From positions 2,781-66,780 of the forward strand of contig JAUZPB010000009.1 in the NCBI GenBank assembly GCA_030706145.1: 64,000 nucleotides of DNA, in the 5' to 3' direction. This document shows, one piece after another, positions 1 through 64,000 of this stretch. Position 1 is the first letter of the stretch, and every line of letters starts with the position of its first letter. Source of the stretch: Bacteroidota bacterium (GTDB lineage: Bacteria; Bacteroidota; Ignavibacteria; Ignavibacteriales; SURF-24). The notes beneath the pieces were generated by a model. It ran no database searches. It had not been told where the DNA came from and saw only the letters and a list, made by a program, of their open reading frames with translations. A program made the translations under genes and the position numbers.

Positions 1-910
1 ACAACCAGGGGCTACAGAAAAATCAGTTTACTTTCCTAAAGGAGAATGGATTGAATATTGGACAGATAAAGTTTATGATGGCAATAGAACTAATAAAGTT
101 GCTGCCCCATTAGATAGGATCCCTCTATTTGTAAGATCAGGAAGCATTATTCCAATGCAACCAGTTATGAATTATTCAAATGAAAAGGAATTAGATACAC
201 TAATACTGTCAATTTATCCATCATTAAAAGAAAATTCGGAATTTACTCTTTATGAAGACGATGGAAGTAGTTTGGAATATCAAACAGAGAACTACTCAAA
301 TACACTGATCACGCAAGCGCTTATCGATGGCAGTAGCGGGAAAAATATGTTCATCGATATAATTCCTGATGGCAAAAACTACAAAGGAAAACCATTAAAC
401 AGAGTATACCGAAGTGAAGTGCATCTAATTGAATTAAAACCGGCTTTTGTTAAAACTAATAACAATATCCTTGCAGAGAGAAAGACATTAGATGAATTGA
501 AAAAAAGTGAAAGTGGCTTTTATTTTGATGACATAACTTCAAAATTATATGTACAGTCAAGTGGTGATATTAATAGCACATATAATATAGAGATAGGCAA
601 TGTTGAAATACTAAGTGAAGTTAAAAAAGTATCTCAAGTGGTTAAAGAATACAGTCTGGAACAGAACTATCCCAATCCTTTTAATCCCCTTACACATATA
701 GGGTTTTCAATACCTGAAAGAAATCAAATAAGACTAAGCATTTTTGATATCTTAGGACGGGAGATAGCTGTATTAATAAATAATGAGATTAGAGATACAG
801 GTAAATATGAAGTTAGTTTTGATGCAACAGATTTGCCAAGCGGCATATATTTCTATAAACTACAAGCTGGTGGATTTATGGAAATACGGAAAATGAATTT
901 GATAAAATAG
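1..910 (+). CDS. Glycoside hydrolase family 31 (alpha-glucosidase/alpha-xylosidase-like), 3' fragment entering from upstream of the window, with a T9SS C-terminal sorting domain
   Basis: The frame is open from nt 2 (QPGATEKSVYFPKGEWIEYWTDKVYDG...LDRIPLFVRSGSIIPMQP, a typical GH31 distal region). The last ~80 aa (LEQNYPNPFNP...SGIYFYKLQAGGF...) match the Por/T9SS type-A C-terminal domain pattern. TAG stop at 908-910. Confidence 0.8.
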   Translation, partial: QPGATEKSVYFPKGEWIEYWTDKVYDGNRTNKVAAPLDRIPLFVRSGSIIPMQPVMNYSNEKELDTLILSIYPSLKENSEFTLYEDDGSSLEYQTENYSNTLITQALIDGSSGKNMFIDIIPDGKNYKGKPLNRVYRSEVHLIELKPAFVKTNNNILAERKTLDELKKSESGFYFDDITSKLYVQSSGDINSTYNIEIGNVEILSEVKKVSQVVKEYSLEQNYPNPFNPLTHIGFSIPERNQIRLSIFDILGREIAVLINNEIRDTGKYEVSFDATDLPSGIYFYKLQAGGFMEIRKMNLIK

Positions 911-922
911 GTATGCTTTAGC

Positions 923-952
923 TTGACTTCTCATTTTAATGTAATATTTTTG
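923..952 (+). promoter_or_regulatory. Candidate FCB-type sigma-A promoter (TTG-N19-TAttTTTG) for the cdd-tdk-nupC-PNP operon
   Basis: TTG at 923-925 and TATTTTTG at 945-952, 22 nt upstream of the cdd ATG. This matches the Bacteroidetes-type -33/-7 consensus TTTG-N19-21-TAnnTTTG. Confidence 0.35.
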
Positions 953-974
953 CATAATTAAAATCGAGATAAAA

Positions 975-1370
975 ATGGATTATAATTTATTAGCTCAAAA
1001 AGCTATTGAAGCAAAATTCAAAGCATTACCCACTTATTCAGGCTTCCATGTTGGAGCTGCACTACTAACCAGTGATGAAAAAGTTTACTTAGGGTGCAAT
1101 ATTGAGACCTCGTCATATAGTCTTACTATATGTGCAGAAAGGACAGCCTTATTCAAGGCAATTTCTGAAGGTGAAAGGAAATTTGAAGCTATTGCAATAG
1201 CAAGTGATGATCCTGGATATTGCCCTCCTTGTGGTGCTTGCAGGCAAGTTATGCTGGATCTTTGCGGAAATATTGATGTTGTAATGGTGAATCATAAAAA
1301 TGAAATCATTGTAAAGAAAATGTCTGAATTGCTTCCTTTTGCATTTGGTGATGAGTATCTGAATAAATAG
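975..1370 (+). CDS. cdd: Cytidine deaminase
   Basis: 131 aa with the zinc-binding CAERTALF and CPPCGACRQ motifs typical of homotetrameric cytidine deaminases. Confidence 0.9.
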   Translation: MDYNLLAQKAIEAKFKALPTYSGFHVGAALLTSDEKVYLGCNIETSSYSLTICAERTALFKAISEGERKFEAIAIASDDPGYCPPCGACRQVMLDLCGNIDVVMVNHKNEIIVKKMSELLPFAFGDEYLNK

Positions 1371-1504
1371 CAGGCTAAGAAATAAAATATTAATATTTAT
1401 AAAGTAATAAGAGAAATACCAAAAAAGAAATATGTAAAAGAAGTTATTCCCATTTTACAGATCTTTATGTCTATAGAAAACAAAACAAGAGAGAAATAAA
1501 TATT

Positions 1505-2077
1505 ATGATGGAATTTACTCCGCATTCCACGCCCAAAAATACAGGTTGGATTGAGGTAATAGCTGGTTGCATGTTCAGCGGAAAGACTGAAGAACTAATC
1601 AGACGACTCAGGCGAGCCAGAATTGCAAAGCAGAACGTTGTTGTCTTTAAGCCACTGATCGATAACAGATATTCAAATACTGAAATTGTCTCCCATAGTG
1701 AACAATCACTTCCCTCAATAACAGTTGAGACTCCCTCTGAAATACTTGAACTTTCAAAGAATGCCCAGGTAATTGGTATAGATGAAGCCCAGTTTTTTTC
1801 AAATGATCTTGTTGATGTTGTCAATAAGCTTGCCGATGAAGGAAAAAGAGTTGTAATAGCTGGACTTGATTTGGACTATCGTGGAATTCCTTTTGAACCA
1901 ATGCCCCAGTTACTTGCGGTCGCAGAATATATTACAAAGACACTAGCTATCTGTGTTTGTTGCGGTAATCCCGCCGATAGGACTCAAAGGACTATCCATT
2001 CCTCAGAAAGAGTAATTGTTGGTGCTGCTGATTCATATGAAGCACGCTGCAGAAAATGTCATTATATACCTGAGTAA
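1505..2077 (+). CDS. tdk: Thymidine kinase
   Basis: 190 aa with P-loop [20 protein letters not shown], and a C-terminal Zn ribbon (CVCCG...CRKCH). Confidence 0.93.
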
Positions 2078-2091
2078 AACAGAGCAAAAAG

Positions 2092-3438
2092 ATGGAACTA
2101 TTTTCACTTATTAGGGGCATAATTGGCTTGCTCCTTATTCTCGGAATTGCTTTTCTTTTTTCAAACAATAAGCGAAAGATCAACTGGCGACTTGTTACAA
2201 GCGGTATAGCAATTCAACTGGTTTTTGCAATTTTGATCATTCATAGTGAGGCTTTAAGGAAATTATTCTTTCCACTTGGATGGCCTAAGGACTTAATGAA
2301 TTGGATGGGAGGCGCAGTAGTAAGTCTTTTAGGATATACAATGAAAGGAGCTGAATTTGTTTTTGGACGGCTTGCAATAGGAGCTGGAACAGATAGTCTA
2401 GGCTTCTTTTTTGCTTTCCAGGTTTTGCCTACCATAATATTTGTATCGACCTTATCCTATGTATTTTATTATCTTGGTATACTACAAGCTGTTGTAAAGG
2501 TAATGGCCTTTGTTATGTCCAAAATAATGGGGGCAAGTGGTGCAGAGTCACTCTCAAATACAGCAAATATTTTTCTTGGCCACACCGAGGCACCTTTACT
2601 AGTTAGGCCATATATAGAGAAAATGACAAATTCTGAACTATTAACCATAATGATAGGTGGGATGGCTACAATATCTGCCGGAGTAATGGTAGGATACGTA
2701 ATGATGCTTGGGCAGGCTTATTCAGTTAATTTTCACCAGGATTTATATGCCTCCCAGATTAAATTTGCAGTTCATCTTCTTGCAGGAAGCGTAATGGCGG
2801 CTCCAGGATCAATTGTAATTGCAAAAATAATTTATCCGGAAGTTTGTGAATCTGAAACCAAGGGGTCAGTAAAACTCAAAGTCGACAAAAATGCATCCAA
2901 TATAATTGAGGCAGCTGCTTCCGGAGCTTCTGATGGGTTGAAGCTTGCTTTGAATGTTGCAGCAATGCTCATTTCATTCATTGCATTAATTGCATTGATC
3001 AATTATCTGCTTATCTCATTTGGATACTTTACTGGAATTAATAATTACCTTCAAACAAATTTTGGTCAGCCATTATCAATGCAATTAATATTTGGATTGT
3101 TATTGAAATATATAGCAATTGGCATTGGGGTTCCTTTTAGTGATGCACTTCATTTTGGCAGCTTGGTAGGTACAAAAGTAGTGTTAAATGAATTTGTTGC
3201 GTATATGGATCTGTCAAATTTAATTAAGTCAGGAGCAATGACTGAAAAAGGAATTATTATGGCCACATATGCACTTTGCGGATTTGCGAATTTTTCATCT
3301 ATTGCAATTCAGATTGGCGGTATTGGACCTATGGCTCCATCAAGAAGGAAAGATATAGCTGCTCTTGGCTTAAGAGCCGTGCTTGGTGGAAGCCTTGCTA
3401 CGTTTATGACTGCAACAATGGCAGGAATACTAATATAG
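2092..3438 (+). CDS. nupC: Concentrative nucleoside transporter (NupC/CNT family)
   Basis: 448 aa polytopic membrane protein with CNT-typical segments (GAEFVFG, ESLSNTANIFLGHTEAP, CGFANFSSIAIQIGG). It sits inside a nucleoside-salvage operon. Confidence 0.88.
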   Translation: MELFSLIRGIIGLLLILGIAFLFSNNKRKINWRLVTSGIAIQLVFAILIIHSEALRKLFFPLGWPKDLMNWMGGAVVSLLGYTMKGAEFVFGRLAIGAGTDSLGFFFAFQVLPTIIFVSTLSYVFYYLGILQAVVKVMAFVMSKIMGASGAESLSNTANIFLGHTEAPLLVRPYIEKMTNSELLTIMIGGMATISAGVMVGYVMMLGQAYSVNFHQDLYASQIKFAVHLLAGSVMAAPGSIVIAKIIYPEVCESETKGSVKLKVDKNASNIIEAAASGASDGLKLALNVAAMLISFIALIALINYLLISFGYFTGINNYLQTNFGQPLSMQLIFGLLLKYIAIGIGVPFSDALHFGSLVGTKVVLNEFVAYMDLSNLIKSGAMTEKGIIMATYALCGFANFSSIAIQIGGIGPMAPSRRKDIAALGLRAVLGGSLATFMTATMAGILI

Positions 3439-3488
3439 ATCTAAGTAAATAGTTCACATTTAATCGAAGTATTGAAATAATCGAGATT

Positions 3489-4310
3489 ATGTTAAATATA
3501 AAATTAAAGTATGATAAACTCTTAAATGAAATTAAAGCAATGGCTCCATTCAACCCGGAACTTGCAATAATTCTTGGTAGTGGTTTGGGTGATTTTGCCT
3601 CGAACTTAAATACAGTAAAAGAGATAAGGACTTCAGAGCTTTGTGAATATCCGGTCTCGACCGTACAGGGCCATGACGGAAAAATCTGCTTCTCAGAATA
3701 CAATGGAAAGAAAGTATTGTTGTTCAAAGGCAGAATTCATTTTTATGAAGGATACAAGTTAGAAGAATGCATTCTTCCGGTACACTTAGCAAAAGAGCTT
3801 GGATGTCAAAGAATATTGCTTACTAATGCTGCCGGTGGAATTAACCCGAATTTTTCGCCTGGAAACCTGATGATCAATACTTCATTTAATTCTATATTCA
3901 TAATGAATGAAATAACAGAGTTAATAGGTATTGCCTCTAAAGAAGAGAAAGACAGATCTCTGGATTTCCCTTCCAAAGCTTTCAATGAATTAATAGAAAA
4001 AGCCGCAATAAAAGAAAACATTCAAATACGCGAAGGCGTTTACTGGTATACAAAAGGACCCAGCTATGAAACTCCTTCTGAAATTAAGATGATTAAGAAA
4101 TATGGCGGAGACTGTGTTGGAATGTCAACTGTACATGAAGCAGTTTATGCTTCGGTTCTAGGGATGCAAGTTGCAGGTATTTCATGCATTACAAATTATG
4201 CAGCTGGAATAACAAACCTAAAGTTATCTCATAAGGAAGTTACAGAGACTGCCAACATGGTAAAGAATACGTTTGAAAGATTATTGAAGAGTGTTATTTC
4301 ATTATTATAA
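3489..4310 (+). CDS. punA: Purine nucleoside phosphorylase (trimeric PNP-I / PunA type)
   Basis: 273 aa with ILGSGLG, RIHFYEG, TNAAGG, VGMSTVHE and ISCITNYAAG motifs. Confidence 0.88.
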   Translation: MLNIKLKYDKLLNEIKAMAPFNPELAIILGSGLGDFASNLNTVKEIRTSELCEYPVSTVQGHDGKICFSEYNGKKVLLFKGRIHFYEGYKLEECILPVHLAKELGCQRILLTNAAGGINPNFSPGNLMINTSFNSIFIMNEITELIGIASKEEKDRSLDFPSKAFNELIEKAAIKENIQIREGVYWYTKGPSYETPSEIKMIKKYGGDCVGMSTVHEAVYASVLGMQVAGISCITNYAAGITNLKLSHKEVTETANMVKNTFERLLKSVISLL

Positions 4311-4322
4311 TGAAATGTTAAA

Positions 4323-4348
4323 GGAGCGAAGGAATATTCGCTCCTTTT
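4323..4348 (+). terminator. Rho-independent terminator after the PNP gene
   Basis: GGAGCGAA / TTCGCTCC 8-bp stem with a 6-nt loop, followed by TTTT, 13 nt after the stop codon. Confidence 0.6.
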
Positions 4349-4362
4349 AAAGTTTATGTTGG

Positions 4363-4602
4363 TTAAATGTGAGTCTTATTGCTTGTTATAAGTACAATTC
4401 CTAAAGCGATGGCCAGCACGCTTAGTAAAATAATTAATATTTTTGAACGTAGACTAATTTTTTGTTTATAATAAGAACCATCTTTTGATAGCCCTTTCCT
4501 TTCATAATCACCTTGTTCAATTGACCAGTTATTGTAAAGTGAATTATTGGAAGTATCCTGCATTATTAATACCCTTATTCCCAAATTGTTAACAGAAATC
4601 AT
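4363..4602 (-). CDS. Hypothetical small tail-anchored membrane protein (start uncertain)
   Basis: ORF of 79 aa with a single C-terminal hydrophobic helix (ILIILLSVLAIALGIVLI). No recognisable family. May be spurious. Confidence 0.3.
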   Translation of the reverse strand: MISVNNLGIRVLIMQDTSNNSLYNNWSIEQGDYERKGLSKDGSYYKQKISLRSKILIILLSVLAIALGIVLITSNKTHI

Positions 4603-4704
4603 ATAGACATAATTATCATCATCAAAGACTTAATTATCTCACCAATATAGTCGTAAACTTATAATGAAATTTTAGTGCAAATATTCATATTTATCTAATA
4701 AAAA

Positions 4705-5466
4705 TTAAATTAGTGTTATATCATTTAAAAATGGCAACTTTTCTCTAATTTCGGCTGTCTCCTTAAGAGGTACATCGTACAAAAACAATCCTTCCTGATT
4801 TTCAATTACAAGTAATTCCTCTCCAAGGGGGTTAATTATACTTGAGAATCCATTATAGTCATTTGATAAATCAGTTCCTACTCTATTTACTCCAGTAACA
4901 AAGCATTGATTCTCAATTGCCCGTGCCTTCAATAAAGTCCTCCAATGTGAAATCCTCGAAGTTGGCCAATTTGCGATTGTTACTATGAGGTCTACCCTTT
5001 GTTTAGCGTACTGTCTGAATAATTCAGGGAACCTTAAATCATAACAGATAGAAAGTCCAATTTTCCAGTTATCTATATTAGTTATAATTGTCTTGTTCCC
5101 TTTTCTGTAATTCTTGTCTTCCCCAGAAAATGAAAAAGGGTGTATTTTACGATATTTACTGACAAGTTCACCCGATTTATTTATATGAAGCATGGAGTTA
5201 AATATATCATCATTATCCTTTTCAATCATTCCAGCCAGTATTTCGGTATTATATTTTACCGAAAGATTACAAAAAAAATCTCTTGATGGGCCATTAAGAT
5301 CTTCTGCAAATTCATGCGATTTCATTGTAAAGCCTGTAAGAGTCATTTCCGGGAAAATAAGCAAAGAGAAATCCTTATTTGATTTTTCAAGCAAAGTTTC
5401 GATCTTTCTCTGGTTTTTCTTTTTCGATTCCCAGGCCTGATCATATTGTATTAGTCCGATTTTCAT
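4705..5466 (-). CDS. Carbon-nitrogen hydrolase family protein (nitrilase/omega-amidase-like)
   Basis: 253 aa with the Glu-Lys-Cys triad in typical contexts (LIFPEMTLTGF, YRKIHPF, GLSICYDLRFPE). Confidence 0.85.
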   Translation of the reverse strand: MKIGLIQYDQAWESKKKNQRKIETLLEKSNKDFSLLIFPEMTLTGFTMKSHEFAEDLNGPSRDFFCNLSVKYNTEILAGMIEKDNDDIFNSMLHINKSGELVSKYRKIHPFSFSGEDKNYRKGNKTIITNIDNWKIGLSICYDLRFPELFRQYAKQRVDLIVTIANWPTSRISHWRTLLKARAIENQCFVTGVNRVGTDLSNDYNGFSSIINPLGEELLVIENQEGLFLYDVPLKETAEIREKLPFLNDITLI

Positions 5467-5735
5467 AAGTTTTGTCTATATGTTATTGTTCAAAAATAGA
5501 GATTTATACAAAAATATTCAATAAAAAGGCGGGCAGCGCAAAAAGAGTGATTCTTCTGCTCGGTTTAGATGTTTGACAGATGTAGGAACCTAATTTTTAC
5601 CTGATGATGCATAAAAATGCAACCTAGCGATGTTTTAGTTTAAAGGACCTATTACTTAAACAATTGTAATTCTAATTTAAAATAGATAAATTTTTATAAA
5701 AGGAAGATAAATAAACATATTCTAAAGGAGGAAGC

Positions 5736-6224
5736 ATGCTTTCGGAAAAAATTCAAAGAGCCTTAAATGATCAGTTGAATGCTGAGTTCTATTCATGGTA
5801 CTTGTATCTTGCTATGGCTGCATATTTTGACCACCTAAATTTTAACGGGTTTGCTAAATGGATGAAAATCCAGGCCCAGGAAGAAATGTCTCATGCAATG
5901 AAGATATATGATTACTTGAACGTAGTCAACGCTAAGGTCACATTAAATAATATTGGATCTGCTGCAAAGGATTGGGTTTCTCCTTTAGAAGTATTTCAAA
6001 ATGTTTATGACCATGAGGTTGAGGTAACAAATTCCATTAATAAATTAGTGGATCTGGCTATTAGCGAAAAAGACCATGCTACAAACAATTTTCTGATTTG
6101 GTTTGTAAATGAGCAAGTTGAAGAGATTGCGATTGCCGATCAAATATTAGGGAGATTAAAATTCATCGGTGAAAGTCACAATGGACTGTTTTTTCTTGAT
6201 CATGAATTAGGAAAGAGAGCTTGA
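5736..6224 (+). CDS. ftnA: Non-heme ferritin
   Basis: 162 aa with ferroxidase-centre context (LNAEFYSWYLYLAMA, QEEMSHAMK, EQVEE). Strong RBS AAAGGAGG. TGA stop at 6222-6224. Confidence 0.9.
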   Translation: MLSEKIQRALNDQLNAEFYSWYLYLAMAAYFDHLNFNGFAKWMKIQAQEEMSHAMKIYDYLNVVNAKVTLNNIGSAAKDWVSPLEVFQNVYDHEVEVTNSINKLVDLAISEKDHATNNFLIWFVNEQVEEIAIADQILGRLKFIGESHNGLFFLDHELGKRA

Positions 6225-6271
6225 AATATTCGCCCTTAAAAAAGGTTTATCTCTACCGGTTAAATTTAAAG

Positions 6272-6302
6272 GCTTAATCCACAAAAGTGGGTTAAGCTTT
6301 TT
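6272..6302 (+). terminator. Rho-independent terminator after ferritin
   Basis: GCTTAATCCAC-AAAA-GTGGGTTAAGC 11-bp stem (one G-U pair) followed by TTTTT. Confidence 0.7.
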
Positions 6303-7220
6303 CTATAAGTATTTTAAAAATAGAACATATAAAATAAAAATAATAGCAAATGAAGCTAAAATAGAAATGATCAAAGTTATTGCAGACATTGTTTTTGTCT
6401 CAAAGCTTTGCACCTTATGGTTATTCTTGTCAGGCTCTGCTATTACCGCTGATGCTTCAACATTTATTTCCTCAGAATGATCTTCTTTGTCCAGTATAAA
6501 ACTATTTTTGTCAACTAGATTATTGCTGCACTTTACTCCATTAGTAAAAAAGACCTCATCTTTCAAAGAGCCATCTTTGTTATAGAGTCTGGTATTTCCA
6601 TCCCTAACTCCATCTTTAAAGATTATCTCTTCTTTTAAATTCCCATTTTCATAATAGATCTGGGTAAGACCATCATCTTTTCCTTCCTTAAAGTTCTTGG
6701 TAGCCAAAATATTGCCACTTTCGTAGTAGAATTTTGAAGTCCCCTCAGGAAGTCCATTTTTGTAGTTCCATTCTCCCTTCAATGAACCGCTTTTATAATA
6801 AGTTTTATTAAGGCCTTCTTTTTTCCCGTTAATAAGATTCTCGTCACTTCTAAGTGTACCAGTTCTGAAATAAACTTTGGTTGAACCCTCTCGAATATCG
6901 TTTTTATAACTTATTTCTGACTTTATCTGACCGTCTTCAAAGAAATATCTTGTAATTCCATCCTGAAGATCATCTTTAAAGCTAATCTCGATCTTAGGTA
7001 ATCCGCTTTCAAAGAAAATCTTGGCCACTCCGCTTTTTTTTCCATTCTTATAAGAAATTACCTCCAATAGCTTACCATTTTCCTGAAAGAGTTTAACTTC
7101 ACCTTCAATCTTACCATTGACATAGTATTTTTCGGTTCTAGTTGCGCCGTTTTTATAATAAGTCCGAAAAAGTCCGTTTTTAAGTCCTTTTTCTATTTCA
7201 AAATCTTTTGCTATAGCCAT
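6303..7220 (-). CDS. MORN-repeat-variant (YwqK-like) repeat protein with a C-terminal membrane anchor
   Basis: 305 aa with about 9 tandem copies of a ~23-aa unit (G.....YY.NG.lk.E..fk.G...G). C-terminal hydrophobic helix ITLIISILASFAIIFILYVLFL. Confidence 0.8.
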   Translation of the reverse strand: MAIAKDFEIEKGLKNGLFRTYYKNGATRTEKYYVNGKIEGEVKLFQENGKLLEVISYKNGKKSGVAKIFFESGLPKIEISFKDDLQDGITRYFFEDGQIKSEISYKNDIREGSTKVYFRTGTLRSDENLINGKKEGLNKTYYKSGSLKGEWNYKNGLPEGTSKFYYESGNILATKNFKEGKDDGLTQIYYENGNLKEEIIFKDGVRDGNTRLYNKDGSLKDEVFFTNGVKCSNNLVDKNSFILDKEDHSEEINVEASAVIAEPDKNNHKVQSFETKTMSAITLIISILASFAIIFILYVLFLKYL

Positions 7221-7459
7221 ATTTCTAAATTCAGTTAAATAAATAGAATGAAAATTTCCCCAAATGGATTATACAAGTATAACATAAAATCTTATAAAGT
7301 TAAGATTTAATTATTCATTAAATTTAATGTAAAACAGTTTATTATCGAAATATCCACTGGATACTTTATACTTTTTATATTTTGCAGTATCTGGGAAAAT
7401 TGTTTCATAATCCTAATTAATTTTATATTTTTATCAATCGTAATAGAGGATTTATAAAA

Positions 7460-7927
7460 GTGCGCAGTGTAAAAGTTTCAAGATATTTACTAGCAATTTT
7501 TCTAACTGTTTTTTTATCGAGCCTGGCTGCTCAAGCTCCACAATCCTCACCATGGATCAGAGTAGAAAATAAGTTAAATCAAAATTTACGTATAGATATC
7601 AGCACAATAAAAGCACTTAATGACAGTGATATTTATATATGGGCTTTAGAAGTACACAAGCAACCACTTTTGATAGAAGGTATTGACAAGAGGATCTATA
7701 AGACAAAAACATATTATATTTTGAATAGTAAACTAAGAAGATATAGTATACTGGAAATTGTTCTTTATGATTCACTAAATACTGTAATAAAGGATTTTAA
7801 TTATAGAAAAAATCTTGATCAGGTTTCACTAAAGTATAATTATCCAATAATCGCAGCAAGTCCAGTAGAAGCTATTTTAAATAAGAGTACTGAATATTTG
7901 GCAAGGGAAAATGGGGAAAAACATTAA
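7460..7927 (+). CDS. Hypothetical secreted protein (possibly surface-adhesin-E-like fold)
   Basis: GTG start. N-terminal signal peptide (YLLAIFLTVFLSSLAAQA). The pattern W.rV......riDisti....sdiyiW resembles small periplasmic Adhesin_E-like proteins. The family call is weak. Confidence 0.5.
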   Translation: MRSVKVSRYLLAIFLTVFLSSLAAQAPQSSPWIRVENKLNQNLRIDISTIKALNDSDIYIWALEVHKQPLLIEGIDKRIYKTKTYYILNSKLRRYSILEIVLYDSLNTVIKDFNYRKNLDQVSLKYNYPIIAASPVEAILNKSTEYLARENGEKH

Positions 7928-8339
7928 AAACTTTTCTGATTCTGTTATAGTAAAATATTCGGAAATACATGGCAGTGGAATTTTTACAACAGAGGATATT
8001 CCGGCAAAAGCGCCGATTTTGATAATTGAAGGAGATGTCATCTCTACAGATGAAGCTGTAAGAAGAGAATGTGAAGAAGGTAATGTTTACATTTTCTGGA
8101 ATGGAGATGTATGTATTGATACAGTAAGGTCTGAAAAGATCAAATATATAAACCATTCCTGCTCACCTAATTGTCGTGTTTTAGGACGGAGTAAAAAATC
8201 CTTGAAATTAGTTTCTATTGGAAAAATTCAGGATGGAGAAGAATTGACAATAGACTATGCATATGATGAGATCTATGAGCATTGTAATTGCAGCAAGTGC
8301 AGTTCAAAGAGAAGTGTGCAGGAAAAACAAATTTTGTAA
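7911..8339 (+). CDS. SET-domain protein (putative protein-lysine N-methyltransferase)
   Basis: 142 aa with GSGIFT, NHSCSPNC, the pseudoknot ELTIDY, and a post-SET-like Cys cluster CNCSKC. Overlaps the upstream ORF by 17 nt. Confidence 0.8.
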   Translation: MGKNIKNFSDSVIVKYSEIHGSGIFTTEDIPAKAPILIIEGDVISTDEAVRRECEEGNVYIFWNGDVCIDTVRSEKIKYINHSCSPNCRVLGRSKKSLKLVSIGKIQDGEELTIDYAYDEIYEHCNCSKCSSKRSVQEKQIL

Positions 8340-8347
8340 AGAGTAAA

Positions 8348-8372
8348 GGAGAGTTTACTTGTTAAACTCTCC
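8348..8372. terminator. Hairpin between convergent genes (SET gene + / fadD -), a possible bidirectional terminator
   Basis: Perfect 10-bp stem GGAGAGTTTA / TAAACTCTCC with a 5-nt loop. The flanking T-tracts are short on both strands. Confidence 0.45.
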
Positions 8373-8388
8373 CCTTTCAAAAAGCTTT

Positions 8389-10092
8389 CTAGTTTTTAAT
8401 CAGGTATCTTTTAATTTTTTGTGTTGTAGTTTTTTCGAATTCCTGATCTCTAATATAAAATTTCTTTATCTGTTTATAAGAGGAAAGCTGTTTATTAGCC
8501 TTCTCAACTTCAGAGTTAATGACTTCGTGAATCATTTCACTCGTGATCTTTACATTTCTGCTTTCAGATAGCTCAATAAAAGCTTCAGTATCAACAACTA
8601 TCATTGCTGCAATAATCTCAGTCTGTTTAGCATCTTCCTCGCCATAGACAACAGATTCAAGAATATAAGGACTTCTGTTAAGAACATCTTCAATTTCTTC
8701 AGGAAAAACATTTTTCCCGCTTTTCGAAATAATTACATTTTTCTTTCTTCCATTTACATGCAGGAAACCATCTTCATCAATAAAACCAATATCCCCGGTC
8801 TTAAACCAGTCGTCTTCAAATGCTTCTATAGTAGCCTTTTCATTGTTGTAATAACCAAGCATAACGCTCGGAGCTTTTGTCCAGATTTCTCCATTTCCTT
8901 CAGCATCAGGAGCATTGATCTTGATCTGAACATGTGGCAGAGGAATACCAGCGGCATTATCCTTAAAATTATCTTTCTGATTTAAGGCAAGGATTGGTGA
9001 GGTTTCCGTCATTCCATATCCCTGGAGGAAGGAAAATCCGAATTCTCTTAAACCCTTTGCAACCAATGGGTCAGGGGCAGCTCCTCCGGCAATAAATATT
9101 CTGACAGATCCGCCGAATTTTTTATGTATTTCGTGAAAGATTTTCTTTTTCGAATTCTTCCAGCCAATTTTTTCAAGGACATCAGAAACCGTTATCAATG
9201 GTCCAACGAGTATTGAGGTGACTTTTTTCTCCTTAATTCCTTTATAGATTTTATTAAACATCTTATCAAACAATAAAGGTACTCCAAGAAGAATTGTTGC
9301 CTTTACATTTTGGAGGTCATCAACTACTGTCCTCAAGGACCTTGCATAATGAACAGATGCTCCAGAGTATAGTGGGCAAAGCATTCCGCATGTACATTCA
9401 TAAGTATGATGCATAGGAAGAACTGAAAGGAACTTATCTTCCGGATATATCATGAGCATGCTAAGCATATCCATTAGATTTGAGCAAATGTTCTTCTGGC
9501 TAAGCATAACTCCCTTTGCCCTACCAAGAGAGCCGGAAGTAAATATGATCTCTGAGAGGTTTTCAGGATTTCCCGATGGGAAACTAATTGATTTCCCCTT
9601 TTCACTTTCGATGAGCTCTTTCATCGAAAGGAAGCCTTCGGCCTCTGAAGAGGAATCCATTGAGATAAATGTCTTTACTTTCTTTATAGTGCTTTTCTTT
9701 TCAGCAAGCATCTGAGAAAAAGAATCCGAAAAGATAATTGCCTCAGCATCAGATTCATGAATTATGTTAAGGACCTCGCTAGTATTAAGGTTTCTGTCAA
9801 TTGGAACAATAACCATATTGAAGCAGACTACAGTCAAATAGCTTAGCGCCCATTGCACGCGGTTTTCCCCAATTACTGCAACATGTGCCCTTTCTTTTAA
9901 TCCCAATTTTTGTAAAGCATTACCGAATTGTAAAACTAGATTAAGAAGTTCCGAATAAGTTGCTTTGTTTAAAGGGGTTTTACTTAGATCCTCAAGCGCC
10001 AGTTTGTTATTGTATTTCCCAGCATTGCTAATGAGCATATGCTGAAGAGATTCAATAAAAGGCACTTCATATAGCTTCACTTCTCTTTTCAT
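8389..10092 (-). CDS. fadD: Long-chain fatty acid--CoA ligase (AMP-dependent synthetase/ligase)
   Basis: 567 aa with the AMP-binding signature IIFTSGSLGRAKGVML, plus GYGMTETSP and TGDIGFIDEDGF. Confidence 0.88.
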   Translation of the reverse strand: MKREVKLYEVPFIESLQHMLISNAGKYNNKLALEDLSKTPLNKATYSELLNLVLQFGNALQKLGLKERAHVAVIGENRVQWALSYLTVVCFNMVIVPIDRNLNTSEVLNIIHESDAEAIIFSDSFSQMLAEKKSTIKKVKTFISMDSSSEAEGFLSMKELIESEKGKSISFPSGNPENLSEIIFTSGSLGRAKGVMLSQKNICSNLMDMLSMLMIYPEDKFLSVLPMHHTYECTCGMLCPLYSGASVHYARSLRTVVDDLQNVKATILLGVPLLFDKMFNKIYKGIKEKKVTSILVGPLITVSDVLEKIGWKNSKKKIFHEIHKKFGGSVRIFIAGGAAPDPLVAKGLREFGFSFLQGYGMTETSPILALNQKDNFKDNAAGIPLPHVQIKINAPDAEGNGEIWTKAPSVMLGYYNNEKATIEAFEDDWFKTGDIGFIDEDGFLHVNGRKKNVIISKSGKNVFPEEIEDVLNRSPYILESVVYGEEDAKQTEIIAAMIVVDTEAFIELSESRNVKITSEMIHEVINSEVEKANKQLSSYKQIKKFYIRDQEFEKTTTQKIKRYLIKN

Positions 10093-10254
10093 ATGTTGTA
10101 TTATTTAATTTAAAGTTTTTCTAAAATTATACTTATAAAAATACAAATATTAATGAAGCTTCACCTTAAAAAAATATTTTCCAGCAAAGATAAAAAATGA
10201 AAATATCCTGGAGAGTTTGAAAATTCAAAAAAATGAACAATAAAAACTGAGAAT

Positions 10255-10285
10255 AAAAAAGATCCGCAGCAATAAACTACGGATC
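10255..10285 (-). terminator. Rho-independent terminator after pepD
   Basis: The minus-strand RNA GAUCCGUAG-UUUAUUG-CUGCGGAUC forms a 9-bp stem followed by UUUUUU, 21 nt after the stop. Confidence 0.75.
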
Positions 10286-10305
10286 ATAAATTCACTTATT
10301 TGATT

Positions 10306-11766
10306 TTATTTCCTGTTAGCAAAATCCGTCAATATTGCAGATAAAAGTTTATAAAACCTTTCAACTGCTGGAATATTAACTCTTTCATCAGGTGAATGTG
10401 CTCCTTCAATAGTTGGGCCGAAAGAGATCATATCCAGGCCTGGATACTTATTGCCAAGAATTCCACATTCAAGGCCAGCATGTATAGCTTTAACTTCGGG
10501 TTTCTTATTGAAGAGGTTCTCGAAGAGCTTTGATGCTACTTTTAAGACTTCAGAATCAAGATTTGGTTTCCACCCTGGATAACCATCTCCTTGTGAAACC
10601 TTTGCTCCGGAAAGCTCAAATACAGATGCTACACTTTCAGCAATATATTTCTTTGCACTTTCAACAGAACTTCTTTGGCTAGTTCCAATTGTGAGTGTGT
10701 CATTATTTGTGTTCAAAGTAGCAAGATTAGTAGAAGTCTCGACTAATCCAGGTATATCAGGGCTCATTGCAATAACGCCGTGAGGAAGTCCAAGTAGAAC
10801 ATTAACTAACTTATTCTGAAATGCTTTTGAAAAAGCCTTTGACACAGATTCAGACTTTTGTGAAAGGGTGATCTTTAAGCCGGGATCTGTAGTCTTAAAT
10901 TCCTGCTGAAGTTTTGCTTCAAAATCTTTAACGATCTTTTCAGCATCTTTTGCCGACTTAAGGAGTACAGTAGCCTCAGCTTCTCTTGGGATAGCATTTC
11001 TTTTACTTCCACCCTCGATATTTGAGATGAGAAGATCTGTAGCTTCAAGTTTTTTGAGTGTTCTTGCCAGAGCTTTAATTGCATTGCACCTGCCCAGTAT
11101 GATTTCCATACCTGAATGGCCACCTTTAAGCCCTGAAATCATAAGAGTAAATGGAGTATATCCAGCAACTTCACTTGTAAATTCAATCTTATAGTCAGCT
11201 TGTGTATCCTGCCCGCCAGCACAACCTACATAAAAAGCTCCATCTTCTTCGCTATCAAGATTTAATAGAGTCTTTCCTGTAATAAAACCAGGTTTTAGGT
11301 TTTCTACACCTGTCATACCTGTTTCTTCATCAATTGTGAATAAAAGCTCAATAGGGCCATGAGCAAAGCTTTTGTCAGTAAGTAATGCAAGTCCTGAAGC
11401 AACACCAATGCCATTATCGCTACCAAGTGTTGTTCCTTCAGCTGTGATCCAATCCCCTTCTCTTTTAATTTTCAGCGGGTCATTGTCAAAGTCATGTTCT
11501 GTGCCTTTGTTTTTTTCGCAGACCATGTCTACATGCCCCTGAAGCACAACTGTTGGGCTGCTCTCATAACCTGGAGTAGCTGCAATATTGATTACTATGT
11601 TTCCAACTTCATCTTCTTTAGAGGGAACCTTAAATTGAGAAGCTAAATTTTTCAAATATTCTCTTATTTTTTCCTCTTTTTTTGAAGGTCTTGGAATTTG
11701 AGTTATTTCATAGAACCTTTGCCATAGAGCTTCTGGCTTTAAGCCTTCTATTGCTTCTTTAGACAT
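10306..11766 (-). CDS. pepD: Aminoacyl-histidine (Xaa-His) dipeptidase, M20 family
   Basis: 486 aa with LQGHVDMVCEKN, GTTLGSDNGIG, FTIDEETGMTG and GPTIEGAHSPDERV. Confidence 0.9.
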   Translation of the reverse strand: MSKEAIEGLKPEALWQRFYEITQIPRPSKKEEKIREYLKNLASQFKVPSKEDEVGNIVINIAATPGYESSPTVVLQGHVDMVCEKNKGTEHDFDNDPLKIKREGDWITAEGTTLGSDNGIGVASGLALLTDKSFAHGPIELLFTIDEETGMTGVENLKPGFITGKTLLNLDSEEDGAFYVGCAGGQDTQADYKIEFTSEVAGYTPFTLMISGLKGGHSGMEIILGRCNAIKALARTLKKLEATDLLISNIEGGSKRNAIPREAEATVLLKSAKDAEKIVKDFEAKLQQEFKTTDPGLKITLSQKSESVSKAFSKAFQNKLVNVLLGLPHGVIAMSPDIPGLVETSTNLATLNTNNDTLTIGTSQRSSVESAKKYIAESVASVFELSGAKVSQGDGYPGWKPNLDSEVLKVASKLFENLFNKKPEVKAIHAGLECGILGNKYPGLDMISFGPTIEGAHSPDERVNIPAVERFYKLLSAILTDFANRK

Positions 11767-11890
11767 CTTGCCTCCAATTTTTACAATGTGTTTGAAAATA
11801 TCGTCTACTAATATATGTTAAAATTTAAACAATTACTTTATTTTCGCAAAATGATAAGCAATAAGTAGGGAGTCATTAATTAAAGAGGGC

Positions 11891-11919
11891 AAAAAAAAAT
11901 CCCAGTATTTAACCGGGAT
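11891..11919 (-). terminator. Rho-independent terminator after typA
   Basis: The minus-strand RNA AUCCCGG-UUAAAUA-CUGGGAU forms a stem followed by a U9 run. Confidence 0.75.
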
Positions 11920-11959
11920 CTATTCAAATAAAGCCATAGAATATTTTCGAAAGAAAATA

Positions 11960-13801
11960 TTATTGCACTTCAGGTTCACTCTTTTTTTGAGCCAATCTAG
12001 CGTGCTTTTTGTCCATTTCAGTCAAGTATTTCTTTCTAATTCTAATTGATTGCGGAGTGATCTCAACAAATTCGTCATCTGTGATCCATTCAATTGCCTG
12101 TTCAAGAGTCATTAGTCTGGCAGGTTCAAGCCTGATTGCTTCGTCAGCTCCGCTGGCACGCATGTTTGTTAACTGTTTTGTTTTAGTAACATTTACACGC
12201 ATATCCATATTTCTGGAATTTTCACCAACTACCATTCCCTCGTAGACACGTGTTCCTGGATCAATAAAAAATGCAGCTCTTTCCTGAAGTTTGAACATTG
12301 CATATCCGGATGCAAGGCCCGTCTCCATTGCAATAAGAGCACCTCTTTGTCTTTGTGATATTTCTCCTTTGTAGGGTTCATACTCATGGAAATTAGCATG
12401 GAGAATACCAGTACCTTTTGTATCAGTCATAAATTCAGTTCTATAACCAATTAAGCCTCTGGTTGGAACATAGAATTCCAGTCTGACATTTGTGCCTGAA
12501 TTGATCATATTTTTCAATTCTGCTTTTCTTTTGCCTAGTTTTTCAATTACAACACCAACGAATTCTTCCGGGACATCAATAATAACATGTTCAATTGGTT
12601 CGGCTAATACGTCATCAATTTTTTTGAGAATAACCTGAGGCCGGCTAACAGCGAGCTCATAATCCTCGCGGCGCATATTTTCAATAAGTATACCTAAGTG
12701 AAGTTCACCTCTGCCGCTTACCTTGAATATATCAGGAAATTCAGTCATCTCAACTCTAAGACTTACATTAGATCTCAGCTCCCTGCTTAATCTATCACTA
12801 ATGTTTCTGGTAGTAACATATTTGCCTTCCTGTCCAGCAAAAGGAGAATTATTAACCATGAAGTTCATAGTGATAGTAGGCTCATCAATATCAACGAAAG
12901 GTATTGCTTCAGGCTTTAAGGGACTAGCAAGTGTAGCGCCAATATTTACATCCTCAAAACCAGCAATTGCTGCAATATCGCCGGCAAAAACTTCGTCTGC
13001 CTCAGCTCTTCTAAGATTTTCAAAAGTATATAGTTTCGAGATCTTTCCGTTTTCAGTCTTTCCATCTTTTTCGATGAGGACAACAGAATCGCCATTTTTA
13101 AGAGTTCCACTTTGAACAAGGCCAATTCCGATTCGGCCAAGATAGTCATTATAATCAATAGCACTAATAAGCATTCTGAAAGGTTCATCTGGCTGTACTC
13201 TTGGAGAAGGGACTTTCTGAACAATAAGGTCAAATAAAGGAGTAAGATCAGCTGATTCTTCCTCAAGAGTTAATTTAGCAATACCCTGTTTAGCAATAGC
13301 ATAAACGAATGGGAAATCGAGCTGTTCATCTGAAGCACCAAGAGACATAAAGAGTTCAAAGACCTCGTCAAGAACTTCATTAGGGCGAGCATCTTTTCTG
13401 TCGATCTTATTTATTACGACAATTGGCTTTAGTCCCAGGTCTAAAGACTTCTTAAGAACGAATTTTGTTTGAGGCAGAGGGCCTTCAGCTGCGTCAACTA
13501 ATAGTAATACTCCATCTACCATCTTTAGAGTACGTTCAACCTCGCCTCCGAAGTCTGCGTGTCCCGGAGTATCAACAATATTAATTTTGATTCCGTTATA
13601 CCGGATACTTGTATTTTTAGCAAGTATAGTGATACCTCTTTCTTTTTCTAGAGGATTGGAATCCATTACTCTTTTTTCAACTTGCTGATTAGCTCTGAAA
13701 ACACCAGTTTGCTTTAGCATATAATCCACAAGAGTGGTTTTGCCATGATCTACGTGAGCAACAATTGCGATATTTCTGATTTTATCTTTTAAAATTTCCA
13801 C
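11960..13801 (-). CDS. typA: Translational GTPase TypA/BipA
   Basis: 613 aa with AIVAHVDHGKTTLVD, DTPGHADFGGEVER and NKIDR. Full-length EF-G-like architecture. Confidence 0.95.
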   Translation of the reverse strand: MEILKDKIRNIAIVAHVDHGKTTLVDYMLKQTGVFRANQQVEKRVMDSNPLEKERGITILAKNTSIRYNGIKINIVDTPGHADFGGEVERTLKMVDGVLLLVDAAEGPLPQTKFVLKKSLDLGLKPIVVINKIDRKDARPNEVLDEVFELFMSLGASDEQLDFPFVYAIAKQGIAKLTLEEESADLTPLFDLIVQKVPSPRVQPDEPFRMLISAIDYNDYLGRIGIGLVQSGTLKNGDSVVLIEKDGKTENGKISKLYTFENLRRAEADEVFAGDIAAIAGFEDVNIGATLASPLKPEAIPFVDIDEPTITMNFMVNNSPFAGQEGKYVTTRNISDRLSRELRSNVSLRVEMTEFPDIFKVSGRGELHLGILIENMRREDYELAVSRPQVILKKIDDVLAEPIEHVIIDVPEEFVGVVIEKLGKRKAELKNMINSGTNVRLEFYVPTRGLIGYRTEFMTDTKGTGILHANFHEYEPYKGEISQRQRGALIAMETGLASGYAMFKLQERAAFFIDPGTRVYEGMVVGENSRNMDMRVNVTKTKQLTNMRASGADEAIRLEPARLMTLEQAIEWITDDEFVEITPQSIRIRKKYLTEMDKKHARLAQKKSEPEVQ

Positions 13802-13819
13802 TATATTCCTTCTTTTTGA

Positions 13820-14902
13820 TCAACTGTGACGGATAGATAATATATCACCGTCTTTAACAATATATTCTTTTCCTTCTAATCTCCAAACTCCCGCTTCTTT
13901 ACATTTTTGAAACGAACCATAATGTAAAAAGTCATCATAATGGACTACTTCGGCACGGATAAATTTGTTATAAAAGTCTGTATGAATTACCCCAGCTGCC
14001 TCCTGGGCTGTAGTATTTTTCCTTATTGTCCAGGCTCTGCATTCATCTTCACCAACTGTTAGGAAAGATTGCAGGCCAAGTACATGATAAGATATTCTGA
14101 GGATCTTGTTTAAGGCCGACTCCTTTATTCCAAAATCTTCCATAAAAGCTAAGGCTTCCTCATCATTCATTCTTGAAAGTTCATATTCAAACCTTGCAAA
14201 AAATGGGATGAGAGTAATTGAGTATTTATCAAATTCTTTTTTAATTTCTTCTAATATAGAATCAACTTTATCAGCTGAATCCTCATCAAAGTTAACAGCA
14301 ACAACCAAGGGTTTTAGTGTGAGGAATTGGTAAGAAGAAAGAAGCTTCTTTTCAGAATCGTCAAACTCCAATAAACGTAAAGGCAGTTCCTTTTCAATGT
14401 GAGTCAGGCATTTTTGGATCAAAGGTAATTCCTTTTTTGCCTGCTCATTTTTGGATTTCTGAAGATCTTTTTCTAACCTTTCTTTTCTAGTCTCCAAAAG
14501 TGCCATATCTGCTAAAAGGAATTCTGTTTCTAAGAACAGAATATCTCTTAACGGATCAATGCTATTTTCAGGATGTGGTACTGCATCGTTACTAAATTGT
14601 CTAATGACATAGAAAAGAGCATCGTTATTCTTTACGTTATTTAGAAAATCTGGTGTTATTTTGACTTTCCCATCCTCAGAGACCCTGAGTCCTGGGATGT
14701 CATATACCTCAATTGTAGCATTTACCTTTTTGGGAGGTTTAAAGATTTCAGTAGCTTTGTCTAATCTATCATCGGGGACTTTAACCACAGCTAGATTTGC
14801 TTTATCTGGCTGTGCAGTACTATCGGTTTCATCAGTTTTTGTAAGCGTATTAAAAAGTGTTGTCTTGCCAGAATACTGCAGTCCAACTAGACCAATTTGC
14901 AT
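13820..14902 (-). CDS. ychF: Redox-regulated / ribosome-binding ATPase YchF
   Basis: 360 aa with the P-loop GLVGLQYSGKTTLFN, a coiled-coil insert, and a C-terminal TGS-like segment (RAWTIRKNTTAQEAAGVIHTDFYNKFIRAEV). Confidence 0.88.
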   Translation of the reverse strand: MQIGLVGLQYSGKTTLFNTLTKTDETDSTAQPDKANLAVVKVPDDRLDKATEIFKPPKKVNATIEVYDIPGLRVSEDGKVKITPDFLNNVKNNDALFYVIRQFSNDAVPHPENSIDPLRDILFLETEFLLADMALLETRKERLEKDLQKSKNEQAKKELPLIQKCLTHIEKELPLRLLEFDDSEKKLLSSYQFLTLKPLVVAVNFDEDSADKVDSILEEIKKEFDKYSITLIPFFARFEYELSRMNDEEALAFMEDFGIKESALNKILRISYHVLGLQSFLTVGEDECRAWTIRKNTTAQEAAGVIHTDFYNKFIRAEVVHYDDFLHYGSFQKCKEAGVWRLEGKEYIVKDGDILSIRHS

Positions 14903-15162
14903 TTATATACCTTATATTATTATAATTTATTTCTTCCCTTTATATAATCAGATAATTCTAAATTTGTTAGATAAAGCGCAACTTAAAATATTGCATTAAA
15001 TAAACTGCACTTTCTGATAAAAAGTAGTAATGAGCTTTTTTTGATGTACAAATATACAATTTTTTCGTGGTAAATGTAAGAATTGAGTAAAAATTGCCCT
15101 TTTTATCAGAGATTATTAAAAAGAGCATCCATAAAGAATGTTAGCTTATACAAAAAACAACT

Positions 15163-15468
15163 TTATGCAACTATCTGAGTGTTCAGAGCAATTTCTTCGA
15201 GCACAGAAGTAACCTTAAGGCATTCCTGTAGTTGCCCATTATAAACAATAGCCTTACCTTTAACATGGACTTCAAAAGCAAATTCCCGGGCTGTCTCATA
15301 ACTGCACTTTATGGCTTTAATAAGTTGAACAATTACTTCATCAAAAGTATGCCAGTCATCATTATAAAGAATGACCTTAAAGGCCAGGCCTGTAATTGTT
15401 TCTTCATCCTGTTCGGGATTGTATTGCCCATATTGTAGTTCAGACATAATAGAAAATTTATCTTTCAT
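15163..15468 (-). CDS. clpS: ATP-dependent Clp protease adaptor ClpS
   Basis: 101 aa. VILYNDDWHTFDEVI...YETAREFAFEVHVKGKAIV is the canonical ClpS core. Confidence 0.85.
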   Translation of the reverse strand: MKDKFSIMSELQYGQYNPEQDEETITGLAFKVILYNDDWHTFDEVIVQLIKAIKCSYETAREFAFEVHVKGKAIVYNGQLQECLKVTSVLEEIALNTQIVA

Positions 15469-15568
15469 AGCCGAAATTTACTAAATAGAAATATTTTAGA
15501 AAAGTGAAAAATGTACCAGGTGCACATACTTAAAATAGATATAGTAAAATTACGAAAAAAAATAGAAA

Positions 15569-17533
15569 TTACCTGTAACCTTGCGCCTGTAAATTAAACA
15601 AATCGGAGTAGGTTCCTCCTTTTTCAAGCAGTTCGTTGTGAGTTCCCAGCTCTGTGCATTTGCCATTTTCTAGGACAAGTATGCGATCAGCCATTCGTAC
15701 GGTAGAAAAACGGTGGGAAATCAAAATGACAGTCTTCCCCTTTGTAAGATCGGCAAATCTTTGGAAGACTTCATATTCTGCCCGGGCATCCAGAGCTGCA
15801 GTAGGTTCATCAAGTATAAGAAGCTGTGCATCCCTCATATAAGCTCTTCCCAGAGCCATTTTCTGCCATTGTCCTCCCGAAAGATCAATTCCATCACTAA
15901 ACCTTCTACCGATCATTTGCTGATATCCGTTTGGGAGTTTTTCAATTACAGAATCGGCCAGACTTCTTAAAGCGGATTGTTTTATTTTTTCATAGTTTTC
16001 TTTTTCTTCAATTCTTCCAACTGCAATATTATTTGAGGCGGTCATTTGAAATTTAACGAAATCCTGAAAGATGACACCTATTTCCTTTCTTAGATCTTCG
16101 GGGTCAAATTCTTTCAAATCATGATCATCAAGAAATATTCTTCCTTCGGTAGGATCATATAATCTGGCCAGGAGTTTTACGAGAGTTGTTTTACCTGCGC
16201 CATTTTCACCAACTAATGCCAGTTTCTCCCTGGCATTTAATGTAAAGCTAACGTTTCTGATTGCCCATTTATCAGTATTTTGATATCGAAAGCTTACATT
16301 TTCAAATCTAAAACCTTTTAATATTGGGTGGGGAAATTTTCTGGGATTCTCTTTTACTTTAATCCTTGGTTCAAGTCTGAAGAAATCAAAGAAATCTCCC
16401 AGATATAAAGCTGCTTCAGCAATACTTGTAAAACGGTTTAGAACACCTTCAAGCAGGACTTTTAATCTGGAAAAAGAACCTGCTAAAAATGTCAGATCAC
16501 CTAGAGTTAAGTGTCCAGTTACTGTTCTTAGAATGATAATAATATAAGCAATATAGTAGCCAATGTTTCCAAAAGTTGAAAAGAATACTCCCCAGCCAGC
16601 TCTTTTAACTGCCAGGACTTTATTTTCGTTATAGTATTTATCTGAGAGTAACTTAAATCTTTCTATTAAGAAATCCGATAATCCAAATATCTTAACCTCT
16701 TTTGCAGTTTCATCACTTGCACCTGTATAGCGCAGGTAATCGAGTTCTCTTCTTTCCGGGGTCCAGCTATGAACTAATGAATAGGTTTTCTCATTAAAGT
16801 GGGATTCTCCGAGAAACGATGGAACGACAGAAATTATAAGTAAAAGAATAAGCCAAGGGTTAAATGAAATAAGGCCTATGGCTAAAAAGCCCATTGTAAT
16901 TACATCCTGCATCTGTCCAAGTACCTGAGACATGAGTATAGTTCTGTTCAATGTCTGTCTTCTAGCAAGCTCAAGCTTATCATAAAAAGCAGAGTCTTCA
17001 AATTGGTCAAGGTCCAACTGGGCTGCGTGTTGCATTAATCTAACAGATGATCTGTTTGAGAGCAGATCTCCTAAAAGGCTGTCGACCAATGCTATTCCGC
17101 GATTTAAAAGGTCATTTAATAGGACAAGCGAAAATTCAATTGTAACAAATGAGAAAAGCCGGTTGTAAGAGCCATGACCTGGTTGGAACCTAATAAGATG
17201 AACTACTTCATCAATTATCAGTTTCCCAATAAACAAAGTGACCAATGGCAGGATTGATTTTAATGCACGCAGGAATATATTTAGCAAAGTTAATTTTTTG
17301 CTGGTCTCCCAAACTAACTTAAAGAATTCCGGAAGATTTCCAAAAGCCTTGAAACGCTGCTTAAAATCAACTATATCTTCTTTTCCCCTGCTCTTTTTTG
17401 TCCTGTTTAGTACCCTGCCAAAGAATGTTAGTAATGGGTTCAAATCATGACCTGTAATTAGCCTTGTATTCTGTTCTAAGTCCCCCATCCTCAGAGACAT
17501 GAGTCCTGCGGTATCTTTTTGCAAGAAACTCAT
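15569..17533 (-). CDS. ABC exporter, fused permease/ATPase (multidrug/lipid exporter type); start uncertain
   Basis: N-terminal 6-TM domain, then Walker A GENGAGKTT, signature LSGGQWQK, and Walker B LLILDEPT. The ATG at 17533 overlaps the upstream DoxX gene by 89 nt. An in-frame TTG at 17443 lies 1 nt after the DoxX stop. Confidence 0.85.
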   Translation of the reverse strand: MSFLQKDTAGLMSLRMGDLEQNTRLITGHDLNPLLTFFGRVLNRTKKSRGKEDIVDFKQRFKAFGNLPEFFKLVWETSKKLTLLNIFLRALKSILPLVTLFIGKLIIDEVVHLIRFQPGHGSYNRLFSFVTIEFSLVLLNDLLNRGIALVDSLLGDLLSNRSSVRLMQHAAQLDLDQFEDSAFYDKLELARRQTLNRTILMSQVLGQMQDVITMGFLAIGLISFNPWLILLLIISVVPSFLGESHFNEKTYSLVHSWTPERRELDYLRYTGASDETAKEVKIFGLSDFLIERFKLLSDKYYNENKVLAVKRAGWGVFFSTFGNIGYYIAYIIIILRTVTGHLTLGDLTFLAGSFSRLKVLLEGVLNRFTSIAEAALYLGDFFDFFRLEPRIKVKENPRKFPHPILKGFRFENVSFRYQNTDKWAIRNVSFTLNAREKLALVGENGAGKTTLVKLLARLYDPTEGRIFLDDHDLKEFDPEDLRKEIGVIFQDFVKFQMTASNNIAVGRIEEKENYEKIKQSALRSLADSVIEKLPNGYQQMIGRRFSDGIDLSGGQWQKMALGRAYMRDAQLLILDEPTAALDARAEYEVFQRFADLTKGKTVILISHRFSTVRMADRILVLENGKCTELGTHNELLEKGGTYSDLFNLQAQGYR

Positions 17534-17933
17534 CTATGCTGAAAGTTCCTGCACCTAAAAGAAAAATACCTAGAGCTGAGGTGAGAAGCACCAAAGGAAA
17601 TTCAAAACCAGTTGGAGCAAAAAATCCATTTTTAAGGTGCACGGTAAATATTGCAACAGCCATATCTATAACTATTCCCAAGGCAAAGATTCTTGTCATA
17701 AATCCTAACAAGATAAAAATGCCGCCCAGAAATTCGGCCAAAGAGGCAGTATAAGCCAAAAATGGGGGTATTCCGAACTTTCCGAACCCATTGATCGTAG
17801 CTTCTAGGCCATGTCCTCCGAACCAGCCAAAGACCTTTTGAGAGCCATGCATAAAGAAAACAATTCCAATAATTACTCTTAGGAGCAGGACAAGTACAGA
17901 GGAATTAATAAAGGGTTTAAATATCAAGCGCAT
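17445..17933 (-). CDS. DoxX family membrane protein
   Basis: 162 aa with 4 TM helices and DoxX-like motifs (RVIIGIVFFMHGSQKVFGWFGG, FTVHLKNGFF). Confidence 0.8.
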   Translation of the reverse strand: MRLIFKPFINSSVLVLLLRVIIGIVFFMHGSQKVFGWFGGHGLEATINGFGKFGIPPFLAYTASLAEFLGGIFILLGFMTRIFALGIVIDMAVAIFTVHLKNGFFAPTGFEFPLVLLTSALGIFLLGAGTFSIDEFLAKRYRRTHVSEDGGLRTEYKANYRS

Positions 17934-18094
17934 TTACGTTCCTTTCTGATTATAATTATTATAAGGCAGATTTCCCCCGGAGAGTTCAATTTTGTTTTGA
18001 TGGAGGTTATTTATTTAAAGAAATGCAAGATTTGGAAATTTTTCAATACTTATATGCTGGACAAAAATAAAATCTGCTATAGGGATAATCCAGA

Positions 18095-19495
18095 TCACAT
18101 ACTTAATTTGTGTCTATTAATAAAGACTCCTCCAAAATGGATCAAAGCTGCTATAATTAGCCCTATAATCATTGGTTCTACTTCATTGAAAGGCGCAATT
18201 GATGAAAACTTGTCTCTGATAAAAAGCCAAAGAAGACTGGAAAGAAATGACACAATTACTTCTATAACGGCAATCGTACTAGATACCCGGAATTTCGGAT
18301 AATAAGCCGATACTACAAGAAGTATTATTCCTGGAATGCAAACGGTTCCAATTGTATACCAAAGATCAATAACAGATGGAATAAAATAAGCAAGCGAAAT
18401 CGAAAGAATAGCCGTTAAGACAATACCCAGGTAAGTATAAGATTTTAAGCTTTTTTGTTGTCTCTGGTTATTAAGCTTAAAAAGAAAATCTTTACTAATG
18501 GTAGTAGCACTTAGGAAAAAGAAACTATTAGAAGTTGAAAGAATGGTGGCAAACATAGCTGCATAAAACAATCCCTTTAGTCCAGAGCCCAAAAGTTTTT
18601 CGGCAAGTAAAGGATAGGATAAGACAGGAGTTTGAAGTCCTGGCAAAGCAGCTCTTGAATACAATCCAACGCTCGTAGTAAGGAAATCAAACAAAGCCCA
18701 AAAGAAAACAGAGATTATTATTCCATTTCTTGCAACATTTCCGTTTTTGGCAGCATAGCATCTTTGATGAAATCCGGGATCTGTAAAAGTCCACAAGGCA
18801 ATAAGGAACCAGACCAAAATATAAGTATAAGAAACTCCTCCCGGGATCTTCAAATGATTAGCAGGAAGGTTGGCCTGTAAGTAAGAGAAATCTCCTAAAT
18901 TAAGGTAAGCAACAATTAGCGTTACAATAAATCCAGCAAACATAATGAAGAATTGGAAGGCATCGGCAAAAACATAGGATTTATAGCCGCCCTTAAAAAG
19001 ATATCCTGCCGAAAGAAATGATCCAAGGATCAAGCTCCAAAAAATATTGATATGAAAAACCAAAGATAATAAATTTGCAACCATAAGAAGATATGGAGCT
19101 GGAGAAACCAATACGAAAAGTAATCCCGCACAAAGAAGCGCTGTTTTAGATCCATATACTTTTTCGAGTTTGTCAGGGATCGTGTAGAGAGAGGCCTCAC
19201 GTATTTTTTTTGAAAAAAAGATGGCAAATAATATGGCAAATACATAATATGGCAGGCCTTGCGTAAACCAGCTTAACAGGCCAAATCTATAGGTGAATTC
19301 GCCTACCCCCAGAATTCCACCATACCAGGTAGCGACATTGGTCAAAATAAATAAAAACAGGCCGACTTTTCTCTCTGAAAGTAAAAATCCTTCTGTTGTA
19401 GCTGTGTCTTTTTTGCCGGGAATAAGGCCAATGGAAATTACAAATATAAAAAATGCAAGTATTATAAAAATGTCTAGAGAGCTTAAGGAGATCAT
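18095..19495 (-). CDS. Sodium:solute symporter (SSS) family transporter; candidate thiamine or thiamine-precursor carrier by context
   Basis: 466 aa with about 13 TM helices and SSS-like N-terminal segments (FLLSERKVGLF...NVATWYGGILGVGE). It is the last gene of the riboswitch-TBDR-TPK string. Confidence 0.82.
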   Translation of the reverse strand: MISLSSLDIFIILAFFIFVISIGLIPGKKDTATTEGFLLSERKVGLFLFILTNVATWYGGILGVGEFTYRFGLLSWFTQGLPYYVFAILFAIFFSKKIREASLYTIPDKLEKVYGSKTALLCAGLLFVLVSPAPYLLMVANLLSLVFHINIFWSLILGSFLSAGYLFKGGYKSYVFADAFQFFIMFAGFIVTLIVAYLNLGDFSYLQANLPANHLKIPGGVSYTYILVWFLIALWTFTDPGFHQRCYAAKNGNVARNGIIISVFFWALFDFLTTSVGLYSRAALPGLQTPVLSYPLLAEKLLGSGLKGLFYAAMFATILSTSNSFFFLSATTISKDFLFKLNNQRQQKSLKSYTYLGIVLTAILSISLAYFIPSVIDLWYTIGTVCIPGIILLVVSAYYPKFRVSSTIAVIEVIVSFLSSLLWLFIRDKFSSIAPFNEVEPMIIGLIIAALIHFGGVFINRHKLSM

Positions 19496-19579
19496 CTATT
19501 TTTTGTTTTTTGTAGTTATTATTAATAATGAATAATTAGTGTAATATTGAAGTAATCCAACTGAAAAAAAAGCCTTTTC

Positions 19580-20254
19580 TTAAATTTCTAACTGTTCCAT
19601 TAACTCTTTGTGATATCGCATTATAGTTTTAAGCTCCCTAATAACAAATATTCTTCCATTTTTTATCTTAAGCTCGACTTTAGTTCCTGTAGCCTGATTG
19701 CTTGTGCCCTCTCTTTTCCCGAATGAGAGAGGCTCATTATCAATTGGGTATTTTAGTCCCTCTGATGTTATTTTGGTTTTATCATCAAATCCATAGATAG
19801 AAATGATCTCACCTGGATGTGTGTCGAACATAGTATTTCCAGTGTGGACTGTAAGAATTGACATTTCCGTAACGATTATAATTGAAATAAATTCTGAGAA
19901 TCTTTTTGCTATTCCGAGATTGCCAAAGGAATGATCAAGCCTATCCCCAATTACGCCTAGAAGAGCACATTCGGTAAATTTATTTTTTATTGCGAATTTA
20001 AGACATTTTTCAACATCAGTATCGTCTTGTCTTTTGAATTTCTTAATAATAGTTTTATCTGAAAAATAATCCAGATTTTCCTTTGTTATAGAATCAAGGT
20101 CGCCAATAATATAATCTGGAATTAGATTTAGTTTTCTTGCATTGTTTGCTCCACCATCAGCAGCAATCAATACTTCAAAACCATGCTTTCTTAAAAAAGG
20201 AAAAAGGCTTTTCTTTGGAGAGTTACCATTTGCAAGAATAATACATTTTTTCAT
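19580..20254 (-). CDS. thiN: Thiamine pyrophosphokinase (thiamine diphosphokinase)
   Basis: 224 aa with ADGGAN, IIGDLDSI and QDDTDVEKCL catalytic-domain motifs, plus a C-terminal thiamine-binding beta-domain. Confidence 0.85.
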   Translation of the reverse strand: MKKCIILANGNSPKKSLFPFLRKHGFEVLIAADGGANNARKLNLIPDYIIGDLDSITKENLDYFSDKTIIKKFKRQDDTDVEKCLKFAIKNKFTECALLGVIGDRLDHSFGNLGIAKRFSEFISIIIVTEMSILTVHTGNTMFDTHPGEIISIYGFDDKTKITSEGLKYPIDNEPLSFGKREGTSNQATGTKVELKIKNGRIFVIRELKTIMRYHKELMEQLEI

Positions 20255-20403
20255 TTACTATAAATTCACTCTTTATAATGATTTTATGAAAATCCTAAAT
20301 ATGTTAATATACTTAACATGTTAAAATACTATAGAAATCCTTTATTGCAAAAGAAAAGCCTTTTTCTATTTGATAAAGAAATCAAATACTTAAATTAAAA
20401 TAG

Positions 20404-22899
20404 CTAGAGTCCTAGCTGAATTCCAGCCTGAAAATTTCTTTCTGCGGCTGGGAAGAATTCCCCTCCAATTGCATAGGCAGCATATAGTTTATCGAAAATA
20501 TTATTTACCTGTGCAAAGACTTTTATAGAATTTGAAGAGAGAATATTGTTTAGTTCATAGCTAAAAAATAAATCTGCCGTAAAATATGGGTCTACCTGAT
20601 TATCTTCATAACTAACAAATCCAGGATAGCTTCTAAGGTATTCTGCCAATTTGCTGTCGTAATTATCAGAATAGAATTTCCCTACATACTTCCCGCTTAA
20701 AATAGCGAGCACGCCATTGTGAGTAAATTTGACCTGAGCATTTAATAAGAAATCAGGGAAGCCAGCTATTTTGTTACCGCTCAGATCTAAAGCTTGAACG
20801 ATCTTTGGCTCTTCAGATGAAGGGCTGAACTTAATGAATGTTTGTCCTTTGTTAATATAATTTTTGCTAAGTGTTCCATTAAAACCTAACTGCAGATCTT
20901 CAAAAGCCTTGAAAACACCACTAAGTTCAATTCCGCTATGAATTGTTTGATCAACATTGCCAGTTATTGGTTGGCCAAAGCGGTCCAATTTACCATTTTT
21001 AACTATCTCATTCTTAAAGATCATATAAAAAAGATTTAGGCTTAATGACATTCTTTCTGTTGAGAAGGAAGTTCCAGCTTCAATATCATTCATAGTTTCA
21101 GGTTTTACAAGCGGGTCGTTGAAGTTATAGCTTCCATCAGAATTTTTTTGGAATTGTGGCTCTTCGCCACCACTTGATTCAGCTGCATCATAATAATTAT
21201 TTAATCTTGGCTCGCGGCTAACTCTTGCAAAAGACAAATAGACATTTTGAGACGGAGCAAGTTTATAATTAATTCCAATTCTGGGATTAAAGAAAGTGTT
21301 ATTTACTTTGAAGTCATTGCCCAGGTACTTCTCATTGTAAATCCTGTATTGATTATAGGAGACTTGCAATTCAGCAAGCAAATTGAGAAGATCAGTGAGA
21401 TTGTAATTTTCATTTGCAAAAAAGTTAATTATGTTCCTTGCTCCATTGTACTGATAATACCTGAAATTTTTATCAATACCATCTGGTAAATTGTCGGCAT
21501 AGTTAATACTTCCCCAATGAAGCGATCTGTGTGCCCTTAATTCAGAGCCGACTATAAGCTCACCATTTTGATGTTTTATGCTAATGCGTGGGATCCAGCC
21601 AAATTGTTTGTTATCGACCTGAGCTCTAACCAGTGCATTAGTAGGATTTGAGTTTGCATGAATACCATTTTCGCTTGTCAGCCTAAAATAAGATGTATCT
21701 GCCCAAGAAGCATCATAATCAAAAAAACCATTGCCAAGTACCATAAACAAAGCTGAGTTAAAGACCATATCCTTATTTATATTCCACTCATTAAGTAATT
21801 CGAAATGAGGCTGGGAGAAGTTTTCAATTTCCTCTGGTCTTCTTTGGACAACATAGTCATATTGTCCATTAGAAGCTCCCCAATCAGAATAATTTTGCTT
21901 TCTAAGTTCTTTATCACTTATAGCGAATTTGGGAAGTCCTGTGTAAGACAGTCCATCGGCAATAGGTCCGCCATAAAGATTTATCTGTGAAGTAAAATTA
22001 TTATCATATCTTACAGCAGAAACATGGTAGGCATTAAAATCACTCCATGCAGAATTGCGGTATCCGCTGCTTAGTGTTTTGGATAATTTTACATATAAAG
22101 AATACCTATTATCAATAAGTCCGCTTGCAAAACTTGCACTATACTTTCTTGTATTATAGTTTCCAAGGGAAGAAGAAAAATCAAATCTGGGTTTATCACT
22201 AAAAGAAGAAGTAATAATATTAATTGAACCACCAACAGAAGGGTAGCCTATTATTCCAGCTCCAGCTCCTCTTTGAACCTGAATTAGTTCAGTACTTGAG
22301 AGTATGTCTGGAAAATCAAGCCAATAAACGTTATGGTCTTCAGGATCATTTTGAGGAATGCCATTTACCGCAACGGATATGCGTCTTTGGTCAAAACCCC
22401 TTATGCTCAAATAGTTATATCCAACTCCATTGCCAGCTTCTGAATAAAATGTTGTACTTGGCAAGTTGCTAAGGTATTCGGGAATGTCCTGGTCTATATA
22501 ATTGCTTTGAATATCTTCACGTTTAATCTTAGAATATGCAAGGGGTGTTACGCCTTCTTTAGCAATTGAACCCGTAACAAGAACTGTTTGTGAAGAAAGT
22601 ATTTTGGGAACAAGTTTAATTACATTTGAACCCTGAGCGTTAAACTGTGAAAGTAAAACACTCTTGCTGTTAAAACCAATAAAAGAAATGACAGCAAGAT
22701 CACTGCCAGAAAAAGGTCCCGATAAAGTAAACTCCCCTTTTTCATTACAGGTAGTACCCAAATGTGCCGATTCAATGAAAATGTTAGCGTTAGTTAGTGG
22801 TTTGCCACTTTCAGAATCAACAACTTTACCTTTGAAAGTCAAGGATTGTGGGTAGATAATCCCGAAAAATAAGAACAAAAGAATAATTAAATATTTCAA
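20404..22899 (-). CDS. TonB-dependent outer-membrane receptor with an N-terminal carboxypeptidase-regulatory-like domain
   Basis: 831 aa with a TTG start 5 nt after GGAGGA, a signal peptide, a CarbopepD_reg-like segment (FKGKVVDSESGKPLTNANIF), a plug (ISVAVNGIPQNDPEDH), and a beta-barrel. Directly downstream of the TPP riboswitch. Confidence 0.88.
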   Translation of the reverse strand: MKYLIILLFLFFGIIYPQSLTFKGKVVDSESGKPLTNANIFIESAHLGTTCNEKGEFTLSGPFSGSDLAVISFIGFNSKSVLLSQFNAQGSNVIKLVPKILSSQTVLVTGSIAKEGVTPLAYSKIKREDIQSNYIDQDIPEYLSNLPSTTFYSEAGNGVGYNYLSIRGFDQRRISVAVNGIPQNDPEDHNVYWLDFPDILSSTELIQVQRGAGAGIIGYPSVGGSINIITSSFSDKPRFDFSSSLGNYNTRKYSASFASGLIDNRYSLYVKLSKTLSSGYRNSAWSDFNAYHVSAVRYDNNFTSQINLYGGPIADGLSYTGLPKFAISDKELRKQNYSDWGASNGQYDYVVQRRPEEIENFSQPHFELLNEWNINKDMVFNSALFMVLGNGFFDYDASWADTSYFRLTSENGIHANSNPTNALVRAQVDNKQFGWIPRISIKHQNGELIVGSELRAHRSLHWGSINYADNLPDGIDKNFRYYQYNGARNIINFFANENYNLTDLLNLLAELQVSYNQYRIYNEKYLGNDFKVNNTFFNPRIGINYKLAPSQNVYLSFARVSREPRLNNYYDAAESSGGEEPQFQKNSDGSYNFNDPLVKPETMNDIEAGTSFSTERMSLSLNLFYMIFKNEIVKNGKLDRFGQPITGNVDQTIHSGIELSGVFKAFEDLQLGFNGTLSKNYINKGQTFIKFSPSSEEPKIVQALDLSGNKIAGFPDFLLNAQVKFTHNGVLAILSGKYVGKFYSDNYDSKLAEYLRSYPGFVSYEDNQVDPYFTADLFFSYELNNILSSNSIKVFAQVNNIFDKLYAAYAIGGEFFPAAERNFQAGIQLGL

Positions 22900-22917
22900 T
22901 GTAATCCTCCATAGAAA

Positions 22918-22945
22918 TAAAAAAAGCCGTCATGAAAACGGCTTT
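22918..22945 (-). terminator. Intrinsic terminator serving as the expression platform of the TPP riboswitch
   Basis: The minus-strand RNA AAAGCCGU-UUUCAUG-ACGGCUUU is followed by a U-run (UUUUUUUAUUU) and lies between the aptamer and the RBS. Its 5' arm (CCGUUUUC) is complementary to the aptamer P1 3' strand (GGAAACGG), which offers an antiterminator alternative. Confidence 0.6.
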
Positions 22946-22965
22946 GAATATTTAATTATTCTTTT

Positions 22966-23051
22966 CCGTTTCCCTACGCTGGTATTATCCAGATCAGGTT
23001 TAGGGTATGATCTCAGTCGCGAAAAATAAATCAACGCAACACCCCTAACGG
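22966..23051 (-). promoter_or_regulatory. TPP (thiamine pyrophosphate, THI-box) riboswitch aptamer
   Basis: The minus strand reads CCGUUAGGGGUGUUGCG...CGACUGAGAUCAUACCCUAAACCUGAUCUGGAUAAUACCAGCGUAGGGAAACGG. The GGGGUG, CUGAGA and ACCUGAUCUGGAUAAUACCAGCG elements are conserved, and P1 is closed by CCGUU/AACGG. Confidence 0.9.
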
Positions 23052-23145
23052 CGGCTATAAAAAGTTACAAATTATTATATAAGAACACTAACCAAAAAAA
23101 TAAAACTAATTAATAAATAACAACACAATATTTATGGACAAATAT

Positions 23146-26100
23146 TTAGTCTTCAACCTTAATACTTTGTCCAGGCATAACTTTGTTACCTTTAATATGG
23201 TTTGCTTTCTTTAGGTCATTTACATCAACATTATATTTCTGAGCTATTGTATAAAGGGTCTCCCCTTTTTTTACAGTATGTGTAGCTGCTTTTTTGCTTG
23301 CTTTACTACTTTTAGCTACAGATTCTTTTTTACTTTTTGAAGCTTTTTTATCTATAACTTCATCTTCATCAGAAGCTTTCTTAGCTAAAGTTTCTTTTTT
23401 TGAACTCTTCTTAGCCAAAGCTTCCTTTTTATTCTTAGAAGCTTTCTTATCTATGACTTCATCTTCATCTGAAGCTTTCTTGGCCAAAGTTTCTTTCTTT
23501 GAATTCTTCTTAGCAAGAGCTTCCTTCTTATTTTTAGAAGATTTCTTATCTATAACTTCATCTTCATCAGAAGTTGCTTTTTTAGCAAGAGCTTCTTTCT
23601 TTTCAGCTGCAGTCTTCTTTGAAAGTGATTCTTTTTTATTCTTTGAAGACTTCTTCTCAACTACTTCATTATCTTCGCTGTTATCTGCAACTTTTAGTTT
23701 AGTTCCAGCTTTAACATTATTTCCTGAAATTTTGTTGAGTTTTTTCAGCTCTGAAACTGTCATACCATATTTGTCTGCTATTTTAGCTAAAGTTTCACCT
23801 TTTTTTACCTGATGAACTTCACTATCTACAGCTTTCTTAGATGAATTCTTTGAAGTTTTTTCATTTTTAGCGCTTCTTGATTTCGGCTCAGGCATACTAC
23901 CGGTCTCATCATCAGAATCGGAATATATCTTTATGCTTTTACCTGCTTTAATCTTATTCGAATTAAGTTTATTCCATTTCTTAATATTTGCAACAGATAC
24001 ATGATACTTATCTGCAATCATACCGATTGTTTCACCGGATTTGACGACATGGTTACGCAGGTTTGCAGGAGCTTTTGGTGTATTATCGCCTAATGCTACT
24101 GTAGTTTCGTTACCATAGATCTTAAGGTTAGTGCCAGCTACAATTGTTTTTCCGGAAAGATTATTCCATTTCTTCAATTGTGCAACTGAAACGCCATATC
24201 TATCAGCTATTTCGCCTATTGTATCACCATGTCTTATCTTATAACGGGTCAAACCACTTCTTTTGTAATTAGATTTTACATTTGAAGCAATCGAACGGGT
24301 ATTATCGATAGTCTGAATTTTAACCTTTGCTCCGGGGCGAACTTTTGTTCCACGAATACCATTCCACTGTCTTAATGAAGCAATACTTACTCTATATTTA
24401 GAAGCGATGCTTTTTAATGTTTCACCTTTCTTTACTTTATGAGAGACCCAAGCAATTGAAGGGCGTGAAGAGGAAGTAATCTTCATTGATTTCTTTTCAC
24501 TAGCAGTTTGGTTATCAAGACTTGCATAGTAATCTTTTTTATTCTGCGGAACATATATGTTCAGAGTCTGACCAACTTTAATTCTATCTGTATAAGCGAT
24601 ATTATTCCAGTTACGAAGGTCAGATGTCCTTATATCAAATAGATCAGCAATACCGTTAATATTATCGTTTTTCTTAACTGTATACTGAACTAAAGCTTTG
24701 CCTTCAGGTTTAATGACAACGTCTGATTTTTCTTCACTATCGCTAGTATTAGAATCACCAGCTTCATTATCATTTGCATTATCATCACTACTATTGTTGT
24801 CATTAGCAGCGACTGCAGTAGTAGCAGTAGATGGCTGCTGTTCAGTAGATGCAGGTGTAGAAGCATTAGCAGCAGGAGCCGAATTATTAGCAGCTGCAAC
24901 AGTACTGTTAATCGTAGTAGATTGAACAGTATATGGTGCCTGAGTGCTTCTTGTATCTGCAGTTTTGTCTACAGCAGGAGTAGTATCGGTATTAAATGCA
25001 ATGTCAGAAGCATTAAATCCAGATACAGGGATCTTCAAGGCAACGCCTTTATACAGCTTAGTATTTGTAGAAATACCGTTAACTTTTGCAAGATCCTTTG
25101 GAGAAATACCATATTTATGGGCAATTGAAGTAACAGTTTCCTTCTTCTTTACATAATGCATAGAAAACTGTACTTTTGCTTCATCAGGTACTTTTTGCAA
25201 GTTTGAAGCAAAAAGCGTAGCTGATCCTTTAGGTATTTTTAATTGGTATCCACCAGAATAGTTTTGTGGTGTACACATCTGAGTAAGCTCAGGATTCAAC
25301 TCCTGAAGGGCATCGTAGGTAGTTCCAGCACAGCTTGCCAGGACTTTCAAATCGATACAATCTTTGACAGAGAAAACATCATATTCCAAAGGTTTTTGGT
25401 ACATAACGTTTTCAAAGCCATATTTTTGAGGGTTTGCAGCAATAATTGAAAGAGCAATGAACTGTGGTACATACTCACGAGTTTCCCTAGGCATATAATC
25501 TCTTATTTCCCAGAATGAGCGTTTACCAGTTCTTTCAACGAGCCTTTGCATTTTGCCAGGGCCCCAGTTATAAGCAGCCATAGCAAGGTACCAATCACCA
25601 AACATACCATAAAGACTCTTTAAGTATTTTGCAGCTGCATGTGTTGCCTTTTCAGGGTCCCTTCTTTCGTCATAATAGAAGTCAATATTGAGACCATATA
25701 ATGGGCCAGTACCGGGCATAAATTGCCACATACCTACAGCTCTTGCTACAGAGCGGGCTGTTGGATTAACACCGCTTTCAACCATACTTAAAAAGACGAT
25801 TTGTGTTGGGATCTTTTCTTCCTGGAATATCTTTGCCATCATTGGGAAGTATTTTCCAGTTCGGGGTAACCATCTTTCGGTCAAATATCTAAATTTCCCT
25901 TTGCTATAAATATCAATCCATTGTTCGACATAGCTATTTATCTCTAAGGGAAAGTCAGAGACGATGACAACTTGTGATTTAGATTCTTTTACCTCGTTCT
26001 TGATCTTCAATTCAGGCAGGCTTTTTCCCATCCATTCTTGTAAAGCAGCAAATGAAACCCCTTCAGGGACTTCTGTCAAACCATCAACAAACTTCTGATA

Positions 26101-26424
26101 ATCCTCAGTAATAGATTTTTCTAATTGAGTATAAGCCTCATTTTCATCTATTTCAGGATAATAACTTAAATTATTAATGGTTCTTAAGGCTGCCTCATAG
26201 TAATTGATAGCTTCGGAAGTCGCGTTAATTTCTTGCTTAGCAAGAGCATTAACGTAGTTTTGACGGGCTTCCTCTAGCAGTTCATTTACAATGATAGTAG
26301 GCTTAGCGGCCGTTTTAGCAGTTTTGTTTGTTGATTTGTCATTACTGCTTACATTTGAAAGACTACACGCTGAAAAAAAACAAGACAGAGATATCAAACT
26401 TACATACAGGATAGTTCTCTTCAT
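23146..26424 (-). CDS. mltD: Membrane-bound lytic murein transglycosylase D-like lipoprotein with 7 LysM domains
   Basis: Start placed at MKRTILYVSLISLSCFFSAC (lipobox), not at the ORF-track ATG at 26484. SLT domain (MVESGVNPTARSVARAVGMWQFMPGTG). Seven LysM repeats (H.VKKGETL..IA.KY.vsv..Lkk.N). Low-complexity linkers. Confidence 0.88.
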   Translation of the reverse strand: MKRTILYVSLISLSCFFSACSLSNVSSNDKSTNKTAKTAAKPTIIVNELLEEARQNYVNALAKQEINATSEAINYYEAALRTINNLSYYPEIDENEAYTQLEKSITEDYQKFVDGLTEVPEGVSFAALQEWMGKSLPELKIKNEVKESKSQVVIVSDFPLEINSYVEQWIDIYSKGKFRYLTERWLPRTGKYFPMMAKIFQEEKIPTQIVFLSMVESGVNPTARSVARAVGMWQFMPGTGPLYGLNIDFYYDERRDPEKATHAAAKYLKSLYGMFGDWYLAMAAYNWGPGKMQRLVERTGKRSFWEIRDYMPRETREYVPQFIALSIIAANPQKYGFENVMYQKPLEYDVFSVKDCIDLKVLASCAGTTYDALQELNPELTQMCTPQNYSGGYQLKIPKGSATLFASNLQKVPDEAKVQFSMHYVKKKETVTSIAHKYGISPKDLAKVNGISTNTKLYKGVALKIPVSGFNASDIAFNTDTTPAVDKTADTRSTQAPYTVQSTTINSTVAAANNSAPAANASTPASTEQQPSTATTAVAANDNNSSDDNANDNEAGDSNTSDSEEKSDVVIKPEGKALVQYTVKKNDNINGIADLFDIRTSDLRNWNNIAYTDRIKVGQTLNIYVPQNKKDYYASLDNQTASEKKSMKITSSSRPSIAWVSHKVKKGETLKSIASKYRVSIASLRQWNGIRGTKVRPGAKVKIQTIDNTRSIASNVKSNYKRSGLTRYKIRHGDTIGEIADRYGVSVAQLKKWNNLSGKTIVAGTNLKIYGNETTVALGDNTPKAPANLRNHVVKSGETIGMIADKYHVSVANIKKWNKLNSNKIKAGKSIKIYSDSDDETGSMPEPKSRSAKNEKTSKNSSKKAVDSEVHQVKKGETLAKIADKYGMTVSELKKLNKISGNNVKAGTKLKVADNSEDNEVVEKKSSKNKKESLSKKTAAEKKEALAKKATSDEDEVIDKKSSKNKKEALAKKNSKKETLAKKASDEDEVIDKKASKNKKEALAKKSSKKETLAKKASDEDEVIDKKASKSKKESVAKSSKASKKAATHTVKKGETLYTIAQKYNVDVNDLKKANHIKGNKVMPGQSIKVED
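23320..23640. repeat. About 3 tandem copies of a 99-bp (33-aa) repeat inside the mltD-like gene
   Basis: TTATCTATAACTTCATCTTCATC recurs at 23348, 23447 and 23546 (period exactly 99 bp). It encodes ASDEDEVIDKKASKNKKEALAKKSSKKETLAKK units between LysM6 and LysM7. Confidence 0.85.
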
Positions 26425-26453
26425 TAGCACTCCGTATCTAGTGAAATTAGGTT

Positions 26454-26484
26454 CAAAATTAAATTCTAAAGTTGTTATTGTCAA
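26454..26484 (-). promoter_or_regulatory. Candidate FCB-type promoter for the mltD-like gene (TTGACA-N17-TAatTTTG)
   Basis: On the minus strand, TTG is at 26484-26482 and TAATTTTG at 26461-26454, with 20 nt between TTG and TA. It lies about 30 nt upstream of the lipoprotein ATG at 26424. Confidence 0.4.
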
Positions 26485-26576
26485 GCTAAAAGTTACTTAT
26501 TTCCTTATAAAATGATACTTTTTAATGTAAGTTCCCAAAATATTTTAGAAATACATGTATAAAGATACAAAAAAAA

Positions 26577-28139
26577 TCATAATGGAATGTTACAATGCTT
26601 CTTAGGAGGATTAGAATCAACTTTTGTTTTTAGCAGTTGAAAAGCATTTATCAATTTAATTTTTGTTTCCGAAGGTGTTATTATATCATCAATATACCCT
26701 CTTTCAGCCGCGCTATAAGGATTTGCAAATTTCTGTATATATTCAGATAGTTTTTGGGCTGTTTTTTCTTCTGGGTTTTCCGATTCGGATATTTCCTTCT
26801 TAAATATTATTTCAACAGCACCCTTTGGTCCCATTACTGCAATTTCAGCTGAAGGCCAGGCGAAGTTAAAATCTCCCCTTATATGCTTAGAATTCATTAC
26901 ATCATAAGCGCCACCATATGCTTTTCTTGTAATGACAGTAACCTTGGGTACAGTAGCTTCACAAAAAGCAAACAATAACTTTGCTCCTTGTTTAATAATA
27001 CCATTCCATTCTTGTTCAGTGCCAGGCAAAAATCCTGGTACATCCTCCATTACAAGCAGTGGAATGTTAAATGCATCGCAGAACCTAACAAACCTTGCTC
27101 CCTTTACAGAAGCATTTATATCAAGGACGCCTGCAAGGACTGCTGGTTGATTAGCAACGATTCCAACAGATAATCCGCCAATTCTGCCAAAACCAACAAT
27201 TATGTTTTCTGCAAAATTCTTTTGTATTTCGAAGAAATCCTCGTTGTCAACTAAAAGGCGGATAATTTCTTTCATATCATATGGCCTATTAGGATTTTCC
27301 GGAACTAAATCGTTAAGCTGTTCTATTGTCAGATCTTTCTTTAAGTCAAAATTAAGTTCTGGAGCCATATCTTTATAATTCTGAGGAATGAAACTAAGAA
27401 GCTTTCTAATACCTTCAAAAATCTCAATTTCATTATCCATGGCAAAATGAGCTACTCCGCTCTTTGAAGCATGCGTTTCGGCTCCTCCAAGGTCTTCAAA
27501 ACTGACTTCTTCATGAGTTACAGTTTTGACCACATTTGGGCCAGTTACGAACATGTGGCTACTATGCTTCACCATAAAGATAAAATCTGTAATAGCCGGA
27601 GAATAGACAGCACCGCCGGCGCAAGGGCCTAAAATTGCAGAAATTTGGGGGACAACGCCTGAGGCAAGCGTATTTTTAAGGAAAATCTCAGCATATCCAC
27701 CTAAGCTTACAACACCTTCTTGAATCCTTGCTCCACCTGAATCATTCAATCCTACGATAGGGATTCCCAATTTTAATGCCAAGTCCATAATCTTCACTAT
27801 CTTTTCAGCATGAGATTCGGAAAGTGACCCCCCAAAGACTGTAAAATCCTGGGAAAAAAGCGCAATTGGTCTTCCGTTTATTTTTGCAAAACCAGTTATA
27901 ACTCCATCGCCCAGGAATTGCTGTTTATCCAGGCCAAAATCTTTTGAGCGGTGTTTTACGAACATATCTATTTCTTCAAAGCTTCCCTCGTCAACCAGCA
28001 GCTCAATCCTTTCACGAGCAGTCAATTTCCCCTTTTCGTGCTGAATATCAATTTTATCCTGCCCGCCACCAAGTAAAGCTCCCCTTTTTAACTTATTTAG
28101 TTCCTCTATTTTTTTGTTCATTATGCCCTCTCTATTCAT
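26577..28139 (-). CDS. Acyl-CoA carboxylase carboxyltransferase subunit (propionyl-CoA carboxylase beta / methylmalonyl-CoA carboxyltransferase 12S type)
   Basis: 520 aa with [29 protein letters not shown], and a duplicated crotonase-like carboxyltransferase fold ([13 protein letters not shown]). Confidence 0.9.
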
Positions 28140-28192
28140 TTAGCAGAGTTCTAAGCATTTTTAATTGTGTTTATAAATGAGCAACATAATTT

Positions 28193-28996
28193 TCATACTG
28201 TTAAAACAGATTTTACTATAGGCCCATATTCCTTAAATTTATTTTCTACTGAATTTTTAATTTCCTGAAAATAAGGTTCTTCCAATAAATGAAAATCCCT
28301 TTCTACAGGTAAATTTAACATGATCTGATCGATTATTTTTGCTGGTCTTGCACTAAGAAGAATAATTCTATCTGATAAAAAGAAAGCCTCATGAATGTTT
28401 GATGTTGAAAAAAGTATTGATATTCCAGTATTTTTCCTTACTTCTCTAAGTAGAGAGTAGATCTCATATCTTGTTTTTTCGTCCATATTTGAAAAAGGTT
28501 CATCAATAATCAGGAGTTTTGGTTTAGTTGCCAGTGCCCTTGCAAGTGATATCCTAAACCTGAAACCAAGGCTGCGATTATCTGGATAATGTTCTTCATA
28601 GCCACGCAGGCCAACAAGACTAAGAAGATTTTTAATTTGCATCTGTTTTTCTTCAGGATCTTTAACAGAAGACTTAAGAAAGCACTCAATGTTTTGTTTA
28701 ACATTGTACCATGGGTAAGAAGAAGGTGCTGAAGGGATAAATGAGAGAAAATAATCTGAAGAGGAATTCGATTTTTCAAAAGGAAATTCAATTTTACCAG
28801 AAGTAAGACTATCTATTCCGGCAATAATTTTCAGAAGAGTTGTCTTCCCGGCTGAGGCAGGGGCTAAAACAGTAACAAATTCATTTGCTTTTATTTCAAA
28901 GCTTAAATTTTCAAGAATTTGAAGTGAGTATCCAAGTCTGCCTTTGAATTCTTTTGTTAACTCACTAATTTTTACCAGATCTTGTGAATTTTGCAA
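28193..28996 (-). CDS. ABC transporter ATPase subunit (NitT/TauT-SsuB-like) with degenerate catalytic motifs
   Basis: 267 aa. Walker A reads APASAGKTT (canonical GPSGxGKS). The signature position reads RSLGF (canonical LSGGx). Walker B LLIIDEPF is intact. The H-loop position reads TSNIHEA (canonical THDxxEA). Confidence 0.78.
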   Translation of the reverse strand: MQNSQDLVKISELTKEFKGRLGYSLQILENLSFEIKANEFVTVLAPASAGKTTLLKIIAGIDSLTSGKIEFPFEKSNSSSDYFLSFIPSAPSSYPWYNVKQNIECFLKSSVKDPEEKQMQIKNLLSLVGLRGYEEHYPDNRSLGFRFRISLARALATKPKLLIIDEPFSNMDEKTRYEIYSLLREVRKNTGISILFSTSNIHEAFFLSDRIILLSARPAKIIDQIMLNLPVERDFHLLEEPYFQEIKNSVENKFKEYGPIVKSVLTV

Positions 28997-28999
28997 TTT

Positions 29000-29773
29000 T
29001 TATGGCTCCCAATGAATAAGCATTTTTTGAATGAGCTTTAATAAAAGGTCTCCCAAAATGATAATGATAGCCGTGGCAATAGAAAGAGCAAAAAGACCAG
29101 ATAGATCTCTGAACTCGTAACACTGCCTAAAAATCAAACCTATTCCAAATCTATTTCTAAAAGCTTCAAACAAGGGAATCAGCGCCCAAAGAATAAAGTT
29201 TAATTTAGATAAGTATTGAATAACTGAAGGTAAAGCACTTTTCCAGGTTATTTCTTGCAAAATGTTTTTCTCTTTCGATCTTATTGATATAGCCGCTTCA
29301 ATATATTCATCCTTTATACAATAGGCCGCGTCGAGAAACTTAAATAAAATGAGTATGAAGGCAATTAAAACAGAAATTAACAATTCAGCAAATACAGCTG
29401 AAGGTACCCAAAGGAAAGCAATTGCAGAAAATCCTATTATTGGTAAATACTTAAAAATCCTTAGTAACTCTTTTGCAATAATATTCCTATTTAGCTTCAA
29501 TAGGAACCTTGAGCTGAAATATAGCATGAAGTAACTAATGGCTAAAGAAAAATAAATCAGAGATGATGTAAAAAGTAAATTTTCAAATAAATGGTAGTGG
29601 TTAATTAGTGAAAAAAATGATTCAATCATAATTGAAGGTCGCGGCATTATTGAATCAGCGCGCAGAAGAAATTCGAAAAGCATCGAATAGATGAAAATGA
29701 TAAGCAGAATAAAGTAGAACAACTTTATTCTGCCATGATCTTTTAATTTTCCTAAATTATAGTTTGCTGGCAT
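29000..29773 (-). CDS. ABC importer permease (binding-protein-dependent inner-membrane component, SsuC-like)
   Basis: 257 aa with 6 predicted TM helices and an EAA-loop-like segment (EAAISIRSKEKNILQEITWKSALP). 3-nt gap to the ATPase gene. Confidence 0.72.
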   Translation of the reverse strand: MPANYNLGKLKDHGRIKLFYFILLIIFIYSMLFEFLLRADSIMPRPSIMIESFFSLINHYHLFENLLFTSSLIYFSLAISYFMLYFSSRFLLKLNRNIIAKELLRIFKYLPIIGFSAIAFLWVPSAVFAELLISVLIAFILILFKFLDAAYCIKDEYIEAAISIRSKEKNILQEITWKSALPSVIQYLSKLNFILWALIPLFEAFRNRFGIGLIFRQCYEFRDLSGLFALSIATAIIIILGDLLLKLIQKMLIHWEP

Positions 29774-29917
29774 GTCTTTAGTTCAGAATATTTTATTTTT
29801 GATTATATATATACAAATATTTAATATTCAGACAATAAAAATGAATATATTGAATTGCTTAACCGATGTCAAATTCAAATATATCTGCCAAAAGCAGCTT
29901 TTTTTAAAAAGGATGTT

Positions 29918-30556
29918 TTATAAAAAGGGATTATTCTCCTTTTCATGACCAATAGTGCTTTTATCTCCATGTCCAGGGAGTATTAAAACATCATCGGGTA
30001 AAGTTAACAATCTAGTCTCAATTGAATTAATAAGTTTGTCATAATCCCCATTCCAAAGGTCCGTTCTGCCGATGCTTTCTCTGAATAATGTGTCACCTGT
30101 AATACAAAATCCAGAGTCTTTGAAATAAAAGGAGAACCCTCCAGGAGAATGCCCTGGCGTAAAGAGTGGAATAAATTCGGTTCCTGCAAAATTTATTGGT
30201 GAATTATCTTTTAGGAACTGATCGGGTTGAGGAGATTTCTTCATCTCAAATCCCATGTTTTCAGCTTCAATTAGCATTAGATCAAATAAAAACATGTCCT
30301 CATTAGCAGCCAGGAACATAGGGTCAAACTTCGACTTGATAAATGCATTTCCAAGTATATGATCTATGTGGCAATGCGTGTTAAGAAGATATTTGACTAC
30401 AAGGCCCTTTTTATTTATAGCATCTGCTAGTTTATCTTCCTCGATGCTAATTGAGCAGCCCGGATCGACCACAATAGCTTCATTTGTCTGATCATCCCAG
30501 ATGAGGTAAGTATTTTCACCGAACATATTAAAAACGAATCTTTCCAATTTTATCAT
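29918..30556 (-). CDS. MBL-fold metallo-hydrolase (glyoxalase II-like)
   Basis: 212 aa with the HCHIDH metal motif, TPGHSPGG, and GDTLF...GRTDL. Confidence 0.85.
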   Translation of the reverse strand: MIKLERFVFNMFGENTYLIWDDQTNEAIVVDPGCSISIEEDKLADAINKKGLVVKYLLNTHCHIDHILGNAFIKSKFDPMFLAANEDMFLFDLMLIEAENMGFEMKKSPQPDQFLKDNSPINFAGTEFIPLFTPGHSPGGFSFYFKDSGFCITGDTLFRESIGRTDLWNGDYDKLINSIETRLLTLPDDVLILPGHGDKSTIGHEKENNPFL

Positions 30557-30578
30557 TGTTGCAATCCCCTCTGCCTTC

Positions 30579-31805
30579 CTATTGTTTTATAGCTGCATTA
30601 AAATTATTTTCAACCCTGCCAAAAAGGCTATTACAATATGTTGTGTAATTGTTCTTTGTTTCCTCAAGTGAATCTCCTCCAAATTTTTCTAAAAGAAATT
30701 CAGCAATTGTCCAGGCCATCATTGATTCTGCAATAACCGCACAAGCCGGGACGGCAACAAAGTCACTTCTTTCCCGCCTTGAGATTATGCTTTCCATTGT
30801 TTTAAGGTCAATGCTTTCAATTGGGGACATCAGAGTTGCAATTGGTTTCATAGCGGCGCGAAGTATGATTGGCAAGCCAGTTGAAATACCGCCTTCAATA
30901 CCTCCTGCTCTATTAGTTTTTCTTGATAAAGTATTACCTGATCTAATGATCTCATCATGAGATTCAGAGCCAAAAACATCAGCGCTAAAAAATCCAGATC
31001 CAATTTCGACTGCCTTTACAGCATTAATAGACATGATAGATTTAGATAACTCGGCATTAAGTTTTCTGTCGTAGTGCATAAAGCTACCAAGACCGGCAGG
31101 AACACCCGAAGCGACAACAAAAAAAGTTCCGCCTAAGGTATCCCCATTTTTTTTTGCAAGCTGTATTTTTTTTATAATTTCATCTTCCTGATCTTTATCG
31201 AAAACTCTCACCTCGCTTTTGTCAGCGTCCTGAGATAAGGTCCATGCATTAAAGTTTTCAAGATCAATTTCATTATTAAAAAGAGTTTCGGAATAAGGGA
31301 CTTTGGAATATATTCCTCCAATGCTCTCAACATAACTTCCAACAAAAATGTTGAACTGTTCAAGGAAACTACGTGCAACCGAGCAGGCAGCAACGCGGGC
31401 GGCTGTTTCTCTTGCACTAGAGCGGTCGATTGAATTTCTTATATCATCATAATTGTATTTTGTTACGCCAACCAGGTCTGCATGTCCTGGACGAGGTACA
31501 GTTATTTTTTCAACCTCTGAGTTCTTTTTCCCCGAGGTCATTATTTCTGTCCAATTCTCCCAGTCTTTGTTTTTTATTAGCAAAGAGATGGGTGAGCCAA
31601 GGGTCTTTTCAAATCTAATACCTGAGAGAGCCTCTGCCGTATCTGTTTCAATTTTCATTCTATGTCCACGGCCATAGCCCATTTGTCTTCTTTTCAGGTG
31701 GAAGTTAATATATTCTTCGGTTAAAGGTACATTGGAAGGGAATCCTTCAATAATTGTCGTTAGTGCTTTTCCATGAGACTCGCCAGCTGTAAGAAATCTA
31801 ATCAT
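30579..31805 (-). CDS. aroC: Chorismate synthase
   Basis: 408 aa with N-terminal FLTAGESHGKAL, GYGRGHRMKIE, RPGHADL and RSSARETAARVA. Confidence 0.95.
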   Translation of the reverse strand: MIRFLTAGESHGKALTTIIEGFPSNVPLTEEYINFHLKRRQMGYGRGHRMKIETDTAEALSGIRFEKTLGSPISLLIKNKDWENWTEIMTSGKKNSEVEKITVPRPGHADLVGVTKYNYDDIRNSIDRSSARETAARVAACSVARSFLEQFNIFVGSYVESIGGIYSKVPYSETLFNNEIDLENFNAWTLSQDADKSEVRVFDKDQEDEIIKKIQLAKKNGDTLGGTFFVVASGVPAGLGSFMHYDRKLNAELSKSIMSINAVKAVEIGSGFFSADVFGSESHDEIIRSGNTLSRKTNRAGGIEGGISTGLPIILRAAMKPIATLMSPIESIDLKTMESIISRRERSDFVAVPACAVIAESMMAWTIAEFLLEKFGGDSLEETKNNYTTYCNSLFGRVENNFNAAIKQ

Positions 31806-31841
31806 TAGTTACCCTTAAAAAATTGGAGATAATGCAAATAT

Positions 31842-31867
31842 AAAAAAAAGCGCCCTAATTCGGGCGC
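31842..31867 (-). terminator. Rho-independent terminator after htrA/degP
   Basis: The minus-strand RNA GCGCCC-GAAUUA-GGGCGC is followed by U8, about 35 nt after the stop. Confidence 0.8.
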
Positions 31868-31902
31868 CTTTCTTTTATAATCTACTTAATATTGGAATAT
31901 TT

Positions 31903-33402
31903 TTATTTAGGAATTGACAGGCCAACAAATCTAGTAGTTCCGTTATTATCCATTACAATCCTAAGGAGTATAGATTTACCTTTATTGTTTTTGACATAGT
32001 TGTCAAAGTCATCGACAGAGTTAATTTTCTTTTTACCTACTTCGGTAATAATGTTCCCAGTTCTGATGCCCTGATCGAAAGCTCTGCTAAGGGTTTTAAC
32101 GTCAGAGACCATGACACCATCGTCAACTTTATAGGCTTCTTTTTCCTCATCTGTCAATTCTTTAACTGTAAGTCCTAAATTGTCATAAGTCAAAGTATTT
32201 GTTGAACGTTTTTTTGATTTATTGCTTTTATCGGCAGATTCAGAAACAGGTTCAACATTTGCCTTTGTGTCCATAGATTTAAGTGTAACAGATCTATTGA
32301 TTTCTTTTCCATCTCTCCAAAGCGTAAGATTAACTTTTTCGCCAGCATTTTTAGAAGCCACATAACTCTGAAGTTCTCCAGGATGGTTTACTTCCCTTCC
32401 GTCGATCTTAAGAATTACATCACCTTCTTTTACATCAGACTTTTCAGCCGCACCACCTTTGGTCAGTCCCTGAACAATAATTCCTCTTGCTTTATCAAGG
32501 CCCATAGCCTGAGCAGTTGAAGCATCTATTTCGTTTATCTGGACGCCAATAAATCCTCTATTAACTTTTCCAGAAGCGATAAGTTGTTTTGAGACATTTT
32601 TTGCCATATTAATTGGAATTGCGAACCCGTAACCAATATAGCTTCCTGTCATACCAGTAGCAATTGCTGTATTTACACCAATTACTGCACCGGATAGGTC
32701 AACTAATGCCCCGCCACTATTTCCAGGATTAATAACTGCATCAGTTTGAATAAAGTCTTCAATACCAGCGCCGCCTTTATCGCGGAGTATATCGATCTGA
32801 CGCCCTTTTGCACTTACAATACCTGCAGTTACAGTTGAGGCTAAAGACAAAGGATTACCAATGGCCATTACCCATTGTCCTACTTGCAATTTATCAGAGT
32901 CTCCAAGGTATGCAGCAGGAAGTCCGGAAGCCTCAATCTTTACAACAGCAAGATCTGTCTGAGGATCTGTTCCAACGACCTTAGCATCAAAGATCCTACG
33001 ATCATAAAGTTTTACTTCAACTGTAGAAGCATTTTCTACAACATGGTTATTAGTTAATATATATCCATCATCGGAGATAATTACTCCGCTACCTGATCCC
33101 ATTTGTTCTTTTGGAGTATCATCTTTAAATGGGAAAAAGAAAGGCAGGTCTTCGTGAGGATCTTTCTTTGCTTCAGATTTAACAGTAATCTGTACAACCG
33201 ATGGGGTTACTTTTTGCGCAACTTCAACAAAAGCTTTGCTAAAGGCATTAACATCAACATCTGTAATAGGAGGTGTTTTTGCCCCAATCATTACATCAGC
33301 CAGACTCGGTCTCACCCAGCCGAATCCGGATACTAATACCGCGCCAAAAACAATTCCAATTACAATCAAAGCGATTGTACCAAATAAGTTTTTGTTCTTC
33401 AT
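31903..33402 (-). CDS. htrA: Periplasmic serine endoprotease DegP/HtrA (Do family, two PDZ domains)
   Basis: 499 aa with an N-terminal TM/signal, the catalytic triad context (TNNHVV, DLAVVK, GNSGGALV), and two PDZ-like regions. Confidence 0.92.
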   Translation of the reverse strand: MKNKNLFGTIALIVIGIVFGAVLVSGFGWVRPSLADVMIGAKTPPITDVDVNAFSKAFVEVAQKVTPSVVQITVKSEAKKDPHEDLPFFFPFKDDTPKEQMGSGSGVIISDDGYILTNNHVVENASTVEVKLYDRRIFDAKVVGTDPQTDLAVVKIEASGLPAAYLGDSDKLQVGQWVMAIGNPLSLASTVTAGIVSAKGRQIDILRDKGGAGIEDFIQTDAVINPGNSGGALVDLSGAVIGVNTAIATGMTGSYIGYGFAIPINMAKNVSKQLIASGKVNRGFIGVQINEIDASTAQAMGLDKARGIIVQGLTKGGAAEKSDVKEGDVILKIDGREVNHPGELQSYVASKNAGEKVNLTLWRDGKEINRSVTLKSMDTKANVEPVSESADKSNKSKKRSTNTLTYDNLGLTVKELTDEEKEAYKVDDGVMVSDVKTLSRAFDQGIRTGNIITEVGKKKINSVDDFDNYVKNNKGKSILLRIVMDNNGTTRFVGLSIPK

Positions 33403-33455
33403 TGTTTAATTCCTCCAGGCTTTATTTCTGCTTTTAGTATTCAAAATAATTTTTA

Positions 33456-34193
33456 CTAATACAAGTGAATAGATCTTATACCCTTGAAATCAGCCACGTG
33501 ATATTTAATATACTGTTCAAGGAAAAATAGTATATTGTCGACCTCTCTTTTGTCTTGTATTGTAACGTTTTTGTTATTTCTTAGACCAATCATTAAGTTA
33601 AAAAGTTCCTTTGGAAAGATACTACTTTGTAAAGAATTTTTGCTGCAATCATCACAGATTATTCCCCTGTCAAAAGTATATAAAGGAAGTCTTCCTGTAG
33701 GAAGAGGATTATTGCAAACAGAGCAATGATCAAGCCTTATCTCGTATCCAATCTCTTTCAGCAAAAAGAGAATAAACTTAACTAATAATACCCCCGGTTC
33801 TTCATCTGATGTATTAAACAGCTCAAGGATTCTAACGACACCCTTGAAGAGCCTGGGGTTCACATCTTCTTCAACCGTTAAAGCCTGAATAAGTTCCAAA
33901 ACGGCTGTAGCATATTTTAATTTTTGAAGGTCAGTTTTTATTTCAGGGAAATAAGAAGTGAGTTCAACCTGGGTTACAAGTTGCAGATCGCGATTATTCC
34001 TTTTATAGACAACTAATTGCAGGTAATTAAACAGATCAATTTTTACTCCGACTGGAGATTTTTTGGATCTTGCTCCCTTTATTATGGCAGAAAGTTTTCC
34101 ATGATCTTTTGTATAAAAGGTTGCAATCTTACTCGATTCGCGGTAGTCCATTTTACTTAGGACTATGGCTTCGGTTTTAATTATCTCAGACAT
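33456..34193 (-). CDS. recO: DNA repair protein RecO
   Basis: About 245 aa with an OB-fold N-terminus (EAIVLSKMDYRESSKI) and a Zn motif (CSVCNN...CDDC). The start is placed at the ATG at 34193, which gives the overlap ATGTCTGA with the mtnA stop. The ORF track starts 12 nt earlier. Confidence 0.85.
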   Translation of the reverse strand: MSEIIKTEAIVLSKMDYRESSKIATFYTKDHGKLSAIIKGARSKKSPVGVKIDLFNYLQLVVYKRNNRDLQLVTQVELTSYFPEIKTDLQKLKYATAVLELIQALTVEEDVNPRLFKGVVRILELFNTSDEEPGVLLVKFILFLLKEIGYEIRLDHCSVCNNPLPTGRLPLYTFDRGIICDDCSKNSLQSSIFPKELFNLMIGLRNNKNVTIQDKREVDNILFFLEQYIKYHVADFKGIRSIHLY

Positions 34194-35208
34194 TTGAAAA
34201 ATCAAATGAAGGTTTAAATAATCCTATTTCAGTAATGATACCAGAGATTAGTTCAGCTGGAGTAACATCAAATGCAGGAGAATAGACCTCATAAGAATTT
34301 TTTGTAATTGCAGTACCATTAAATTGTATAACTTCATTTTTATCCCGAAACTCGATCTTAATTGATTTCCCGCTTAAGCAGTTTTTATCGATTGTTGATG
34401 TAGGAGCAGCAATATAAAAAGGAATATTATGATATTTACAAAGAACGGCCAGGTTGTAAGTTCCTATCTTATTAGCCGTATCCCCATTTACAGCAATTCT
34501 ATCTGCTCCTGTTACAACAAGGTCAATTTTCTTTTGCTGCATTAAGAACCCTGACATTGAATCTGTATTTATTGCAAATGGGATATTGGCCTTCTCGAGT
34601 TCAAAAGCTGTAAGTCTGGATCCCTGGAACAAAGGGCGGGTTTCATCAGCAAAGACATATTCAACAAAACCATGCTCATATGCTTGTTTTATTACACTTA
34701 AAGCTGTTCCCGATCCTCCTGTTGCAAGTTGTCCTGCATTACAATGTGTCAATACAACGGATCTTTTATTAAAGATACTGAGTCCATGCCTGCCAATTTC
34801 TTTGCACTTATTAATGTCATCAAGATGTATTTCTTTAGCCCTTTGCAAAAGGACCAGATAAATGTTATCGGGTTTAGAACAAGAACTAAGAAAAGCCGAC
34901 CTCATTTGTTCCAAAGCCCAAAACAGGTTAACAGCTGTTGGTCTTGTACTATGGAGTCTTTGATAAGCTTTTTCAAAGATCGGAGTAAAATTATCTTTTA
35001 CATTCTTCATTGATAAAGCAAGTGCATAAGCTGCAGCAATACCAATTGCAGGAGCTCCACGGATCTCAAGTTTTTCAATAGCCTCTGCTATTCTTTCATA
35101 ATTATCGGTTGAAATATATTCTTCGACCAGGGGGAGTTTTACCTGGTCGATAAATATTAATTGATCTTTATAAAAGTCAATGGTTTTAAAATCAGTCTTC
35201 ATCATCAA
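34186..35208 (-). CDS. mtnA: S-methyl-5-thioribose-1-phosphate isomerase (eIF-2B alpha/beta/delta-related)
   Basis: 340 aa with LEIRGAPAIGIAAAY, TRPTAVNLFWAL, HCNAG and GADRIAVNGDTANKIGTY. Confidence 0.88.
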   Translation of the reverse strand: MMMKTDFKTIDFYKDQLIFIDQVKLPLVEEYISTDNYERIAEAIEKLEIRGAPAIGIAAAYALALSMKNVKDNFTPIFEKAYQRLHSTRPTAVNLFWALEQMRSAFLSSCSKPDNIYLVLLQRAKEIHLDDINKCKEIGRHGLSIFNKRSVVLTHCNAGQLATGGSGTALSVIKQAYEHGFVEYVFADETRPLFQGSRLTAFELEKANIPFAINTDSMSGFLMQQKKIDLVVTGADRIAVNGDTANKIGTYNLAVLCKYHNIPFYIAAPTSTIDKNCLSGKSIKIEFRDKNEVIQFNGTAITKNSYEVYSPAFDVTPAELISGIITEIGLFKPSFDFSNV

Positions 35209-36109
35209 ATTTAGATAGTTTTAAGAATTCTCTGAATCTATCATGTACCTGCAAATAGGTGAGGTTTTCCAGACCTTTTGTGCTGAATTTTTCAACACAG
35301 AATGAGGCCATAGCACTTCCAAAAACTACAGCGCGTTTAAGGTTTTCTATGCTAATATCCTGGGTTTTATGAATATAACCAATAAAACCACCTGCGAAAG
35401 TATCTCCTGCACCAGTTGGGTCATAAATATTTTCCAAAGGATAAGCTGGAGCAGAGAAAACTATATTTTCCCCAAATAGCAGTGCCCCGTGTTCTCCTTT
35501 TTTTATGATAAGATATTTTGGACCCAGAGCTCTAATTAGTCTTGCAGCTCTAATTAGATTAGGTTCGTTGGCTAAGAGCCTTGCCTCAGAGTCATTTATT
35601 ATTAAAACAGTAACCTTTTTTAATACTTCAAGCAGCTCATTTTTCTTCCCTTCAATCCAGAAGTTCATTGTATCACAAACAACGAATTTAGGATTTTCCA
35701 TTTGTTCAAGAACTCTAAGCTGCAAAGTAGGATCAATGTTTCCTAAAAGCACAAAACGAGCCTTCTTATAATTATCTGGAATAATTGGATTAAAGGATTC
35801 AAAAACATTTAATTCAGTAATAAGAGTATCTCTGACATTAAGATCATAATGGTATTTACCGGACCAGCGGAAAGTCTTTGCTCCGTTAACTACCTGCAGA
35901 CCTTCAATATCTACATGATGATCTTCAAGCAGAGCTATATGCTCTTTACCGAAGTCCTCACCAACTACGCCAACCATATAGACTGGTCCGCTAAAATAAC
36001 TTGCCGCCAGAGAAACATATACTGCAGATCCACCCAGGGCATTGTCAATCCTGTCAAATGGTGTTTCGACAGTGTCAAGAGCTATTGATCCTACTACTAA
36101 TAATCCCAC
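35192..36109 (-). CDS. PfkB-family carbohydrate/nucleoside kinase
   Basis: 305 aa with a GTG start after AGGGAG. N-terminal GG motif (DNALGGSAVY) and the C-terminal PfkB signature DPTGAGDTFAGGFIG. Overlaps the mtnA start by 17 nt. Confidence 0.85.
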   Translation of the reverse strand: MGLLVVGSIALDTVETPFDRIDNALGGSAVYVSLAASYFSGPVYMVGVVGEDFGKEHIALLEDHHVDIEGLQVVNGAKTFRWSGKYHYDLNVRDTLITELNVFESFNPIIPDNYKKARFVLLGNIDPTLQLRVLEQMENPKFVVCDTMNFWIEGKKNELLEVLKKVTVLIINDSEARLLANEPNLIRAARLIRALGPKYLIIKKGEHGALLFGENIVFSAPAYPLENIYDPTGAGDTFAGGFIGYIHKTQDISIENLKRAVVFGSAMASFCVEKFSTKGLENLTYLQVHDRFREFLKLSKFDDED

Positions 36110-36179
36110 GATAAACTCCCTATATAAAAGTTAAAAATTGAGTTCTAAAGATAAAAAATTATCTTAGCATTTGGTAAGC

Positions 36180-36208
36180 CAAAGTTAATGGATTTATTTT
36201 CAACACAA
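36180..36208 (-). promoter_or_regulatory. Candidate FCB-type promoter for the PfkB-mtnA-recO operon (TTG-N18-TAacTTTG)
   Basis: On the minus strand, TAACTTTG is at 36187-36180 and TTG at 36208-36206, about 70 nt upstream of the GTG start. Confidence 0.35.
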
Positions 36209-36224
36209 CCAGTATTTCTTTCTT

Positions 36225-36698
36225 TTATTTATTTATCTGGTCAAGTTTTATTTTACCTAGTTTAACTTCTTCAAAGTAAAATTGATTATTCTTTTCAGTA
36301 AAATATTGATGAATAATCTCGACAGAATTCCTTTGTCCCTGCCAGCCCAAATATTCAATTGCAGAATCTTTTTTTGCCCATTTAAAGTCAGAATGTTCAT
36401 CAGAAATTTTAACTGAAGAATTATTATCGACCAGGGCGACAAAGACAGGGACAATACAAATGTGATTTTTACGCCAGGAATAGAAAGAATTAACATAAGG
36501 GACGACCCACATTCTTTCGGGTTTCAGGCCTGTCTCTTCGATTATTTCCCTATAGGCTGTCACATAAGTTTTTTCATCCTGAACAATTGAACCTGTTACC
36601 ATTTGCCATATATTAGGATATAATTCAGACTTTGCCCGTTTTAACAATAAAAATTCGATCTCGTTCCCATTTTTTTTTACTATATGGGCCTCAACCAT
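36225..36698 (-). CDS. NUDIX hydrolase
   Basis: Nudix box GSIVQDEKTYVTAYREIIEETGL (G-x5-E-x7-REuxEExGu). The start is placed at MVEAHIVKK (36698). The 35-aa N-terminal extension in the ORF track looks non-coding. Confidence 0.78.
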   Translation of the reverse strand: MVEAHIVKKNGNEIEFLLLKRAKSELYPNIWQMVTGSIVQDEKTYVTAYREIIEETGLKPERMWVVPYVNSFYSWRKNHICIVPVFVALVDNNSSVKISDEHSDFKWAKKDSAIEYLGWQGQRNSVEIIHQYFTEKNNQFYFEEVKLGKIKLDQINK

Positions 36699-36807
36699 GT
36701 ATGAAAGTACTCGCAAAAATACTCCGCTAAATAATACAGATGTAATAGTACAAAATGCAGATTTCCGGAATAAATATCCAAAAAGTATTACCTTCTTCTG
36801 CATATTT

Positions 36808-39800
36808 TCAGAAATAAGCCCTAACTTCTGCCCTGGCCGTATTTACTACGCTCGAAGGGCCCTGAAGTCGTCCATCGTAACTTACAGTTGATTGCAGGTT
36901 AGAAGCAATTCTATAATCAAGATTTAATCTCCAGAAATAATTCTTTCCAAGCAAATTACCTTTTGTAATTTCAAAAGGAATATAATTAGTTGTCGTATTT
37001 GAAAGCAACTCATTTCTCTCAAATTCAAATCTGAATCTCCCTGTTTCAGCAAAAGAAAGAGTTATTCTAAGTGTCTGGGAGTTTTGATTTATTACTGTAG
37101 GATTTGCAGGCAAATCATCCTGACTTCTTGAAGCTAAAATCTTGAACCCCGCTTCAAGGTTTTTGATGGGTCTATATGAAAAATCTGTAGAAAAGCTATT
37201 GCCAGTTACTTTTCTGGACCTGTTTGAATTAACAGGAGCAGATGCATAATCAGTGGAATTTACAATGTCGGTTTGATTTGATATTTCCTCAACCATTCTG
37301 AATTTTATTCTTAAACTACGCTCTTTTGTAAAGCCCTTTTCAATACCATCACTATATTGTGCCAGGCTTTTTGTTTGCTGATACCTTAAGCGGAAAGAAA
37401 GTTCATTGCTGTTTTCAAAAATAAAAAGATCCTGCTGAAACAAATTATTACCTTTGATCGTAGTTGAATCATTAAGGAAAGAGGATAAATGGAGCAAATA
37501 AATCCTACTTAGGTTTGTTTCTTTGCTATTTTCCTCGACTCTATAGACAGTTTCAGTACTCAAAGGTGATAAGAAGAAATGAGCAAGTGTATTTTTTGCA
37601 AAAATCCTCTCAAAATTTAAGCGCCACCTTGTATTCATCTTTAGGTCAATTACTGGATATAGCTGGTCAGTTGGAAGACTCATTGATATATAATCGCCAT
37701 CATAAATTGTAGGTTCAAATTCATTTTGATCGGGTATTCCATTTTTATTTAGGTCGCCAAGATACTTATAATTGCCTGTTCCCTGCTGTACTTTTACAAA
37801 AACTCTTTCCAATCTAGCAGCTCTTTGTGTAGATCCCTCGTAATAGAAATCCCCATTTACTATGTTTTGCCAGAAATTGAATCTGCTTTGTGACCTTACC
37901 AAAATGGTTTCATTATTTGATAGTCCTTTTTTCTTAAATACATCAGTATATTTTTTATTTCTAATTGTAAAATTCAAGTTAGATGAGACTTCACTTATTC
38001 CATGATAACCTAGTTCATAGGACTGTGTATTTGAATAAGATTCTTTTGACATAATGCCATCTGCAGGATATGAATCTTCTCTAAAGGAATACTCGGCCTT
38101 AAAATTAAAACCTCCTAAGTTAATAAATTCAACTGCAGGAGAGGCTTCATAATACTTAAGGCTGCTTGATATGAGGCTATCAGCATTATTAATCTTGTCT
38201 TTTTTATCTTCTGCCAGAAAATTAAATGATGGTTTTACCTTTCCAAATAAATATGAAATTTTACCTGACTGTCTTAACCAATTACTTAAGTAGCCTTCGT
38301 TCCTTGATCCTACATAATCAAGAGTATAATCCAGATCATATTTTTTCCCTTCGCTAAGTTTCATATCACTTTTGAATCTTTTCGAGACAAAAGATTCACC
38401 TCTTTTTAGATAGCCATAAGTTGAATTTACATTTAGTTGTTCAATAGGAAAAAGATTAAGCGAAGCTTCTCTTAAGATCTCATTTTGAGCTATGGATGCA
38501 TCAGTAATATTATAGTTTCTTGAGAATTCGACTTCATTTATTCTATCAATTGAGGAAAATTTTTCTTGTATGTATCTGTCTCTATAACTAAGTCCGATCT
38601 TTCCAAGTTTCAGACCCCAAAGTTCAACTTCATTTGGTTTTACAACAAAGGAAAGATTTCTAGCAGAACCCATTTCATTTTTACTACTGAGGTTAGAAAA
38701 TCGATTCTTATCCCAAAGGCTTCCTGCTATTTCAACATTGAAGCTAACATCCTTAAAGGGTGAAGCTTCAATGGCAAGGTTTCCTGTTTGTTTTAATTCA
38801 GGAAGAGGAAGCAAAATTACCGGGGCGTAAGAGCCTTGGGCAATGCCTGCAAATTTATAATTGCCAAGACTTTCCTTTATATAATCGCCACTGCCAGAAC
38901 CAACGAAGCTAAAACTCACATTAAATAGTCCCTTGCCAGGAGTATAGATGTAATAAGAGAAAGGTTTTCCGTTTATCAGAGTATCAACCTTGGAGTATGT
39001 ACCTTTGATTATCCCTGTTGAATCTGCTGCAGCCGCTACTATTCCGGTTTTTGAAGCTGCAAGCCTGTTACTGCCAGCAGATGCAATCAGGCTCTTGTCA
39101 TCGTCAGAAAAGCTAAGATCAATTGGGGCATCCTGGTTATCTCCTTCGCGGAAATAATTTAACTTTACTTTCAATTTATTATCGAGCTGATCTGTCTGGA
39201 AACTAGTTCCAAAAAAGTTGCGGGCATATCGTCTGTCAGTATATTCAAAATCAACTGAAATGCGGCTAGCTGATGTAATGAGTTTATTTGGAGTAAAGCT
39301 TACTTCTGAGGTTGAATAGTCGATTGTATAGTCGTTTCTTTCTCCCCTTTTCATTTCTTCGCCATTAAGGTAGACCTTTTCGCTACCAGCAATAACGATA
39401 ATTTCTCTTTCACCATTTACTCCAGTCAGGCGATAAGGTCCCTGGACGCCTTCAGAGCCGGTGAACTGATTATTGTTGAATTTACCTTTTGAGCTAGCAA
39501 CAGCTATTGTAGCCTTTGAGCTGCCATAACCCACTTCTCCTTTTAATCCCTGAAGCTTTCTATCAATTGCGCCAAATTCTCCAAGCTTGCTTTGAAGGTC
39601 ATAATCGCCAAAAGTTCCAACAGCATTCGGATGTCTAATTTCAATGAATACTTTATCTAGCTCATCTAATCTCTCTGTATTCCCTTCGGGTTGAATTGGG
39701 ACATTTTCATCTGTAAGAGCAGCAACTATCTGGACATCGTCAGCAAGCTTCCCGGATAATTGCAGTCTTAAGCCGCTGTTTAATGTAAAATCCCTTGTAG

Positions 39801-40275
39801 TACCAACTGTGAAGCCTCTTACAATTGAACCACTTTTTTGGATCTCACGGCCAAAAATAGCATCAGATGAAAAACCGGTTTGTTCCTTTTGGATTATTCT
39901 TACTGTATCTGCTAGCTTATCATTATATTTTACAACGAGGCTCCTTCTTTTGTACTCCTTTTTTAAAGAAGATAGTATTGTACTGTATGTAACTGTGAAA
40001 GTATCTAGTACAGAAGGATGGATAGAATCTGAAAGTGAAACAGATGATGAGTTTAAAAAGACGGAATAATCCCCTTTAGCCAATACCTTTCCTTTCAATT
40101 TTACAGTTTCACTTGAAGGAATGATAGTAACAGCCGAAAGAAGGTACCGGTTGCTGAAGTTCACAAGGAAAGTATCGGTTACAACAACCGAATTAAATTT
40201 ACTCTGTGCACTTATACAAAGAGTAAGTGAAATCCAGATAGCGGTGATATGTATTAGTTTTAGGAATTGCTTCAA
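36808..40275 (-). CDS. Very large predicted outer-membrane beta-barrel protein of unknown function
   Basis: 1155 aa with a signal peptide (AIWISLTLCISAQS), alternating amphipathic beta-strand character throughout, and a C-terminal OMP beta-signal ending in RAYF. I could not assign a family with certainty. Confidence 0.6.
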   Translation of the reverse strand: MKQFLKLIHITAIWISLTLCISAQSKFNSVVVTDTFLVNFSNRYLLSAVTIIPSSETVKLKGKVLAKGDYSVFLNSSSVSLSDSIHPSVLDTFTVTYSTILSSLKKEYKRRSLVVKYNDKLADTVRIIQKEQTGFSSDAIFGREIQKSGSIVRGFTVGTTRDFTLNSGLRLQLSGKLADDVQIVAALTDENVPIQPEGNTERLDELDKVFIEIRHPNAVGTFGDYDLQSKLGEFGAIDRKLQGLKGEVGYGSSKATIAVASSKGKFNNNQFTGSEGVQGPYRLTGVNGEREIIVIAGSEKVYLNGEEMKRGERNDYTIDYSTSEVSFTPNKLITSASRISVDFEYTDRRYARNFFGTSFQTDQLDNKLKVKLNYFREGDNQDAPIDLSFSDDDKSLIASAGSNRLAASKTGIVAAAADSTGIIKGTYSKVDTLINGKPFSYYIYTPGKGLFNVSFSFVGSGSGDYIKESLGNYKFAGIAQGSYAPVILLPLPELKQTGNLAIEASPFKDVSFNVEIAGSLWDKNRFSNLSSKNEMGSARNLSFVVKPNEVELWGLKLGKIGLSYRDRYIQEKFSSIDRINEVEFSRNYNITDASIAQNEILREASLNLFPIEQLNVNSTYGYLKRGESFVSKRFKSDMKLSEGKKYDLDYTLDYVGSRNEGYLSNWLRQSGKISYLFGKVKPSFNFLAEDKKDKINNADSLISSSLKYYEASPAVEFINLGGFNFKAEYSFREDSYPADGIMSKESYSNTQSYELGYHGISEVSSNLNFTIRNKKYTDVFKKKGLSNNETILVRSQSRFNFWQNIVNGDFYYEGSTQRAARLERVFVKVQQGTGNYKYLGDLNKNGIPDQNEFEPTIYDGDYISMSLPTDQLYPVIDLKMNTRWRLNFERIFAKNTLAHFFLSPLSTETVYRVEENSKETNLSRIYLLHLSSFLNDSTTIKGNNLFQQDLFIFENSNELSFRLRYQQTKSLAQYSDGIEKGFTKERSLRIKFRMVEEISNQTDIVNSTDYASAPVNSNRSRKVTGNSFSTDFSYRPIKNLEAGFKILASRSQDDLPANPTVINQNSQTLRITLSFAETGRFRFEFERNELLSNTTTNYIPFEITKGNLLGKNYFWRLNLDYRIASNLQSTVSYDGRLQGPSSVVNTARAEVRAYF

Positions 40276-40484
40276 TCGATAATTATGGATTTTTGTCAGC
40301 TAAATGTAATGAGCGAACCAGGAAAAGTCAAAGATAAAACAAAACCCCGGTTTTTACAACATACTATAGAAATGTTGGTTATAAGTGCTTATTTTTGCTA
40401 AAGGAAAAAGGTAAAGAGAAAGCTTTTAGTTCTCTAATGAGTTATATCTAGACATATTTTAGCAGAAAAGGAGTTGAGAAAAAG

Positions 40485-40679
40485 ATGGATTGTAAAAACC
40501 TGGCTTCCAACCAGAAAAAATGTAATTGTACGTATGAGCCATGCCCCAGGAAGGGATATTGTTGTCAATGTATAGAATACCACAGGCGGAAAGATCAGTT
40601 GCCAGCATGTTATTTCCCTGCAGAGGTAGAGATGACATATGATAGATCTATTAAGAGATTTTGTGAGCTAAAAAAATAA
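40485..40679 (+). CDS. Small cysteine-rich protein (9 Cys; DUF6485-like)
   Basis: 64 aa containing C-x9-C-x-C-x4-C-x5-CC-x-C. Good RBS (AAAAGGAG). The family name is from memory only. Confidence 0.55.
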
Positions 40680-40765
40680 GACGCATTTTTTTCAGTCTGG
40701 GATACGGAAACTAATAAAGATATAAAAATGTAAAATATTTTGAATTATAAAAAAGGAGATGACTC

Positions 40766-41290
40766 TTGAAAGCAGTATGCAGCATGTTTTGTGTCGTGAT
40801 TTTTTTGCTATTTACGGCTAATTCTTCCTTTAGTCAGGATAAAAGTGCAAATGATATCAAAATTGCACAAATTAAGCACTCAGAAAGCCGTGTAAAATTT
40901 GATCCAAGCAGAAATCCTGCAAAGGATCTTAAAACAGCTATTTCAGAAGCCAAGAAGCAAGGAAAGAATATACTTCTTGATGTTGGCGGTGAATGGTGTA
41001 TTTGGTGCCATAGATTAGATAAGTTATTTGAAGATAACAAAGACCTTGCTGATTTTGAGCATGAAAATTTTGTCGTTGTAAAGGTTAATTACAGCAAGGA
41101 AAACAAGAATGAGAAGTTTCTTAAAGCTTATCCAAAAGTAGATGGTTATCCTCACTTATTTGTACTGGATTCAAATGGTAAGCTATTGCGTTCGCAAAAC
41201 ACAGGGGATCTTGAAAATGGACAAGGCGGACATGATAAAGATAAAGTCATGACGTTCCTTAGAGAGTGGGCACCTAAGAAGAAGTCTTGA
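40766..41290 (+). CDS. Secreted thioredoxin-fold protein (Thioredoxin_7/DUF255-like)
   Basis: 174 aa with a TTG start 8 nt after AAGGAG, a signal peptide, and the redox motif GGEWCIWCHRL (CxxC). TGA stop at 41288-41290. Confidence 0.75.
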   Translation: MKAVCSMFCVVIFLLFTANSSFSQDKSANDIKIAQIKHSESRVKFDPSRNPAKDLKTAISEAKKQGKNILLDVGGEWCIWCHRLDKLFEDNKDLADFEHENFVVVKVNYSKENKNEKFLKAYPKVDGYPHLFVLDSNGKLLRSQNTGDLENGQGGHDKDKVMTFLREWAPKKKS

Positions 41291-41328
41291 TAAGAAAAAG
41301 TCCTGATAAGACTAATTCTTTTTAATAG

Positions 41329-41380
41329 ATGGGCTGTCTCTTAAGCTAATTATGGCTTAGTAAGACAGCCCATTTTTTTT
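41329..41380 (+). terminator. Rho-independent terminator after the thioredoxin-fold gene
   Basis: ATGGGCTGTCT...AGACAGCCCAT 11-bp outer stem (with an internal secondary helix) followed by T8. Confidence 0.8.
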
Positions 41381-41399
41381 GATAGTTTTTTCTATTACA

Positions 41400-44300
41400 T
41401 CACAATTTTACAAATTTCTTCTCAGATTCAGAGAAAATGTTTTCAAAAAGAATTGAGAGTTTATATTCTGAATGAGAAGAGACATCTTTTATGAATTTGT
41501 TCAAGTGATATGCATTTTTTACAAAGCTCAACAGTTTTTCGTTATTAGAAGCATTTCCATCAGTTGAAAGATAGTTCAAAAGTCTTATTGTAAACATCCA
41601 ATCTGACAACTCTTCGAGGTTTTCTTTACTATAATACCATTCTCCCTGATAATAATTGGTCCCAATATATTGGCGGATCTCGACATCAGAGATAAGTTTT
41701 TCGATAAATGAACTTTCCGTTTTTGTAAGTTTTCTGGTTAAAATTGACTGTGGAAATTTTAATTTTGAACTTCCATTTTCATTTTGTTCCTCTTCAATTG
41801 GAGCTAAGTTAAACGGGTTATATCTTAATAATATCCTTATCAGGCCTATTGCCTGGTTAATATCATTTTCTCCTCTTCCAAACCTTTGAAGGACCTGGTC
41901 AATTGGTCTTACCAGATAAAGTTCCTCAGAAAGGCGAATACTATCAGTAGTGAGGTCATTATTATTACCTTTAAGCTTTCCAATTGAATTTAGAGAAAGC
42001 CATATCAGATAGATCATGAGATTTCTAGGGTAATTTGATTCCTTGCTTAAGAGGACATTTCTGCGGAAGTCATGCGTAATAAACTCGTTCTCAATTACAA
42101 ATTTGTCATCTGAAAGAATATCATTTATTCCTTTTAGCGCGGTAACTCCACCTCTAAAGTCATTTATTATCGAGTTTGTTTCAATTGAACTATTAATATT
42201 AGTTTTTATTATGTTCAATAGATTTGAATACTTATTAACGATAAGATCTAAGTTTTCAGCAATCTTTTCTTTTGCTTTTTCTTTGACATAGATATCTGTT
42301 AGAATTTCTATAGATTGGTTATCGAAAAGGCTCAGATATGCATTATGGACAGGAGCTAATTTTAGCTCTAAGCGAGTCCTTTCGATATTGTGTATACCAT
42401 TCCCGTTGAGATAGCTCCAAAGGTTGTAGTATTCGCCGGAAGTATCATAGATTTCCCTGAAGTCAAGAAAAACGTGATACTTAAAGGCTTCAAGTTCAAT
42501 ATACAATCCATTATCATGAAGTTCTCTACCGGTTCGTATATATTCCAGGTGAGTAATGTGGTCTCTATAAATATAGAAAAAGTTTTCTCCTCCATTTATT
42601 CCTAAAGCAGAAGCAATTGAACTAAAGGCCAAACCTCTTTCTTCACCATTATCTGCCGATACAGCTTTACCAGTTGAATGGTTAATCCAACCTTTGGCAA
42701 CATCAAACTTATTGTTATAAACTACTATTGCCTTATCGTTACCATACCTGTTGGAGTAGGCAAATACATTCTCATTTGTATTTCCATAATTGTCCTTAAA
42801 GTCATAGAACCAAAAGTCATTTACCTGACTGAACATATATCTTTTCTTCATCAATGGGAAAATTTCCCTTTTATGTCTTTCAACAAGATGCTCATTAGGT
42901 ATCTCATTGTAATATGCCCTTTTGTATTCCATGCCATATTTCTCGGAATAACCTTCAATCTGCCCATGTCCGAACATGGGTAAGCCAGGTAATGTGACTA
43001 ATAAGGTAGCTACACCGAAATATTTATCATCAGTTCCGAACTGTCTTATTGCTGTTTCTTCATCAGGGTTACTCATAAAGTTAACATACCGTTTGAGAAT
43101 TTCGGGATTGAACTCAAGAGTATTAGTTATTACATCCCTGTATTTGTCATTTTCTTCTTTCATCATCATATGCATAAAAGCACTGTTATAAACGCGGTGC
43201 ATTCCTAGTGTACGGACAAAATAACCTTCCATTAACCAGAAAGCTTCTGCAAGTAGAAGAGTGTCAGGCATCTCCTTGTTAATTCTATCGACTACTTCTC
43301 TCCAAAACTCTTTTGGGAACAATCTATCAAAATCTTCTTTTCTTAAACCATAATCTGATCTTGATGGAATATCTCCGCCTGTACCTGGTTGTGGGTACCA
43401 AAGGCGGTGGAAATGCCGTTTGGCCAAAGTCATTGCAGCATCAAAGCGAATAATAGAGGTCTTTCTTGCAACATGGAAAATTGTCTGTATAACAGCTTCT
43501 CTAACGTAGTCCTTTAGCATATCTAACTGAGCCGTATCATTCCATGGCATGTTTGTGCCATCGTTCCCATGGTAAATATACCTTATCTGACCTGTATGGT
43601 TATCAATTCTCTGAAAAACAACAGCGGCATCTGTCTTTGACCAATAGCCATCTTCAATTCTTAGCTGGACAAATGGATCATCAGACAGGTCCGGACCAGT
43701 AAAGGTATAATTGGGGAAAGGGCTATGTGAAGACTGAATGAAATAATCCGGATGCTCAATAACCCATTTAGAAAAAATTCCCATGTGATTAGGGACCATA
43801 TCACTTGCAAGGCGGATTCCCCTTTGGCGGCAGCGTGAGTTAAGATTTTGGAAGGCTTCTTCACCACCTAACTCGTAAGCAATAACATAATCATAAATTG
43901 AGTAAGCCGATGGTACAGCTTCAGGATTTCCAGTCATCTGTTTAATCTTTTGAGACGCCCGGCTCCTCTCCCAAAGGCCGATTAACCAAAGACCCGTAAA
44001 GTTACTAGATGCAAAAAAGTCAAGTTCTTCATCGGGTATTTGATCGAGTCTTGTAATTGATCTGTTATATCTTTTAGAGAGCTGATCTAGCCAAACAAAG
44101 ACATTCTTGGCTAGTAGGACAACTTGCGGCATCCAGTGAATATCAGGTGTAAATCTTTCAGTTTCAAGATAATCAAGATAAGAATCTTTCCCATATCTAT
44201 AGGCTGACTTTCCAAGCATAAGATAGTCAGCATCATCCAGAGCTGATTTATACTTAGGTACTACGGTCGGGGCTCCACCACCACCAAATGCTCCCAGACG

Positions 44301-45125
44301 GTAGTCTTCTTTTATAAGGTCCAATCCACTTAAAAGCTTTTCAAGAAATTTGGCATCTATTATCATTGACCAGCGGTTCATGATAAACTTTAATTGTTCC
44401 TCAAGGCTATCTGGATTATTAATAATGGGAGTTCTTAAAAGGTTAAAAAGATCCTGATTATCAGGGCCAAAAGGCTTTTCCTTTAGGAAAAATCCATCCA
44501 GGTATTGCAAGAGCTCATTATACGCAGTTTTCTGTGAAAGCTCACTGTTATCAAAGAGTTCCTTAAAGGAAGTTGCTCCAGGGTTAAAATTTGCAAAATG
44601 AAGGAGCATTATTTCTTCAAGTGTTATTTCTGCATTGGACTTACCTTCAGTAAATTCATTTAGATATTCGATAGGATGCTTAGTGCCCTTGTATATATCA
44701 ACCGGAGGAAATGTTTCAACAAATTTTACCAGAATTTTTCTAAGATCATCTTCTCCAAGATTTATACGCAAAAAATTCATTGCTTTCGAAAAAGCCTCAG
44801 GATTAGCCTGATTTTCGTACTGCCTGAGTATGTGATGATATATCTCATCAATAAGTCCAATTGCATTAACTTGACCGGTTCTAACAGAATCTTCAGCTTT
44901 CCTTTTGGAATTTAATTTCTGAGTAAAAACTCTTGCCGCATGAAAATTTGCAAATATCACATTGCCATTAAAGGAAAACAAAGTATCATCAAACTGATAC
45001 TTATCTCTTGAAGCTTTTGAAATGTGGAATTCGTAAACCGGATGAAAAATATTTGTCCACGTCTTACTGGATTTTTCAGGAACTTTATAAAGGGTTAGAA
45101 TAGAGTGACCTTTCTTTGTTTGCAT
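41400..45125 (-). CDS. Large alpha-amylase-superfamily (GH13-like) protein with long N- and C-terminal extensions
   Basis: 1241 aa. GH13-like conserved regions: I ASDMVPNHMG, II IIRFDAAMTL, III LLLAEAFW, IV FMSNPDEE. About 350 aa of unassigned sequence before the catalytic core and about 500 aa after it. Confidence 0.78.
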   Translation of the reverse strand: MQTKKGHSILTLYKVPEKSSKTWTNIFHPVYEFHISKASRDKYQFDDTLFSFNGNVIFANFHAARVFTQKLNSKRKAEDSVRTGQVNAIGLIDEIYHHILRQYENQANPEAFSKAMNFLRINLGEDDLRKILVKFVETFPPVDIYKGTKHPIEYLNEFTEGKSNAEITLEEIMLLHFANFNPGATSFKELFDNSELSQKTAYNELLQYLDGFFLKEKPFGPDNQDLFNLLRTPIINNPDSLEEQLKFIMNRWSMIIDAKFLEKLLSGLDLIKEDYRLGAFGGGGAPTVVPKYKSALDDADYLMLGKSAYRYGKDSYLDYLETERFTPDIHWMPQVVLLAKNVFVWLDQLSKRYNRSITRLDQIPDEELDFFASSNFTGLWLIGLWERSRASQKIKQMTGNPEAVPSAYSIYDYVIAYELGGEEAFQNLNSRCRQRGIRLASDMVPNHMGIFSKWVIEHPDYFIQSSHSPFPNYTFTGPDLSDDPFVQLRIEDGYWSKTDAAVVFQRIDNHTGQIRYIYHGNDGTNMPWNDTAQLDMLKDYVREAVIQTIFHVARKTSIIRFDAAMTLAKRHFHRLWYPQPGTGGDIPSRSDYGLRKEDFDRLFPKEFWREVVDRINKEMPDTLLLAEAFWLMEGYFVRTLGMHRVYNSAFMHMMMKEENDKYRDVITNTLEFNPEILKRYVNFMSNPDEETAIRQFGTDDKYFGVATLLVTLPGLPMFGHGQIEGYSEKYGMEYKRAYYNEIPNEHLVERHKREIFPLMKKRYMFSQVNDFWFYDFKDNYGNTNENVFAYSNRYGNDKAIVVYNNKFDVAKGWINHSTGKAVSADNGEERGLAFSSIASALGINGGENFFYIYRDHITHLEYIRTGRELHDNGLYIELEAFKYHVFLDFREIYDTSGEYYNLWSYLNGNGIHNIERTRLELKLAPVHNAYLSLFDNQSIEILTDIYVKEKAKEKIAENLDLIVNKYSNLLNIIKTNINSSIETNSIINDFRGGVTALKGINDILSDDKFVIENEFITHDFRRNVLLSKESNYPRNLMIYLIWLSLNSIGKLKGNNNDLTTDSIRLSEELYLVRPIDQVLQRFGRGENDINQAIGLIRILLRYNPFNLAPIEEEQNENGSSKLKFPQSILTRKLTKTESSFIEKLISDVEIRQYIGTNYYQGEWYYSKENLEELSDWMFTIRLLNYLSTDGNASNNEKLLSFVKNAYHLNKFIKDVSSHSEYKLSILFENIFSESEKKFVKL

Positions 45126-45390
45126 ATTATATCCGATTAAGTTGATGCTTGTTTTTATAATTAGACTGTCAAAAAATTTAGTTGCAGTTATGAAGAAAAT
45201 TGAATAATATCAAGTAATAAACAAAACATATGATCAAAATATGCTTAAGCTACATATAGTAATATCTTAAAAAATCCTTTGATTAAAATCGACGCATAAT
45301 AAATTACCAAAATTCGATTTAAGTATCTATAAAATGGCCTTTCAAAGTTGAAAATATTCTAATTTCGACTTAAATATGCACCTTCAAAAA

Positions 45391-45421
45391 TTGATATTAT
45401 TGGCATTTAAGCATATTTTTG
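45391..45421 (+). promoter_or_regulatory. Candidate FCB-type promoter for mutS (TTG-N20-TAttTTTG)
   Basis: TTG at 45391-45393 and TATTTTTG at 45414-45421, 19 nt upstream of the mutS ATG. Confidence 0.4.
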
Positions 45422-45440
45422 TAAGAAAACCAAGGGGAAT

Positions 45441-48053
45441 ATGTCTACTCCATTAATGGCTCAATACCATAAGATAAAAGAAAGCAATCCAGATACGATA
45501 TTATTATTTAGAGTAGGTGATTTTTTTGAAACCTTCGAGGAAGATGCAAAAACTGCCTCCAAGGTACTCGGAATAACTTTAACCCGGCGCTCCAACGGAT
45601 CTTCAGGTGATACACCTCTGGCTGGTTTCCCATTTCATGCTATTGACACATATCTGCCCAAGCTTGTAAGGGCTGGCTACCGCGTTGCTGTTTGTGAGCA
45701 GATTGAAAATCCTAAATTTGCCAAAGGTATAGTAAAACGCGAAGTAATTGAAGTTGTTACCCCTGGAGTTGCTCTTTCAGATAAGCTATTAGATCATAAA
45801 AAGAATAATTATCTTTTTAGCATTTATATAAAAGATGGCTTTGCAGGAATTTCATTCTGCGATATTTCTACTGGTGAGTTTTATACATATGAGGTACAGG
45901 TTAGTGAGATCTCTCAGCAGATCGAACTAATTAGCCCGGCAGAAATACTTGTTCATAAAAAGGACAAGGATAGTGTTCTTGCAATCATTCAAAGAATTAA
46001 TCCGTCGATCCGTATATCGAAAATGGAAGACTGGATATTCAGTTTTGATTATTGCAGAGACAGCCTTTCTTCTCACTTTAATACAGTTAACCTTAAAGGA
46101 TTTGGTATAGAAAACCTCCAGCTTGGAATAATCTCAGCCGGAGTAATACTTAACTATCTGCAGGAGACGCAAAAGGTTAATCTTTCACATCTTAATAAGA
46201 TCTCAAAATATAATCCCTTGGATTATATGATACTGGATTTTGCAACAAAGAGAAATCTTGAAATAACTTTCAGTATGAATGATGGTGGAAGAGAAGGCTC
46301 TTTGATCTCAATATTGGACAAAACAGAGACAGCAATGGGCGGACGTATGCTAAAGAAGTGGATTTCCGCTCCTCTAAGGAAATTAGAGCCTATTTTGCAA
46401 AGGCAAGAATGTGTTGAAGAATTTTTTAGCAATAAAAGCCTAAGGGAAAATGTAATAAAAGAATTAAAAGAGATTGGTGACCTTGAAAGGCTTATATCAA
46501 AAGTTTGTACAGGAAAAGCTAATCCAAGAGATCTGGTAGCAGTTAAAACTTCGTTAAAGAAGATCCCTTCAATAAAGCAGCACCTTTCAGTTGTAAAGTC
46601 AATAGTACTGGTTAAGATTCAGGAGAAGCTTGAAGCCCTGGATAAGCTTGTTGAAAAAATTGAAACAGCTATCGTCGATTCTCCCCCGCTTGCCTTAAAC
46701 GATGGAGGAGTAATTAACTATGGCTTTAGTCCTGAACTTGATGAACTTCGTGATTTGTCAAAAAATGCAAAGACATGGATAGCAAACCTTCAGAGAACAG
46801 AACGTGAAAGGACTAACATACCATCTCTAAAAGTAAGCTATAATAAAGTCTTCGGCTATTATATAGAGATTACAAATGCACATAAAGATAAAATTCCAGA
46901 TGATTATATTCGTAAACAGACCTTAGTAAATGGTGAAAGATACATAACTCCTGAACTAAAAAACTATGAAGATAAGATACTCAATGCCGAAGAGAAAATT
47001 GCCGAACTGGAGTATCAGTTATTTCAGGAAGTAAGGCTTGCAGTTGCAAGTGAAACTGAAAAGATTCAACAAAATGCAAGGCTTATAGCTGGTTTAGATT
47101 GTTACATTTCACTAGCTGAATGTGCTGCTCAGTATAATTATGTAAAGCCGTTGCTTGATGATTCCAATACAATTGAAATACTTGAGAGCAGGCACCCGGT
47201 TGTCGAGAGAATCTTGAAGCCTGGAGATAAATTTACTCCAAACAACTATAAACTTTGTAATGAAGAGGACCAGATAATAATTCTTACAGGTCCTAATATG
47301 GCAGGAAAATCTGTTTACTTAAGGCAGTTGGGATTACTTGTTCTTTTAGCGCAGATCGGGTCTTTCATTCCAGCTAAAGAAGCAAGAATTGGAATAGTAG
47401 ATAAGATATATACAAGAGTCGGAGCCAGTGACAACATTTCAGCTGGAGAAAGTACTTTCCTGGTTGAAATGCAGGAAGCTGCCAACATATTAAATAATGC
47501 AACTTCAAAAAGCCTCATTCTTTTGGATGAAATCGGCAGGGGTACTTCTACATTTGATGGAATATCTATTGCGTGGGCTATAACGGAATATCTCCATGAA
47601 AACCCTGAGTGCTCTGCTAAAACATTATTTGCAACGCACTATCATGAATTAAATGAGCTAGCAGATATTTTCCCGAGAATCAGGAATTATAAAGTTGAAG
47701 TGAAAGAATATGGTGATAAAGTAATTTTTCTGCACAGAGTTTCCTCTGGAAGTGCGGACCACAGTTATGGTATACAAGTAGCACAAATGGCTGGACTTCC
47801 CTACTTTGTCACAAAACGTGCGAAGGAAATACTTGAGAACCTTGAGGGGAAGGAGCTTACACCACAGGATGCAAAAAAAGCTAGGCAGGCAAGACTTAAG
47901 ACCAAAGATGAAATGCAGTTTAACTTGTTTGAAGTTAAAGACGATTCCATAAGGCAGGAGATAAGCAATATTCAACTAGACAACATTACTCCATTAGAGG
48001 CCCTTAATAAATTGAATGAGCTTAAGAGAAAAATTGCTACTTCTTCTGATTAA
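45441..48053 (+). CDS. mutS: DNA mismatch repair protein MutS
   Basis: 870 aa with TPLMAQY...FFRVGDFFE at the N-terminus, Walker A GPNMAGKS, DEIGRGTSTFDG, and TLFATHYHEL. Confidence 0.96.
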   Translation: MSTPLMAQYHKIKESNPDTILLFRVGDFFETFEEDAKTASKVLGITLTRRSNGSSGDTPLAGFPFHAIDTYLPKLVRAGYRVAVCEQIENPKFAKGIVKREVIEVVTPGVALSDKLLDHKKNNYLFSIYIKDGFAGISFCDISTGEFYTYEVQVSEISQQIELISPAEILVHKKDKDSVLAIIQRINPSIRISKMEDWIFSFDYCRDSLSSHFNTVNLKGFGIENLQLGIISAGVILNYLQETQKVNLSHLNKISKYNPLDYMILDFATKRNLEITFSMNDGGREGSLISILDKTETAMGGRMLKKWISAPLRKLEPILQRQECVEEFFSNKSLRENVIKELKEIGDLERLISKVCTGKANPRDLVAVKTSLKKIPSIKQHLSVVKSIVLVKIQEKLEALDKLVEKIETAIVDSPPLALNDGGVINYGFSPELDELRDLSKNAKTWIANLQRTERERTNIPSLKVSYNKVFGYYIEITNAHKDKIPDDYIRKQTLVNGERYITPELKNYEDKILNAEEKIAELEYQLFQEVRLAVASETEKIQQNARLIAGLDCYISLAECAAQYNYVKPLLDDSNTIEILESRHPVVERILKPGDKFTPNNYKLCNEEDQIIILTGPNMAGKSVYLRQLGLLVLLAQIGSFIPAKEARIGIVDKIYTRVGASDNISAGESTFLVEMQEAANILNNATSKSLILLDEIGRGTSTFDGISIAWAITEYLHENPECSAKTLFATHYHELNELADIFPRIRNYKVEVKEYGDKVIFLHRVSSGSADHSYGIQVAQMAGLPYFVTKRAKEILENLEGKELTPQDAKKARQARLKTKDEMQFNLFEVKDDSIRQEISNIQLDNITPLEALNKLNELKRKIATSSD

Positions 48054-48071
48054 CATAAAGTATAAATAAAA

Positions 48072-48722
48072 ATGGAACTGTTTATGAAAAAACGCATTTT
48101 ATTTTTTGTGATATTAGTAATTGCTATAGCAGTTATTGCTATTGCTTTTGTTTCAAGCAGGAAAAGATATTCTCCTGAGGAGCAAGCATATATTAAGAAA
48201 ATTGAGCAGTTTCGCTCAGAGAAAAATGAAGAGATGAAAAATAGTTCCGATTCCCCTTTCAACGCAAAGGGTAAAATTCACTTTGAAAATCTAAAATATT
48301 TCCCTGTCGATCCTTCTTATGTTTTTTATAGCAAGCTTACTGAATATGACAAAAAAGATACAATAATAATATATGGGACAAAAGGTGAACCCAGGAAATC
48401 TCTTAGATATGGATATGTTACAATAAAAGTTGATGGTAAGAACTATAAAGTAAATGTATACAAAGGATACTCGGTCCATACTGGAGAGGAATATTATGCA
48501 ATTTGGTTTACAGACAAAACAACAAACAATGAAACTTATGGAGTTGGAAGATACCTGGATTTTGAGAAAAACATTAATAAAGATTATCTTTACACAATAG
48601 ATTTTAACAAGGCATATAATCCCTATTGCGCTTATAGCCCTAATTATAGTTGTGCTGTTCCGACAAGGGAAGATTATTTGGATATAGAAATCAAAGCCGG
48701 AGAAAAGAAATTCCATAATTAA
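48072..48722 (+). CDS. DUF1684-domain protein with an N-terminal membrane anchor
   Basis: 216 aa with an N-terminal TM helix and DUF1684-like motifs (FTDKTTNNETYGVGRYLDF, DFNKAYNPYCAY, IKAGEKKF). Confidence 0.78.
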   Translation: MELFMKKRILFFVILVIAIAVIAIAFVSSRKRYSPEEQAYIKKIEQFRSEKNEEMKNSSDSPFNAKGKIHFENLKYFPVDPSYVFYSKLTEYDKKDTIIIYGTKGEPRKSLRYGYVTIKVDGKNYKVNVYKGYSVHTGEEYYAIWFTDKTTNNETYGVGRYLDFEKNINKDYLYTIDFNKAYNPYCAYSPNYSCAVPTREDYLDIEIKAGEKKFHN

Positions 48723-48737
48723 AGGAAGGGGTAATAA

Positions 48738-49751
48738 ATGGTAGTAGTATTAGAAAAAAATGTAACAGAACAACAAGTTGAGAATATAATAAAACATCTT
48801 GAAGACTTTGGATTCGATGTACATAAATCAACCGGAGTCGAACAGATTGTACTTTGAGCAATAGGAGTAAAACCTGACTTTGATATTAGGAAAGTAAAAA
48901 TACTTGATGGTGTATTTGATGTACATAGAATAACAGAGCCATTCAAACTTGCAAGCAGGAGTTTTCACAAAGAAAATACTATTGTCAAGATCAAGGATGT
49001 AGAGATTGGCGGCAATGAAGTTGTAGTAATGGCTGGTCCTTGTTCTGTTGAATGTGAAGAGCAAGTTTTCAATCTGGCAGAAGTTGTAAAGAGTGAAGGC
49101 GGAAGGATCCTCAGGGGCGGAGCTTTTAAGCCAAGAACATCTCCATATAGTTTTCAAGGCCTAGGAGAAGAGGGCTTAAAGTTACTCAGGCAGGCAGCCG
49201 ATAAGTACAACCTGCTTGTTATAACTGAAGTTATGCAAATTGAACAAATAGATCTTGTAGGAAAGTATGCCGATATATTCCAAATTGGTGCAAGAAATAT
49301 GCAGAACTATCCTTTCCTTAAAGAATTGGGCAAGACTGAGATCCCGGTTATGTTAAAACGTGGACTTGCAGCAACTATTGAAGAGTGGATGATGTCTGCT
49401 GAATATATAATTTCTAGTGGCAACAAGAATGTAATACTTTGTGAAAGAGGAATTAGGACATTTGAGACATATACCAGAAATACTTTCGATCTTTCAGCTG
49501 TGCCTGTAGTGCACAAGAAAAGTCATTTACCAATATGTGCCGATCCATCACATGCTACTGGTTATAGAGATCAGGTCATTCCTATGGCAAGAGCTGCAGT
49601 TGCAGCAGGTGCTGATGCAATTATGGTGGAAATACACAACGATCCAGAGAAAGCTCTTTCCGATGGTCCGCAGTCACTTTATCCGGAACAGTACAAAATG
49701 ATGATGAAAGAGTTAAGAGCAATTGCAAATGCTATAGGAAGAAAGATCTAA
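48738..49751 (+). pseudogene. aroF: 3-deoxy-D-arabino-heptulosonate-7-phosphate (DAHP) synthase, type I-beta with an N-terminal ferredoxin-like regulatory domain, interrupted by one in-frame TGA (codon 40, nt 48855-48857)
   Basis: An ATG at 48738 after AAAGGAAGGGG opens MVVVLEKNVTEQQVENIIKHLEDFGFDVHKSTGVEQIVL. TGA follows. The same frame then continues AIGVKPDF...[10 protein letters not shown]...[11 protein letters not shown]...[17 protein letters not shown]...CERGIRTF...DPSH... to the stop at 49751. The ORF track shows only the piece from the internal ATG at 49029. Confidence 0.85.
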
Positions 49752-49806
49752 AAACTATTTGCTTAGAGAATGATCGTTTTTTGAATATAATACTGATTTA
49801 GTAATA

Positions 49807-50895
49807 ATGAGTGAAAAAAGAAAAGTTAATATATCGATTATTGGGTTAGGACTAATTGGCGGCTCAATAGCAAAAGCATTAAAAAAAAGCACTAGTGAGG
49901 TTTATATTAGTGCCTTTGATATTGCAGAGACTTTATGTCAGGCCGAAAATGAAAGAGTAATTGATCATAAACTGTTAAATATAGAAGAGGCAGTCAAGTC
50001 AGACATTATATTCCTTTGTCTTCCAGTGGATCTTTCACTTAACTGTTTTAAGAAGCTTATTCCTATCTTAGAAGAAGATTCTATTATAACTGATGTATGT
50101 GGCGTAAAAGGAATTTTTCAGAGAACCTGGGACTCTTTTTCTTCGAAAGGTATATATATAGGCGGTCATCCCATGACGGGAAAAGAAAAAGGAGGATACA
50201 GTAATTCTGATCCTCTACTGTTTGAAAATGCTGTTTATATAATTTCAGAAAGAGTTAAAGATGAATCCGCAAAAGCAAAGCTGTTAAGCATTGTTAAACT
50301 TCTTGGAGCCCGTGCAGTCACTCTAAATCCTTTTGTACATGATAAAGTTGTTGCAAATGTAAGTCATTTGCCACAGCTTCTTTCAGTAGCTTTAGTTAAT
50401 AATGCATCACAGAACAGCCAAGAAAAGAACAACCTGGATTTTGCAGCAGGAGGATTCAGGGATATGACCAGAATTGCTTCTAGCAGTTTTAATATTTGGG
50501 ATCCGGTTCTAAGATATAACAAAGATGAAATTCTCTCAGCCATAGAATCATTGCAAGATGAGATTATTAAAATGAAGCAGATGCTTATTACAGATCAAAT
50601 TGATCCATTAAGCAGATGCTTCGATTCAGCCCGAATAAGCCGTGATACAATTCCCAAAGATACGAAGGGCTTTATTTCTCCCCTGTTTTACATTTCTGTA
50701 TATGTAAAAGATGAACCTGGAATAATTAGCCGGATCTCTACTGCGCTATTTCAGGAGTCGATAAATATTAAAGATATTGAGTTATTAAAGATACGTGAAG
50801 GTGCTGGTGGTACTTTCCGCCTGGCATTTGATGGGCTTGAAGATTCACAAAGAGCAAAAGTTATATTAAGTAATATTGGATTTGAAGTTTACTGA
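49807..50895 (+). CDS. tyrA: Prephenate dehydrogenase with a C-terminal ACT domain
   Basis: 362 aa with the Rossmann motif IIGLGLIGGSIAKAL, GGHPMTGKE, VSHLPQL, and a C-terminal ACT-like segment. Confidence 0.9.
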   Translation: MSEKRKVNISIIGLGLIGGSIAKALKKSTSEVYISAFDIAETLCQAENERVIDHKLLNIEEAVKSDIIFLCLPVDLSLNCFKKLIPILEEDSIITDVCGVKGIFQRTWDSFSSKGIYIGGHPMTGKEKGGYSNSDPLLFENAVYIISERVKDESAKAKLLSIVKLLGARAVTLNPFVHDKVVANVSHLPQLLSVALVNNASQNSQEKNNLDFAAGGFRDMTRIASSSFNIWDPVLRYNKDEILSAIESLQDEIIKMKQMLITDQIDPLSRCFDSARISRDTIPKDTKGFISPLFYISVYVKDEPGIISRISTALFQESINIKDIELLKIREGAGGTFRLAFDGLEDSQRAKVILSNIGFEVY

Positions 50896-50965
50896 ACATG
50901 CTGCATACATAAAAGCATGTCCAAAAAACTTAAAATGCCAACTAATAAAGAGTATTGAATATTTA

Positions 50966-52537
50966 TTATCTTGCTGATAAGTATTTTACTGCAGCTTCTG
51001 CACAATTTTCCCCATCTATTGCTGCTGATACTATTCCGCCGGCATAACCGGCTCCTTCTCCTGAAGGGAAAAGTCCTTCTATTTGAGTGTGCATTAAAGT
51101 ATCTTTATCCCTTGGAATTCTGATTGGAGAACTTGTTCTTGTTTCGGCAGCTAATATTTGTGCTTCTTCGGTATAATAGCCTTTTATTTTTTTTGAAAAC
51201 AAAAGAAGCGCTTCTCTAAGGCTTTGTGAAATGTTCTTTGGAAGTATTTCGTGTAAAGGTGAAGAAACTATTCCTGGTATATAAGAAGATTTTGGCAATG
51301 TGGAAGATAATTTTCTGTTTACAAAATCCGTAATGCGCTGTGCCGGGGCTCTTTGTGTATATCCACCAGCTTCAAAGGAAATCTTCTCAACTTGTTTCTG
51401 ATATTCAAGGCCTGCAAAAATACCTTCCTTTTCAAAGGCTTTCCACTCTTTTTCTCCAATTGTAACTACAAAGCCGGAATTTGCAAACTTAGAATCGCGT
51501 TTTGAGACTGACATTCCGTTTAATACCAATTCGCCTGGAGCAGTAGAAGCAGGAATAATTATTCCTCCGGGGCACATACAAAAAGAAAAGACTCCTCTTT
51601 CTTTTACCTGGCAGGTAAGGCTATAGCTTGCAGCAGGCAAATATTCTCCTCTGTTCTTTTTGTGGTACTGAATTTCATCGATAAGGTTTTGCGGATGTTC
51701 AATTCTAACACCCATTGCAAAAGGCTTAGCCTCAATTCTAATGTTTCTTCTATTGCATAGATAAAAGATATCGCGCGCTGAATGTCCGGTTGCAAGAATG
51801 ACTGAATCGACCGGAATTTCCTTTTGATCATTAATAACAATGCCGTTGACTCTATTTTCAGAGATCAAAAAGTCAGTTAAACGGCTCTCAAAAAATATCT
51901 CTCCTCCGCATGAAAGTATTGTCTGACGTATAGATTGAACAATTTTGGGAAGCTTATTAGACCCTATATGAGGGTGTGCGTCAATAAGAATATCTTCAAT
52001 GGCGCCATGTTGGACAAAAATGTTGAGTACCTTTTTTACATCGCCTCTTTTAGTTGAGCGCGTATAAAGCTTCCCATCACTATATGTACCTGCTCCACCT
52101 TCTCCAAAACAATAATTACTATCTGGATTAACAATGCTATACTGCTGAATTGCTTTTAGGTCTCGTCTTCTTGCCTGAACATCTTTACCTCTTTCTACAA
52201 TAATCGGTTTTATGCCAGCTTCAATTAGTCTTAAGGCAGCAAACATTCCTGCTGGTCCAAATCCTACAATGGCAACTTTTTTTAATGCAGAAGAATCTTT
52301 AGCTAAATGTGAATATTTAATCTGTGGTCTAAGATCTCCCGGCTCTTCATTAATATAGACATCAGCAAGTACCCTATAAAAAGGATCTTTACTTCTGGCA
52401 TCAATAGAGCGTCTTAAAAGAGAGATGGCCTTAATTTCTGCCTGATCAAGCTTTAACTTTGATGCAGCATACTTTTTTATAGTATCGCTATCATGTGCTT
52501 TAGGTGGTTCAACGGTAAGTTCGATCTGCTTTATCAT
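50966..52537 (-). CDS. FAD-dependent oxidoreductase (COG2509-like, uncharacterised FAD-dependent dehydrogenase)
   Basis: 523 aa with the dinucleotide-binding motif VAIVGFGPAGMFAAL, CFGEGGAGTYSDGKL, and C-terminal GEGAGYAGGIVSAAIDG. Confidence 0.8.
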   Translation of the reverse strand: MIKQIELTVEPPKAHDSDTIKKYAASKLKLDQAEIKAISLLRRSIDARSKDPFYRVLADVYINEEPGDLRPQIKYSHLAKDSSALKKVAIVGFGPAGMFAALRLIEAGIKPIIVERGKDVQARRRDLKAIQQYSIVNPDSNYCFGEGGAGTYSDGKLYTRSTKRGDVKKVLNIFVQHGAIEDILIDAHPHIGSNKLPKIVQSIRQTILSCGGEIFFESRLTDFLISENRVNGIVINDQKEIPVDSVILATGHSARDIFYLCNRRNIRIEAKPFAMGVRIEHPQNLIDEIQYHKKNRGEYLPAASYSLTCQVKERGVFSFCMCPGGIIIPASTAPGELVLNGMSVSKRDSKFANSGFVVTIGEKEWKAFEKEGIFAGLEYQKQVEKISFEAGGYTQRAPAQRITDFVNRKLSSTLPKSSYIPGIVSSPLHEILPKNISQSLREALLLFSKKIKGYYTEEAQILAAETRTSSPIRIPRDKDTLMHTQIEGLFPSGEGAGYAGGIVSAAIDGENCAEAAVKYLSAR

Positions 52538-52604
52538 GATTAATTTATGTCTCCTTTTTATGGAGAAAATATTTAGACAACAAAATAAATATATGGTGTT
52601 AGAC

Positions 52605-52649
52605 GAAACAAGCCGGGAAAAGCAATAATAGTATACTGCTTTTTCCGGC
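52605..52649 (-). terminator. Probable terminator hairpin downstream of rho
   Basis: 12-bp stem GCCGGAAAAAGC / GCTTTTCCCGGC (one G-U pair) with a 14-nt loop, followed on the minus strand by UUGUUUC (an imperfect U-tract). Confidence 0.5.
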
Positions 52650-52737
52650 CTGCAGTTTTTAGAATACTGTTTCCTATAAGAAAAATGTTCTTAACAAGAA
52701 AATTTTTTTAACAAGAAAACTGTTTTTAACAATAGAA

Positions 52738-53991
52738 TTAGCTATTCATATTGTTGACGAATTCCTTGTTATTCTTTGTGCCTCTAATTTTATCCAACAG
52801 GAATTCCATAGCCTCTATTGGGTCAAAATCGCTGAGAATTTTTCTTAAGATCCAGACCTTATTTAATTCATCTTCCTTAAGAAGCAATTCTTCTCTTCTT
52901 GTACCGGATTTATTAACGTCAATAGCAGGGAAAATTCTTCTATCACTAAGGTCGCGGTTAAGTACAAGTTCCATATTACCTGTACCCTTAAACTCTTCGA
53001 AAATAACTTCATCCATACGGCTCCCTGTGTCGATCAAAGCAGTAGCTATAATTGTAAGACTTCCACCATCTTCTGTATTTCTAGCAGATCCGAAGAATCT
53101 TTTTGGTTTGTGAAGAGCGTTAGCGTCAACACCACCAGATAATATTTTACCGCTATGAGGAGCAACAGTATTGTGAGCTCTTGCAAGTCTAGTAATACTA
53201 TCAAGCAAAATCACGACATCGTTTTTTGCTTCAACCATTCTTTTGGCTTTTTCAATTACCATATTAGCCACCTGGACGTGACGTTCTGCTGGTTCATCGA
53301 ATGTAGAACTAATAACTTCAGCCTGAACTGAACGCTGCATATCAGTAACTTCTTCGGGGCGTTCATCAATAAGAAGCATGATAAGTTTTACTTCAGGATG
53401 GTTACGTGTAATTGAATTAGCGAGTTTTTGAAGCAGAATTGTTTTTCCGCTCTTAGGAGGTGAAACAATCAAACCTCTTTGACCTTTTCCAATTGGTGAG
53501 AGCATATCGACTATACGCATTGAATATTCACCTGGTGAAGACTCCAAAACGAGTCTTTTAGTAGGATACAGTGGAGTCAAGTTGTCGAAGAGTGTTCTTT
53601 CTCTAATTGTATCAGGATCCTGGCCATTAACAGCCTCTACTCTAAGTAAAGCAAAGAACCTTTCACCTTCTTTAGGAGGTCTAACCTGACCACTTACATG
53701 GTCACCTGTTCTAAGGCTGAATCTTTTTATCTGTGATGGTGAAACATATATATCATCGGGAGAAGGTAAATAGTTGTAATCTGAGGATCTAAGGAAACCG
53801 TAACCATCGGCAAGCACCTCAAGGACGCCCTTTGAGAAAGTGAGACCATCTTTTGTTGTCTGAGCTTCAAGAATTTTAAATATAAGCTCTTGCTTTCGTA
53901 AATCACTGTAACCTGTTATTCCAAGTTCTTTAGCTATTTTGTTTAAATCTACAATCTTTTTCGATTGAAGTTCAGAAATATCCATTGGCAT
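52738..53991 (-). CDS. rho: Transcription termination factor Rho
   Basis: 417 aa with an N-terminal RNA-binding domain ([14 protein letters not shown]), Walker [19 protein letters not shown], and RFFGSARN. Confidence 0.96.
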
Positions 53992-54143
53992 ATTTCAAAT
54001 CCTACTTTAAGATTAATTCATAATTGAGATAATTAAAATGCATTATTTATAACCGGATTAGTAAAATCGGGGTTATTTTGTCGATCACTCTGTTTTTTTT
54101 GATTTTTTTGAAAGGAACAAGAGGAACTACGGTAAAATTATAT

Positions 54144-55427
54144 CTATTGAGAAAAAATGTCAAGCTTTTTTTTCATCAACAACTGTTTTTTAATTTCACC
54201 AAGAACATACATACTTCCTAAAACAACAAGGCACTTATCGGTCTCTTGGCTCTTAATAAAGTGCTCAATAAAATCTGCCCCGTTATTTTCAACCTTACAA
54301 ACCAAGTTCAATTTAGAAGCAATAGAACTTAGTTCACTAACAGAAGCTGCCCTCTCATATTCAATCGTATTAAGATGAATTTCATCGAAATAAGGAGATA
54401 AACTTTGAAGCATAAGCTCAATTGTTTTATCCCTCATTGCCCCAAACAAAAGGTGTCTGGTTTTGTAATCATTGGCTTCCTCCTTGAAAGCAGTAAGAAA
54501 ACTCGTCACTCCCTCAAGATTATGTGCAGAATCGAATATTACACGCGGCTTTTCAGAATATATTTCATATCGTCCCTGAATGCCTGAGTTTTTAACGACA
54601 TTTTCGAGTCCCCTGGAAATAATATTTTTATCTTTTATTCCAAGCGATTCTGAAAGAACAAGTATCGATAATGAAGCATTATATTTTTGATAAATTCCTC
54701 TGAGAGGAGTATCAATGTTATTGAAAGCTATTAAAGGTGAAACAAAACTAAAAGAATTGTTCTGTTCTTTGGTGTAATCAGTAACCTTAAATACTTCAGA
54801 ATTAAGATTTCTGCTTATGTTAATTAACACATTTTCTGCATCAAAAGGAAGTCTACCTAAGAAAACTTTTGTGTTTTTTTTGATGATACCGCCTTTTTCC
54901 CCTGCTATCTGCTCAATTGTACTACCGAGTATTTCAGTATGTTCCAGGCTAATTGAAGTAATAACCGAAGCAATTGGCAGAATCACATTAGTTGCGTCAA
55001 GCCGTCCGCCAAGGCCTGTTTCAATAACAGCGTAATCTACTCCCATATCTGCAAAATACTTGAAAGCCAGGGCCGTTGTAGCTTCAAAAAACGTAGGTTT
55101 ATGCTTATCCATATACTCAGATAAAGAAGAAACAAATGAAGCTACATAATCATCGGGTATTTCAGTCCCATTTATCCTGATCCTTTCATTAAACCTGACA
55201 AAATGAGGAGAAGTATATAGCCCAACTTTATAGCCTTTTTCAATTAGTATGCTTGTAGTAAATGAGGAAGTACTTCCCTTTCCATTTGTACCGGCAATAT
55301 GAAAGCAGCCGAATTTTTTTTGCGGGTTTCCAAGCAGTTCAAGTAAGTGTTCTATGTTTGAGAGCCCTAATTTAATACCAAATTTTTGTAAAGAGTATAA
55401 TTTCTCTAATGCTTGATTAACATCCAT
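54144..55427 (-). CDS. folC: Bifunctional folylpolyglutamate synthase / dihydrofolate synthase
   Basis: 427 aa with the Mur-ligase P-loop HIAGTNGKGST, ETGLGGRLDATN and DSAHN. Confidence 0.9.
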   Translation of the reverse strand: MDVNQALEKLYSLQKFGIKLGLSNIEHLLELLGNPQKKFGCFHIAGTNGKGSTSSFTTSILIEKGYKVGLYTSPHFVRFNERIRINGTEIPDDYVASFVSSLSEYMDKHKPTFFEATTALAFKYFADMGVDYAVIETGLGGRLDATNVILPIASVITSISLEHTEILGSTIEQIAGEKGGIIKKNTKVFLGRLPFDAENVLINISRNLNSEVFKVTDYTKEQNNSFSFVSPLIAFNNIDTPLRGIYQKYNASLSILVLSESLGIKDKNIISRGLENVVKNSGIQGRYEIYSEKPRVIFDSAHNLEGVTSFLTAFKEEANDYKTRHLLFGAMRDKTIELMLQSLSPYFDEIHLNTIEYERAASVSELSSIASKLNLVCKVENNGADFIEHFIKSQETDKCLVVLGSMYVLGEIKKQLLMKKKLDIFSQ

Positions 55428-55478
55428 GACTTTTCTTTAGTTCACAACACAATAAATATTTATTCACAAAAAAAGGTT

Positions 55479-56399
55479 CTATATAACAAATGTACCAGTT
55501 AAAGAGGATACTTTATCAATAGACATTTTAGTTAAATAATCTGACAGTCCATTTACAATTTCAACACCAGCATTGGGATTTATGAAGTTAACAGTTCCAA
55601 GCTGAACAGCGCTAGCTCCGACAATCATAAACTCAACAGCATCTTGCCAGCACATAATTCCACCAAGGCCAATGATTGGAATATCAACATTTCTTTTGAT
55701 TTCCAGAACTTTTGCAAGAGCAACAGGTTTAATTGCCGGGCCTGAAAGTCCACCTGTAATGTTAAATAGTTTTGGCTTTCGTGTATATATGTTAAAAGAA
55801 GTGCCAACAAGAGTATTGATAGCCGAAACAGCATCTCCTCCCTCTTCTTTTACTACTCTTGCGTAGCTAGCAATATCAGGTACATTCGGAGACAATTTAA
55901 TTATAACAGGCTTATCTGTAGCAGCTCTTACCTTTTCAGTTACCTTAGCAACAGCTTTAATATCATGGCCAAAGATCAGGCCCCCTTCTTTAACGTTTGG
56001 GCAGGAAATGTTTATTTCAAAAGCTTTTATTGTATCTTCTTTTGTAAGAATTCTAACGCATTCGGCATACTCATCAATTGAACTTGCCGCAATATTGCAA
56101 ATTATGGAAGTATTAAGCTGACTTAAAAAAGGGATTTTCTCTTTGATAAATTCCTCAACACCTATATTTGCCAGACCAATAGCATTTAGCATTCCAGCTG
56201 CAGTTTCAACGATTCTCTGGGGAGGATTACCCTTCCTAGGTTTTAAGCTTAATGATTTTGTAACAATAGCTCCAAGTTTACTTAGGTCGGTGAGGTTTGA
56301 TATCTCATTTCCATAGCCAACTGTCCCTGAGGCAAGTATTACCGGATTTTTAAGCTTAAGTGATCCAATATTAACGCTTAAATCTATATTATTTGTCAT
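55479..56399 (-). CDS. pyrD: Dihydroorotate dehydrogenase 1B, catalytic subunit
   Basis: 306 aa with ASGTVGYG, NISCPNVKEGG and GGLSGPAIKP. 4-nt overlap with pyrK. Confidence 0.93.
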   Translation of the reverse strand: MTNNIDLSVNIGSLKLKNPVILASGTVGYGNEISNLTDLSKLGAIVTKSLSLKPRKGNPPQRIVETAAGMLNAIGLANIGVEEFIKEKIPFLSQLNTSIICNIAASSIDEYAECVRILTKEDTIKAFEINISCPNVKEGGLIFGHDIKAVAKVTEKVRAATDKPVIIKLSPNVPDIASYARVVKEEGGDAVSAINTLVGTSFNIYTRKPKLFNITGGLSGPAIKPVALAKVLEIKRNVDIPIIGLGGIMCWQDAVEFMIVGASAVQLGTVNFINPNAGVEIVNGLSDYLTKMSIDKVSSLTGTFVI

Positions 56400-57154
56400 A
56401 TTACTACCTTTTTTACATCAAACACAGGTCCATCTTTACAAACAAGGTAATAACCTTCTTTATCTGCAGCCTGGATAGGACATCCCTGGCAAATACCAAA
56501 TCCGCAAGCCATTGCACATTCAGTAGAAACTTCACAATTCAAATTGTTTTGAATTGCAAAATCCTTTAATGCCCGCAGCATTGGAGTTGGCCCGCATCCG
56601 AAAATCTTTATGTTTGAAGATGCTATCAATTTAAGATTTTCATTTAATAGTTCGATAACATTTCCTTTAAATCCCTTAGAACCATCGTCAGTTGAAATGA
56701 GATAATTTTTTTGCCCATAGGTAATAACGTCTTTTGCACTTCGTCCGCCAATAAAAGAAAATATCTTTTTATCTGATGGGATTCTTTGAAGAAGGAAAGG
56801 AAAAGGAGCAACTCCAAGTCCGCCACCTACAAATACAGCGGCTTCATAGTCATCGTTATAATTAAATCCATTACCAAGAGGACCTAGAATATCTAGCTCT
56901 TCACCAATTTTTTTATGGGCAAGAAGTTTTGTGCCTTCACCAACAAGGTTAAACATAAAATAAATAAATTCCCCATCAACATCACATATGCTAAAAGGTC
57001 TTCTTAAAAGAGGGAAAGTTGATTCGGAAACTTTAATGTTGCAGAATTGCCCTGGTGCAGCACTAAGAGCAATCTCAGGACAATGAACCTTTATTAAATT
57101 AATTGAATTTTCAAGCTCGATTATTTGAGCAACTTTTGAATTAGTTATTTGCAC
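56396..57154 (-). CDS. pyrK: Dihydroorotate dehydrogenase 1B, electron-transfer subunit
   Basis: 252 aa with FAD/NAD-binding domains (RRPFSI, GGGLGVAP) and the C-terminal 2Fe-2S motif CGFGICQGC. Confidence 0.9.
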   Translation of the reverse strand: MQITNSKVAQIIELENSINLIKVHCPEIALSAAPGQFCNIKVSESTFPLLRRPFSICDVDGEFIYFMFNLVGEGTKLLAHKKIGEELDILGPLGNGFNYNDDYEAAVFVGGGLGVAPFPFLLQRIPSDKKIFSFIGGRSAKDVITYGQKNYLISTDDGSKGFKGNVIELLNENLKLIASSNIKIFGCGPTPMLRALKDFAIQNNLNCEVSTECAMACGFGICQGCPIQAADKEGYYLVCKDGPVFDVKKVVI

Positions 57155-57197
57155 ATTTATCTCAAAAACATATTAAAAAAACAGTGTAATAATTACG

Positions 57198-57848
57198 TTA
57201 GAATTTCGAAATATTCTCCTCTATTGCCGAGATCTTATCTAATCTCTTTTGATGTCTTCCTCCAGAAAAGGAACTAGAGATCCAAACCTCAAGGATTGAC
57301 TTTATTGTCTCTTCCCCAAGAGCCTTTGCCCCAAGGACGAGAATATTTGCATTATTATGTTCACGTGCACTTCTTGCAGAGAACTCATTATAGCATGTAG
57401 CGGCTCTTATTTTGGGGACCTTGTTTGCAGCTATTGCAGATGGAATGCCGGTAGAGTCAATAAGAATGCCAAAATCAACTTTTTTTTCTTTTACATGTAA
57501 AGCAACAGCAAGGGCGAAGTCGGGATAATCACAAGAATTTTCATCGACTGTACCGAGGTCTATTACCTGATAGCCCTTCGACAGGAGGATTTCCGAAAGC
57601 AAGCTTTTTATCTTAAAACCTGTATGGTCAGAACCAATAGCCACTTTTTTTAACTTGAGATAAGGCTCAATTGTCTGCGCCTCAGCTTCAATTTTTTCAA
57701 CTTCCTCCCGGCTGACAACTGCAATTCCAAGGGATTTGATCCTATCAAGTGCAAGAGGAGTAACTATGTCTGTCTTTGCAACTGGCAGAATAGTAATCCC
57801 CTGCTTTGAGAGTTTCAATATGTCTGATTCAAGTATCAGCCTTTTCAT
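57198..57848 (-). CDS. rpiB: Ribose-5-phosphate isomerase B (RpiB/LacAB family) with a ~65-aa N-terminal extension
   Basis: The core starts at KVAIGSDHTGFKIK and also contains GILIDSTGIPSAIAANK and NANILVLGAK. The preceding 65 aa (ILESDILKL...IVTPLALDRIKSLGIAV) are not part of the canonical ~150-aa RpiB. Confidence 0.85.
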   Translation of the reverse strand: MKRLILESDILKLSKQGITILPVAKTDIVTPLALDRIKSLGIAVVSREEVEKIEAEAQTIEPYLKLKKVAIGSDHTGFKIKSLLSEILLSKGYQVIDLGTVDENSCDYPDFALAVALHVKEKKVDFGILIDSTGIPSAIAANKVPKIRAATCYNEFSARSAREHNNANILVLGAKALGEETIKSILEVWISSSFSGGRHQKRLDKISAIEENISKF

Positions 57849-57876
57849 TGAATATATCTCGAAATTAAATAAAAAA

Positions 57877-58944
57877 TCAGAGATGGTCGGTCATCTTCTT
57901 CATCTTAAGATAGTCAACAACATTCTTAACGTCCTGGGCTTTGTCTCTTCTGCAGATAAGCAAAGCATCATCAGTATTAATGACAATTACATTATCCACA
58001 CCAACTACAGCAGTAAATTTCTTGGGTGAATAAATATATGAGTCATTTGTATTTTGGCAATATGCTTTACCTACAATAGCATTACCATCATCATCTTTTT
58101 CGGAGAGCTGATAAACCTCCTCCCAGCTTCCAACGTCGCTCCAGGTAAAATTACCTTTTGTAAGATAAACCTTATCGGATTTTTCCATTACGCCATAGTC
58201 AATTGAGATGCTTTTGAGCTGACCATAAACATTATTTAAGACCTTTTCATACTGCGGAGTATCAATGCTCTGTTCAATTTGTAAAAGTCCATCATAAAGT
58301 TCAGGCATATGTATTTTCATCTCATTGAGTATAACATCAATCCGCCAGATAAACATGCCGCTATTCCAGAGAAAATCTCCGCTTTCAATAAATCTAACTG
58401 CAGTGGCATAGTTTGGTTTTTCGGCAAATGTAAATACCTTATGGATATTATCATATTCCGGTTTTTCATCAATTTGAATATAACCATACCCGGTTTCAGG
58501 ACGACTAGGTCTGATGCCTATTGTAACAAGTCCTTTGAATTTATATGCAAACTCAGAAGCAGAGCTTAGTGTTTGCAGGAAATTCTCTTCTTCTCTAATA
58601 ATATGGTCAGCGGGTAAAGTTAAAATAACAGCTTCTTTATTCTTTTTGCCTATCATAATAGAGGCAAGGCCAATTGCAGCAGCAGTATTCTTACCGAAAG
58701 GCTCATCTACAATATTTTCTGCAGGAATATCAGGAAGTTGGTTTTTAATCTCTTGCTTCTGCATCTTGTTGGTAATTACGAAAATATTTTCTTTCTTTAC
58801 CAATCCGTCTAACCTGTATACAGTATCCTGAATTAAAGAATTTTTTCCGAATATTTTCAGTAACTGTTTTGGCTTTTTTTCTTTACTTCTAGGCCAGAAT
58901 CTTGAGCCAATCCCTCCGGCCATAATTACAGCAAATAATTCCAT
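57877..58944 (-). CDS. manC: Mannose-1-phosphate guanylyltransferase (nucleotidyltransferase domain only)
   Basis: 355 aa with MAGGIGSRFWPRSKEKKPKQ, LPADH and FAEKP. Confidence 0.87.
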   Translation of the reverse strand: MELFAVIMAGGIGSRFWPRSKEKKPKQLLKIFGKNSLIQDTVYRLDGLVKKENIFVITNKMQKQEIKNQLPDIPAENIVDEPFGKNTAAAIGLASIMIGKKNKEAVILTLPADHIIREEENFLQTLSSASEFAYKFKGLVTIGIRPSRPETGYGYIQIDEKPEYDNIHKVFTFAEKPNYATAVRFIESGDFLWNSGMFIWRIDVILNEMKIHMPELYDGLLQIEQSIDTPQYEKVLNNVYGQLKSISIDYGVMEKSDKVYLTKGNFTWSDVGSWEEVYQLSEKDDDGNAIVGKAYCQNTNDSYIYSPKKFTAVVGVDNVIVINTDDALLICRRDKAQDVKNVVDYLKMKKMTDHL

Positions 58945-58958
58945 TAATTATTCTACCT

Positions 58959-59882
58959 CTATTTAAGATTCTGAATTCTTTTACCTAATTCTTCAGCCTT
59001 ATTTAAATAACCAGTTATATCAACATCTTTGCTTCGCACTACTGCAACAATTACAATAAGCGAAGCTCTCATTCCGGAGATCAACTCTTTATCGGCTACA
59101 ATTTTTTCTTCATTAATCAGCTTTAGTGCCTTAGCCAAAACCCTGTGCATGGCTGCAATTATTTCAAAGCCAATGCTTGAGGAGATCTCAGCGTTCTCAA
59201 CAATAATTTCCCGGAATTTCTTTATTTCTTCAACAGGAGCCTGATTTTGAGCTACTTTTTTTAGTAACAGATCAATATCCTTAATCGGAGAAAGAATTCT
59301 TTCTTCATAGTTCTCAAAGAAAACCTGGCTTGTCTTTTTTTCTGTTTCCAGTAAATATTCTTCTTTAATTTTCTCTGCTTCAGCTACTGGATTAGCAGTC
59401 TTTGAAACAGGTTTTTGAAGGATCTCGCCAGTTCTTTCAATTCTGCTTCTAGGATCAATAGTTTCATTTTTGACAGCTGATCCATTACCACCAGATGGGA
59501 TAGTATTATCCTTTGTAGCCTCAGGTTTTGAAAAAGTATCTTTCATTGATTCAGTGACTTGCCTGAAACTTTGTGGATTTAGTTTATCTAGAACTCCACT
59601 AAGGTCTTTTACCAATGAGGAACAATGTTCCTTAAATTTTTCTGATATCTTAAAAAAGTCCACTTTTGATTTTGCAATATAGTTATAAATATCACCTAGT
59701 TTAATAGCAAAGGTAGATAACTGAGTTATCTTCTTCATATTACGAATTTCTGTTTCAAGATCACCTGCCCGGCAAATGTATTCTCTAAGTAAAGATACGA
59801 CTTCAATCTTTTCAGTATTCAGCCGTAGGTTATTTGCAGCTGAAGTAATGCATTGGACAATATACTGCCGGATTAAATCCAT
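58959..59882 (-). CDS. Hypothetical cytoplasmic protein, predicted mostly alpha-helical
   Basis: 307 aa with no motif I recognise. It is tightly packed between alr (3-nt gap) and manC (14-nt gap), so it is very likely expressed. Confidence 0.6.
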   Translation of the reverse strand: MDLIRQYIVQCITSAANNLRLNTEKIEVVSLLREYICRAGDLETEIRNMKKITQLSTFAIKLGDIYNYIAKSKVDFFKISEKFKEHCSSLVKDLSGVLDKLNPQSFRQVTESMKDTFSKPEATKDNTIPSGGNGSAVKNETIDPRSRIERTGEILQKPVSKTANPVAEAEKIKEEYLLETEKKTSQVFFENYEERILSPIKDIDLLLKKVAQNQAPVEEIKKFREIIVENAEISSSIGFEIIAAMHRVLAKALKLINEEKIVADKELISGMRASLIVIVAVVRSKDVDITGYLNKAEELGKRIQNLK

Positions 59883-59885
59883 ATT

Positions 59886-60998
59886 TTACTCCACATAAAC
59901 ACGCGGAACTCTTTTGCTGATATTACAGGTAATTTCGTATGGAATTGTATTAAGAATTTTAGCCCAATCCCAGGCATTTATTTCAAGGTTGTTTTTCTTT
60001 CCGAGTAAAATAACCTCATCGTTTTCTTTAATCCTAGCTTCATTTATGTCAATCATTATTCTGTCCATACATACCTGACCAACCTGAGAATACTTTTGTC
60101 CCTTAATAATAGCAAAAGTTTTATTTGTAAGTGCTCTTGCATATCCATCGGCATATCCAACCGGGACAGTAGCAATCTTTGTCGGTTTATCTGCAATAAA
60201 CCTTCTTCCGTAACTAATCGAATCCCCTTTTTGAACTTCTTTAACATTTGTAATTTTAGAAACCAGCGACATGACAGGTTTCAGTTTTATAGATTCTGAT
60301 GTTTCGAGAGAAGGATAATAACCGTATAAAGATATTCCTGGGCGTACCATATCAAAATAAGCCTCAGGCATATCCAAAATAGCTCCGCTATTTGCAGCAT
60401 GAGCAAGACCAAAACTAATCCCATTATTTTTAAGCGAATCCACAATACTTTTGAATCTGCTTAATTGAAGTTCTGCATAGGTCTTATCTTTTTCATCTGA
60501 AGTAGCAAAATGAGTATAGATTCCATCAACTTCAAATGCCCCTTTTGAAGCAACTTTACTAATAAAATCTACAGCTTCACTATAAGGGACACCTAATCTA
60601 CCCATGCCAGTATCGATTTTTACATGGACCTTAATTTTTTTACTTTTTGTCTTTGCTGCCTTCAACATTTCAAGGTGATAGGTCTCAAAAATAGTTGGAA
60701 TAACATCATGCTTTATGTAAAGAGCAGCTTCATCTGGTCCAACAGGAGCGAATGTTAAAACAGGTTGTTTGACTTTTGATTTTCTTAATTCAATAGCTTC
60801 TTCCAGGAGAGCAACAGCAAAGTAGTCAGGTTTTTTATCGCCAAGTGTATTTAGTGCACTAACACAATTTATCATTCCGTGGCCATATGCATCTGCTTTT
60901 ACAACGGCCATTACTCTGGCTTTTTTTACTTTTTTTCTGATGTTAAGATAATTGAATTTCAGGTTTGAATAACTAATTTTTGCTAATGTCGGTCTCAT
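59886..60998 (-). CDS. alr: Alanine racemase
   Basis: 370 aa with the PLP-lysine motif VVKADAYGHG, plus RPGISLYG and SYG motifs. Confidence 0.93.
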   Translation of the reverse strand: MRPTLAKISYSNLKFNYLNIRKKVKKARVMAVVKADAYGHGMINCVSALNTLGDKKPDYFAVALLEEAIELRKSKVKQPVLTFAPVGPDEAALYIKHDVIPTIFETYHLEMLKAAKTKSKKIKVHVKIDTGMGRLGVPYSEAVDFISKVASKGAFEVDGIYTHFATSDEKDKTYAELQLSRFKSIVDSLKNNGISFGLAHAANSGAILDMPEAYFDMVRPGISLYGYYPSLETSESIKLKPVMSLVSKITNVKEVQKGDSISYGRRFIADKPTKIATVPVGYADGYARALTNKTFAIIKGQKYSQVGQVCMDRIMIDINEARIKENDEVILLGKKNNLEINAWDWAKILNTIPYEITCNISKRVPRVYVE

Positions 60999-61362
60999 CT
61001 TCTTAAAATTTTATTTTTAATTCCGTAAAATATACCTTTAATTGAAGTGATAATCAATCAAAAGAGTTTAGGAATATTGCATAATTCTTCCTAATAAGCC
61101 ATAAATTATTCATTGGAATAATGAAAATCACGAGGCATATTTTTTTCTCTTTTATGATCTTTTCCTAATACTTATGTTATTCATAAATGCTGGGGACTAA
61201 TTGTTCTTAGAAGAAAAAAAGGGGGAAAATAATTCTTGAACCTATCATTTAGTTAAAGCACATTTTCTACATATATCCCACGTCACAATAAATTAGAACT
61301 TTATCAAATCAAATGTCGTTTTTATCTTAAATGGCATTTGAGCATTAAAAGAAAGAGAATCA

Positions 61363-62463
61363 ATGATTGGATATAGATTCACTGACTATACGCCCGAGCC
61401 GGGTAAAGAAGGGACTTTTGAATCACTTCTTAATTTGTTCCTACAGTTGCTAACAATGACTTCAGGAAATGTATCTGAAGCATTAAATCTATTAAGTCAA
61501 CTGGATTCCAAGTACAATCTGACAAATGATGAATATGGTATAGGAGATTTTATACAGGAATTGAAAGACAAAAATTACCTAAAGGAAGAGGAATCAAATC
61601 CAGGCGTATATACAATAACTTCTAAGTCTGAGCAATCGATCAGACGCCGCTCACTTGAGGAAGTATTTGGGAAATTAAAACGTTCGACCTCCGGAAATCA
61701 TCAAACTCCCTTTTCTGGCATAGGAGATGAAAAGACCTCAGATAGAAGGGACTACCAGTTCGGAGATGCTCTTGATCAGATTGATATGACAGATTCAATT
61801 AAGAACGCTCAGATCAATCATGGTATTTATGATTTTACATTAACAGAAGAAGACCTTGAAGTTGAGGAAAGAGAATACAAGACTTTGACTTCAACGGTTC
61901 TGATGATAGATATTTCTCATTCAATGATACTCTATGGGGAAGACAGAATAACACCAGCCAAAAAAGTTGCTATGGCATTTGCAGAACTAATCACAACGAA
62001 ATTTCCCAAAGATACTTTAGATATCATAGTTTTTGGCAACGATGCCTGGCCAATTGAGATAAAAGATCTCCCCTATCTTCAGGTTGGTCCATACCATACT
62101 AACACTTATGCCGGTTTGGAACTAGCCATGGATATTCTAAGACGAAGAAGAACCGGCAATAAGCAGATATTCATGGTTACAGATGGAAAACCAACGTGTC
62201 TTAAGGAAGGGCTGAAATACTACAAGAACAGTTTTGGGATGGATAGGAAAATTTTAAATAAGACACTGGATCAGGCTGCAAAATGCCGCAGAATGGGTAT
62301 TACAATAACAACGTTTATGATAGCAAAAGACCCTTACCTGCAAAACTTTGTCCGCGAGTTCACAAAGATCAACAATGGAAAGGCTTTTTATAGTAGTCCG
62401 ACTGTTTTGGGAGAATATGTATTCGAGGATTATATAAGGAACAGAAGAAAAACGCTAAAATAG
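61363..62463 (+). CDS. von Willebrand factor type A (VWA) domain protein, CoxE-like
   Basis: 366 aa. C-terminal VWA with the MIDAS motif VLMIDISHSM, a mid-domain T (GPYHTNTYAG), and VTDGKPT. The ~170-aa N-terminal region is of unknown function. Confidence 0.85.
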   Translation: MIGYRFTDYTPEPGKEGTFESLLNLFLQLLTMTSGNVSEALNLLSQLDSKYNLTNDEYGIGDFIQELKDKNYLKEEESNPGVYTITSKSEQSIRRRSLEEVFGKLKRSTSGNHQTPFSGIGDEKTSDRRDYQFGDALDQIDMTDSIKNAQINHGIYDFTLTEEDLEVEEREYKTLTSTVLMIDISHSMILYGEDRITPAKKVAMAFAELITTKFPKDTLDIIVFGNDAWPIEIKDLPYLQVGPYHTNTYAGLELAMDILRRRRTGNKQIFMVTDGKPTCLKEGLKYYKNSFGMDRKILNKTLDQAAKCRRMGITITTFMIAKDPYLQNFVREFTKINNGKAFYSSPTVLGEYVFEDYIRNRRKTLK

Positions 62464-62525
62464 ATGGCATAATCTTTTGAAATAAATTTAGTATAGGCAG
62501 ATAAATAAAGGAGAATTTTTAAAAG

Positions 62526-64000
62526 ATGCAGATTAGAAACTATGCAGAAGTAAAAACACTCGGACAATTAAAACGTGCCGGTTATAAGGTGCGTTCAATA
62601 AAAGATGAGATGAGAGAAAATCTCATTAAGCAGCTTCAAAGAAATGAGAATAGTTTCAATGGAATTATTGGATATGAAGAAAGTGTAATACCAGATATTG
62701 ATACTTCAATTCTTTCAAGGCATAACATTTTGCTTCTGGGATTAAGGGGGCAGGCAAAAACGAAACTCGCTAGGCTAATGATAAATCTTTTAGATGAGTA
62801 TATTCCTGCCGTTGCTGATTCGGAGCTTAATGATGATCCATTAAATCCAATTTCACGATACTCTAAGGATCTTATTGCCGAAAAAGGTGATGAAACTCCA
62901 ATTGAATGGATACATAGATCAGAACGTTACACTGAAAAATTAGCAACTCCGGATGTTTCCATAGCTGATCTTATTGGAGATGTTGATCCAATAAAGGCTG
63001 CAACATTAAAGCTTCCATATTCAGATGAAAGAGTTATACATTTTGGCTTAATTCCAAGATCCCATAGGTCAATTTTTGTAATAAATGAGCTTCCTGACCT
63101 TCAAGCAAGAATTCAGGTAGCGTTATTTAATATCTTGCAGGAAAAGGATATACAGATCCGCGGCTTTAAGATAAGGCTTCCATTGGATATACACTTTGTT
63201 TTCACGGCAAATCCAGAGGATTATACAAACAGAGGTGCAATTGTAACGCCTCTGAAAGATAGAATTGACAGTCAGATTTTGACACATTATCCAAAGACAA
63301 TTCAAATTTCCAAGGAAATTACGAGTCAGGAAGCAAAACTGACAATGGACCAGGCCTCAAAGGTTTGTGCTCCAGAGCTTGTGAAATTGCTCATTGAGCA
63401 AATTGCCTTTGAAGCTCGTGAGAGCGAATATATAGATTCCAAAAGCGGTGTTTCTGCCAGATTAACAATTTCAGCATACGAAAATCTTGTTAGTTCAGCT
63501 GAAAGAAGAATGCTGGTAAACCATGAAAATGAGACTCATATAAGAATTACTGACTTTGTAGGTGTAATACCCTCTATTACCGGAAAAATTGAGCTTGTCT
63601 ATGAAGGTGAGCAGGAAGGTCCTGCCAAAGTAGCGCAAATACTAGTTAGCAAGGCAATCAGGGCACAATTTCCGCTGTATTTCCCAAATCCGGATAAGAT
63701 GAAGCGTAACCAGGACTCAAATCCTTACATTCAGATAATAAACTGGTTTGGTAAAGGCAATCAGGTTGATATAATGCACAATTATTCAAGCCATGATTAT
63801 AAGAAAGCTTTAACTGCTGTGCCAGGCTTAAAGGATCTTGTAAATAAATATCATCCAAACGAAGATGAATCAGCAAAACTTTTGCTTATGGAATTTGCAC
63901 TTCATGGGCTTTCAGAATATTCATTGCTAAGTAAATTCCGTCTGGAAAGAGGTCTTCAGTTTAAGGATATGCTTAGCAGCATGTTTACTATGGGTAAAGA
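62526..64000 (+). CDS. AAA+ ATPase, Mg-chelatase-I/ComM-like (5' part; runs off the window end)
   Basis: Not in the supplied ORF track. The ATG at 62526 lies 12 nt after AAGGAG, and I translated the frame by hand to nt 63998 (491 codons) with no stop. Walker A GLRGQAKT (62739-62762), Walker B-like FVINELPDL (Asn at 63084-63086), and sensor-like FTANPEDYTNRG. Confidence 0.85.
   Translation, partial: MQIRNYAEVKTLGQLKRAGYKVRSIKDEMRENLIKQLQRNENSFNGIIGYEESVIPDIDTSILSRHNILLLGLRGQAKTKLARLMINLLDEYIPAVADSELNDDPLNPISRYSKDLIAEKGDETPIEWIHRSERYTEKLATPDVSIADLIGDVDPIKAATLKLPYSDERVIHFGLIPRSHRSIFVINELPDLQARIQVALFNILQEKDIQIRGFKIRLPLDIHFVFTANPEDYTNRGAIVTPLKDRIDSQILTHYPKTIQISKEITSQEAKLTMDQASKVCAPELVKLLIEQIAFEARESEYIDSKSGVSARLTISAYENLVSSAERRMLVNHENETHIRITDFVGVIPSITGKIELVYEGEQEGPAKVAQILVSKAIRAQFPLYFPNPDKMKRNQDSNPYIQIINWFGKGNQVDIMHNYSSHDYKKALTAVPGLKDLVNKYHPNEDESAKLLLMEFALHGLSEYSLLSKFRLERGLQFKDMLSSMFTMGK

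Follow-up and report, generated by a model that had tools for sequence, protein, structure and literature searches.

A TPP riboswitch-led locus of receptor, kinase and sodium:solute symporter family carrier, proposed to salvage thiamine in Ignavibacteria

Which protein carries thiamine across the inner membrane when a TPP riboswitch, an outer membrane receptor and a thiamine-phosphorylating kinase stand together and PnuT is missing from among them? In Bacteroides thetaiotaomicron, the receptor BT2390 (also called Omr1 or OMthi), the carrier PnuT and thiamine pyrophosphokinase (TPK) are placed under TPP riboswitches. The stretch of Ignavibacteria DNA analyzed here (64,000 nucleotides; hereafter the window) contains four minus-strand elements: a TPP riboswitch, a TonB-dependent receptor (TBDR), TPK and a sodium:solute symporter (SSS) family protein, the last of which occupies the slot that PnuT holds in Bacteroides. 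Matches to Rfam, Pfam and TIGR01378 placed these elements at essentially the positions given in an initial annotation, which had read them as a thiamine-scavenging locus under the TPP riboswitch, a reading that we retain; the two intergenic spacers are also as it described them.

The TPP riboswitch aptamer (THI element) lies at 22954-23056 on the minus strand, where it matches Rfam family RF00059 along the full length of the model (positions 1-105) and scores 70.0 bits (E 1e-11), well above the gathering score of 54.3; it is the sole Rfam match in the 64-kb window. Its P1 stem is a CCGUU/AACGG pairing, and folding the aptamer alone yields a three-way junction. A terminator scan and fold energies identified the expression platform at 22914-22945 (minus strand) as an intrinsic terminator followed by seven uridines: the hairpin, running from 22945 to 22923, reads AAAGCCGUU-UUCAU-GACGGCUUU, then U7, with an energy of -11.8 kcal/mol (z -5.1). 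The ligand-free minimum free energy fold of 22895-23062 offers an antiterminator, in which the 3' strand of P1 (AAACGG) pairs with CCGUUU of the terminator 5' arm. From these folds, the expression platform is predicted to be able to switch between antiterminator and terminator; abundant TPP would bind the aptamer, P1 would close, the hairpin and its U-run would be freed, and transcription would end ahead of the receptor gene.

The TBDR encoded by that gene (20404-22899, minus strand; 831 aa) contains the Pfam domains CarbopepD_reg_2, Plug and TonB_dep_Rec_b-barrel, starts at a TTG codon with GGAGG ahead of it, and has a signal peptide-like N-terminus. The window TBDR is encoded directly downstream of the TPP riboswitch, an order that is also found in 68 of the 80 Ignavibacteria loci and at about 30 loci from metagenomes. 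Full-length receptors led by the riboswitch in distant loci score roughly 720-1175 bits against an HMM made from these receptors. The protein is an outer membrane receptor, and we propose that its ligand is thiamine. The next gene (19580-20254, minus strand; 224 aa) encodes TPK, identified as an equivalog of thiamine diphosphokinase by TIGR01378 (159.3 bits, cutoff 76.4) and by its TPK_catalytic (PF04263) and TPK_B1_binding (PF04265) domains. The substrate of TPK is free, complete thiamine.

The 149-nt spacer between TBDR and TPK (20255-20403, minus strand) forms only weak A/U-rich hairpins, and a weak terminator-like hairpin of 6 bp (20417-20402) overlaps the TBDR stop; in relatives its length is anywhere between -1 and about 520 nt, with a median of about 25. 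The 84-nt spacer between TPK and the SSS gene (19496-19579, minus strand) has no stable structure (minimum free energy -8 kcal/mol, z -0.05). Terminator and promoter scans, together with folding, revealed no convincing strong internal terminator or promoter in either spacer, and promoter-like sites are not enriched in the region (27 as against 22.4 in shuffles). A sigma-70-like hexamer pair does lie at 19647-19620, within the 3' end of TPK, and together with the 84-nt gap it favors a reading in which the SSS protein is a neighbor with an unrelated substrate (pantothenate or proline, for example) that has a promoter of its own in the gap and whose adjacency to TPK is inherited synteny. Against such independence, the TPK and SSS genes overlap in most species, and overlap or lie no more than 30 nt apart in 69 of 73 Ignavibacteria loci. 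We conclude that the four elements probably form one TPP-riboswitch-repressed salvage operon, presumed to be co-transcribed here, in which the TBDR would capture thiamine, the SSS protein would import it and TPK would trap it.

The proposed importer (18095-19495, minus strand; 466 aa, about 13 transmembrane helices) matches PF00474 with 98.6 bits (cutoff 22.8) and falls under all NCBIfam equivalog cutoffs. An AlphaFold (AF2) model with a pLDDT of 96.6 shows 13 long helical segments, in agreement with hydropathy and consistent with the 13 transmembrane helices first assigned to it. Foldseek matched this model to CHT1, SGLT (SGLT2) and SiaT with TM-scores of 0.82-0.87 (E 1e-15 to 1e-11), although the sequence is no more than 15-21% identical to those of the solved structures; the predicted fold is the canonical SSS fold of LeuT type. 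CHT1, a choline carrier, is the best structural match, and thiamine is likewise a cation; this is suggestive, and at 16% identity we set it aside as evidence for the substrate. An alignment of the subfamily revealed its distinguishing marks: a DPxFHQRC motif, two invariant residues (W266 and D270) and, in TM8, a Na2-site-like pair, S320-T321, which aligns with S340-T341 of PutP and S342-S343 of SiaT and whose S320 is conserved in at least 90% of members. Clustering at 50% identity divides the subfamily into at least 259 clusters, and all of the source names seen read 'sodium:solute symporter family protein' only.

We propose that this protein is an inner membrane Na+/thiamine symporter, with both thiamine as substrate and Na+ coupling suggested by the evidence assembled here. 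The conserved Na2-site residues bear on a different possibility, namely that it carries TMP or TPP, or mainly exports or facilitates thiamine for sharing, and is not a Na+-driven importer. Phosphorylated thiamine might pass through TonB-dependent receptors of this kind, and excretion roles have been speculated upon for secondary vitamin carriers (PMC6593275); yet TPK would be redundant were TPP imported, repression by TPP suits an importer and not an exporter, and the Na2-site residues are conserved. We consider this possibility very improbable, and retain a Na+-driven importer of thiamine as the proposed function.

The initial annotation had brought up ThiV, an SSS-family candidate predicted from comparative genomics of THI elements; the carrier named ThiV by Rodionov in 2002 corresponds to the SSSP/SAR11_0811 clade (PMC4260697). 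The window protein is not a ThiV: phmmer gave no match between it and SAR11 ThiV at E<=10, BLASTP aligned the two at 26% identity over 288 aa of the N-terminal half with 38.9 bits, and the subfamily profile preferred PanF (137 bits) and PutP (116) over ThiV (88), SSSQ (29), SSSP (21) and SSSF (9), results that together rule out ThiV/SSSP. An 'FHQ' near the TM6 break is shared with ThiV, but when the two are compared by the position of the conserved Arg in ThiV, it is shifted by about four residues; we did not count it as evidence. By sequence comparison, the window protein belongs to an SSS lineage apart from ThiV, one apparently recruited to the TPP regulon.

PanF and PutP are the closest characterized relatives of this lineage, a point in favor of an unrelated substrate. 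However, the window protein scores 74.2 bits against the panF model (TIGR02119; cutoff 328) and 53 bits against that of PutP (TIGR02121; cutoff 515.5), so far under these curated equivalog cutoffs that PanF or PutP function is ruled out. Among the window ORFs scanned, there was no NMN_transporter/PnuT (PF04973-type), the neighbor of TPK being the SSS gene, and the 46 window ORFs of at least 130 aa, which represent 64 kb of the genome only, include neither thi biosynthesis genes nor pnuT.

Conservation of the locus provides the main evidence that the SSS protein belongs with its neighbors. We compared 80 GTDB species loci from Ignavibacteria (L001-L080), 66 of which include at least 3.8 kb of upstream sequence; in 63 of these 66 the order is riboswitch-TBDR-TPK-SSS, and since this arrangement recurs in dozens of species, it is far beyond chance. 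An unrelated MltD-like gene upstream is conserved within Ignavibacteria too, so synteny in this class is not decisive alone, a point in favor of the unrelated-neighbor reading. In two loci (L009 and L037), the TBDR and riboswitch are lost and the surroundings are new, but the adjacency of TPK and SSS is kept: the thiamine linkage of the SSS gene survives rearrangement. No TPP riboswitch reached the Rfam gathering score in seven loci that have no TBDR, these two included (L009, L012, L037, L092, L146, L155 and L172), and their TPK-SSS pairs are under other regulation or none. Two genomes from anammox granules, CHB1 and CHB2, are by their label presumably Chlorobi/Ignavibacteria. Both are without thiE and thiL (PMC5460018).

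Beyond Ignavibacteria, we sampled 11 distant SSS representatives singly (30-48% identity). TBDR-TPK-SSS is found at two of them, L081 and L086, the latter with a 42%-identical SSS protein and a cluster that includes a Calditrichaceae-named protein; TPK-SSS is found at three (L082, L083 and, from Chthonomonas, L092), and riboswitch-SSS-TBDR at one, from Eisenbacteria (L085). The other five (L084, L087, L089, L091 and L093) lack a thiamine neighbor, so the subfamily may not be functionally uniform, which gives the unrelated-neighbor explanation some further room. When a 39%-identical relative was used to sample metagenomes, 36 loci had enough upstream DNA, and 33 of them are thiamine-linked: riboswitch-TBDR-TPK-SSS in 12, riboswitch-TBDR-SSS in 13, riboswitch-SSS-TBDR in two, TPK-SSS in three, and riboswitch-SSS, riboswitch-TPK-SSS and TBDR-TPK-SSS in one each. 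All 12 nhmmer riboswitch calls, from the 11 loci with a call, were upheld by Rfam. The riboswitch stands directly ahead of the SSS gene in L085, L149, L152, L162 and L165, among others of these arrangements. By source name, the taxa include Calditrichaceae, Eisenbacteria, Zixibacteria, Acidobacteriota, Marinimicrobia and Armatimonadota. Linkage to TPK or riboswitch thus spans several gene orders and phyla, as the initial annotation had proposed to look for, and the outcome is strongly positive; an SSS neighbor with an unrelated substrate is, given this linkage and its persistence in L009 and L037, quite improbable, and a carrier that serves the thiamine locus is the reading that we keep.

Is the substrate thiamine itself? 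The SSS protein could import a thiamine precursor or breakdown product (HMP, AmMP, FAMP or HET), as proposed for SAR11 ThiV, and the initial annotation had also allowed for HET or HMP. Elsewhere in the SSS family, lineages controlled by TPP riboswitches (ThiV/SSSP) are tied to HMP uptake (PMC11452348, PMC4260697), and a riboswitch alone cannot tell the vitamin from its vitamers. Yet the window protein lies outside the ThiV/SSSP clade, and no thiD, thiM, thiE or tenA was found near the SSS gene in the Pfam-annotated loci (the window and L081-L093; the 160 bulk loci were screened for TPK, TBDR and riboswitch only). The conserved partner is TPK, which requires complete thiamine, and the pairing of receptor with TPK follows the logic of the whole-thiamine route of Bacteroides. 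Since the only linked enzyme is TPK, the data point to intact thiamine as the substrate, and uptake of HET, HMP or another precursor is unlikely. In the route that we propose for intact thiamine, the TBDR would bring it across the outer membrane, the SSS protein, probably with Na+ as the driving ion, would carry it through the inner membrane, and TPK would convert it to TPP in a single step; the SSS protein would be a non-orthologous replacement of PnuT. On balance, we lean toward the broader view that the members of the subfamily are Na+/thiamine symporters that evolved independently, so that the TPP regulon, having captured ThiV/SSSP/SSSQ and SSSF, would have captured yet another SSS lineage. 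With a dedicated TBDR and TPK, the subfamily would then provide a major route of B1 acquisition in Ignavibacteria and in a number of phyla with few cultivated members.

Auxotrophy for vitamin B1 is one of the factors that shape microbial communities, and in surveys it is deduced from marker genes for transporters. With a widespread carrier annotated only generically, many genomes would be scored as having no known inner membrane B1 transporter, a concern for Ignavibacteria and, by source name, for Calditrichaceae, Zixibacteria, Marinimicrobia, Acidobacteriota and Eisenbacteria. One such marker list comprises thiB, thiT, thiV, thiY, cytX, ykoF, thiPerm and omr1 (PMC10881298); if our proposal is true, only omr1, the receptor, could detect this route. 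A subfamily that is named and tested would improve auxotrophy prediction and the design of cultivation media. To the Pnu facilitators and ABC/ECF systems it would also add a third mechanistic class of inner membrane partner for vitamin uptake through TonB-dependent receptors, and it would be a clear example of repeated, independent recruitment of SSS carriers to one riboswitch regulon.

Among known systems, PanF and PutP, CHT1, SGLT1/2, SiaT and vSGLT share with the window protein their fold (TM-score 0.82-0.87) and the TM8 Na2-site Ser-Thr, whereas its genomic context is thiamine and neither pantothenate nor proline. The ThiV/SSSP carriers (SAR11_0811, Methylobacillus ThiV and the algal SSSP, SSSQ and SSSF) resemble it in being PF00474 carriers of about 13 transmembrane helices associated with a TPP riboswitch, but ThiV is linked to the HMP salvage genes tenA and thiD/E/M/G, and the window subfamily to TPK and a TonB receptor. 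The arrangement itself is already known: in Caldithrix abyssi, Cabys_3975-3977 have the same content, were termed a candidate thiamine transport system in 2017 and include a receptor that resembles BT2390 (PMC5317091). That organism belongs to a different phylum, and the single paragraph given to these genes in its genome paper does not define the family (PMC5317091). What stands of the initial interpretation is the scavenging locus, the PnuT slot and the linkage of the SSS clade to thiamine genes, and what needs correcting is any identity with ThiV, HET or HMP as a substrate (unlikely) and any novelty of the architecture. A further likeness is to B. thetaiotaomicron, which also combines a TPP riboswitch, a TonB-dependent receptor, an inner membrane carrier and a TPK that traps thiamine as TPP, and the window TBDR has the CarboxypepD_reg N-terminal domain typical of the Bacteroidota style; unlike Bacteroides, where the carrier is the facilitator PnuT, the window has an SSS carrier of LeuT fold that is probably Na+-coupled.

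The initial annotation proposed a thiamine-scavenging locus built from a TPP riboswitch, a TonB-dependent receptor (TBDR), a thiamine pyrophosphokinase (TPK) and a sodium:solute-symporter-family (SSS) protein, and Rfam, domain and equivalog matches confirmed each part as well as the gap sizes. The full-length riboswitch (22954–23056, minus strand; 70.0 bits versus a gathering score of 54.3) is the sole Rfam family found in the 64-kb window, and is followed on the same strand by genes for the TBDR (20404–22899; CarboxypepD_reg-like, Plug and barrel domains), TPK (19580–20254; TIGR01378 equivalog, 159 bits versus a cutoff of 76) and the SSS protein (18095–19495; 466 aa, PF00474), with spacers of 149 nt (TBDR-TPK) and 84 nt (TPK-SSS). 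The first gene has a TTG start with GGAGG 6 nt ahead; an MltD-like LysM lytic transglycosylase lies upstream of the operon, and a DoxX protein and an ABC exporter lie downstream.

The leader also holds a putative expression platform: a typical intrinsic terminator, with a 9-bp hairpin (22945–22923, minus strand; −11.8 kcal/mol, z = −5.1 relative to shuffles) followed by U7, begins 8 bases 3' of the aptamer. In the ligand-free fold of the leader (22895–23062), the P1 3' strand (AAACGG) pairs with the terminator 5' arm (CCGUUU), so that the terminator does not form; the aptamer folded alone adopts the canonical junction with P1 closed. This anatomy is that of a predicted transcriptional OFF switch. 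On one metagenome contig (L142), tandem TPP riboswitches (526–617 and 682–775; 63.9 and 76.8 bits) stand ahead of TBDR-SSS, and tandem aptamers would make the TPP response steeper.

We predict that the operon is a single transcript, and nothing in the structure and promoter scans argues against this: stable structure is absent from the 84-nt spacer (z about 0), hairpins in the 149-nt spacer are weak and A/U-rich, with a further one of 6 bp across the TBDR stop codon, and sigma-70-like sites show no enrichment over shuffles in the operon region. The 12-mer GAAAAGGCTTTT occurs three times in the operon with at most one mismatch (19568–19579, 20201–20213 and 20353–20365), once per spacer and once within TPK, and eight times in the whole window versus 2.3 expected; these copies could represent weak A/U hairpins. 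The listed ORFs for the ABC exporter (15569–17533) and DoxX (17445–17933, minus strand) share 89 nt, and the true start of the ABC gene is therefore probably farther downstream. In none of 80 Ignavibacteria loci does either gene have a tblastn match of at least 60 bits, so the SSS gene appears to be the last of the operon.

These 80 loci (56–73% identity) came from a search in which each GTDB species was represented by one genome; to read their context, the window proteins served as tblastn queries and the window aptamer as the nhmmer query. The SSS protein has a 100%-identical match in a Bacteroidota MAG, and almost all of its close relatives bear the names Ignavibacteria, Ignavibacteriales or Melioribacteraceae. 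The full riboswitch-TBDR-TPK-SSS arrangement is present in 68 of the 80, and 9 of the 12 others are contigs ending upstream; given at least 3.8 kb of upstream sequence, it is found in 63/66. TPK and SSS overlap or lie at most 30 nt apart in 69/73 loci, a spacing that reads as a signature of co-translation, and the window's 84-nt gap falls at the long end of this distribution. The unrelated MltD gene is likewise syntenic, so linkage within Ignavibacteria alone could reflect inheritance. Three exceptions (L009, L012 and L037) speak against mere inheritance: all have lost both the receptor and, by Rfam, the riboswitch, and two lie in other neighbourhoods (L009 and L037; NAD synthase/DsbD and peptidase S9, respectively) with TPK still directly beside SSS, while in L012 three inserted genes separate TPK from SSS. 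Several close homologues (P0004, P0006, P0009 and locus L001; 67–73% identity) come from MAGs labelled as Bacillota, Syntrophothermus or Syntrophomonadaceae. Since the L001 locus includes a TonB-dependent receptor, which belongs to diderm bacteria, these contigs are probably mis-binned Ignavibacteria.

The linkage extends well beyond this class. An exhaustive representative search (E ≤ 1e-30) yielded 259 clusters at 50% identity, and a rough neighbour-joining tree groups them as one star-like subfamily separate from PanF and PutP. Among 11 distant representatives (30–48% identity), TBDR-TPK-SSS occurs at the loci of proteins P0122 and P0127 (the latter's cluster including a Calditrichaceae protein), TPK-SSS at those of P0125, P0131 and P0218 (Chthonomonas, Armatimonadota), and riboswitch-SSS-TBDR at that of P0147 (Eisenbacteria), where a 66-bit TPP riboswitch immediately precedes the SSS gene; five of the 11 lack a thiamine neighbour. 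P0147, named 'TonB-dependent receptor' in its source, is one unbroken 1238-aa ORF joining SSS and receptor behind the riboswitch (L085:5855–9717, a MAG); a true fusion of inner-membrane carrier and outer-membrane barrel is implausible, and the joined frame more likely reflects loss of a stop codon or faulty assembly. At another distant locus (L083:1–2584), a membrane-protein fragment with a 'Gate' nucleoside-recognition domain precedes TPK-SSS, with no TonB receptor there.

A metagenome scan seeded with a 39%-identical member added 80 loci, read with purpose-built HMMs and a riboswitch profile. Thiamine linkage was found in 33 of the 36 with enough upstream DNA: riboswitch-TBDR-TPK-SSS in 12, riboswitch-TBDR-SSS in 13, riboswitch-SSS-TBDR in 2, riboswitch-SSS, riboswitch-TPK-SSS and TBDR-TPK-SSS in 1 each, and TPK-SSS in 3, SSS standing alone in the remaining 3. 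An Rfam re-check of 14 loci upheld 12/12 riboswitch calls, in 11 loci, the other three being TPK-SSS only, with no such call. Source names further include Zixibacteria, Acidobacteriota and Marinimicrobia. One locus (L169:3398–6380) has a TPP riboswitch (72.8 bits), a DUF1559/N-methylation-motif prepilin-like protein of a type typical of Planctomycetota, TPK and SSS without a TonB receptor, and looks planctomycete-like. TPK is normally single-copy and the TPP riboswitch is a rare element; chance cannot account for their recurrence beside SSS in several phyla and several gene orders. The co-localisation that the initial annotation had named as a check on its proposal is therefore seen both in Ignavibacteria (63/66) and in metagenomes (33/36).

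The initial annotation had also brought up ThiV, a predicted SSS-family candidate for thiamine transport. The window symporter scores under all NCBIfam equivalog cutoffs (panF, 74 versus 328; PutP, 53 versus 515), and we compared it with reference sequences from an alignment in PMC11452348 (supplementary file 3): ThiV (SAR11_0811), PanF, PutP, SiaT, and algal and fungal SSSP, SSSQ and SSSF. By phmmer it matched PanF alone (56 bits) and not ThiV; BLASTP against ThiV gave 26% identity over 288 residues (38.9 bits). A subfamily profile scored PanF at 137 bits, PutP 116, ThiV 88, SiaT 58, SSSQ 29, SSSP 21 and SSSF 9; true members reach 180–560 bits with a single-sequence query. Rodionov's ThiV (Methylobacillus) is SSSP (PMC4260697). 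Together, these comparisons rule out a ThiV identity, the profile favouring PanF and PutP, and the protein is a further SSS lineage that the TPP regulon has recruited. Its AlphaFold model (106-sequence alignment; pLDDT 96.6, pTM 0.94) is very confident, with about 13 transmembrane helices and TM-scores of 0.8–0.87 to CHT1, SGLT1/2, SiaT, NIS and vSGLT. S320-T321 occupy the alignment positions of the Na2-site pair in PutP and SiaT; G72, W266 and D270, invariant across the subfamily, and a nearly invariant DPxFHQRC motif are, by inference only, candidate substrate-site residues.

TPK, which pyrophosphorylates free thiamine, is the only enzyme co-occurring with SSS, and no HMP or thiazole salvage genes were seen in Pfam-annotated loci; this argues for intact thiamine as the predicted substrate, rather than the precursors proposed for ThiV, and leaves the HET/HMP alternative of the initial annotation unsupported. 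Among the 46 ORFs of at least 130 aa scanned in the 64-kb window, none is a thi biosynthesis gene or pnuT. Genomes labelled CHB1 and CHB2, from anammox granules, both lack thiE and thiL (PMC5460018), which, if the label denotes Chlorobi/Ignavibacteria, fits dependence on this uptake route. The receptor would capture thiamine, the SSS protein would import it with Na+, TPK would trap it, and the riboswitch terminator would provide feedback. The operon is thus very likely a TPP-regulated thiamine salvage unit, and the SSS protein probably imports thiamine itself.

Elsewhere in the window are a nucleoside salvage cluster (975–4310, plus strand; cytidine deaminase, thymidine kinase, CNT-family Na+/nucleoside transporter, purine/uridine phosphorylase) and a two-gene ABC importer fragment (28193–29773, minus strand; ATPase and BPD_transp_1 permease) with no binding-protein gene among the scanned neighbours and no riboswitch nearby. 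An 1155-aa ORF (36808–40275, minus strand) that matched nothing in Pfam at E ≤ 1e-5 adjoins NUDIX, PfkB and IF-2B-like genes, the last probably methylthioribose-1-phosphate isomerase.

The scavenging interpretation therefore stands in outline, without the ThiV affinity, the HET/HMP alternative or the implied novelty. Our literature search found one publication describing this gene content, and no experimental work on such loci: in Caldithrix abyssi, a TPP riboswitch, TonB receptor, sodium-solute symporter and TPK, the same content as here, were reported as candidate thiamine transport (PMC5317091). The window locus is thus a fresh example of a locus type that had been noticed before by computational prediction. 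What is new is the breadth and robustness of the thiamine linkage, the definition of the SSS subfamily and its distinction from ThiV, which give a large unnamed transporter family a solid, testable annotation that would not surprise a specialist. The operon follows the same logic as the Bacteroides receptor/PnuT/TPK system, but with an SSS carrier in the place of PnuT.
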